Of a DNA stretch of 28,985 nt, positions 1 through 28,985 are shown one piece after another (positions within the stretch are counted from its first letter, which is position 1; each line of letters starts with the position of its first letter). Made by a program: the position numbers and the translations under genes. Source of the stretch: Candidatus Thorarchaeota archaeon (lineage in GTDB: Archaea > Asgardarchaeota > Thorarchaeia > Thorarchaeales > Thorarchaeaceae); NCBI GenBank assembly GCA_011364905.1, contig RDNZ01000038.1:1-28985 (forward strand), written 5' to 3'. The notes beneath the pieces are model-generated. The model ran no database searches. It was not told the origin of the DNA and was given only the letters and a program-made list of their open reading frames with translations.

Positions 1-442
1 GGGCTACATCATACCAACCATAACACCGTAGATGTTTGTCAGTTGTAGCCACAACAACCTCTGATCTATCATCGCTTAGAACATTGAGAACAGTGACTGC
101 TGTCGGGAGTGATCCCAACGGGGTAGTAGCTTTGACACTAAACTCACTGTCCATGTAGACAAGTACCCGGAGAATATTATCCAATCCAGCAATAACAAAA
201 TCGGGCGTTCCATTGCCTATGACGTCACCAACTCCCAAGGCTGCCAATGGAGGTAATCCACTGACTCTCGCAATCTCATTTAATTCAGGGTCCGCCCCTT
301 TATCAACCTCATAGGCTATCACATCTCCTGAGATGGTAGATATCACAGGATTAATCTGCCCATCACAGTTAAGGTCTACAAGTTCGACAGACGTGATGAC
401 CTCTTTGAAGGAAGCCCTTGAGATTACTTCAAGCTCGGTCAT
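1..442 (-). CDS. FG-GAP/VCBS-repeat beta-propeller protein (ITFG2/BBS2-like), 3' end beyond window
   Basis: Not in the ORF track. Manual translation from ATG at 442 is open to the window edge: MTELEVISRASFKEVITSVELVDLNCDGQINPVISTISGDV...ALGVGDVIGNGTPDFVIAGLDNILRVL...VTVLNVLSDDRSEVVVATTDKHLRCY. Three DxxxDGxxE/D-type FG-GAP blades, no signal peptide. Confidence 0.8.
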   Translation of the reverse strand, partial: MTELEVISRASFKEVITSVELVDLNCDGQINPVISTISGDVIAYEVDKGADPELNEIARVSGLPPLAALGVGDVIGNGTPDFVIAGLDNILRVLVYMDSEFSVKATTPLGSLPTAVTVLNVLSDDRSEVVVATTDKHLRCYGWYDVA

Positions 443-583
443 AGGCGGCGCCCTTTAGATTAAAAAAGCCGGTGGCTTCATGGCAATTAAAACTTGTTCC
501 ATCAAGGTCATTCTCTGTTCTAGACAAACCCTGTCATTAGAACTGGTGAGCTTAAGACCATCTTTGTGGAACGTGATTGTATT

Positions 584-1129
584 ATGAGAGTTGGAACATC
601 CCCCCCGGAACTGGATGAAGACCTATGGACTGAAAGGTCAGAGGTTGTTGCTGAGAACCTTCAGCAATACATCGAGGAGTTCGGTACGTTCACTCCTGAA
701 AAGTTTACTCAAATCAAGTTTCATCTTCTTCGAGGTCTCGGGCTCACTAAGCAAAGTAGGGATGAACTATGTGAACTCTCAATTCATATTGGAACATGTC
801 CAAAATGCGAATTCTTATACGAGGCCAAAAAATGTCTGCTTTGGTACCGGTTATTCAAAGTAGTGCATTGGCGAACGGTTGAGAGAGCGCCTCCCTGTAT
901 ACGGTTGGCATTTGCCAAGAAGAGCATCAAGACGGTTACAACATACCTATCAAAAGCAAACCTGCTTACCCCACCCTTCTTTAGAGCCAGAGGATTCACA
1001 TCCTGCAATGTCATGCGACGATGGGGATATTGTCAACCCAATGAGTATTGTCGGGCAATGGAAACCGAGAATACATTGGAGTACAATGCTGCCCGAGAAC
1101 GCGTAAAAAGAACACGGAACTTAGACTAA
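584..1129 (+). CDS. Cys-rich protein with a primase large subunit C-terminal (PriL-CTD)-like Fe-S motif
   Basis: PPCI...TSCNVMRRWGYC.....C....NTLEY resembles the PriL-CTD pattern PPC...PSC..M...G.C...C...HPL.Y. Additional Cys cluster C-x8-CPKC-x8-C. ATG 584 preferred over GTG 566. Confidence 0.6.
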   Translation: MRVGTSPPELDEDLWTERSEVVAENLQQYIEEFGTFTPEKFTQIKFHLLRGLGLTKQSRDELCELSIHIGTCPKCEFLYEAKKCLLWYRLFKVVHWRTVERAPPCIRLAFAKKSIKTVTTYLSKANLLTPPFFRARGFTSCNVMRRWGYCQPNEYCRAMETENTLEYNAARERVKRTRNLD

Positions 1130-1147
1130 TCACCAGATTGTGATGGC

Positions 1148-1154
1148 TTATATA
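1148..1154 (+). promoter_or_regulatory. Putative TATA box of the HD-domain gene
   Basis: TTATATA about 35 nt upstream of ATG 1190, in a short intergenic gap. Confidence 0.45.
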
Positions 1155-1189
1155 CGGGCTCAGATTCACACCAATAGGGTCGCTTTGTC

Positions 1190-2698
1190 ATGTCTGACAC
1201 TCTTGATACCGATATGATTAGGCTCATTCGCCTAACAGGCTATCGTGAAACCGAAATAGAAGCTGCCAGAGAGCAGAATACAACAGATTGGGAACGCATC
1301 CAGCTCGCAGTAAAGGAACATAATCGCTTCATAAACATGGGCGAGAAGCACACTCGGCAGAAAGCAGTTCAAGATCCTGTTCATGGTGCGATACTCCTTG
1401 AGCCCTGGGAACTCGACATTATCTCAACGTGGGAGATGCTTCGTCTCAGGTACGTCCGGCAGCTGGGACCAGCTCATTTGGTCTATCCTGGTGCTACGCA
1501 TACCCGTTTCGAACACTGTATAGGTACGAACTTTCTAGCGCAGAAGTCTATTCGCGTTGTGAACTACTGTGATGACCTTGATACAGCGTGTTTCCTTCCA
1601 TTTTCACGTCTTCTTGATGACTATCATCAAAAGCTCTTCAGAGCTGCAGCGCTACTCCATGATGTTGGACATCCTCCTACCAGCCATACAATAGAGTACG
1701 CTTTACATGCGTGGGCTGGTCTTGACCATTTAGACCTTGGCGAGTACCTAATCCTGAATAGCGGTCTCACTGATGTCATAAAACAGAATGATATTGAGCC
1801 TATTCAGGTGGTTGACATCTTTCGAAGACGCTCAACGGACCCTATTATGAAACTTCTCTCGGAATTTCTTGATCACCCATTGGATATCGATAAGACTGAC
1901 TATCTCATTCGAGATGCGCACTTCAGCGGAGTGCAGCTTGGTATATTCCCTGCCGAGAGAGTGATGCTGACCAACCGTGTAGTTAGGAATCGCGAAGGTC
2001 AGTACATCCGGGCCTTCATGCTCAAAGCAATCCATTCACTTGAAGCACTGATTCTCAGCAGGAATTGGATGTTCAGTGACCTTTACCTTCATCATGCTGT
2101 CAGACTCGCTGAGGCTCTGATTTCCAAAGCGACATACTTCAGATTGAAGGAAGAAGGACTCTCAAAGAACGAGTGCATCGGGTTGTTCACGCGAATGACT
2201 GACGGAGACTTGTTCCGATGGCTAGAGGGTTCGGAGATTGGTTTTGTAAAAGAATATGCTGCTAGAATACGGTATCGAAAGCTGTTCAAAGTGGTTTTAT
2301 CCCGACCGCTGGCATCCTTTGAGAAAAGCACGTATGAACATTTTCAGGAGATGCTTCATAATATTCCCAAACTGGTTGAGGCTGAGGATGAGCTCTCAGA
2401 TGAACCGGGGTCTGTCGTTATTGACATCGTCATTCCGACACTGGGTGAAAAGACACTAGGGAAAATTCCGTTGCTTGTAGGTGGCGAGAATGGTTTTGAT
2501 ATAGTCAATCTCGACGAAACTCAAGAGGGACGACCATTGATGCATATTCTGACGCAACAAGCGAGGACTATTCCATCAGTTCGTGTATACGCTGACTCCA
2601 CAATTGCAGAAAAAGTGCATAGGCGGTTTGACAGAAGGTTTCCCGTTTCTGATGTTCCCACACATCGAGAGGAAGAGTATGACCTTACCGAGTATTAA
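1190..2698 (+). CDS. HD-domain phosphohydrolase, SAMHD1-like/YwfO-like dNTP triphosphohydrolase family
   Basis: Motifs DPVHG, RLRYVRQLG, YPGATHTRFEHCIG, AALLHDVGH, DIDKTDYLIRD, R..MFSDLYLHH, and RYRKLFK (HD-associated region). Confidence 0.92.
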   Translation: MSDTLDTDMIRLIRLTGYRETEIEAAREQNTTDWERIQLAVKEHNRFINMGEKHTRQKAVQDPVHGAILLEPWELDIISTWEMLRLRYVRQLGPAHLVYPGATHTRFEHCIGTNFLAQKSIRVVNYCDDLDTACFLPFSRLLDDYHQKLFRAAALLHDVGHPPTSHTIEYALHAWAGLDHLDLGEYLILNSGLTDVIKQNDIEPIQVVDIFRRRSTDPIMKLLSEFLDHPLDIDKTDYLIRDAHFSGVQLGIFPAERVMLTNRVVRNREGQYIRAFMLKAIHSLEALILSRNWMFSDLYLHHAVRLAEALISKATYFRLKEEGLSKNECIGLFTRMTDGDLFRWLEGSEIGFVKEYAARIRYRKLFKVVLSRPLASFEKSTYEHFQEMLHNIPKLVEAEDELSDEPGSVVIDIVIPTLGEKTLGKIPLLVGGENGFDIVNLDETQEGRPLMHILTQQARTIPSVRVYADSTIAEKVHRRFDRRFPVSDVPTHREEEYDLTEY

Positions 2699-3383
2699 TC
2701 AGATGTGTCACTAGTTTCAGCACTTTTCGATACTCATGTTCAATGTATATAATGCCGTATACAGCTTCTATGAGCGTACCTTTGTCATGGTTCTCCTCTA
2801 ACTTGCTTGGAGTATCCGGATCAAAATGGATTCGATACTCGTACAGTCCCCATTTGTCGCACAATTTGGCCATGTTCTCATTACTTACGATATCTGCTTT
2901 TCTTTGGGTGATTCTACCCGCATCTGCAGCACGAGGCTTCCACAGATGTTGCAGGACAGCTGATGAAACAACCGCATCGCCTATCAATGCCAGGACTTGC
3001 GCCATCTCGCTAAGGTTTATCATCTCGGCAAATTCCTCGGAATTGAGTGGGGCGTTTTCACTTGCGTGATATTGCGTTTCCAGTTCCAAAAACAGATTCT
3101 TTGTACTCGGTTGAAACATAGCCATTTGGAAGAGCTCAATATGTTCGAAGTGAGTTTCTAGAGTCTTTTCTAAATATGGTACTAGTACTTCTCTAATCCT
3201 CCTAAGACTCTCCTGTATTGAACGAAGTTCTAAAAGCCACTTATCGAATTTTGTTAACAGTCTCGTGTTGTTCTTAGCTGTTTCTCTTTGAGTTTCATGT
3301 ATTGCTCGGGTTATGATGTCAAGTTTATCCTCGATGTGTATTGGAACCCAAGATATAGTTGGAACTGAACCATCATCCTTCAT
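2685..3383 (-). CDS. Ribonuclease III-domain protein without dsRBD (Mini-III-like signature)
   Basis: VLALIGDAVV (RNase III signature), KADIVSNENMAKL, GTLIEAVYGIIYIE; protein ends right after the nuclease domain. ATG 3383 is preceded by SD-like GGAAGTGA and lies 13 nt after the upstream stop. Confidence 0.82.
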   Translation of the reverse strand: MKDDGSVPTISWVPIHIEDKLDIITRAIHETQRETAKNNTRLLTKFDKWLLELRSIQESLRRIREVLVPYLEKTLETHFEHIELFQMAMFQPSTKNLFLELETQYHASENAPLNSEEFAEMINLSEMAQVLALIGDAVVSSAVLQHLWKPRAADAGRITQRKADIVSNENMAKLCDKWGLYEYRIHFDPDTPSKLEENHDKGTLIEAVYGIIYIEHEYRKVLKLVTHLINTR

Positions 3384-3396
3384 AGTGTCACTTCCA

Positions 3397-4173
3397 TTAG
3401 TAATAACTGACTTCAGCATCTGAAGCATCATAGTGCGAAACTTGGAATGCTGTGGTGTTATACTCAGTTGCTAACTTTGCCATCGCCAGTGTGATAAGAG
3501 GCGGACCCAGTGTCAAGTCAAACACGATATTGTAGTCTGAGAGATGATTAAGAATCTCATTCTCCAGGAACTCGTATGTCTTCTGCAGATTACCATAATC
3601 ATGGTCTTTCTCTCCGCCCATCACCTGTTCCGGTACCTCTTTCCACTCAGTTGTCCACACACGGAACGCATCGTCCGGGATGAAACGATCCATGATTCGG
3701 GAAACCCCTCTTGACCAGTGCACCGCCTCAACAAAGACAAGGAGCTTTTTCGGGTTATAATAGGGATTATTCACAAGCCATTGTACGAAAGGGCGCTGGT
3801 CCTCAGGATTATTCAGCGAAGTAATATACATTAGTGGTTTTGAGATACCAAGTGCCTTGCGGACTGGATGTATTGCTCGTGGTTCCAGCTCGAAAAGGCG
3901 GTACTGAGATTGTTTCCAGCTTACTATGATTCCCAACTCTTCGAGTCTTTGTGTGTTATGATAGAGTTTCGGACTTGTAACCTTGACCTTTGCGATTTCC
4001 TTTCTGCTCGCACCTTCCGCCACCATTCGCGCCTTGATGTCTGTGGCAATCTTCTCCCTGAGTTCGGCGCCTGTCATCAGTCCACCTTCAAGCTGGTCGA
4101 GGATAATCCTTCTCGCTCGAACTGTCTGGATCTCTTCACGGACGACCTCCTCAACGGGTTTTCTGAGCATCAT
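3397..4173 (-). CDS. Transcriptional regulator: N-terminal winged HTH plus C-terminal CARF-like Rossmann domain (inverted Csa3-like)
   Basis: wHTH: RRIILDQL..G.MTGAELR...SPKLYHNTQRLEELGII. C-terminal LMYITSL...PKKLLVFV...NLQKTYEFL...NIVFDLTLGPPLITLAMAKLA matches the CARF secondary-structure pattern and the Csa3-type DLTxG motif. Confidence 0.7.
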   Translation of the reverse strand: MMLRKPVEEVVREEIQTVRARRIILDQLEGGLMTGAELREKIATDIKARMVAEGASRKEIAKVKVTSPKLYHNTQRLEELGIIVSWKQSQYRLFELEPRAIHPVRKALGISKPLMYITSLNNPEDQRPFVQWLVNNPYYNPKKLLVFVEAVHWSRGVSRIMDRFIPDDAFRVWTTEWKEVPEQVMGGEKDHDYGNLQKTYEFLENEILNHLSDYNIVFDLTLGPPLITLAMAKLATEYNTTAFQVSHYDASDAEVSYY

Positions 4174-4224
4174 GCAGCACCATACGCGGATATATTAGCT
4201 AGTAATTATGTGTAGGTTACTATT

Positions 4225-4332
4225 ATACTTATCGAAGATAAAGTCCAGAAAACGCCTTAGAATGCATCGAAATAGCGATGTTTTGTACATAAATTAGATA
4301 CTTTTCGATAATAATGGAACTTATCGGACGTA
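4225..4332 (+). promoter_or_regulatory. Three imperfect 16-bp direct repeats (candidate operator boxes) in the regulator/actin divergent intergenic region
   Basis: ATACTTATCGAAGATA (4225-4240), ATACTTTTCGATAATA (4298-4313), GAACTTATCGGACGTA (4317-4332). Confidence 0.5.
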
Positions 4333-4335
4333 CCC

Positions 4336-4342
4336 TTAAATA
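4336..4342 (+). promoter_or_regulatory. Putative TATA box of actin
   Basis: TTAAATA about 85 nt upstream of the actin ATG; SD-like GAGGA just upstream of the ATG. Confidence 0.45.
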
Positions 4343-4424
4343 GAATTGGCAAGAACGAAATGCTAGTACAGAGTCTCTTAGGCTCTAAGCTATTGAATAA
4401 ATCACAAACGAGGACCGATAAAAA

Positions 4425-5564
4425 ATGGCTGAAGACGAGTTTCTTGGCGCAAAACCAATTGTCATCGACAATGGTACTGGTTTGAGTAAGAACGGTTACG
4501 CCGGCGAAGATCAGCCACGCAGCGTCTGGCCCACACTGATTGGTTACCCACGGTACGAGTCAATCATGACTGACGTGGACCACTATACACGTGACTACTA
4601 TATTGGTGAAGAGGCTATCAACCTCCGTGGTGTTCTCCGACTGGTCTATCCGATCTCTCACGGAATCGTAGAAGACTGGGATGCTATCGAGAAGATATGG
4701 AGCTACACGTTCTATAACGACCTCAAGGTAGACCCAAGCGAGAACCCGGTGCTCCTCACAGAGGCACCATTCAACCCTAGAGAAAACAGAGAGCGCATGG
4801 CATCAGTCATGTTTGATAACTTTGGCGTGCCAGCAGTGTATGTTGCCACACAGGCAGTACTGTCACTGTACGCATCCGGTCGAACCACTGGTCTGGTCAT
4901 TGACTCAGGCGATGGTGTCACCCACATAGTACCTATCTATGAGGGCTTTTCAATCAATCACGCCATCAAGAGGATTGACCTGGCTGGTAGAGATATCACC
5001 GAGTATCTGCGCAGACTCCTCAGACAGAGGGGCTACTCATTCGTGAGCGGTGCAGAGAAAGAGATTGTCAGAGACATCAAGGAGAAACTATGTTACGTAG
5101 CCCTTGATCCCGAGAGGGAGAGAACCGTCGCTGACAAGGCCGGTGTTGACAAGCCCTACATGCTACCAGACGGTGAGGTAATCACCATTGGTGCAGAAAG
5201 GTTCCAGGCACCCGAGCTGTTCTTCAATCCAAGTGCCATTGGTCTAGATACAACACCACTCGACGATCACATTGTCGAGTCAATCAAAGCCTGTGACGTC
5301 GACTTGAGGCGTGACCTATACGCCAACGTCGTACTTTCAGGTGGCTCAACCATGTTCCCAGGGCTCAAGGAGAGACTCCACAAGGAGATCACCGAACTGG
5401 TCCCAGAGAACATCGAGGTCCGAATCATTGCTCCTCCAGAGAGGCAGTACTCTGTCTGGATTGGTGGCAGCATTCTCGGCTCACTGAAGACCTTCCAGAA
5501 GATGTGGGTTTCCAAGAAGGAGTTCGAGGAAGTCGGACCAGAAGTCATACACCGCTGTATCTAG
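4425..5564 (+). CDS. Actin (Asgard, eukaryote-like)
   Basis: 379 aa; [107 protein letters not shown]-terminal HRCI. Confidence 0.98.
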
Positions 5565-5616
5565 TATACTCTAGTTTCCGAAGAGGGAGGAATCCCTCTT
5601 CGCTCTCTTGTTTTTC
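5541..5616 (+). repeat. 76-bp direct repeat, copy 1 (actin 3' end plus terminator)
   Basis: Identical base by base to 6195-6270. Confidence 0.97.
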
Positions 5617-5620
5617 TTAT
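5579..5620 (+). terminator. Hairpin plus pyrimidine/T tract downstream of actin
   Basis: Perfect 10-bp stem CGAAGAGGGA-GGAA-TCCCTCTTCG (5579-5602) followed by CTCTCTTGTTTTTC. Confidence 0.8.
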
Positions 5621-5690
5621 TTTACTCTCTCTTGATTCACTGAATAATTTATTATGTTCTCTTCTTTCACTACTCGCAGTGGCATGTAAT

Positions 5691-6146
5691 ATGTCAGAAG
5701 ATTGGGATGAATCAGTAACTAACCAAAACTCCGTGTCGAATCAAAATGAAGCAAGAATGAATAAACGGAGAGTCTTCGTAATTGATGCAAACATAATATT
5801 TGGAATGTGCTTTTTCATTCTGGGTCTTTGGCTAACCACTCAATACATTTACTATGTTCCTCTACCTCCTTTCAATATTCTAATGTTTTGGGGCAGCTAT
5901 AGAGCAAAATACAGTGAATTTCAAGAAATCATTAGTAAAGGTTCAACTCCAAAAACCAACACGGGTCTAGACATGATTGCATTAGTTGGAAATATGACTC
6001 TACTAATCTTGGTGATACTTGTCCTAGGATTCCCACCTTATGATTACTTGACAACCCTTGTTATTCCGCTGTTTATGATAACTATGGTCACATTTGAAAA
6101 TCTTGGTTCATCTTTTGCTTTCATTAGAATTACTGGACATACCTAG
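5691..6146 (+). CDS. Hypothetical small membrane protein
   Basis: Three to four hydrophobic segments; visibly AT-rich; TTTATTA box about 35-40 nt upstream of ATG 5691 (ORF track starts at GTG 5679). Confidence 0.7.
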   Translation: MSEDWDESVTNQNSVSNQNEARMNKRRVFVIDANIIFGMCFFILGLWLTTQYIYYVPLPPFNILMFWGSYRAKYSEFQEIISKGSTPKTNTGLDMIALVGNMTLLILVILVLGFPPYDYLTTLVIPLFMITMVTFENLGSSFAFIRITGHT

Positions 6147-6194
6147 TGATAAACTAAAATGAATCTTCCAAGAGCGCACGAAAAAGTAAGGCCC

Positions 6195-6270
6195 GAAGTC
6201 ATACACCGCTGTATCTAGTATACTCTAGTTTCCGAAGAGGGAGGAATCCCTCTTCGCTCTCTTGTTTTTC
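6195..6270 (+). repeat. 76-bp direct repeat, copy 2 (includes second terminator hairpin 6233-6256)
   Basis: Identical to 5541-5616; lies between two convergent membrane-protein genes. Confidence 0.97.
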
Positions 6271-6278
6271 GTTTTCTA

Positions 6279-6809
6279 TTAGTGCTTTTCATCCATCAAA
6301 TGTTCTTCTTCAACAGAATCATCCTTCAAAACTTCCTGTTTTCTCTCTGCTATCTTCATGCTAACAAGACCAAGCACGAATTGAAATGGCAAGGGGCCAA
6401 TAAACACACCCCCAGCTCCAAGCAGAATTTCAATTGGAATCATTATAAATCCTGCAAAAGCATATGGAATAAACAGGCTCAAGACACCTATTGCAATGAC
6501 CCAACGTTTGTTTCTTGGATCTATGCTGTAGATTGTAACCAGCAATGCATAGGCAATGAAGAAAAATAACAGAAGCCCAACAACCACCAAATACCCTGGT
6601 CCCGTACTCCATCCTGATGGTGTTGTGCCTCTTGATGGATCATAGGCACCAAATAGGAAGAGGTACAAGGGCTCAACACTCCAAATATCTCTACCATAAT
6701 GTGACTCATATGAAAATGACGATGGGAAGGTGACCAGTGGTGTCAATATTGTGACAATCCACATAGAAACAAGACTTAGTTTTAGTTGCCATCGACTTAA
6801 CGAAATCAT
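6279..6809 (-). CDS. Hypothetical membrane protein
   Basis: About four hydrophobic segments, GPLPFQFVLG near the C-terminus, acidic tail. ATG 6809 preferred over TTG 6821. Confidence 0.75.
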   Translation of the reverse strand: MISLSRWQLKLSLVSMWIVTILTPLVTFPSSFSYESHYGRDIWSVEPLYLFLFGAYDPSRGTTPSGWSTGPGYLVVVGLLLFFFIAYALLVTIYSIDPRNKRWVIAIGVLSLFIPYAFAGFIMIPIEILLGAGGVFIGPLPFQFVLGLVSMKIAERKQEVLKDDSVEEEHLMDEKH

Positions 6810-7075
6810 TCCCACGCCCAATGCTTACTTGTCACGAGTGGCTATAAGTATCACGACGAATTTACTCCTATCGGGTGTTGTTGGTGACTTGTTCCTGGCA
6901 ATTAAGAGCACATCTTCATGTTTGATGGTAGTTGATGAAATCTCTCATTCTACAATGCAAGTCAAAATTGAAATCAATAGAAGTTGGATTCAAAGGGGTA
7001 GACCACAGTGTCTGGAGTACTTGCATCTTTGAACTCGGGTTGCAAAAACACATTCGCATCACACTCTCTTGGAAC

Positions 7076-7615
7076 TCACTCTGTTTTCTGAGCTTTGTGA
7101 GCACTCCCCAACCTAAGGAGAAACGAAACCTGTCCTATGTGCATTGCTTCATGCTCTATCAAGTGAAAGAGAATCCATTCCACACTCACCTTTTCACCAT
7201 CAACTTCAATGATAGAATCAAGATCTTTGTCCTCAAAAGTCTTCAAAAAGGCGGATACCTCTTGCCGGACTTCCCTGAGTTTAGAAAGATAGAACTCTAT
7301 GTCCTTTCCCTCTATCTGGTCTATTCCTTCCCTAACAGAAAATCCGTATTTCCACTTCTCATATTCCATCTCCTGTCCACCAATATCCTCAAAGATCCAG
7401 CTGTATTCGATTGCAGCAATGTGAAGAAGTAGGGTGCCAATGGATTCAATCATCTTAGGTTCTGGCGTGTAATCGATTGTTCTATCTGAGAGTGTTTCTA
7501 CTCTTCGTATTAGATTCCCACGAACTCTCTCCATCATCGAATAGAACAACGCCACACGAGGAGCTAACTCATTGCTTCTATCCAAAGCAACAACTTGTTC
7601 TGACTCTTCGGACAT
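7076..7615 (-). CDS. DinB/DUF664 family protein (bacillithiol-transferase-like four-helix bundle, not DNA polymerase IV)
   Basis: SIGTLLLHIAAIE and WILFHLIEHEAMHIGQ carry the metal-binding His triad. Confidence 0.88.
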   Translation of the reverse strand: MSEESEQVVALDRSNELAPRVALFYSMMERVRGNLIRRVETLSDRTIDYTPEPKMIESIGTLLLHIAAIEYSWIFEDIGGQEMEYEKWKYGFSVREGIDQIEGKDIEFYLSKLREVRQEVSAFLKTFEDKDLDSIIEVDGEKVSVEWILFHLIEHEAMHIGQVSFLLRLGSAHKAQKTE

Positions 7616-7833
7616 GTTTCTCAACCACAAAATGAGTTTACCGTTTTGCTATTTGATGGTATGGTCTGAGTGCAAAACATCTTGTAAAATGTAAAAGAAG
7701 GGATTGAAGGCTTCCTATTCGAATTGGTATCGCACTACACAAGACTTTCCCTTTGATTCCCTTTGTTTTCTGATTAGTTGTCCAGCAAGCATATATCATC
7801 TAGATTCAATAAGGCTCAACATAGGTGCTCATC

Positions 7834-8370
7834 ATGAACCGTATTGTTCAGTCAAATCCATCCGATCTAGAGCAATTGGAGAAAATCATAGGCGACTTAC
7901 TAGCGAGTATCATAGACTTTTTTTCACAAATTGAATCTCCAAATGTGGAGAAGGGCAACGATTTCATTTCCCTCATAACCGCATTTCCAATCTTTGCAAT
8001 GACAACGGAACTGGCTGTTCTAAAGGCGGACTCCGAAGGTCGGAATCAGCTCTCAGAAACTTGGAAAGCAGCCCGAGAACGGATGAAGGATATTCCGGTA
8101 CCCTGTGGATTTGAACCTCTCACCGCGAAGATAATCGAAAGACGCGGAAAATGTGATGTATACAAGGTAGGTGATACATTCGAGATTGAGAGTCCCTTCT
8201 ATTGGCCCAAGGCTTGTCCCGCAATATGGTTCTCAGCGTGGCCATTCCTAATCGCTGCTGGATTTGGTTTCGAGGGATGGGAGGGAGATAATCCGTACAT
8301 GTACAGGATTTCCTGTCCCTCGAAACTAGGTGTCGTAGTTGAATTCATTCAAACGAAGCGACTTCAGTAA
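7834..8370 (+). CDS. Hypothetical protein with C-terminal TIGR04076-like Cys domain
   Basis: GKCDVYKVGDTFEI...ACPAIW...ISCP..GVVVE pattern. Confidence 0.65.
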   Translation: MNRIVQSNPSDLEQLEKIIGDLLASIIDFFSQIESPNVEKGNDFISLITAFPIFAMTTELAVLKADSEGRNQLSETWKAARERMKDIPVPCGFEPLTAKIIERRGKCDVYKVGDTFEIESPFYWPKACPAIWFSAWPFLIAAGFGFEGWEGDNPYMYRISCPSKLGVVVEFIQTKRLQ

Positions 8371-8386
8371 ATGCACGTCTTACTAT

Positions 8387-9025
8387 TCAACTTGAAGTGC
8401 GTGCCATGTGACTCCCGTGTCCAATGACCCAAGCTAGGATTGGATATATCGCCCATCGTTCCATTGATCCTTTTGCCATTCCAAGAAAGGTGTCAGTTGC
8501 ACCAACTGGAAGCCCAAGATAAGGGATGAAGATGATTACTGCGATTAAGGTTAGTGATCCGAGAATAACCGAGATGTATGATATCGGTGAGCTCTGAATA
8601 CTATACGACGATATTGCTGCAAGTGCACCAAACAAGATGGCAATTAATGTGAAGATGCTGTGCCATGGTTGAAAGGGATATGGAAACACTCCGACTCCCA
8701 TGGCCCCAATCCCTGTAATTGCAAGTAGAAATGATTGAACTCTGCTCTCAATGGACTTCACAATGAAATAAGACCCCAGCATCAGACAGAGTCCTAAGAG
8801 AAAGACTGATCCATTGTAGATTAACGCAGTTGGTCCAACTCCAAGGTCACTTACGTAGTCAATTCTACTACTATACCCTGGATCCCATGACTCAGCAAGG
8901 AGCAAGCCCAAAAACCATTGGATGCCTCCTACATATATTAGAGTGCCTCCAAGTTTCGCTGAAACAGTTCCAGATGACTTGTCCTTTTTTGCTTGCAGAT
9001 TCTCTGTGTTTTCGTTTTTCAACAT
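8387..9025 (-). CDS. DUF998 family membrane protein
   Basis: PGYS...YVSDLG, GVGVFP...H, GSMERW motifs with several TM helices. Confidence 0.8.
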   Translation of the reverse strand: MLKNENTENLQAKKDKSSGTVSAKLGGTLIYVGGIQWFLGLLLAESWDPGYSSRIDYVSDLGVGPTALIYNGSVFLLGLCLMLGSYFIVKSIESRVQSFLLAITGIGAMGVGVFPYPFQPWHSIFTLIAILFGALAAISSYSIQSSPISYISVILGSLTLIAVIIFIPYLGLPVGATDTFLGMAKGSMERWAIYPILAWVIGHGSHMARTSS

Positions 9026-9190
9026 TTTAAATCACGAGTATTAACATAAACAGAGTGCATATAAGAAGTGGACAATCTTTGACCCGCATCGTGGTTTGTG
9101 CTGCAAACTGGGCCAAGGTGGAATAATTCAGATAAAACCAAAATCTATCCAGAAAATGGTCGTGCAGCTTTGGAATGCTCTATTGAGTGT

Positions 9191-10159
9191 TCATGATGGT
9201 GACCAATAGTAGAACTGTTTGTAGTAGACATCTTCAAAGCCATATTTTCTATACAGCTTTTGAGCTGTATGATTAATCACAGTTGTATCTAGTTCCACAC
9301 TTTCCGCATCGCTATTCTTTAGATTCTCCAGAACATTTGCAAGTAGATAACTAGCGAGTCCTTTCCCTCGATCTTCAGGTAGAAGTCCAACGGGCCCGAT
9401 TTCAGGTGCATCATCTGTTGGACGAGTGATTACAAATCCAACTACATTACCATCTCTTTGAAGGATCAACGAAGCGTCATCAATATACGGTTTTGACTTA
9501 TCAAACCAGTACTGCAAGGTTGTTTCTTGCTCAGCATGGTTCAAAGAGAGGAACAATCCTTCCTTGCTGTTCTTCAACGTATGAAATGCCGGCTGTACTA
9601 GCTGGTTATAGGACACCTCTGATAGTTTCTTGACCAGATATCCCTGGGGCAACTCAATCTCTGGCAACTCAATTGCTCTCAGATCCGATTTCATGTGTAT
9701 TTCTTCTGCTGCGAACTTGAATCCGCAATCTCGATATGAATCAACAAGCTTGTTGTAGTGAGCTCTATGTGCCTCTGAGTAGAATATTGTTTCAATCTCC
9801 AATCGACTGTGCTGTCCAAGCTCCACTATATCCTGCTTTGACGCTTCAATCAATGACAAAGTAATCCTTTCAGAGTCATTTACATCATCCACTACTGGAT
9901 AGTATCCATTAATGAATGCCATGAGAGGAAACGCGATGTAGTAATAGGTCCAACCGACAAGGTTTTCCTTCTCGTCAGTCGCAGTCAGAACATGATACTC
10001 GTCGCTCTTTGATAGTTTCTCTATGTTTGTTGCGAGGGTTTCAACTGTCATCTTAGACTCCATTGGTGTACCTTTTCTCGCAGATTCTGTAATATGTGCA
10101 AGAATCTGGCTATCTTCCTTGGTGAGTTCTTTGGATTGGATTCCGATTTTCAATCGCAC
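9191..10159 (-). CDS. Tandem GNAT N-acetyltransferase
   Basis: C-terminal VGLLPEDRGKGLA and NHTAQKLYRKYGF; degenerate N-terminal GNAT (YRDCGF). Confidence 0.88.
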   Translation of the reverse strand: MRLKIGIQSKELTKEDSQILAHITESARKGTPMESKMTVETLATNIEKLSKSDEYHVLTATDEKENLVGWTYYYIAFPLMAFINGYYPVVDDVNDSERITLSLIEASKQDIVELGQHSRLEIETIFYSEAHRAHYNKLVDSYRDCGFKFAAEEIHMKSDLRAIELPEIELPQGYLVKKLSEVSYNQLVQPAFHTLKNSKEGLFLSLNHAEQETTLQYWFDKSKPYIDDASLILQRDGNVVGFVITRPTDDAPEIGPVGLLPEDRGKGLASYLLANVLENLKNSDAESVELDTTVINHTAQKLYRKYGFEDVYYKQFYYWSPS

Positions 10160-10281
10160 TCATCCTCTGGAAGTATGGGCCAATCAATTTCTAAATGAGT
10201 GCTTCGTATTCCGTAATAATCCACTCTAGCGTATTCAATTATTCATGTATCTTGTTTTCCTTCTTCTGTTGTCTTGAATGC

Positions 10282-11310
10282 TTATCCTCTATCCATGGTC
10301 TTCAGGACTCTTCTTAGATACCCTGCATGAAGAATGATTTCTGCTTTTGCTTCTTCCTTACTCTCGGGATGAGCTAATGCACTTGCTTGGTAGAAGAACA
10401 TGAGCTGAGCGATACGAGCTGCTTTGAAGAGATCAAGATACTCGATACCGATATCCCCTATATCTGCCGTTTCTTCATATCCAGAAATCAGCGCAGTTTC
10501 CATGGTCTTCGATGTATCATTGGTGTCAATGAAGTAGTGCCCGAGAGGGACACCAAAATCAAACACCCAATATCCAAAGCCACAGTCATCGAAGTCGAAA
10601 GGTCGAGCTTCTTCTGCTTGAAATGCTACATTATCAGTCACACCAAGATCTGCATGAATCAACCCATAAACGCTCTTGCTCCTACCTAGCTGTTCGCTGG
10701 CTTCTTTCACTCGATTTAGCACATCGTTGAAGATGTCCTGATGAGCGTTTGGAATCGCTTCTCGCGCATCCTTCGCAGGAGCACCATAGCTAAAACCATC
10801 TCCAAAGAGACCATCCCAGTCCCAGTGTGGGCGTGCAAATCCCTTTGGTGGCTTCCATCCTCTGGACTGAGTATGCATTCTACCCATCACTCTACCGAGA
10901 GCTCTGAAATGCTTGGGTCGTATGTTTTTGTTCAACAGTCTGCCATCAGTCCATCCTATGAGGGTACAGTTCCTCCTCTGTGGCACTTCGTACCCTCCAT
11001 CAGCTATCGTAATCCACTCACCATCAAGATTTCTGATAGGCACTGGGACTCTGATTCCCTCTTGATGGAGGGCTGATAGCCACTCCATTTCAGAAGTAAT
11101 GAACTTCGGTTTCATGTAGTCGGGTTGGTGCAACCGAAGTGTGTATTTCCCAGAAGGAACAGGCCTCCCTTGAGGAACCGTGACCTGATACAATCCATTT
11201 CCGCTATAGTTGATGAATCTGAGCTTAACGTCTTCCAATCCATATTTCCTAAGTGCAATCTCTGCAAGCTTTCTCAATCTCAATAGAAAGGCTCGATAAG
11301 TCATAGACAT
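10282..11310 (-). CDS. APH/type II homoserine kinase-like phosphotransferase
   Basis: YTLRLH, SEMEWL, VPVP, LGRVMGRMH, GLIHADL...NV, PFDFDDCGFG. Confidence 0.88.
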   Translation of the reverse strand: MSMTYRAFLLRLRKLAEIALRKYGLEDVKLRFINYSGNGLYQVTVPQGRPVPSGKYTLRLHQPDYMKPKFITSEMEWLSALHQEGIRVPVPIRNLDGEWITIADGGYEVPQRRNCTLIGWTDGRLLNKNIRPKHFRALGRVMGRMHTQSRGWKPPKGFARPHWDWDGLFGDGFSYGAPAKDAREAIPNAHQDIFNDVLNRVKEASEQLGRSKSVYGLIHADLGVTDNVAFQAEEARPFDFDDCGFGYWVFDFGVPLGHYFIDTNDTSKTMETALISGYEETADIGDIGIEYLDLFKAARIAQLMFFYQASALAHPESKEEAKAEIILHAGYLRRVLKTMDRG

Positions 11311-11436
11311 GCTTCTTTCTTCCTCTCGATTATCAAGTCGCCATACTGGACTCGCTTTAAGTCGATTCCGAATAGAGTAAGAGTTCCTAAGGAAGGAATG
11401 AAACTTGTGTGGAATCTCACTTTCCGGATATCTGAC

Positions 11437-12105
11437 TCAAGGCTCATATGTCACTTCAAGGACTGGTAGTGATATGTGACCAGCATATTGTGTCACTCCT
11501 AGGATTCTATTAATTGCTGCCCATGTGACATTACACGAAACACTGACGTTAATTCCTTCTGATTCTCCAACAGCGAATCCGAGAGAGATCATGAATACAC
11601 TTCCCGCAACATGCACCAATAAGGGAACTCCTCCTGTCCCAGTAACATTCCATTGTGCCCAAGCGTGTCCCATGCCATCTTCATCTGAGTTGAAATAGAT
11701 GCTTCCCGCTCCCACTCCAAGAAGTCCCGGCTTGTAAATCCATCCTGGAGCTGGGCTTCGATCTGAATACAATAGGCTCAGTGTTGGACTAATTGATCCG
11801 ATTGATGCTGCAAGCACTTCCACTTCTATGAGGCAGGGGCTGACTATAATATCTGAGCCATATCTTGTGTCATCGAAAAAATACTCGATATAGTAGTAGT
11901 CGCGATCTGGAATTGTGTTGTTTATCTTTTCTAACATCAAAGAAATGCTATAATTTGCTCCTTGGTCTATATCAGATGAAACAATCGTTCCTCCTCCGCT
12001 CAGCGTTCCCTCATAGGTGGGAGTGGTCAATGGAGGATATAGTAGACCTATGAAAACAAAACCTATCACAAACACAATCACTGACTCCCTGCGCGATAGA
12101 ACCAT
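11437..12105 (-). CDS. Hypothetical membrane-anchored or secreted protein
   Basis: N-terminal hydrophobic anchor followed by a beta-rich domain with several N-x-S/T sequons. Confidence 0.7.
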   Translation of the reverse strand: MVLSRRESVIVFVIGFVFIGLLYPPLTTPTYEGTLSGGGTIVSSDIDQGANYSISLMLEKINNTIPDRDYYYIEYFFDDTRYGSDIIVSPCLIEVEVLAASIGSISPTLSLLYSDRSPAPGWIYKPGLLGVGAGSIYFNSDEDGMGHAWAQWNVTGTGGVPLLVHVAGSVFMISLGFAVGESEGINVSVSCNVTWAAINRILGVTQYAGHISLPVLEVTYEP

Positions 12106-12270
12106 GAAAACCCCTCAACTGAACTCAATTACCAATTCATTGTTATGACTGTTTATACGTTTTTCTTTCAAATGAGTCCCACTAATGGCACACCTCTAAG
12201 CGACAGACAATATTGATTCTCAAATAACATTCAAATCGATGTTCCGTTGCTCTTTCTTTGAGGGTTCTCG

Positions 12271-12756
12271 TTGGTTCTAGATGATGATTACACACTTCGT
12301 GTCGCAGCGATGAACGATATGGAGTCACTTGCAGAATTGTGGTGGGAATCAGCTCGCTATCATCAAGCGCTCGAGCCCAGGTTTCAATATGCATCAGATG
12401 CTAGTCAAGCGACAAGAGAATTCATATTAAAACAGATGCAGTCTGATGATGCTTGCTTTTGGGTTGCTCAGAAAGATAGTAAAGTCATCGGATATATTGA
12501 AACCATGGTGATTGAACGCCCGCCAATTCATGTCCAGCGAAGGATTGGCTATATCGGCTCAATCTATGTGCAATCAGAATTTCGTATGAAAGGACTTGGA
12601 ACCAAGTTATGGCAAACAGCCCATGACTGGTTGAAGCAAAAAGGAGTCACTGTCATCAACCTGACGGTGGCCTCTAAGAATCCAGACGCTTTCGAATTCT
12701 GGAAGAAACTAGGATTCAGTGAAATCATGGTTCGGCTCGAACTCAACTCAAGCTAG
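12271..12756 (+). CDS. GNAT N-acetyltransferase
   Basis: IYVQSEFRMKGLGTKL and NPDAFEFWKKLGF. Confidence 0.9.
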   Translation: MVLDDDYTLRVAAMNDMESLAELWWESARYHQALEPRFQYASDASQATREFILKQMQSDDACFWVAQKDSKVIGYIETMVIERPPIHVQRRIGYIGSIYVQSEFRMKGLGTKLWQTAHDWLKQKGVTVINLTVASKNPDAFEFWKKLGFSEIMVRLELNSS

Positions 12757-13877
12757 CCCGATGACTCCCTTTTTTCTTTCTCTTTCTCTAGCTCTTTTAT
12801 TCGTTTTCGAATGCTATCTTCAGTCTTTTCAATTCGCTTCTCAAGGTCTTTGATACGTTTCTCTCTCGAAGATGTTTCATTATCCAGCCGTTTTTTGGCA
12901 GTCTGATACACCTTGCTTGCATCAGTCCATTCCTGCTTGGCTAGACGCGTTTGTTCCTCCAGACTTTCGAAATTGATTCGCTTGACTTCTGCCAAGTTCC
13001 AATAGTCCTGTACTTCAGATTCCATCCTACTACGAGTAGAATCAAGGTCAACGTTGAATTGAGCTAATTCCGTATGTTGATTTGTAAAATCATTGAAGGA
13101 GTCCTTGATGATAGTGTCCTTGAGAAACTCTGAGTCTGAAATCTCAGACATTAAGGCATCTACTTGAGGAATCCTCCCCTTTGATGGTGCCTCTCGTTTG
13201 GGTGTTGGTGGCTTTGGCGTAGATGGCACAGATACTGTTGGTTTTGGTTCAGATGAAGGTGCCACCCCGACAGGTCTCTCCATAGAGGGTGGTTTTGGCT
13301 GTTGCACAGGAGGCGGTTGAGGAGTAGCTTTCGGTGGTGTAGGCGTGCCTAATGGTTGTGGCGATTGAGCAACACCTGGAGGAGATCCAGATATTCCCGG
13401 AGGCGGACTCATTGGAGCCGAGCTGGCTGGAGTCGGAGCAGCTGGTTGTGGTTCCGCAACCGACCTTTGGTTTTCCAAATCTCCCATCAGTTCTTGAACC
13501 TCACTGGCTCTAAGCATTCTTGTTTCTACGATGCCTGTGCCCTCTTCCTCAATGCCAACCTTGTCCGCTTTTGCAAATGCCTCTTTTGCTTTATCCATTT
13601 CAGACTTTGGCTTTGTTGTTCCGCTGCCACTTCTGATTCGGTCTCGCGACACTTGACTTGGTTTCACCCATTCATCATTGGTAGTGACCCGTACATCGCT
13701 TGTTATGGGCACAGGCGGTGGCGACTCAGGAGCTTGGGGCTCTGGGGTTGCAGGTGTTTCAGAGGGTGATGAAATGGTCTTTGGCTTTTGTTCTACCGAT
13801 AGGAGGAGGCTTCCGCACCGTGTACAGTATTTCCGAGTTGGTTGGTTTGCTCTGCCACATTTGGGACAGGTTCTCAT
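12753..13877 (-). CDS. Zinc-ribbon / proline-rich / coiled-coil protein
   Basis: CPKCG-x8-YCTRCG at the N-terminus (ATG 13877 preferred over 13973), two Pro/Ser-rich stretches, long C-terminal heptad region. Confidence 0.8.
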   Translation of the reverse strand: MRTCPKCGRANQPTRKYCTRCGSLLLSVEQKPKTISSPSETPATPEPQAPESPPPVPITSDVRVTTNDEWVKPSQVSRDRIRSGSGTTKPKSEMDKAKEAFAKADKVGIEEEGTGIVETRMLRASEVQELMGDLENQRSVAEPQPAAPTPASSAPMSPPPGISGSPPGVAQSPQPLGTPTPPKATPQPPPVQQPKPPSMERPVGVAPSSEPKPTVSVPSTPKPPTPKREAPSKGRIPQVDALMSEISDSEFLKDTIIKDSFNDFTNQHTELAQFNVDLDSTRSRMESEVQDYWNLAEVKRINFESLEEQTRLAKQEWTDASKVYQTAKKRLDNETSSREKRIKDLEKRIEKTEDSIRKRIKELEKEKEKRESSG

Positions 13878-14026
13878 TCCTTTTCTATCTCCATCAGGCG
13901 AATCAGCTAAAAATACATACATCTGTGCTGTAAAGGTTTTCTGAGATACAATGGAGGTGTATTCTATAACCAAGGTAAGCTAATATTGAATGAACGAGGG
14001 AGGTAATTCACCGGTGATATGGCTTG

Positions 14027-15610
14027 ATGAGTCATGCAATCGAAGCACTCCTAATAACAGACAAAGGCGGAAGTCCAAGATTCTACATGCAACTGGATCC
14101 AAAGGCGTTGAATATGGACCCAATTATGGCATCTAGTTTCTTTGCTGCGATTGATATGTTCTCGAAAGAGGTCTTTGAGGAGAAAGCACCAGTGGTCCAA
14201 GTTGACTATGGAGCGCGGCTCTTCACGCTGATAAATGGGGCCAATACAAACATGATTGCTGTCAGTGTTCAACGTCTGAGTCAGGAATCTATTGACGTCT
14301 TGGATTCACTTCTTGCCGAGTTTGAACTTGACTGGCTGGAAGTTGTAGATCCATTTGAATTCAGCTATGAAACATCGTTTGTAGATGTATACTTGGAAGC
14401 ATTTGGTGAGAGAGTCATGGAGAAGCTCTCACTCAGGCTCTTGGGCGAAGCTTGGGTTCCGTATTTCACAACAAAGCCTGATGCACTCAGCTCAGTCCAT
14501 AGTATACTGATGAATTACATAAACGGGTCTAGAAATGTCAAAGAGATCATAGAGGTCAGCGGTCTTTCGCATCGCGAAGTGGTTCTGGACCTCTCTAAAC
14601 TCTGGGCGCATCGAGTTATCCGATTCCGGAATATGTTTAATTTCAATGACTTTATGACCACTGGAACTCAGTTTGTGAGATATGCACAAGCCACCTCATC
14701 AGAAACCAGAGATCTCCGTTCTCTCCATCCAGAGATGGCTGGTGTTATCCCTCATCTTGCAGGTCTGATAGACGGACGACGAACGGTTCGAGAAATACTC
14801 GCCGAACTTGGCACGCGATATGATGAGAGAGAACTCCTTCGAGCCCTTGATTATCTCATAGAAGTGGGCGTCATCGAAGCTCTTACCCCGGAAAAAAGAC
14901 GCATTCTCTTGGTGAAAGAAGCACTTGAACTGGCAATCAGAGTGGCCGAAGGAACCTATAATGTAAATGAGGCTACCAATGCTCTACAATTTGTTATGAA
15001 GAATACAAATGCCCCTGAGGCTCTTAGTCAATTACAACTCAAAGATGGTAAATGGAAGGTAGAGTTTGATTTCAAAATTCTGGAAGGTTTGAGTCAGAAA
15101 AGGTTGATGATGCTTTTTGGAGAATGGATGAAGATTCTAGCCCAGTTTGTTAGTGCGCTTAATCCCGCAAAACTGGCACTGTATATTGGGAATCTTACGA
15201 CTGTCTATTCGCAAAGAATCATACGACGCTATTCTGCATTCGACCTAAGAGGATTTGAGGAGTTTGCCTATTGGTTAGAGATACTGTCCACTCCTACGAA
15301 GCCTCACGTAGGGCCCATTGAAACTAGTCGTTTGCAAATAGCTTGGTCCAGTGCGTATGAGGAACTGTCATACATTTTGGTGACAAGGGGGCACATCATC
15401 TACAAGTCAGAGAGCATCACCCAAATCCGGTCCGCCAGCGGAACTCCACTAATCGACCTCCTTCCTACCGAGTGGGTGGGTCGGGATCGTATAGAAACCT
15501 TTGAACGTATAATGGTGGAATATGCCAACTTGGGTCCTGCTGCTAAGTTAACTCTTCTTATCCTTGCGACACAACGTGGTATTTTGATACCAAAGGAAAT
15601 CATCATATAA
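14027..15610 (+). CDS. Longin-domain plus tandem wHTH protein, NPRL2 (GATOR1)-like
   Basis: Longin-like N-terminus (LLITDKGG.PRF, DPIMASSFFAAIDMFSKEV); then VPYF...YINGSRNVKEI...L..LW...VI and IDGRRTVREI...DERELL...GVI, collinear with NPRL2 as recalled. Confidence 0.72.
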   Translation: MSHAIEALLITDKGGSPRFYMQLDPKALNMDPIMASSFFAAIDMFSKEVFEEKAPVVQVDYGARLFTLINGANTNMIAVSVQRLSQESIDVLDSLLAEFELDWLEVVDPFEFSYETSFVDVYLEAFGERVMEKLSLRLLGEAWVPYFTTKPDALSSVHSILMNYINGSRNVKEIIEVSGLSHREVVLDLSKLWAHRVIRFRNMFNFNDFMTTGTQFVRYAQATSSETRDLRSLHPEMAGVIPHLAGLIDGRRTVREILAELGTRYDERELLRALDYLIEVGVIEALTPEKRRILLVKEALELAIRVAEGTYNVNEATNALQFVMKNTNAPEALSQLQLKDGKWKVEFDFKILEGLSQKRLMMLFGEWMKILAQFVSALNPAKLALYIGNLTTVYSQRIIRRYSAFDLRGFEEFAYWLEILSTPTKPHVGPIETSRLQIAWSSAYEELSYILVTRGHIIYKSESITQIRSASGTPLIDLLPTEWVGRDRIETFERIMVEYANLGPAAKLTLLILATQRGILIPKEIII

Positions 15611-15684
15611 CCCAGACTTCCTGATACTTCCATCTGAAGAACTATTATCTAAGAATATTGATGAATTTTACATGGTGACAGTGG

Positions 15685-16200
15685 ATGAGTCCATCATACT
15701 TATTGAAAATCGTCACAGTAGGCGCGGCGTCTGTTGGAAAGACCAGTATAATAATCAGGTATTCAACTGGATCCTTTCGTGAGCATTACTCCCCCACTCT
15801 TGGCGTAGGCTTTGCATACAAAAAAATGGACGTAGATGAGGACTCGGTGAATCTACAAATTTGGGACTTGGGTTCTCAAGATTTTCTCGAGAGAACGCGC
15901 GCAAACTACTATCTTGGCGCTCAAGGGGTCATTTTCATGTTTGATGTCACATCGTGGGAGTCTCTCAATGAGGTTATTGAGTGGAAGCATGAGGTCGATC
16001 GAAATCTCGATGATTACAGAGCGATACTTGTTGGCAATAAGACCGATCTTGCGATGGAACGAGTAATCTCTCAAGACGAAGGTCAGAAAATTGCCTCAGA
16101 TTTGGGAGTAGATTACATTGAAACATCAGTTAGACTGGACATGAATGTCAATGCGGCTTTTGAGATGATTGCCCGAAACATCATCGCTTCATTCCACTGA
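15685..16200 (+). CDS. Rab-like small GTPase (Ras superfamily)
   Basis: G1 GAASVGKT, G2 YSPTLG, G3 WDLGSQ, G4 GNKTD, G5 ETSV; Rab-like YYLGA motif; no C-terminal Cys. Confidence 0.95.
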   Translation: MSPSYLLKIVTVGAASVGKTSIIIRYSTGSFREHYSPTLGVGFAYKKMDVDEDSVNLQIWDLGSQDFLERTRANYYLGAQGVIFMFDVTSWESLNEVIEWKHEVDRNLDDYRAILVGNKTDLAMERVISQDEGQKIASDLGVDYIETSVRLDMNVNAAFEMIARNIIASFH

Positions 16201-16294
16201 GTACTAGAACTGTATTTCATCGGCTGTGGATAACTTTGCAAACCAGATTCCCAATGCTTTGTTGTAACAGTTGATTATCTAAGATGCGTTAGGA

Positions 16295-16763
16295 TCAGAG
16301 TCCATTGCTCCGTAAGCATCCTTTACCAAAACAACCTCGGATCCTTTCGCGAGAGCTGAACTCCTCAACACTATTGCCATTATAATTGTTCATTTCGCTA
16401 CTGTTCTCTGCTTTGAGGCTTGTTCTCTCGCAATCTCCAAAGGTGGTTTGATCTCCTCTGGTATTGGGCAGACAAATTTTCTTCCTTTCATTTTCTTTTA
16501 GGATACCTGCTAGAAACTTAGATGACTTCTCCTCGACGAGACCAAGCTCCGCGAGTTTCCAAACCGTATCGCTTCCTTCTCTGACTCTTTTCTCGTTTGC
16601 AGAAATCCATTCCCAAGCATGCGTCTTTCTCAATTTACTGACCCAACCGACAAGGTCTCCTCCATTTCTTAAATCTCGCTTGACGTGAGTATCAGACTCG
16701 GATTCCACTCAAGTTCTTGCTTCGAACTTGTCATTGATATGTGTCTTCAACATGAAACGCCAG
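16295..16763 (-). pseudogene. Possible degraded gene
   Basis: Protein-like stretch (WEWISANEKRVREG...ELGLVEEK..KFLAGILKENE) is preceded by an in-frame TGA and appears to continue in another frame (KFVCPIPEEIKPPLEIAREQ) after an A-rich run. Confidence 0.3.
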
Positions 16764-16775
16764 AGTGGTACTAAG

Positions 16776-17825
16776 ATGACAGCAAGTGAGGTATCTGTTT
16801 TCCATAAAACGCTCGATGCGATTCCAGTCGCCAAAATTCGAATTCATGGAAATGTGAGGGACCTCCCCACCGCCTTTGCGAAACTGAACAGAACTGTGGG
16901 CGACTATGCTAACGGGAGTCCCATTGTGATTCATCACTGGGGTATTAGTAGTGAAGAAGGCCGTCATGACATGGATGTGTGTGTTCCGATAACCCATGCC
17001 GTAGAGGGAAACGAGGTTTCCACGGTGACCCTCCCCGCTGAAGAGGCGATGGTATCTGTTTACCGAGGGCCATATTCAGAGATAGACCTTACCTACACGA
17101 AAATATCTAAACATACTTACGAGCGAGGCCATCCAATTGCTGAGTCAACAAGAGAGGTATTCCATCATCTGGATGAGGAAATGCCAGAAGAAACCATAGT
17201 AGAGATTCAAGTAATTCTTCACGACTGGACAAAACGATTTGCTACGAAACTAGGAGATGTACTGGGACCTGTCATCAAGGAGAAAGTCCTCGCATCACTG
17301 AGTGGCTTGGATGTTGATAGTTCTGCGGAAAATCGTCAGAAGGCACTCTGCAAGGCTCTTGGTACTCTAGAAAACAACTCTAATGCTAATCAACAGTATG
17401 AGATTTTGTCTCACTGCGCGCATGTCTATCCTGCAGAACTTATCCCACCAATGCGTGACCTCTTTCGTTTGACAAGAGATATTGATGTAGTAATCAAAGC
17501 AATGATCTCAAAAGGTGGATACTATCCCAAATTACTGAAACGTGAGGGTCCTGTCATCTATTCGAAAAAAGGTCCAGCCAATCCTGCTTCGTATGAAGAA
17601 GCAAAAACCGATGCGGAACGTCGGAAGGCCTACTGCTTCTGTCCTTTGATACGAAACTGCATAGATGAAGCTCCTAGAATCTTCTGCAACTGCGCCGCCG
17701 GCTGGCCAAAACAGCTTTGGGAAGGCATCCTCGAAAGACCCCTGAGGATTGAGATAGTGCAGTCTTTGACAAAGGGTGATGACGCGTGCGAGTTTGCAAT
17801 TCATCTTCCTGAGGACATTTTATGA
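16776..17825 (+). CDS. GyrI-like small-molecule-binding domain fused to a Cys-rich DUF6144/V4R-like domain
   Basis: DMDVCVPI, YRGPYSEI, TREVF (GyrI-like); CFCP...FCNCAAGW...IEIVQSLTKGDDACEFAI. ATG 16776 preferred. Confidence 0.75.
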   Translation: MTASEVSVFHKTLDAIPVAKIRIHGNVRDLPTAFAKLNRTVGDYANGSPIVIHHWGISSEEGRHDMDVCVPITHAVEGNEVSTVTLPAEEAMVSVYRGPYSEIDLTYTKISKHTYERGHPIAESTREVFHHLDEEMPEETIVEIQVILHDWTKRFATKLGDVLGPVIKEKVLASLSGLDVDSSAENRQKALCKALGTLENNSNANQQYEILSHCAHVYPAELIPPMRDLFRLTRDIDVVIKAMISKGGYYPKLLKREGPVIYSKKGPANPASYEEAKTDAERRKAYCFCPLIRNCIDEAPRIFCNCAAGWPKQLWEGILERPLRIEIVQSLTKGDDACEFAIHLPEDIL

Positions 17826-19226
17826 CGATGGCAATAGAATCCTAAACGAGGCGCCTCTCTCATCCTGAATAAGTTCAATTGAGCCGCCATATCCTTCAAC
17901 AACTTTCTTGCTGAGGTACAGACCAAAGCCGCCTCCTGTTGTTGATGCCCCCTTTTCAAAAAGACTTGGTATTATCTCCTTGGGAATCCCTGGTCCGTCA
18001 TCTCTGAAAATCGTTTGAATCTGTCCGTTCTCTTGAGAAACTTCAATGACGACCTCGGCCTCCCCATCTGAGAACTTTGCAGAGTTGCGAATCAAATTGT
18101 CAAACACCAACGCTATGAGCCTTGCACTCTCAAGCTCAGCCCTCTTCAAATCCGATTTGATGACAACCCTGAGATTAGAGTGAGTCTTCACAGCATGCGC
18201 TTTAACGCTTTCAAGAATCGAAATTAGATCTCTCTCTTCCGCAGCCCCTGGGCGACCGAAGACATCTAGAAGATGTACCATTCTCTCAGATGCGGCTTCC
18301 ACAGTCTGAATGTACCCTTTGACTTTGCTCTCTCCTTCCATGAGCATTAAAGCTGCTTCTGCGTGGTTCATGATTACTTGCAAATCGTTTCTAATATCAT
18401 GCTGTAAGAATGAGGCATAAAGTTCAAGGTCTCTATGAGATTGAGCAGCCCTCCGGTCTGCCATAATTCGTTGTGTGATGTCCTGTTTCACAGCGACAAA
18501 GTGACTGATATTACCCTCAGAAGTAAAGATGGGTGAGATCCAAGCTTCTTCCCAGTACAAATCCCCATCCTTCTTCCTATTGACAAATTGTCCCCTCCAA
18601 GACTGGCCATCTTTCAAGGTTCTCCAGAGATCCTTATGCGTCTCTTTTGGTGTCAAATTGGTTTTGAGAATTCGTGGGTTCTTACCAACAGCCTCATTGA
18701 AAGAATAACCAGTCAATACTGAAAACTTGGGATTGACATATTCTATGATTCCTTCCGAATCTGTGATGACTACCGATGCTGGACTTTGTTCCACTGCTCT
18801 AGAGAGCTTACGGAGCTCTTGTTCTGCTAGTTTTTCTTGTGTGACATCATTTAGTACTGCAATAGTCCCAATGACATTGCTGTTTTCATCCCGTCTAGGA
18901 ACCGCGGAAACACGGACTACGATCTTCCTTCCATCTTTATGCTTAACTTCAGTTTCATACACTGAGGGAATACCTGCTTGCCTTTTAGAAGACTCCTCTC
19001 GAATCTGGTCCAAGCCATTCTCAGAAACGAGGTCAAGTATGTTCATCCCTCTCAGTTCCTCAAGTTCATACCCGAGTATCTTCGCAAGTGCATCGTTAAC
19101 AAAGACCAAGTTTTCATTGAGATCTGTGATTCCTACTCCCTCTGGAAGAAGTGCTAGTAGTTCTCTGTAGTGTCTCTTGGTCATTCTCAGGATGTCTGGA
19201 TCAAAATCGTTTCTTTTCGGTGACAC
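17820..19226 (-). CDS. PAS-PAS sensor histidine kinase (cytoplasmic)
   Basis: Two PAS/PAC domains; H-box HDIRNDL, N-box FDNLIRN, DDGPGI, GGGFGL. GTG 19226 preceded by GGTGGAG is the preferred start (ORF track gives 19331). Confidence 0.92.
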   Translation of the reverse strand: MSPKRNDFDPDILRMTKRHYRELLALLPEGVGITDLNENLVFVNDALAKILGYELEELRGMNILDLVSENGLDQIREESSKRQAGIPSVYETEVKHKDGRKIVVRVSAVPRRDENSNVIGTIAVLNDVTQEKLAEQELRKLSRAVEQSPASVVITDSEGIIEYVNPKFSVLTGYSFNEAVGKNPRILKTNLTPKETHKDLWRTLKDGQSWRGQFVNRKKDGDLYWEEAWISPIFTSEGNISHFVAVKQDITQRIMADRRAAQSHRDLELYASFLQHDIRNDLQVIMNHAEAALMLMEGESKVKGYIQTVEAASERMVHLLDVFGRPGAAEERDLISILESVKAHAVKTHSNLRVVIKSDLKRAELESARLIALVFDNLIRNSAKFSDGEAEVVIEVSQENGQIQTIFRDDGPGIPKEIIPSLFEKGASTTGGGFGLYLSKKVVEGYGGSIELIQDERGASFRILLPSS

Positions 19227-19419
19227 CTTAAACTCCACCAGTTGGCATTTGCAGCGATGTAAAGGAATTCCGTTAGTGACTAGAGTGTTGCAAATAGATT
19301 TTACTGTGCGGTTGGGCGCGATTCTCTGCATCTTTTGAATGAAAAGCGACTAACACTGGTTGTCAGCAAGCTCATATATTGCCAGCTTCCATTAAGACAA
19401 CAATCGGAGTGTACCTTAT

Positions 19420-20754
19420 ATGAACTCCACAGATGTAACACCTCATATGACCATTTTCTGGGATGTCGAGAATGTCTCAGACGAATCAGCCACACACAGA
19501 ACTATGACAGAAAGGATACGACAGGTTGGAACAATCACCCGTGCATATGCTTTTGCAGATTGGGACTCTAGGAGGCATATGGCCGAGGAGCTCTATGCCT
19601 TAGGTTATGACCTGATTCACATTCCGGACACAAAAGACAATGCAAGTGACTACAAGATGGCTGCATACATCCTAGACCATCTTATGCACTATCCTGAAAC
19701 CACTCGGTACGTTCTGATCACTGGGGATGGGGATTTCAAACTCCTCGCTGGAGCTCTTAAGGACCATGGCGTGGAGCTGTGGTTGATTAGTAATCCAATC
19801 ATAACTGCAGCCGAACTGTTAGAGCTCGCAACTGTTTACACTGATATCTTTTCCTTTAGACCTGCGTTGGATTGCGTACACCCAGAAGATTGTGAAGAAT
19901 CAGTCCAGAGCATACTGCAACTTAGGCATTTAGCCGCTATCCAACTTCAAGAGGTGATCAGAATAATCACCAAGACAGGTAGTAAACCCGGTGTTGGCCA
20001 TGCGAAACATGTGATGCAATCACTCAATCCCGATTTTGATGAGTCTTCGATGGGTTTTGGGCATTGGAATGACTTCTTGGACTGGGCTGAAGCTCAGAAC
20101 TACATCAAACGAGAAGGCGAGATGCCTGGCACTATTCTTATGCTACCTGATAGACTCTCTCCGGAATCAGTCAAGATATCACAAGAGGTCAACCAAGCCT
20201 TTGCATTCATGGCACAGGTTGCGGAAGAGGGTCTCAATGATGGTCATCCATATACATTGATGGAGCTGGGGACCAAACTTCGGGAGCGCGGACTGGAATT
20301 CGAGAAGGTTGGGTATAGACGGTTCTCGGACTTCGTACTGTCTGCCGAAAAAAGAGGCCTGATTCGAATCATTGCTCCTGAAAAAGAGGGTGACTCGCCG
20401 TTTGTCCTTCCAGTCTACGATGTGGACCATCTGCATAGGTGGTTCGAGGACAACGTTGAGCGGATTTTTGGTCCCTCTGTGAATGTACCGAAAACTGCTT
20501 TTCTAAAGAAGATTGGAACGATGCTCCTTGAAACTCAGACAACTCTGGCTGAGCTTGAAAATTGTCTGACCACGCCTAGAGTAAAGGAATCTTACAATCA
20601 GATACTAGAAGCGAGTGAGATTCCGTTTCTTCCTCCTTTCCAACAGTCGTTGGCCCACGTTTTGATTGGTAAGGGCTTGAAGTGCGGCAATGTGGTTGAG
20701 AAAGTCAATGAGGAACTCAGTCCCCTTGGTATAAAGATCCAATGTCCCGAATAA
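19420..20754 (+). CDS. NYN-domain ribonuclease with two LOTUS/OST-HTH domains (LabA/Limkain-b1-like)
   Basis: IFWDVENV, KDNASDYKM, LITGDGDF; LOTUS motifs PDFDESSMGFGHWNDFL and FEKVGYRRFSDFV. Confidence 0.87.
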   Translation: MNSTDVTPHMTIFWDVENVSDESATHRTMTERIRQVGTITRAYAFADWDSRRHMAEELYALGYDLIHIPDTKDNASDYKMAAYILDHLMHYPETTRYVLITGDGDFKLLAGALKDHGVELWLISNPIITAAELLELATVYTDIFSFRPALDCVHPEDCEESVQSILQLRHLAAIQLQEVIRIITKTGSKPGVGHAKHVMQSLNPDFDESSMGFGHWNDFLDWAEAQNYIKREGEMPGTILMLPDRLSPESVKISQEVNQAFAFMAQVAEEGLNDGHPYTLMELGTKLRERGLEFEKVGYRRFSDFVLSAEKRGLIRIIAPEKEGDSPFVLPVYDVDHLHRWFEDNVERIFGPSVNVPKTAFLKKIGTMLLETQTTLAELENCLTTPRVKESYNQILEASEIPFLPPFQQSLAHVLIGKGLKCGNVVEKVNEELSPLGIKIQCPE

Positions 20755-20803
20755 CAGAAGTGTTATTTGCACCTCTGTCAAACCAGTGTGAGTTGTGTTG
20801 ACA

Positions 20804-21892
20804 ATGAACTCATACGAAAAACTCGCTGCGGTCCTGGATAAAATTCCAAATGGGTTCCCGCCAGCTGATGACGGTTCACATCTTAGAGTGCTCGAGTGGA
20901 TATTCACACCAGAGGAGGCGGACCTCGCCAGTCAACTGAAACTCAGTGGAGAAACAGTGGATGAGTTGTCACTGAGATTGAATCGCTCAAAGGATGATTT
21001 ACAGAGACTTCTGAAGGTCATGCACTCCAAAGGTCAGATTAACTCTTGGATGTCAAAAAGCGCTGGCGCAATGAAGTATGGTCTGCTGCCTTTTGCGGTC
21101 GGGATATACGAGGAACAGCTGAACAGGATGGACAAGGAGTTAGCTCAACGTTTCGAACAGTACTTCTCACAAGAAACGGGATTCAGGAAGTTTGCGGCTA
21201 CCAGGCCTGTCATCTTTCAAGTGATTCCGGTCAACCAGAGTGTAAGCACTGAGCTTGAGATACATAGTCTTGAGAAAGCTGAACAACTGATCGAGTCATC
21301 CGCCTCGTGGGGAGTGCGGGATTGTGTCTGCAGGAAGCAGAAGGACTTGATTGGTGAGGGCTGTGACTATCCCAGAGAAGTCTGTCTGGCATTTGCTCCG
21401 AACAAGGAGAATGCATTCGATGATGATGAGCTTACAAAACCAATCACGAAAGAGGAGGCTCTCAGACTTCTAAAACTGTCAGAAGAAGCGGGGCTTATTC
21501 ATTGTACCTACAACGTTCAATCGGGGAGGACATTTTTGTGTAATTGTTGCACTTGTTGTTGTGGTGTTCTAAGAAACGTAGAGCGACTTGAGAACCCCCG
21601 AGAATACATCAAGACCGACTTCATAATGACTGTAAATGCTGATTTATGTACGGCTTGTGAATCATGCGTTGATCGATGCCAGTTTGACGCGCTCAGTGTT
21701 CCTGAAGATGTATGCGTTATTGACACAAAGCGATGTATCGGTTGTGGTGTTTGCGCAGTTGTTTGTCCAGAAGGTGCGCTCGCGCTTGTTCGTGATGAGT
21801 CACCCAATAAACCGGAACAACCAGCCAATCAATTGGACTGGATGACAAAACGTGCGATGTCTCGTGGAGTCGATCCCTCAGATATCATGTGA
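20804..21892 (+). CDS. 4Fe-4S dicluster-binding protein with N-terminal HTH-like region
   Basis: CVCR, CNCCTCCCG, CTACESCVDRC, CIGCGVCAVVCP. Confidence 0.88.
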   Translation: MNSYEKLAAVLDKIPNGFPPADDGSHLRVLEWIFTPEEADLASQLKLSGETVDELSLRLNRSKDDLQRLLKVMHSKGQINSWMSKSAGAMKYGLLPFAVGIYEEQLNRMDKELAQRFEQYFSQETGFRKFAATRPVIFQVIPVNQSVSTELEIHSLEKAEQLIESSASWGVRDCVCRKQKDLIGEGCDYPREVCLAFAPNKENAFDDDELTKPITKEEALRLLKLSEEAGLIHCTYNVQSGRTFLCNCCTCCCGVLRNVERLENPREYIKTDFIMTVNADLCTACESCVDRCQFDALSVPEDVCVIDTKRCIGCGVCAVVCPEGALALVRDESPNKPEQPANQLDWMTKRAMSRGVDPSDIM

Positions 21893-21952
21893 CTTAGTCT
21901 TGAACCGTGCAAAGAATGACTAGTCTTATGAGGAACCGACCAGAACATCTCT

Positions 21953-22951
21953 GTGAAGATGCACATGACTGCTGACACGGATCAAGGAAAGAAGAAAAAG
22001 CAGACGAAGGGACGTAAATCTAGATACATCCCGAATCTTGCTGAGTTCTATTTCAAACCCACGTTCGACTGGACTAAAGAGGAAGCGCATCGTCTCTATA
22101 CTCAGACTGCCTCGTCATCAACCGATATCGAGTTGGATGCGATACGATTCGAAGATTGCGTCAGTGGAATGAAGAAGTTTCCTGACGAGTCAATTGATCT
22201 AGTTATTGCAGACCCCCCCTTTGGGATTGACTTTGATGGTAAAAGCAGTGTCTATAATCGTGATGAAAGCTTGGTCATTGAAGGGTACGAAGAAAGTGAC
22301 GAGTCATATTATGAGTTCACAGCGAGATGGTTGGCAGAATTGCCCAGAATAATGAAATCCAGATCATCTGCATATGTCTTCAGTGGTTGGACAAACCTCG
22401 ATGCTGTGCTTCGAGGGGCTAGTGATGCGGGTCTTGTAACACTGAATCACTTAATCTGGCATTATCCTTTTGGAGTCTATACAAAGAAGCGATTTGTCAC
22501 AAGTCATTATCATATCGTGCTCCTCGTCAAGAATTCGCGAGAGTACTACTTTAACAAGATAGAGAACTATCCTGAAGATGTTTGGACTGTCAAACGTCGA
22601 TATCGCACTGGTCTTACTAAGAACGCAACCAAGCTGCCACTGCAAGTAGTGTCCAGATGCATAGATTTCTCTTCAAGACCAGGTGATATTGTGCTTGATC
22701 CATTTATGGGGAACGGAACGACCGCAGTAGCAGCGAAGTTGAATTACCGACACTTTGTCGGTTTTGAAATCAATGAGAAGCTTCGGTCCTTGCTCAATAA
22801 GGAGATATCCAAGACTAGGATAGGGGACTCCTATGTCCCATACAGTGGTCGTCTTCCAACAATTGAAGAGCTTGCGGAGATATACCCCAAAGCATATCGT
22901 GAATACCAACACAGGGAGAAGAAATCCCAACGCTCAGGAAAAAGAGAATGA
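21953..22951 (+). CDS. Site-specific DNA methyltransferase (N6-A/N4-C, beta class)
   Basis: Catalytic IADPPF precedes SAM-binding VLDPFMGNGTT; start may be ATG 21959 or 21965. Confidence 0.9.
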   Translation: MKMHMTADTDQGKKKKQTKGRKSRYIPNLAEFYFKPTFDWTKEEAHRLYTQTASSSTDIELDAIRFEDCVSGMKKFPDESIDLVIADPPFGIDFDGKSSVYNRDESLVIEGYEESDESYYEFTARWLAELPRIMKSRSSAYVFSGWTNLDAVLRGASDAGLVTLNHLIWHYPFGVYTKKRFVTSHYHIVLLVKNSREYYFNKIENYPEDVWTVKRRYRTGLTKNATKLPLQVVSRCIDFSSRPGDIVLDPFMGNGTTAVAAKLNYRHFVGFEINEKLRSLLNKEISKTRIGDSYVPYSGRLPTIEELAEIYPKAYREYQHREKKSQRSGKRE

Positions 22952-24396
22952 TAGTTATGGATATAGAGGAGCTCCTTCGCCGGCACGGGGCCGAACGAGA
23001 TCATCTTGCTGATGCCACAAGTAGCAGTGATCTCTATACCCGCCAATACGGCACTGAACTTGCTAGATGGGAGTCGCAGCTCCTTCGCCAGTTCTGTGAA
23101 AGGGAAACATCTCGCGTATTCAAGTATCGGGGTTTTGTTCACCATACAAATGATACTACTCTGGCTCTTCTGACTCCAAGTCCATGGCTGTTAGAGGGTG
23201 AGTTCATCTTCTTTGAGAGAGATCTGGAACTCCCTCCTGATGGAGCATACATTGAGGTGAATGGCTCAAGAGTGGCTGCTCCGCGACCTCTTCAAGAGTC
23301 ACATACTATCACACGGGCAATCGCTGCTGATTCCTGGAACTCGCTTCATCTTGATTTCTTATCAGAGATTCGCCCTCCAATGGGTCTCAAAGAGCTCTCT
23401 GATTTGCTCTTCGAACGTGTAGGGATGGCTGAAGCTAGTAAGAGAGTCTTTGCCCGTCTTTTTGTTTCAAGTCCTCCCTATCTTGAGAGTATAGGTGGAT
23501 TGACAACCGGCATTCAAGCCATTGCTTCTCAGGCTCAGGTCCGACGACTCTTATCATTCATAAGAGGTGTTCTTCCACCTTCGATGAGAGGCCGCCAGTC
23601 TTCATTCAGGGATGTTCAGGGTATCAAGGTCAGATCACCCCGATTGTGGCGGCTTGACGTTGGGTCTCAAACTCTCGAGAAGATACAGCAACTTTGTGTC
23701 AAACGAACCGATCGTGCAGGATATCGAGAGGTTTCCCTCAGTACACTAACAGATACAGCAACTGCAGCTCTTCCAGATGTTCCCCTTGCACTCACTTCAG
23801 AAGATTTCTGGATAGAAACCGGAAACCCCTCCATGCTTCGACTTCCGATTCTGAAGTCCGCCATCACCTATCACATGCTTGTACCAGCGATTGATAAACG
23901 TAGCATTAATTCTGGTACGCAACACGTCATAACACGGTTAGAAACTTTGAAAGAGAGTTTCGGCCTGAAGGACCAGGCACTTGCGAGAGGTAGCATCCTT
24001 GACGCAGATGCCCAGGGAAGACCACTAAGTACTCTCAGACTTGCTCGCTCCACAGCTCGGGCATATTGGAAAGATAAGGTCACAACGAAAGACCTGAAGT
24101 ATGCTTGGGACAGAGTGCTTGAGCCAGCATTGAAGGAGTTCATGGAACTCACCGAGTTGAAAGAAGGCGCAGAAAAAGAGTGGGGCAAGGGAAGTCGTTT
24201 TGACAAATTCAACTCAAAAGTCTTGAAAGCTGTCCGTAAATTAGACACGGGAAAAACAGGGTCTCTGGGACCCACTCTGAAAGAAATCGCAGAAGAGGCC
24301 GGTGTTGAACGACATATTGCTGCAGAGACCTTGGCGCGAATGAAGGACAGTGGAGTCCTCTATGAACCACGCCCAGGTCACTACAGATTAATATGA
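22948..24396 (+). CDS. Divergent MCM-like protein lacking Walker A/B, with C-terminal wHTH
   Basis: GMAEASKRVFARLF, ILKSAITY...PAI, GRPLSTLRLARSTARA...VTTKDL..AW and GVLYEPRPGHYRLI match the start, lid and wHTH of archaeal MCM; no GDPGxxKS, IDEFDKM or SRFD. Confidence 0.65.
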   Translation: MIVMDIEELLRRHGAERDHLADATSSSDLYTRQYGTELARWESQLLRQFCERETSRVFKYRGFVHHTNDTTLALLTPSPWLLEGEFIFFERDLELPPDGAYIEVNGSRVAAPRPLQESHTITRAIAADSWNSLHLDFLSEIRPPMGLKELSDLLFERVGMAEASKRVFARLFVSSPPYLESIGGLTTGIQAIASQAQVRRLLSFIRGVLPPSMRGRQSSFRDVQGIKVRSPRLWRLDVGSQTLEKIQQLCVKRTDRAGYREVSLSTLTDTATAALPDVPLALTSEDFWIETGNPSMLRLPILKSAITYHMLVPAIDKRSINSGTQHVITRLETLKESFGLKDQALARGSILDADAQGRPLSTLRLARSTARAYWKDKVTTKDLKYAWDRVLEPALKEFMELTELKEGAEKEWGKGSRFDKFNSKVLKAVRKLDTGKTGSLGPTLKEIAEEAGVERHIAAETLARMKDSGVLYEPRPGHYRLI

Positions 24397-24402
24397 TAGG
24401 CT

Positions 24403-24996
24403 CTATGAAAAGGAAGCCAAGAACCTTTCCGGCTCTTGTCCTTCTTCTATTATCTCAATTGCTTGTACCCCAACTCGTTCTGCGTCATATTTTCTCGCAA
24501 TAATTGTAGCATCGAATTTCTCATGGGCTGAGGCATCCTTTCCGCGCCAGACCCATATATCATCCCATGCATCAAGAAGGAACACATCGTCGCTCCTTAG
24601 GGAGTTCCTATCCAGTTTGACTTCAGTAAAATAGGTTTCATCTCCTTCACGATGTACCTTCCAGAGTCTGTGCTCATGAGTTTCTATATGGACCTTCTTC
24701 AAGATGCCCTCTGTATCTTCATCGGTCAGTCGGAAGTCGTCAAAGAGTGCTTTGAACTTTTCAGGCTCGTTGCCACCTTCAATACGATCGATATCTGCCT
24801 TTCCCTCACGGGATTGATCGTTTATCACAGCTGAAGCCGCTACGAGGAACTTTTCGTCGACTGTGGATTTGGGACCTACCCACAGATAGATCTTCATCCC
24901 TGCATCAACTAAGTAGCAGTCGCCGCGACCGAAGCTTCCAGGATTCTTCATTAGTACTAGTCGTCCTTTCTGAATGTGGTATACAGTTGGTTCCAT
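24403..24996 (-). CDS. Two-domain gelsolin (2DGel-type actin regulator)
   Basis: Two repeats: GDCYLVDAG..IYLWVG..S..DEK...EGGNEP..F and SDDVFLLDA...IWVWRG..A..HEK...EEGQEP..F. Confidence 0.93.
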   Translation of the reverse strand: MEPTVYHIQKGRLVLMKNPGSFGRGDCYLVDAGMKIYLWVGPKSTVDEKFLVAASAVINDQSREGKADIDRIEGGNEPEKFKALFDDFRLTDEDTEGILKKVHIETHEHRLWKVHREGDETYFTEVKLDRNSLRSDDVFLLDAWDDIWVWRGKDASAHEKFDATIIARKYDAERVGVQAIEIIEEGQEPERFLASFS

Positions 24997-25068
24997 AGTG
25001 TACGCCTCTCCATCATTTCATGATTCGGTATCCATGCATAATAAATGAAAGCTCGACATAGTGGGAAA

Positions 25069-25085
25069 GCCTTTTCGAAAGAGGC
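25069..25085 (-). terminator. Possible hairpin terminator
   Basis: Minus strand reads GCCTCTTTCGAAAAGGC then TTTCCC, 5 nt after the stop codon at 25091. Confidence 0.4.
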
Positions 25086-25090
25086 GTAAA

Positions 25091-25741
25091 TCAGGTCACA
25101 ATACTCATTGACACATTGTACCAAGTGGTCCAGGGCTGCCCCTCATGATAGATATAGAACCAGACTGTCTGAGGCACTCCAGTTTCAATGTCTACAGTGG
25201 CCTGCCACTCATGTACATCGGTTGTTTCATTCGAGCTGTAGCCAAAAAGGAAGTAGTTTCTATGAAGCACAGAGAGATATGTTTCATGCTCCATGTATGG
25301 TCTATAAACGCGGTTTGGAAATAAGGAGTCAAGATGTTTCCATCCTCCTACTGGAAGTATGCATTGTGAGATGTGATTGTTGATTGGGACGCGATACCCT
25401 GTGGGGATTTCGGTTCCATTTGCAAACGTTGTGCCCGTTTTCATGTATTCTACGACATCATCTATGAATGACATCGCATAGAATATGATTGAAACATTCG
25501 GAAGAGAAACGATCTGAACCATAATACGTGTGTTGTTCATTATAGCAAATGATGGAGGAAGACTCTGAGTTGGAGTTGTACTCAATCCGGTTACAGTGAT
25601 ATCATAAAAGATCTCATCACTCTCCTCGATGGCCCAAGAGAATGTCATAGATTGTCTGACATACTCTGTAAGGAAGCCCACTGAGAGTGTGATCACAAAG
25701 GTGAGGATGACTGCTGTCAGTATTCTCTGGCGATGGTCCAC
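25091..25741 (-). CDS. Hypothetical membrane-anchored protein
   Basis: N-terminal TM helix; extracellular-type domain with N-x-S/T sequons. Confidence 0.75.
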   Translation of the reverse strand: MDHRQRILTAVILTFVITLSVGFLTEYVRQSMTFSWAIEESDEIFYDITVTGLSTTPTQSLPPSFAIMNNTRIMVQIVSLPNVSIIFYAMSFIDDVVEYMKTGTTFANGTEIPTGYRVPINNHISQCILPVGGWKHLDSLFPNRVYRPYMEHETYLSVLHRNYFLFGYSSNETTDVHEWQATVDIETGVPQTVWFYIYHEGQPWTTWYNVSMSIVT

Positions 25742-25860
25742 GTTCCCGCACCACTTTCCTATGACCTATTGGTGCTACCATGCCTTTTGGTCATTGTGAT
25801 TCCAGGATGGAAAACTATCTTAGCCTAAGAAATGCATGGACACAAGCCCTTGGTGAGTAG

Positions 25861-26664
25861 ATGCCGGAACTTCCTGAATTAGAAATAATAGCAGAACGAC
25901 TGACGAGTGATTTGACTGGTTTGACGATCAAGAATGTAGTAGTCCATAATCATATTGTTGTCCATGGTCTACCTGTCAGTGACTTTGTTTCAAGATCAGT
26001 CGGTCAAACATTTGAAGGCGCCGTTGCAGATGGCAAGTTCCTGATTTTTGCACTGACTGATTATGATATCGTAGTGAACCTCATGCTAACAGGAAGGTTG
26101 AGAGTCATCTCTAAGCAGAAACGACCCACAAGTTATGATATGGTTTCATTTCAAACAGAACATCTGACCCTCTGGTACGCCGATGCCAAGAAGATGGGTC
26201 GGATCTATCTTGTTGACAAAGGTGAATACTCCCAAGTTGCAGGATTTGAAAATCAAGGACCATCTGCGTTGGATCCTTCTCTTACCCTTGATATCTTCAA
26301 GACGCGACTGAAACGTCATAATGGGCAGATCAAGAATGTTCTACGGAACCAAAGATTTGTGAAGGGAATTGGTAACGCTTACGCTGATGAGATTCTTCTC
26401 TATGCAGGAATACTACCCTTCCGAAAGCGGTCTTCGCTAACAGCCGATGAGGTTGAACGACTCTTTCGCGCGATGAAAAATGTACTCTCGCGAATTCGTG
26501 ATATTCTCTCTAAGCGGACTCTTGATGAAATCGCTATTGAGAAGAGGGATTTCCTTATGATTCACAATAGAGGCGGAGGAATTTGCCCACTCTGTGGCGG
26601 AAGAGTGTCTGAGATTACTGCGAATAGATTCAAAACGAACTATTGCCAATCGTGCCAGAAGTAA
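25861..26664 (+). CDS. mutM: Fpg/Nei family DNA glycosylase/AP lyase
   Basis: N-terminal MPELPE, GKFL, H2TH motif GIGNAYADEIL, zinc finger CPLCG...CQSCQ. Confidence 0.93.
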   Translation: MPELPELEIIAERLTSDLTGLTIKNVVVHNHIVVHGLPVSDFVSRSVGQTFEGAVADGKFLIFALTDYDIVVNLMLTGRLRVISKQKRPTSYDMVSFQTEHLTLWYADAKKMGRIYLVDKGEYSQVAGFENQGPSALDPSLTLDIFKTRLKRHNGQIKNVLRNQRFVKGIGNAYADEILLYAGILPFRKRSSLTADEVERLFRAMKNVLSRIRDILSKRTLDEIAIEKRDFLMIHNRGGGICPLCGGRVSEITANRFKTNYCQSCQK

Positions 26665-26713
26665 TATGAGTGACTCTTGTTCTACAACTGACAGTCACTG
26701 GAGATGAGTCAAG

Positions 26714-27895
26714 ATGGACAAATGGGAAGAGCAGTTTCTCCGGGAGATAGTTGAGCTGGACACGAATAGTGATGAGAAGAAAAACTACGCTGTCTGCGCT
26801 GAGGTAATCAAGAAATACTGCCAAGAGGCTGGACTTGAGGTAGAGGTCTTTGATTCGATGCACGACGGGACACCTCAGCCTAATGTAGTGGCAACTCTTG
26901 ATACTGGCGCAAAGAAAACAGTCTTACTCTGCACCCACTATGATGTTGTACCTGCTGGGGAGACAGATGAATGGAAGAGGCCTCCATTTGAGCTCATAAT
27001 AGAGAAGGGGAAAGCCTTCGGTCGTGGCGTGAGCGATAACAAGGGAAACATTGTGGCTGCTGTCAGTTCTGCAAAGGAGCTCATCAAGAAAGGTACGTCC
27101 AAGGTCAACTATAAAATCCTGATAAGTCCCAACGAAGAGGTGGGAGGCACGTGGGGCATTGACTATCTGATGAATGGTCCTCCAAAGATCCGAGGCGATT
27201 TTGGAATTGTCGTCGACTCAGGTCCAGAATACGTCAGTATAGGTGCAAGCGGAGTTATTGCAGGTACGATGACGGTACGAGGGCTTCAGGGGCATGCTGG
27301 CTATCCCTTCAAGTTTGCAAATGCCATCCATCTTTCAATTCCGCTCCTGCAGGTGATGGTTGATTATGAAGATGTCAGACGAAAGGTTGAGTCCAAGTTT
27401 CCAGCTCCACCAGGCAGTCCTCATCGGACGCTCTGGGGTCGATTCTCGATGACCGTCTATAATGCAGGGAGCAAGACCAACACAATCCCAGGAAAGGCTG
27501 AGATATCATTCGACTGCAGAACCATTCCTGAAGAGGACGTAGAGGATGTTGCCAAGAACATTGAAGACTTCTTTAAAAAAGCAAAAGAGGAAACCTGTGT
27601 GGAGGCGTCTCTTGAGTTCAAGACGAAGCATGCTGGATGGGGCACTGACACAGAGAACAAGTATGTTCGATTGTTTCATGACACAGTCAAAGAGGTAGTG
27701 AATCCAGAGATACCTATATGTGGAGACTTGGGAGGAAACGATGGTCACTACTTCATCTCTCATGGGATACCCACAGTATGTTATGGCACTCTCAGAGACG
27801 ATAATAACTACCATGGATTGGATGAATTCATGCATCTTGAGGACTTCGAGAAGACAAAAAAGGTTCTCATCCGTTTTGCAGAGGTGTGCGATTAA
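26714..27895 (+). CDS. M20 family metallohydrolase (ArgE/DapE-like)
   Basis: THYDVVPAG, GRGVSDNKG, NEEVGG, GLQGHA, NTIPG, HGLDE. Confidence 0.92.
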   Translation: MDKWEEQFLREIVELDTNSDEKKNYAVCAEVIKKYCQEAGLEVEVFDSMHDGTPQPNVVATLDTGAKKTVLLCTHYDVVPAGETDEWKRPPFELIIEKGKAFGRGVSDNKGNIVAAVSSAKELIKKGTSKVNYKILISPNEEVGGTWGIDYLMNGPPKIRGDFGIVVDSGPEYVSIGASGVIAGTMTVRGLQGHAGYPFKFANAIHLSIPLLQVMVDYEDVRRKVESKFPAPPGSPHRTLWGRFSMTVYNAGSKTNTIPGKAEISFDCRTIPEEDVEDVAKNIEDFFKKAKEETCVEASLEFKTKHAGWGTDTENKYVRLFHDTVKEVVNPEIPICGDLGGNDGHYFISHGIPTVCYGTLRDDNNYHGLDEFMHLEDFEKTKKVLIRFAEVCD

Positions 27896-28985
27896 TGACT
27901 GATATACATGACCTAAAGATAGGCGCCCCAGGTCCTTTTCTACCTCCCTGGGACAATGCCTTGAAGAATGCCAAGACCATCGATTCCTTGGGATACGACA
28001 GCATGGCATTTCCAGACCATTTTGCTGGGTTCATCCCTGAACAAATCTGGACGCCTGACATCACTCCTCTAGCTGTCTTCCAGCAGTCCCCCCACACATA
28101 CTATGAACTGTCTGCAATCATGGGTGCTTGTGCAGCAGTGACTGAGAATGTGCAGTTGATCTCTTCAGTCACAGAACCAATTAGGCGTCATCCCATTCTC
28201 TTGGCTCAGACTTTCCTCACTCTTGACCATGTTAGCCGAGGAAGAGCTGTCCTTGGCATTGGAGCTGGAGAGATTGAGAATGTCGAACCCTATGGGTTAA
28301 ACTATTCCGGTCAGGTTGGAAAACTGCGTGAGGCTCTTGAGATTATCAAGATGGTCTGGAGCACACACGAGCCATTCAGTTATGATGGTCGCTATTGGAA
28401 ACTCAAGGACGCAGTCATGTCTTTGAGACCTGTGGAGGAAGGAAATCCCCCACCAATATGGATTGCAGCCATGGGTCCCAAGATGCTCAGAATCACAGCT
28501 GAATATGGCGATGGTTGGATTCCGACAAGCCTGAACCCCAGTAGCTATGGTGAAAGCCTTAGAGAGATTCAAAATCATCGGAAAAAGTTGGACAAGACAG
28601 GGCCCTTCACAGCTGCATTATGGAACTGGTGTATCTTGGACGAGGATCCAGCTGAATGTGACAGAATGTTGAACATTCCCCTTGCCAAGGCATTTGCCCT
28701 CCTCTATCCCGGTTCTGAATGGAAACGTCTCGGATACGACCATCCTTTCGGAGATAGTTTCCACTCACTGACTGATTATGTCCCTATGAGATATGACCGA
28801 AAAACAACACTGGATGCCATGGAAAAGGTACCACTGGAAGTCCTGCAAGATTTCTATATGGTCGGTGGTACGGAAGCTATGATCAAAAAACTGGAGGAGT
28901 TTGCTCGACAAGGTCTCGAGCATATCGTTATGTGGAATGCCTCAGGCATGATGGATTTAGAGAAAGTACGTTCGTCCTACAAGAT
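27895..28985 (+). CDS. LLM-class (luciferase-like, probably F420-dependent) oxidoreductase, runs off the window
   Basis: Not in the ORF track. ATG overlaps the upstream TAA; MTDIHDLKIG...GYDSMAFPDH...VTEPIRRHP..LAQ...TLDHVSRGRAVLGIGAGE..N..PYG...PPIWIAAMGPKML...YGDGW. Confidence 0.92.
   Translation, partial: MTDIHDLKIGAPGPFLPPWDNALKNAKTIDSLGYDSMAFPDHFAGFIPEQIWTPDITPLAVFQQSPHTYYELSAIMGACAAVTENVQLISSVTEPIRRHPILLAQTFLTLDHVSRGRAVLGIGAGEIENVEPYGLNYSGQVGKLREALEIIKMVWSTHEPFSYDGRYWKLKDAVMSLRPVEEGNPPPIWIAAMGPKMLRITAEYGDGWIPTSLNPSSYGESLREIQNHRKKLDKTGPFTAALWNWCILDEDPAECDRMLNIPLAKAFALLYPGSEWKRLGYDHPFGDSFHSLTDYVPMRYDRKTTLDAMEKVPLEVLQDFYMVGGTEAMIKKLEEFARQGLEHIVMWNASGMMDLEKVRSSYK

Follow-up and report, generated by a model that had tools for sequence, protein, structure and literature searches.

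The actin gene of this Candidatus Thorarchaeota genome is paired with a divergently transcribed gene, here called REG, whose product belongs to the CARF_m5 family, and the pair recurs in most of the Asgard lineages where REG occurs. We consider it somewhat better than even (probability about 0.55) that REG is a one-component homodimeric factor dedicated to the promoter region between the two genes. The helix after motif II would hold the two CARF domains of REG together, creating the pocket typical of CARF proteins at the two-fold axis, and the two winged helices would read repeated or palindromic boxes about 30–37 nt upstream of the actin and REG TATA boxes. A ligand in the pocket, presumably cellular and not a cyclic oligoadenylate of type III CRISPR, would then reset the winged helices and tune actin transcription; in the Thor family, an RNase III-domain gene would have been recruited into the REG transcript. 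The predicted fold, the family membership, the kept gene pair, the conserved boxes and the lack of Cas10 are results of the analysis; we infer the DNA binding, the target promoter, the ligand gating and the sign of regulation in this scheme. In the literature searched, the CARF_m5 family has not been described as linked to actin. Being so widely kept, the pair is a candidate switch of actin expression in archaea that lends itself to testing.

Locus layout and fold of the regulator

Open reading frames and family scans place all four genes (HD, RNase III, REG and actin) where a sequence-only reading had put them, and bear out its 251-bp intergenic region between REG and actin (4174–4424) as well as its overlap between the RNase III and HD genes, which are convergent and have 14 nt in common (2685–2698) (Table 1). 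A Cys-rich ORF without a Pfam or NCBIfam match adjoins the HD gene in 17/17 fetched Thor-family loci and is part of the family's syntenic block. The order Cys-rich ORF and HD gene, then convergent RNase III gene and REG, then divergent actin is kept in all of these loci, which come from 16 genera. Actin itself has a single match in its own assembly at E <= 1e-40.

Table 1. Features of the REG–actin locus, in coordinates of the window (the whole 28,985-nt stretch of DNA analyzed).
Feature	Position	Strand	Basis or remark
Cys-rich ORF, 187 aa	566..1129	+	Same strand as HD gene, upstream of it
HD gene, SAMHD1/EF1143-like triphosphohydrolase, 502 aa	1190..2698	+	PF01966 and PF19276 (64 bits)
RNase III-domain gene, 232 aa from ATG 3383	2685..3383	-	PF00636
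REG, 258 aa, wHTH (~1-108) and CARF (~111-258)	3397..4173	-	Structure model, fold search, PADLOC CARF_m5
REG TATA-like element, TAATATATCC	4188..4198	-	Putative promoter, ~20 nt from start codon
Box 1, TACTTATCGA	4226..4235	+	Candidate operator, ~30 nt upstream of REG TATA
Box 2, TACTTTTCGA	4299..4308	+	Candidate operator, 37 nt upstream of actin TATA core
Box 3, AACTTATCGG	4318..4327	+	Abuts actin BRE/TATA
Actin BRE/TATA, CCTTAAATAG	4334..4343	+	Putative function
Small stem-loop near 5′ end of actin 5′ UTR	4370..4386	+	RNAalifold
Actin, 379 aa	4425..5564	+	PF00022, 444 bits

REG matches no Pfam family, and its fold is predicted with confidence as an N-terminal PadR/ArsR-type winged helix followed by a C-terminal CARF domain (AF2 model, pLDDT 86.8, pTM 0.82). 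In VIA-align, residues 111–258 score Z 13.2 to 1xmx (VC1899), 13.1 to Cdn1, 12.2 to Csm6 and 11.7 to Csa3 (across these with Can2 and Card1, Z 11.7–13.2 and rmsd 2.6–3.1 over 120–134 residues), and the N-terminal part scores Z 9–10 to ArsR/PadR-type wHTH proteins. Foldseek returned Csm6, Card1 and Cam1 at E 2e-6 to 1e-4. The PADLOC profile CARF_m5 (PDLC01987, "CARF_m5--CARF"), a minor CARF family whose profile, which comes without a description, matches the whole protein, aligns residues 13–243 to profile positions 4–184 of 195 at E 2.2e-23 and matches 20/20 diverse Asgard REG orthologues (best 2.4e-80). Among 20 orthologues scanned with Pfam, PadR is found in 13 and HTH_20 in 7. A profile of the non-Thor orthologues has weak matches to Can2 and to 9JXW, a CARF-PIN protein, and motif II is part of the alignments. 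A predicted structure, fold searches and a family profile now support what the sequence-only reading had guessed, a wHTH-CARF regulator. In Thor REG proteins the HTH region is lengthened by an insert of about 20 residues. Most homologues have a single Met at the start, and the true start of REG is probably the second ATG, at 4170.

Several known systems are close to REG. Like Csa3 of Sulfolobales CRISPR loci (6wxq, 6w11; rmsd 3.1 over 127 residues, with a Csa3 profile weakly matching 6/20 REG orthologues), it joins CARF and winged-helix domains in a small dimeric transcription factor, but with the domain order reversed (wHTH, then CARF), away from cas genes, in genomes without Cas10, and with a housekeeping cytoskeleton gene as its presumed target. 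It resembles PadR/ArsR-type repressors (1xma, CzrA 1r1u, Phr 2p4w) in its N-terminal fold and its palindromic candidate operators, and differs from them in having a CARF sensor where they have a metal site or, in PadR, a C-terminal helix. It may also be likened to RtcR, a bacterial CRISPR-independent CARF sensor that is a CARF-AAA+ sigma-54 activator of an RNA repair operon, although REG has no AAA+ or sigma-54 module.

The REG–actin pair and its shared promoter region

The divergent pair is present in all 16 Thor-family genera (spacing 243–552 nt) and, outside the family, in 31/38 testable genomes, counts that overstate the support since relatives are not independent observations. The non-Thor lineages include those labelled Odin, Baldr, Hermod, Frey/Jord and Hod and four further families, f2, f6 and f13 among them, and the genes flanking the pair vary from lineage to lineage. 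Two of the points on which the sequence-only reading had staked itself in advance, a CARF fold and linkage to actin in relatives, came out in its favor, and the linkage reaches well past the Thor lineage. There are exceptions to the link: REG lies away from actin in the Jordarchaeia-labelled family f7 (adjacent in 0/5) and in the Hel-labelled f28 (0/1).

Within the intergenic region, candidate operators lie near both promoters. The REG TATA-like element is so close to the start codon that a leaderless mRNA is implied, and a block at this promoter, CGCGGATATATTAGCTAGTAAT, is near-invariant in 23 genus-level loci. On the actin side, CTTAAATA occurs 81–136 nt upstream of the ATG in 43/46 Thor-family loci; of the remaining three, one lacks a match and two show a variant form, CTTAAATG or CTTATAT. 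The 8-mer ACTTWTCG is found seven times in the window (1.56 expected), three of these inside one 100-bp stretch of the intergenic region. Nowhere else in the genome do two copies of the box 10-mer lie close together. The boxes are conserved across the genus. In several genera of the Thor family no box stands out. Other classes have a different sequence: Odin, Baldr, Frey and Hod loci have a GATATC-centered palindrome 32–39 nt upstream of the actin TATA, and Hermod has TCTATCA-N10-TGATAGA at the matching place. GATATC is absent from the 420 nt upstream of actin in families without REG, and the f7 actin upstream region likewise has no GATATC box. Taken together, a repeated or palindromic box lies some 33–37 nt upstream of the actin TATA, a position that suggests activation by REG.

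These positions also bear on an explanation that we regard as unlikely, in which REG controls only itself (with the RNase III gene in Thor) and actin is simply its neighbor across the intergenic space. PadR/ArsR-type factors often regulate themselves, box 1 lies close upstream of the REG TATA, REG is unlinked to actin in f7 and f28, and divergent promoters are hard to separate. Against this, the pair survives in at least 10 families across intergenic regions of 123 to 582 bp that cannot be aligned and with every other neighbor changed, and in five lineages the spacing of the palindrome is fixed to the actin TATA and not to the REG start.

The actin 5′ UTR contains a predicted small stem-loop (RNAalifold, 22 genus sequences) of seven pairs, three with compensatory changes; a consensus structure was not recovered for the family as a whole.

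Dimer, ligand pocket and signal source

Structure prediction favors a REG homodimer, with an ipSAE of 0.73 against 0.02 for the best control (in calibration, the mark was reached by 20/30 proteins solved as one-chain pairs and by 1/23 solved as single chains), a score that may mirror likeness to CARF dimers already solved. At least 95% of contacts agree between runs, partner pLDDT is at least 88, and the predicted interface comprises residues 191–200, 220–236 and 243–249. Non-Thor orthologues keep the canonical CARF motif D-[VL]-T-x-G-x-[RK]. In the Thor clade motif II reads DLTLGPPL and the basic residue (Lys/Arg), which in Csa3 contacts cA4, is lost, so that the CARF domain of this clade may have another ligand or none at all. 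The most conserved CARF residues in the Thor family (T118, S119, R127, E149, R155, R163, T175 and D219) are polar or charged, and map to the loops after strands 1 and 4 and to a Thor-specific insert.

REG is independent of CRISPR, as the sequence-only reading had proposed: it is present in 72–73/76 Thor-family genomes, versus Cas10 in 9/81 family genomes and 0/23 of the genus. Neither Cas1 nor Cas10 was found in the 81%-complete assembly, and the earlier observation that the window lacks an array holds, with no tandem or CRISPR-like array found. CD-NTase, DAC and GGDEF proteins were also not found in the assembly. Given that the genome yielded none of the known cyclic-(oligo)nucleotide synthases, the cyclic oligoadenylate signal that had been suggested is unlikely here.

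The same missing synthases, together with the loss of the motif II Lys/Arg in the Thor clade and a predicted dimer interface that passes through the motif II helix, would fit a constitutive, ligand-free actin-promoter factor in which the Thor-clade CARF domain is a plain dimerization module. We think this improbable: the conserved polar and charged loop residues fit a retained binding site better than packing alone, and the canonical motif persists in non-Thor orthologues.

The RNase III-domain and HD genes beside REG

The RNase III-domain gene is probably co-transcribed with REG. After the REG stop codon (TAA, 3399–3397) come 13 nt with an SD-like GGAAGTGA (3395–3388) and then ATG 3383, so the 13-nt gap noted earlier is correct if the gene starts at this ATG. 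The longest frame with the domain (2685–3431, minus strand) matches PF00636 at 50 bits (cut-off 27) over residues 145–231. The protein lacks a dsRBD and is extended at its N-terminus by a helical part; among PDB sequences it is closest to the RIIID domains of Drosha (2e-7), and GDAV and IEAV motifs are kept. It resembles Mini-III (class 4) RNase III in having one catalytic domain without a dsRBD and an Ala for the acidic residue four before GD (LALIGD), but differs in its extra helical N-terminal part of ~90–130 residues, and Mini-III is not among its PDB sequence matches at E <= 0.01. The gene occurs in 73/76 Thor-family genomes, adjoins REG in 17/17 fetched loci and abuts it wherever both are listed. 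Outside the family, REG is mostly followed by a convergent gene, and a downstream gene on the strand of REG is seen at just two loci (f2, Odin) and is unrelated.

The SAMHD1-like label given to the HD gene is supported at the sequence level by phmmer matches to Aquifex 2HEK (4.5e-33), the EF1143 dNTPase 2O6I (4e-26) and SAMHD1 (~2e-20). Its motifs HTRFEH, LLHDVGHPPTSH and DIDKTDYLIRD align with the homologous ones of 2HEK and EF1143; the three relatives match at E 1e-20 to 4.5e-33, and the aligned features comprise the His/Asp metal motifs and DxDKxDYxxRD. The 502-aa protein differs from these in a ~55-residue N-terminal extension and an HD_assoc_2 tail, and by its sequence is a Thor-specific paralogue: orthologues of at least 59% identity are confined to the Thor family (f1), and a second paralogue of ~435 aa is the form found across the phylum.

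The sequence-only reading had joined these genes into a four-gene stress or antiviral nucleotide-signalling module in which REG senses cyclic oligoadenylates or RNA damage and controls actin, with RNase III and a dNTPase as effectors. The fixed order of the block, the short REG–RNase III gap, the dNTPase catalytic motifs kept by the HD protein and the place of CARF_m5 in a defence-system profile library speak for such a module, which we nevertheless hold to be very unlikely. The RNase III and HD genes are found with REG in the Thor family alone and are missing from the REG–actin locus in every other REG-bearing lineage; where Loki- and Heimdall-labelled genomes have full-length RNase III homologues, these lie among unrelated transporter, thiolase and AAA genes, never next to HD, REG or actin. 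The HD gene is convergent and so not co-transcribed with RNase III and REG, and in one genome (L035) it has decayed to fragments with the rest of the block intact. Furthermore, each of the four genes is a core gene found at one locus in nearly all genomes of the family, unlike island genes with their patchy distribution, and the synthases sought in the genome were not found. The analysis turned up no evidence that the four genes form an antiviral module. Least probable of all is that the REG–actin adjacency is inherited gene order without a functional link. Descent alone can keep five-gene synteny within one family, and related genomes are not independent, but between classes nothing except this pair persists, at 22–35% REG identity and amid reshuffled surroundings. 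Under the dedicated-factor reading of REG, Thor loci have two further constant neighbors, the Cys-rich ORF and the 502-aa HD paralogue, and nothing ties either mechanistically to REG.

Gene layout and conservation of the REG-actin pair

ORF and family scans confirmed the arrangement of genes that had been read from the sequence around the actin locus (table below). The candidate regulator gene (REG) and actin diverge from a 251-bp gap, and the HD and RNase III genes are convergent with a 14-nt overlap. The spacing of 13 nt proposed between REG and the RNase III gene is exact provided that the latter starts at ATG 3383, and an SD-like GGAAGTGA stands between the REG stop codon and this ATG.

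Features of the actin locus and of fetched loci from related genomes (prefix L)
Feature	Position	Strand	Remarks
FG-GAP/BBS2-like beta-propeller gene	2-442	-	near the actin locus
Cys-rich ORF	566-1129	+	187 aa; no family match
HD protein gene	1190-2698	+	502 aa; PF01966, PF19276
RNase III-domain gene	2685-3431 (longest frame); 2685-3383 (from ATG 3383)	-	PF00636
REG	3397-4173	-	258 aa; no Pfam family
ACTTWTCG boxes	4227, 4300, 4319		conserved in genus
Actin BRE/TATA	4334-4343		CCTTAAATAG
Small stem-loop	4370-4386		near predicted actin mRNA 5' end
Actin	4425-5564	+	PF00022, 444 bits (above gathering score), profile positions 5-407 of 410
HD gene fragments	L035:9546-9840		genome G027
FG-GAP/BBS2-like gene, sister family f2	L048:6523-7500	+	directly downstream of REG
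Interrupted actins, aligned	L039:4512-5678, L046:4546-5712, L047:4726-5892	-	

We compared the positions of REG and actin in 301 genomes sampled from the phylum and fetched approximately 90 loci; lineage names follow submitters' titles. In 17 loci of the window's own family (the Thor family), representing all 16 genera, the Cys-rich ORF and the HD gene run toward the RNase III gene and REG, and actin diverges from REG. In these loci, 243-552 nt separate the REG start codon from that of actin, with one exception genome at 1.5 kb. Beyond the Thor family the pair alone is retained, and its flanks vary from lineage to lineage. The divergent arrangement was found in Odin-labelled f3 (4/4), f2 (1/1), f6 (1/1), Baldr families f8 (1/1) and f15 (3/3), Hermod f12 (10/10 testable), f13 (3/3), Frey/Jord f19 (6/6), and Hod-labelled f21 (2/2), while in f30 the two genes are adjacent but tandem. 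Linkage to actin, which the sequence-only reading required, is conserved across the Thor family and most other REG-bearing lineages tested, the exceptions being Jordarchaeia-labelled f7 (0/5) and Hel-labelled f28 (0/1).

Profile searches found no full-length REG in the largest other families (including Loki-labelled f9, 68 genomes; f5, 28 genomes; Heimdall/Hodarchaeales-labelled f22, 21 genomes), which yielded partial CARF matches only. Upstream of the best-scoring actin, REG-less families carry genes for radical SAM proteins, an MscS-like channel, or an amidohydrolase, or small family-less ORFs, and HMM searches detected no REG-like gene at this position. Genomes of REG-bearing lineages mostly have a single actin match and those of the REG-less f9 usually have 3-6, a pattern that is not clean because f22 has one actin and no REG.

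Fold and signal of the regulator

The proposal that the C-terminal part of REG is a CARF domain is supported by a structure model, fold searches, and a family profile. Our searches found 78 relatives, nearly all labelled Thorarchaeota, and from 25 of these AlphaFold2 gave a confident model (pLDDT 86.8, pTM 0.82). In an exhaustive structural search, residues 111-258 matched 13 solved CARF proteins with Z 10.2-13.2 and rmsd 2.5-3.4 (including VC1899, Z 13.2; Cdn1, 13.1; Csm6, 12.2; Can2 and Card1, 12.0; Csa3, 11.7), and residues ~1-110 matched ArsR/PadR-type winged helices with Z 9-10; the top 30 Foldseek hits were nearly all CARF. At the sequence level, REG matches the PADLOC profile CARF_m5 (PDLC01987) over nearly its full length (positions 4-184 of 195; E 2.2e-23, 81 bits), as do 20/20 diverse orthologues in carrying a match to it, and REG is a member of this already catalogued minor CARF family. 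Pfam and NCBIfam scans of REG returned no match, and a search of PDB sequences with REG by itself returned chance matches only. Among the 20 orthologues, Pfam PadR was matched by 13 and HTH_20 by 7, and a profile of the non-Thor orthologues gave weak matches to the CARF-PIN protein 9JXW and to Can2, with motif II aligned.

Motif II, which follows strand 4 and in the CARF superfamily has the form D-x-[TS]-x-G-x-[KR], contains D219 and G223, which are nearly invariant. Non-Thor orthologues have the canonical D-[VL]-T-x-G-x-[KR], reading DVT(G/C/D)G(S/T)(K/R), whereas the window's REG and most Thor-family orthologues have DLTLGPPL or a like sequence that lacks the basic residue; in place of that residue the Thor clade has an insert with conserved arginines. 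REG is also predicted to form a homodimer through the motif II helix, as expected of CARF proteins, whose pocket lies on the two-fold axis (ipSAE 0.73 vs. 0.02 for the best control), passing a mark reached by 20/30 solved one-chain pairs and 1/23 single chains, with contact agreement of at least 95%, pLDDT of at least 88, and predicted self-contacts (225-225 and 232-232) on the motif II helix. That the predicted dimer passes this mark may reflect resemblance to solved CARF dimers.

REG resembles Csa3 or RtcR only broadly, as a putative CARF-gated transcription factor. In Csa3 the CARF domain is N-terminal and the wHTH C-terminal, whereas REG has the reverse order (wHTH at ~1-108, then CARF at 111-258), and Csa3 lies in or beside CRISPR-cas loci, whereas no CRISPR array was found in the window. 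We therefore rejected Csa3 as an identification for REG on two defining features, domain order and CRISPR context. Cas10 profiles matched 9/81 family genomes and 0/23 genus genomes, with REG present in 72-73/76, and in the window's own assembly, which is 81% complete, no Cas1, Cas10, SMODS, DAC, or GGDEF was found. From this scarcity of Cas10 and the missing synthases in the assembly, CRISPR-made cyclic oligoadenylate is unlikely to be the REG signal. REG of the Thor clade may be a ligand-free CARF protein, against which the polar residues conserved around its canonical pocket speak mildly. We found no paper linking a CARF domain, or any regulator, to Asgard actin in the limited literature searched.

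Sequence elements between REG and actin

The intergenic region contains blocks that are nearly invariant within the genus. A TATA-like element lies ~20 nt from the REG start, pointing to a leaderless REG mRNA. The 8-mer ACTTWTCG occurs seven times in the window, where 1.56 copies are expected, and three of these fall within 100 bp in the REG-actin gap. A 10-mer form of the box is not enriched genome-wide (24 matches vs. 33 for the reversed control) and so gives no sign of a wider regulon, and the REG-actin gap is the sole site in the genome with two 10-mer copies close together. The ACTTWTCG boxes are genus-specific, with none detected in the other Thor genera; some of the latter have TCGA-N5-TCGA-like candidate elements instead.

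In other classes the intergenic regions are mutually unalignable, and each has a palindrome at the equivalent place. In Odin, Baldr, Frey, and Hod loci it is centred on GATATC and lies 32-39 nt upstream of the TATA-like element of actin, and Hermod loci have TCTATCA-N10-TGATAGA at the equivalent place. Within 420 nt upstream of actin, GATATC is absent from five REG-less families and from f7. This positional conservation is the best indirect support that REG may act on the actin promoter, and the upstream location suggests that it would do so as an activator.

Near the 5' end predicted for the actin mRNA, a small stem-loop has compensatory changes in 3/7 pairs within the genus and might stabilise the transcript or be targeted by an RNase. 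No consensus structure emerged when the actin 5' UTR was aligned across the family, and the hairpin holds at genus level alone.

Neighbouring genes and the broader reading

The RNase III gene scores 50.1 bits against PF00636 (cut-off 27) and has the GD and EA acidic residues; its motifs LIGDAV and LIEAVYG align with LGDAV and FEALIG of Drosha. An orthologue is present in 73/76 family genomes, and in 17/17 fetched loci it immediately follows REG on the same strand, abutting wherever both are listed, with aligned blocks 15-124 nt apart. Given this adjacency and short spacing, the two genes are likely co-transcribed. Full-length homologues (29-39% identity) are sporadic in other families and patchy in Loki- and Heimdall-labelled ones. 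Outside the Thor family, the surroundings of the RNase III gene contained no HD gene, REG, actin, or Cys-rich ORF in any of 15 loci, the neighbours being transporters, thiolase, AAA, FeoB, and a Schlafen-like gene. Assignment to the bacterial RNase III equivalog TIGR02191, including the dsRBD, was rejected (39.6 bits, cut-off 166, with a match to positions 34-139 of 219 alone). Among solved structures, the nearest relatives by sequence are the eukaryotic Drosha RIIID domains (E 2e-7), followed by Dicer, and neither bacterial RNase III nor Mini-III was among the matches.

The HD protein is homologous to solved dNTP triphosphohydrolases (Aquifex 2HEK, 4.5e-33; EF1143, 4e-26; SAMHD1, ~2e-20) and has the HD metal site and DxDKxDYxxRD, with catalytic motifs aligned to 2HEK and EF1143. 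Homology and aligned motifs thus support the SAMHD1-like label as a probable one. The 502-aa form is a Thor-specific paralogue, and a second form of ~435 aa is the phylum-wide one. In one genome the long gene is reduced to fragments between the RNase III gene and the Cys-rich ORF while the rest of the block is intact, which indicates that this paralogue is dispensable. In four more genomes the profile search found the short paralogue alone; three of these assemblies are fragmented and may simply have missed the long gene. The Cys-rich ORF is upstream of the HD gene in 17/17 Thor-family loci fetched, and the two may form one operon.

The sequence-only reading had joined these genes with REG and actin in one nucleotide-signalling module, with RNase III and the dNTPase as stress or antiviral outputs. 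Its CARF regulator and the linkage of REG to actin are supported; the four-gene module is not. The Thor-only distribution, the unrelated neighbours of RNase III elsewhere, and the convergent HD gene, decayed in one genome, fit lineage-specific neighbours better than module outputs, and the antiviral interpretation has no support beyond domain names. Adjacency alone is no ground for calling the RNase III and the SAMHD1-like enzyme defence outputs, and the main interest of the locus lies in the REG-actin pair.

Ideas on the origin of the eukaryotic cytoskeleton give Asgard actin a central place, yet to our knowledge nothing is known about control of its gene. A more speculative reading, with a probability of roughly one in four, is that an extra-CRISPR CARF sensor gates actin transcription in most Asgard classes on a nucleotide-derived or RNA-end signal, as an ancestral ligand-controlled cytoskeleton switch, and that in Thorarchaeia a co-transcribed RNase III would act post-transcriptionally on the conserved stem-loop in the 5' UTR of actin. 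If REG does control actin, it would offer a clear example of a CARF domain serving housekeeping gene regulation where no cyclic-oligonucleotide synthase is known in the genome, and would widen the view of the signals that CARF domains sense. A specific candidate factor, putative operators, and a sensor domain that has a druggable-type pocket now make control of the actin gene directly testable.

Two further observations concern the surroundings of the locus and actin itself. FG-GAP/BBS2-like genes occur both near the actin locus in the window and beside REG in sister family f2. Six Thor-family genomes, each from a different genus, have an actin ORF interrupted by a 30-nt insertion that contains an in-frame stop after approximately codon 358; the window's actin is without the insertion. 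Deleting the 30 nt restores ...TFQKMWVS... in the three actins aligned, and the insert has a hairpin, GCTGCA...TGCAGC, in which one arm position changes to a G-U pair in L047. Judged from these alignments, the insert resembles a mini-intron of an archaeal actin mRNA.

Follow-up and report, generated by a model that had tools for sequence, protein, structure and literature searches.

The locus analysed here raises the question of why the 3′ end of an archaeal actin gene should be repeated exactly, a few hundred nucleotides downstream of itself, around a single gene, and by what route that gene arrived there. The window, i.e. the whole stretch of DNA analysed, was the complete 28,985-nt contig of a metagenome bin, and the corresponding MAG (G000) comprises 3.08 Mb and is 81% complete. 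The original prediction had described an exact 76-bp duplication, its copies 654 bp apart, around a 578-bp single-gene insert. A repeat search of the window confirmed this and returned one such direct-repeat family (5525–5624 and 6179–6278), in which 5541–5616 is identical to 6195–6270. The exact 76 nt span the actin codons E-V-I-H-R-C-I, the stop codon, a near-palindrome, a hairpin and a T-run; by our own estimate, an exact repeat of this length is expected by chance in 29 kb at about 1e-37. The 76-mer was also counted in the 3.08-Mb genome, as had been proposed, and only the two copies in the window were found. The GC content of the insert was about 35–37%, compared to about 51% for actin. 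The coordinates of all features are summarized in the table.

Table. Features of the actin locus and its downstream region in the window
Feature	Position	Strand	Basis
wHTH plus CARF-like gene, neighbour of actin	3397–4173	divergent from actin	locus comparison
Actin gene (379 aa), anchor of the array	4425–5564	+	Pfam PF00022, 444 bits
R1, actin-proximal repeat unit; left part is the last ~51 nt of actin	5513–5620	+	nhmmer 108–121 bits
Inverted repeat ATACA-CCGC-TGTAT in the last actin codons	5547–5560	+	conservation profile, 39 distal copies
Near-palindrome CTAGTATACTCTAG	5561–5574	+	sequence
Actin stop codon TAG	5562–5564	+	sequence
R1 hairpin, 10-bp stem, GGAA loop	5579–5602	+	sequence; compensatory pair among copies
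R1 T-run	5611–5615	+	sequence
A+T-rich TATA-like box AATAATTTATTA, candidate promoter upstream of the cargo gene	5643–5655	+	sequence only
Cargo gene, 151-aa small membrane protein, family f48, sole gene of its cassette	5691–6146	+	ORF, Pfam scan
R2, second repeat unit; degenerate left arm 6169–6194, exact copy 6195–6270	6169–6275	+	nhmmer 88 bits
R2 hairpin, followed by T-run	6233–6256 (hairpin)	+	within exact copy
Next cassette gene, family f08, 180-aa membrane protein	6279–6821	−	43–48% identity to f08 members
Possible decayed third R copy (weak), between f08 and the DinB-family gene	6979–7045	+	nhmmer E = 0.009, 10 bits
DinB-family gene, older part of variable region	7076–7630	−	Pfam scan, locus comparison
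181-aa ORF, function unknown, older variable region	7825–8370	+	locus comparison
DUF998 gene, older part of variable region	8387–9025	−	Pfam scan, locus comparison

The similarity between the two copies extended beyond the exact repeat. Upstream of the second copy, about 27 nt more of degenerate, in-frame actin-like sequence were found (EKVRP versus EEVGP), in which 17 of 28 aligned positions matched, compared to 76 of 76 in the exact part (Fisher p = 1e-7). The diverged left arm together with the 76 exact nt indicates that the second copy is a mosaic, and that the repeat unit is about 106 nt long. R2 is thus a composite in which a perfect right part follows a left arm that is old and diverged, and the 76 exact nt could have arisen by gene conversion between old copies instead of by recent insertion.

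By a DNA search of 40 relatives, 20 loci were collected and a profile of the actin tail was built; in this search most genomes of that genus had one to three additional tails behind actin, without exception on the same strand as actin itself. The unit, hereafter R, runs from about −51 (codons KKEF...) through the stop codon, the short near-palindrome and a 10-bp hairpin to CTCTTGTTTTT, and its edges, at about −51 and just after the T-run, were sharp in many independent copies. An exact-pattern scan, in which the core 18-mer of R was used for retrieval, yielded 35 metagenome contigs; the same scan gave 25 MAG contigs named Candidatus Thorarchaeota or Promethearchaeota, originating from many assemblers. 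At least one distal R copy was observed in 16 of the 18 informative genomes of the genus (named Candidatus Thorarchaeota), and arrays were observed in 13 of the 17 informative metagenome contigs. The number of extra copies downstream of actin ranged from one to six per locus, all in direct orientation on the actin strand, with a maximum of seven R copies per contig (L047, L054), and the unique copies amounted to 30 proximal and 39 distal ones. On the other hand, 12 other Asgard lineages, among them one of the same order, showed no actin-tail repeat. The proposal that the actin 3′ end acts as a landing site for small cassettes is hence supported, in the form of a tail of ~106 nt that bounds cassettes throughout the genus.

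The conservation of R among these copies was not uniform. Its hairpin occurred in two compensatory forms, one pair being AU in 28 and GC in 26 of 56 copies, which supports the hairpin. The best-conserved stretch of the non-coding distal copies was the core GAAGTSATACACCGCTGTATCTAG with the inverted repeat ATACA-CCGC-TGTAT, at 90–99%, although this profile is partly biased, as the metagenome loci had been fetched with the core 18-mer. The inverted repeat could possibly serve as a recombination core. Identity tracts between R copies were variable. When R1 was compared to the next copy in four arrays (the window, L018, L021 and L029), the identity tracts all included positions −23 to +1. The last five actin codons were invariant at their third positions; a nucleotide-level constraint peculiar to these codons was nevertheless rejected, because a run of equal length is present elsewhere in the gene and the invariance is thus not significant.

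The regions on the two sides of actin behaved differently. All genomes of the genus have actin, and upstream synteny was strict, in the fixed order HD protein, RNase III, wHTH/CARF-like gene and actin, whereas downstream of actin 14 different orders of common families were found in 16 loci. In about 45 arrays the cassettes consisted mostly of one to four ordinary accessory genes, located on both strands, with three to four genes in some cassettes. The cargo in arrays other than that of the window included enzymes (nitroreductase, short-chain dehydrogenase, GNAT acetyltransferase, APH-like kinase, metallophosphatase, NUDIX hydrolase, thioesterase, peptidases, a deaminase-TPR protein and a radical-SAM/HD protein), transporters (citrate-type and ABC) and a DUF433/DUF5615 toxin-antitoxin pair. 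Small membrane proteins were also present among the cassette ORFs, and a Pfam scan of the small first-slot ORFs without assigned function gave nothing. Orientation relative to actin was constant in 25 of 25 recurrent families (families seen at least three times), while position could change, the nitroreductase cassette being in slot 1 in L018 and in slot 2 in L023.

Cassettes were replaced even between close strains, and breakpoints of the replacement lay inside R. The contigs L047 and L073 were 99.7% identical over 5.2 kb from actin, and the identity broke inside an R hairpin, namely that of a partial R without the core; past the break they carried different cassettes and a different DUF998 allele, after which 99.4% identity resumed. 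This block replacement therefore starts in R and ends beyond the DUF998 gene. The actin genes of L047 and L052 were 93% identical, yet a 1.75-kb cassette block was shared between them at 99.1%, and one 99% identical tract began inside a cassette gene. Between near-identical strains, cassettes in internal slots differed as well. The type of hairpin directly behind actin changed at least eight times on a tree of the actin 5′ part (27 distinct sequences), sister sequences included, indicating that the sequence just past the stop codon was exchanged together with the first cassette. New cassettes at the actin-proximal slot were observed in the window and in L018. The contig L064, which has R at both ends, was considered as a circular cassette and rejected, since its ends do not overlap; it is an array fragment.

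In the window, the protein encoded by the insert has three to four hydrophobic helices and no Pfam match over its 151 aa. It was an orphan in a word-indexed search, and an exhaustive HMMER search recovered 12 relatives of about 150 aa each. Slots behind actin that are bounded by R again contained relatives of the protein in G002 and in L130, the latter from another population. The protein of the next gene, f08, was 43–48% identical to the f08 proteins of L018, L019, L024, L025, L031, L047, L057 and L070. It lies directly behind actin in L019, L024, L025, L031, L047 and L070, and it is second in line behind the cargo cassette in the window and behind the nitroreductase cassette in L018. Compared to those genomes, the cargo of the window appears as an extra unit in the actin-proximal slot. 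A comparison of the cargo behind actin in relatives had been suggested, with invariant gene order as the outcome that would speak against a cassette site; the order was found to vary, and five relatives of the genus set as well as further metagenome contigs have actin followed directly by f08, these empty-site alleles being those of other species and not of the same population.

We thus favour, with moderate confidence, the interpretation that the repeat of 76 nt delimits a single cassette within an array of gene cassettes that is anchored at actin, occurs in the whole genus and is reshuffled by recombination between R copies. In the proposed scheme, directly oriented R copies would flank every cassette; the one fused to actin would complete the actin reading frame and supply a presumptive transcription terminator, while the distal copies would be non-coding and decaying. 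A putative circle, or a foreign array segment, bearing one R would recombine with a chromosomal R, often that of actin, and leave a chimeric R on both sides of the new cassette. Conversely, recombination of two direct R copies would delete or excise the cassettes between them, in the window possibly as the predicted 654-bp circle. Under this scheme the window would carry a single-gene cassette (5617–6194 plus R2) in the actin-proximal slot, ahead of the f08 cassette.

Actin was not the only anchor of this kind. In the same genome, the 16S gene was followed by an array that contains seven copies of its rRNA trailer together with accessory cargo, and small arrays were located behind tRNA-Cys, tRNA-Leu and tRNA-Val; the 16S array was present in 28 of 28 genomes of the genus.

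Regarding the enzyme, profile searches with PF00589, PF00239, PF01797, PF01548 and PF01867 gave no match in the MAG, i.e. no tyrosine recombinase/integrase, serine recombinase, Y1 or IS110 transposase or Cas1 was detected, while control genomes were scored as expected. The earlier observation that the window has no integrase accordingly holds for the entire MAG as well; with 81% completeness, and with mobile elements frequently left out of bins, however, a recombinase acting in trans may have been missed. About 70 cassette and neighbouring ORFs were scanned and contained neither a recombinase nor a nuclease. Tyrosine recombinases were encoded in only 8 of the 28 genus genomes, on short contigs (L037–L046) that do not have R. 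The search of virus contigs for the repeat, another of the proposed checks, was run with the conserved 18-mer of the core and gave no match in 2.9 million viral contigs, and no free attP-like element was found. The wHTH/CARF-like neighbour of actin was considered as the array recombinase and rejected, as no paralogue of it is located beside the 16S array; it also flanks actin in array-less Asgard lineages, and hence is not array-specific.

These results bear on the alternative that a dedicated site-specific recombinase, supplied in trans, uses R as its attachment site; such an enzyme would belong to a family not yet recognised or be encoded by a plasmid or virus missing from the bin. Under this view the array would qualify as a true integron analogue, or else as a line of elements that lack an integrase and are mobilised in cis, and crossover would take place in the palindromic core where the actin reading frame ends. 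Sharp and reproducible edges of R together with a best-kept core are what would be expected of a dedicated recombination site, and the uniformly direct orientation of the copies, the identity tracts that include −23 to +1 in all four inspected arrays, the hairpin kept through compensatory changes and the fresh cassettes at the actin-proximal slot point in the same direction. We nonetheless regard this alternative as rather unlikely. Apart from the absence of a candidate enzyme from the MAG, the R-less contigs of the tyrosine recombinases, the unmatched viral contigs and the retrieval bias in the core profile, one strain-level breakpoint fell in the hairpin of a partial R without the core, and several specificities would be required for the actin, 16S and three tRNA anchors in one genome.

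The occurrence of several anchors, the lack of an enzyme, the variable identity tracts and the exchange tracts that end outside R favour host homologous recombination. Of the two routes named in the original prediction, a recombinase acting in trans and homology-driven capture, the second is therefore favoured. Chimeric R copies, variable breakpoints and tracts ending outside the repeat, as expected of such recombination, were observed, and no element-encoded enzyme was found, so that, judging from these patterns, the enzyme is probably the host homologous-recombination machinery and not a dedicated site-specific recombinase. The chimeric-repeat pattern is compatible with host homologous recombination, yet not exclusive to it, and homologous recombination alone would leave unexplained how a new gene first acquires its flanking R. 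More tentatively, and with somewhat less than even confidence, we propose a wider scheme of integrase-free gene capture, in which the tails of the most conserved and highly expressed genes (actin, 16S, several tRNAs) would act as shared homology anchors, through which cassettes would be inserted, removed, reordered and passed between species.

A further alternative is nuclease-driven homing, in which a WHO-like or a guide-RNA-directed TnpB nuclease would cut near −51, the donor tail and cargo would be copied in, and the old tail would be pushed downstream. The WHO elements at the aldolase gene FBA1 of Torulaspora and Lachancea yeasts, as described by Coughlan et al. 2020 (PMC7282813), resemble the actin arrays in that a housekeeping gene with high expression has left clusters of displaced 3′ fragments among inserted genes, while a replacement tail keeps the intact gene functional; the common left edge of the fragments and the location of the newest unit beside the gene also agree with that model. 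TnpB-like genes are present in 19 of the 28 genus genomes, one of them inside a 16S array (G010:C54). According to that source, however, each WHO unit encodes a homing endonuclease and the 3′ diversity of the target is raised, neither of which was observed for the actin arrays. No nuclease or TnpB gene was found in any actin cassette, and third-position diversity was 0.16–0.25 in the last 120 nt of actin compared to 0.3–0.43 mid-gene, the opposite of the WHO signature, so that a WHO-like replacement was rejected; the actin tail of 51 nt itself is too short for a tree test. G000 has neither Cas1 nor a TnpB above the Pfam cut-off, and no guide-like match of at least 16 nt to the actin tail was found elsewhere in this genome, while in five TnpB-rich genomes the tail motif was confined to actin arrays (G015:C181 being an array fragment). 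An RNA-guided nuclease aimed at the actin tail was rejected on these grounds, and with near-identical strains differing at internal slots as well, we consider homing of either kind very improbable.

That the duplication is not an integrated cassette at all, and is either a free 654-bp circle or strain variant misthreaded by the assembler or an old, inert scar kept by gene conversion, seems very improbable, even though the contig is from a metagenome bin, a 76-nt exact repeat falls within the k-mer range of assemblers and many related contigs terminate exactly in R, showing that this locus is difficult to assemble, because the degenerate arm left of the second copy and the unique flanks fit the distal copies of dozens of independent assemblies (MEGAHIT and SPAdes, various k), arrays whose copies are only 80–95% identical cannot be graph artefacts, and a free circle would still carry R and support the same system.

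The reshuffled array anchored at actin can be compared to several known systems. In the tycheposon islands of Prochlorococcus, integrative elements reportedly accumulate in tandem where tRNA and tmRNA genes have their 3′ ends. As in the actin arrays, direct repeats derive from the 3′ end of a conserved gene that is regenerated by the proximal copy, and cargo units of strain-variable content, some without an integrase, are queued; here, in contrast, the array is anchored at the protein-coding actin gene of an archaeon, and no unit in about 45 arrays has an integrase or a mobile-element hallmark gene. In terms of attL/attR-type sites, the direct repeats do contain the 3′ end of the target gene and the gene is regenerated, but no cognate integrase was found in the element or in the 81%-complete MAG. 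Archaeal elements that insert at the 3′ ends of conserved protein genes, for example aEF-2, include the casposons, which encode Cas1 together with a polymerase and duplicate about 14–15 bp of their target. The type of target, the 3′ end of a conserved, highly expressed archaeal protein-coding gene, is thus the same, whereas the actin arrays have no Cas1 and a repeat of about 106 nt.

Integrons can also be compared in organization. Integron cassettes are mostly single, promoterless ORFs in one orientation under a common promoter, and attC sites are imperfect palindromes with complementary R″ (RYYYAAC)/R′ (GTTRRRY) and L″/L′ boxes. In integrons, sedentary chromosomal ones included, as in the actin arrays, small cassettes are separated by a structured repeat of about 60–140 nt, the cargo is of a similar kind (acetyltransferase, phosphotransferase, nitroreductase, toxin-antitoxin), the order is rearranged without a change of orientation, and cassettes are added at the proximal end. 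The actin cassettes depart from single promoterless ORFs of one orientation, with genes on both strands, apparently under their own promoters, and units of three to four genes. R is the tail of the anchor gene itself and does not appear to be an attC with paired R″/R′ and L″/L′ boxes; by eye, it has a local 10-bp hairpin and, in some copies, GTTTAAC, but no complementary R′ box. Moreover, the insertion point is inside or at the end of a coding gene, and the arrays have no IntI, in line with the lack of a PF00589 match in G000. Integrase-less attC clusters (CALINs) are present in Archaea and enriched in Asgard genomes, as stated by Ghaly et al. 2022 (PMC9668308), and the word ‘actin’ was not found in the supplementary files of that article that were searched. 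The actin array seems, in sum, to share its geometry with tRNA-end queues, integrons/CALINs and WHO clusters and to lack a defining feature of each. A literature search brought up no account in which actin serves as a site for integration or for cassettes.

The genomes of Asgard archaea are large and rich in genes, many of them acquired, and the way in which these are taken up and sorted is poorly understood. The actin array together with the 16S and tRNA arrays points to a general, directional route of gene flow that docks on the most conserved sequences. If homologous recombination alone were responsible, an integron-like gene collection would arise without an integrase; if an unknown enzyme were involved, it would be a new site-specific recombinase of an undescribed family that recognises about 100 nt. 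Either way, the actin locus, compact and of a size suited to PCR, is a marker by which gene turnover between strains can be followed in uncultured Asgard populations.

Further downstream, the window may contain one more, decayed R copy. In this weak candidate for a third R (model positions 16–83), the alignment showed AGAAGT.GGA, TACT and CTCTCTTG kept at the right spacing. The families of the genes beyond it (7076–9025) occur in other orders in relatives, and in some genomes they are flanked by R.

Copies of the 16S rRNA trailer were found arrayed in all 28 genomes of the genus, at up to 11 copies per genome. In the window's own genome (G000), seven direct copies of ~95 nt are spread over 15 kb 3' of the 16S rRNA gene, and the cassettes between them encode an ABC-2 transporter, an AsnC-type regulator, a CAAX protease, a beta-helix protein, a BNR protein and a Na/Ca exchanger. 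The 3' parts of three tRNA genes in G000, those for Leu, Val and Cys, were also duplicated in the same architecture as the array behind actin, the insert at tRNA-Leu carrying a 116-aa membrane ORF. No integrase was observed in the 16S-trailer array of G000 or at any of the three tRNA duplications.

Features at and beyond the actin locus (G, genome; C, contig of that genome; L, fetched locus or metagenome contig; R, ~106-nt repeat unit behind actin)
Feature	Location	Strand	Remarks
16S-trailer array	G000:C24:4252-20730, L082		outside window; direct copies behind 16S rRNA gene
tRNA-Leu 3' part duplicated	G000:C7:41370-41865, L084		44 nt, copies 452 nt apart
tRNA-Val 3' part duplicated	G000:C31:6705-8693, L085		around small insert
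tRNA-Cys 3' part duplicated	G000:C25:58591-62033, L083		around small insert
TnpB-like gene	L102 (G010:C54) 2872-4095	minus	407 aa; within 16S-trailer array
DUF433/DUF5615 (PIN-like) toxin-antitoxin pair	L061 742-1343		one R-bounded cassette
Large cassettes behind actin	L017 (G015:C244) 2110-10320
wHTH plus CARF-like gene	window 3397-4173	minus	divergent from actin

Regarding recombinases, 20 of the 28 genus genomes, several of them 92-97% complete, gave no match to the tyrosine recombinase family (Pfam PF00589; G001-G043), and a recognisable XerA-type recombinase may be missing from these Thorarchaeota. TnpB-like genes were present in 19/28 genus genomes at up to 45 copies, one of them (L102) flanked by 16S-trailer copies at 2477-2568 and 4496-4588; none scored above the Pfam cut-off in G000.

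The DUF433/DUF5615 pair in an actin-array cassette belongs to a type of module, toxin-antitoxin, by which large chromosomal integrons are stabilised. The large cassettes of L017 carry a cytidine-deaminase-TPR protein (498 aa), an HD/B12-binding/radical-SAM protein (1038 aa) and a four-gene block with no Pfam matches, and may represent defence-like cargo.

The wHTH plus CARF-like gene adjoins actin also in distant Asgard lineages (23-35% identity; L087, L089, L090 and L096), and this conserved position suggests that the gene has an ancient regulatory connection to actin, rather than to the cassette array. In one clade (metagenome contigs L051, L057, L060 and L080), actin appears as two separate ORFs of 111-124 aa and 255 aa, and its tblastn alignment spans ~1197 nt for 379 residues, indicating ~57 extra nt with a stop or frameshift within the gene. 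An insertion, a small intron or an assembly error could each account for the extra stretch.
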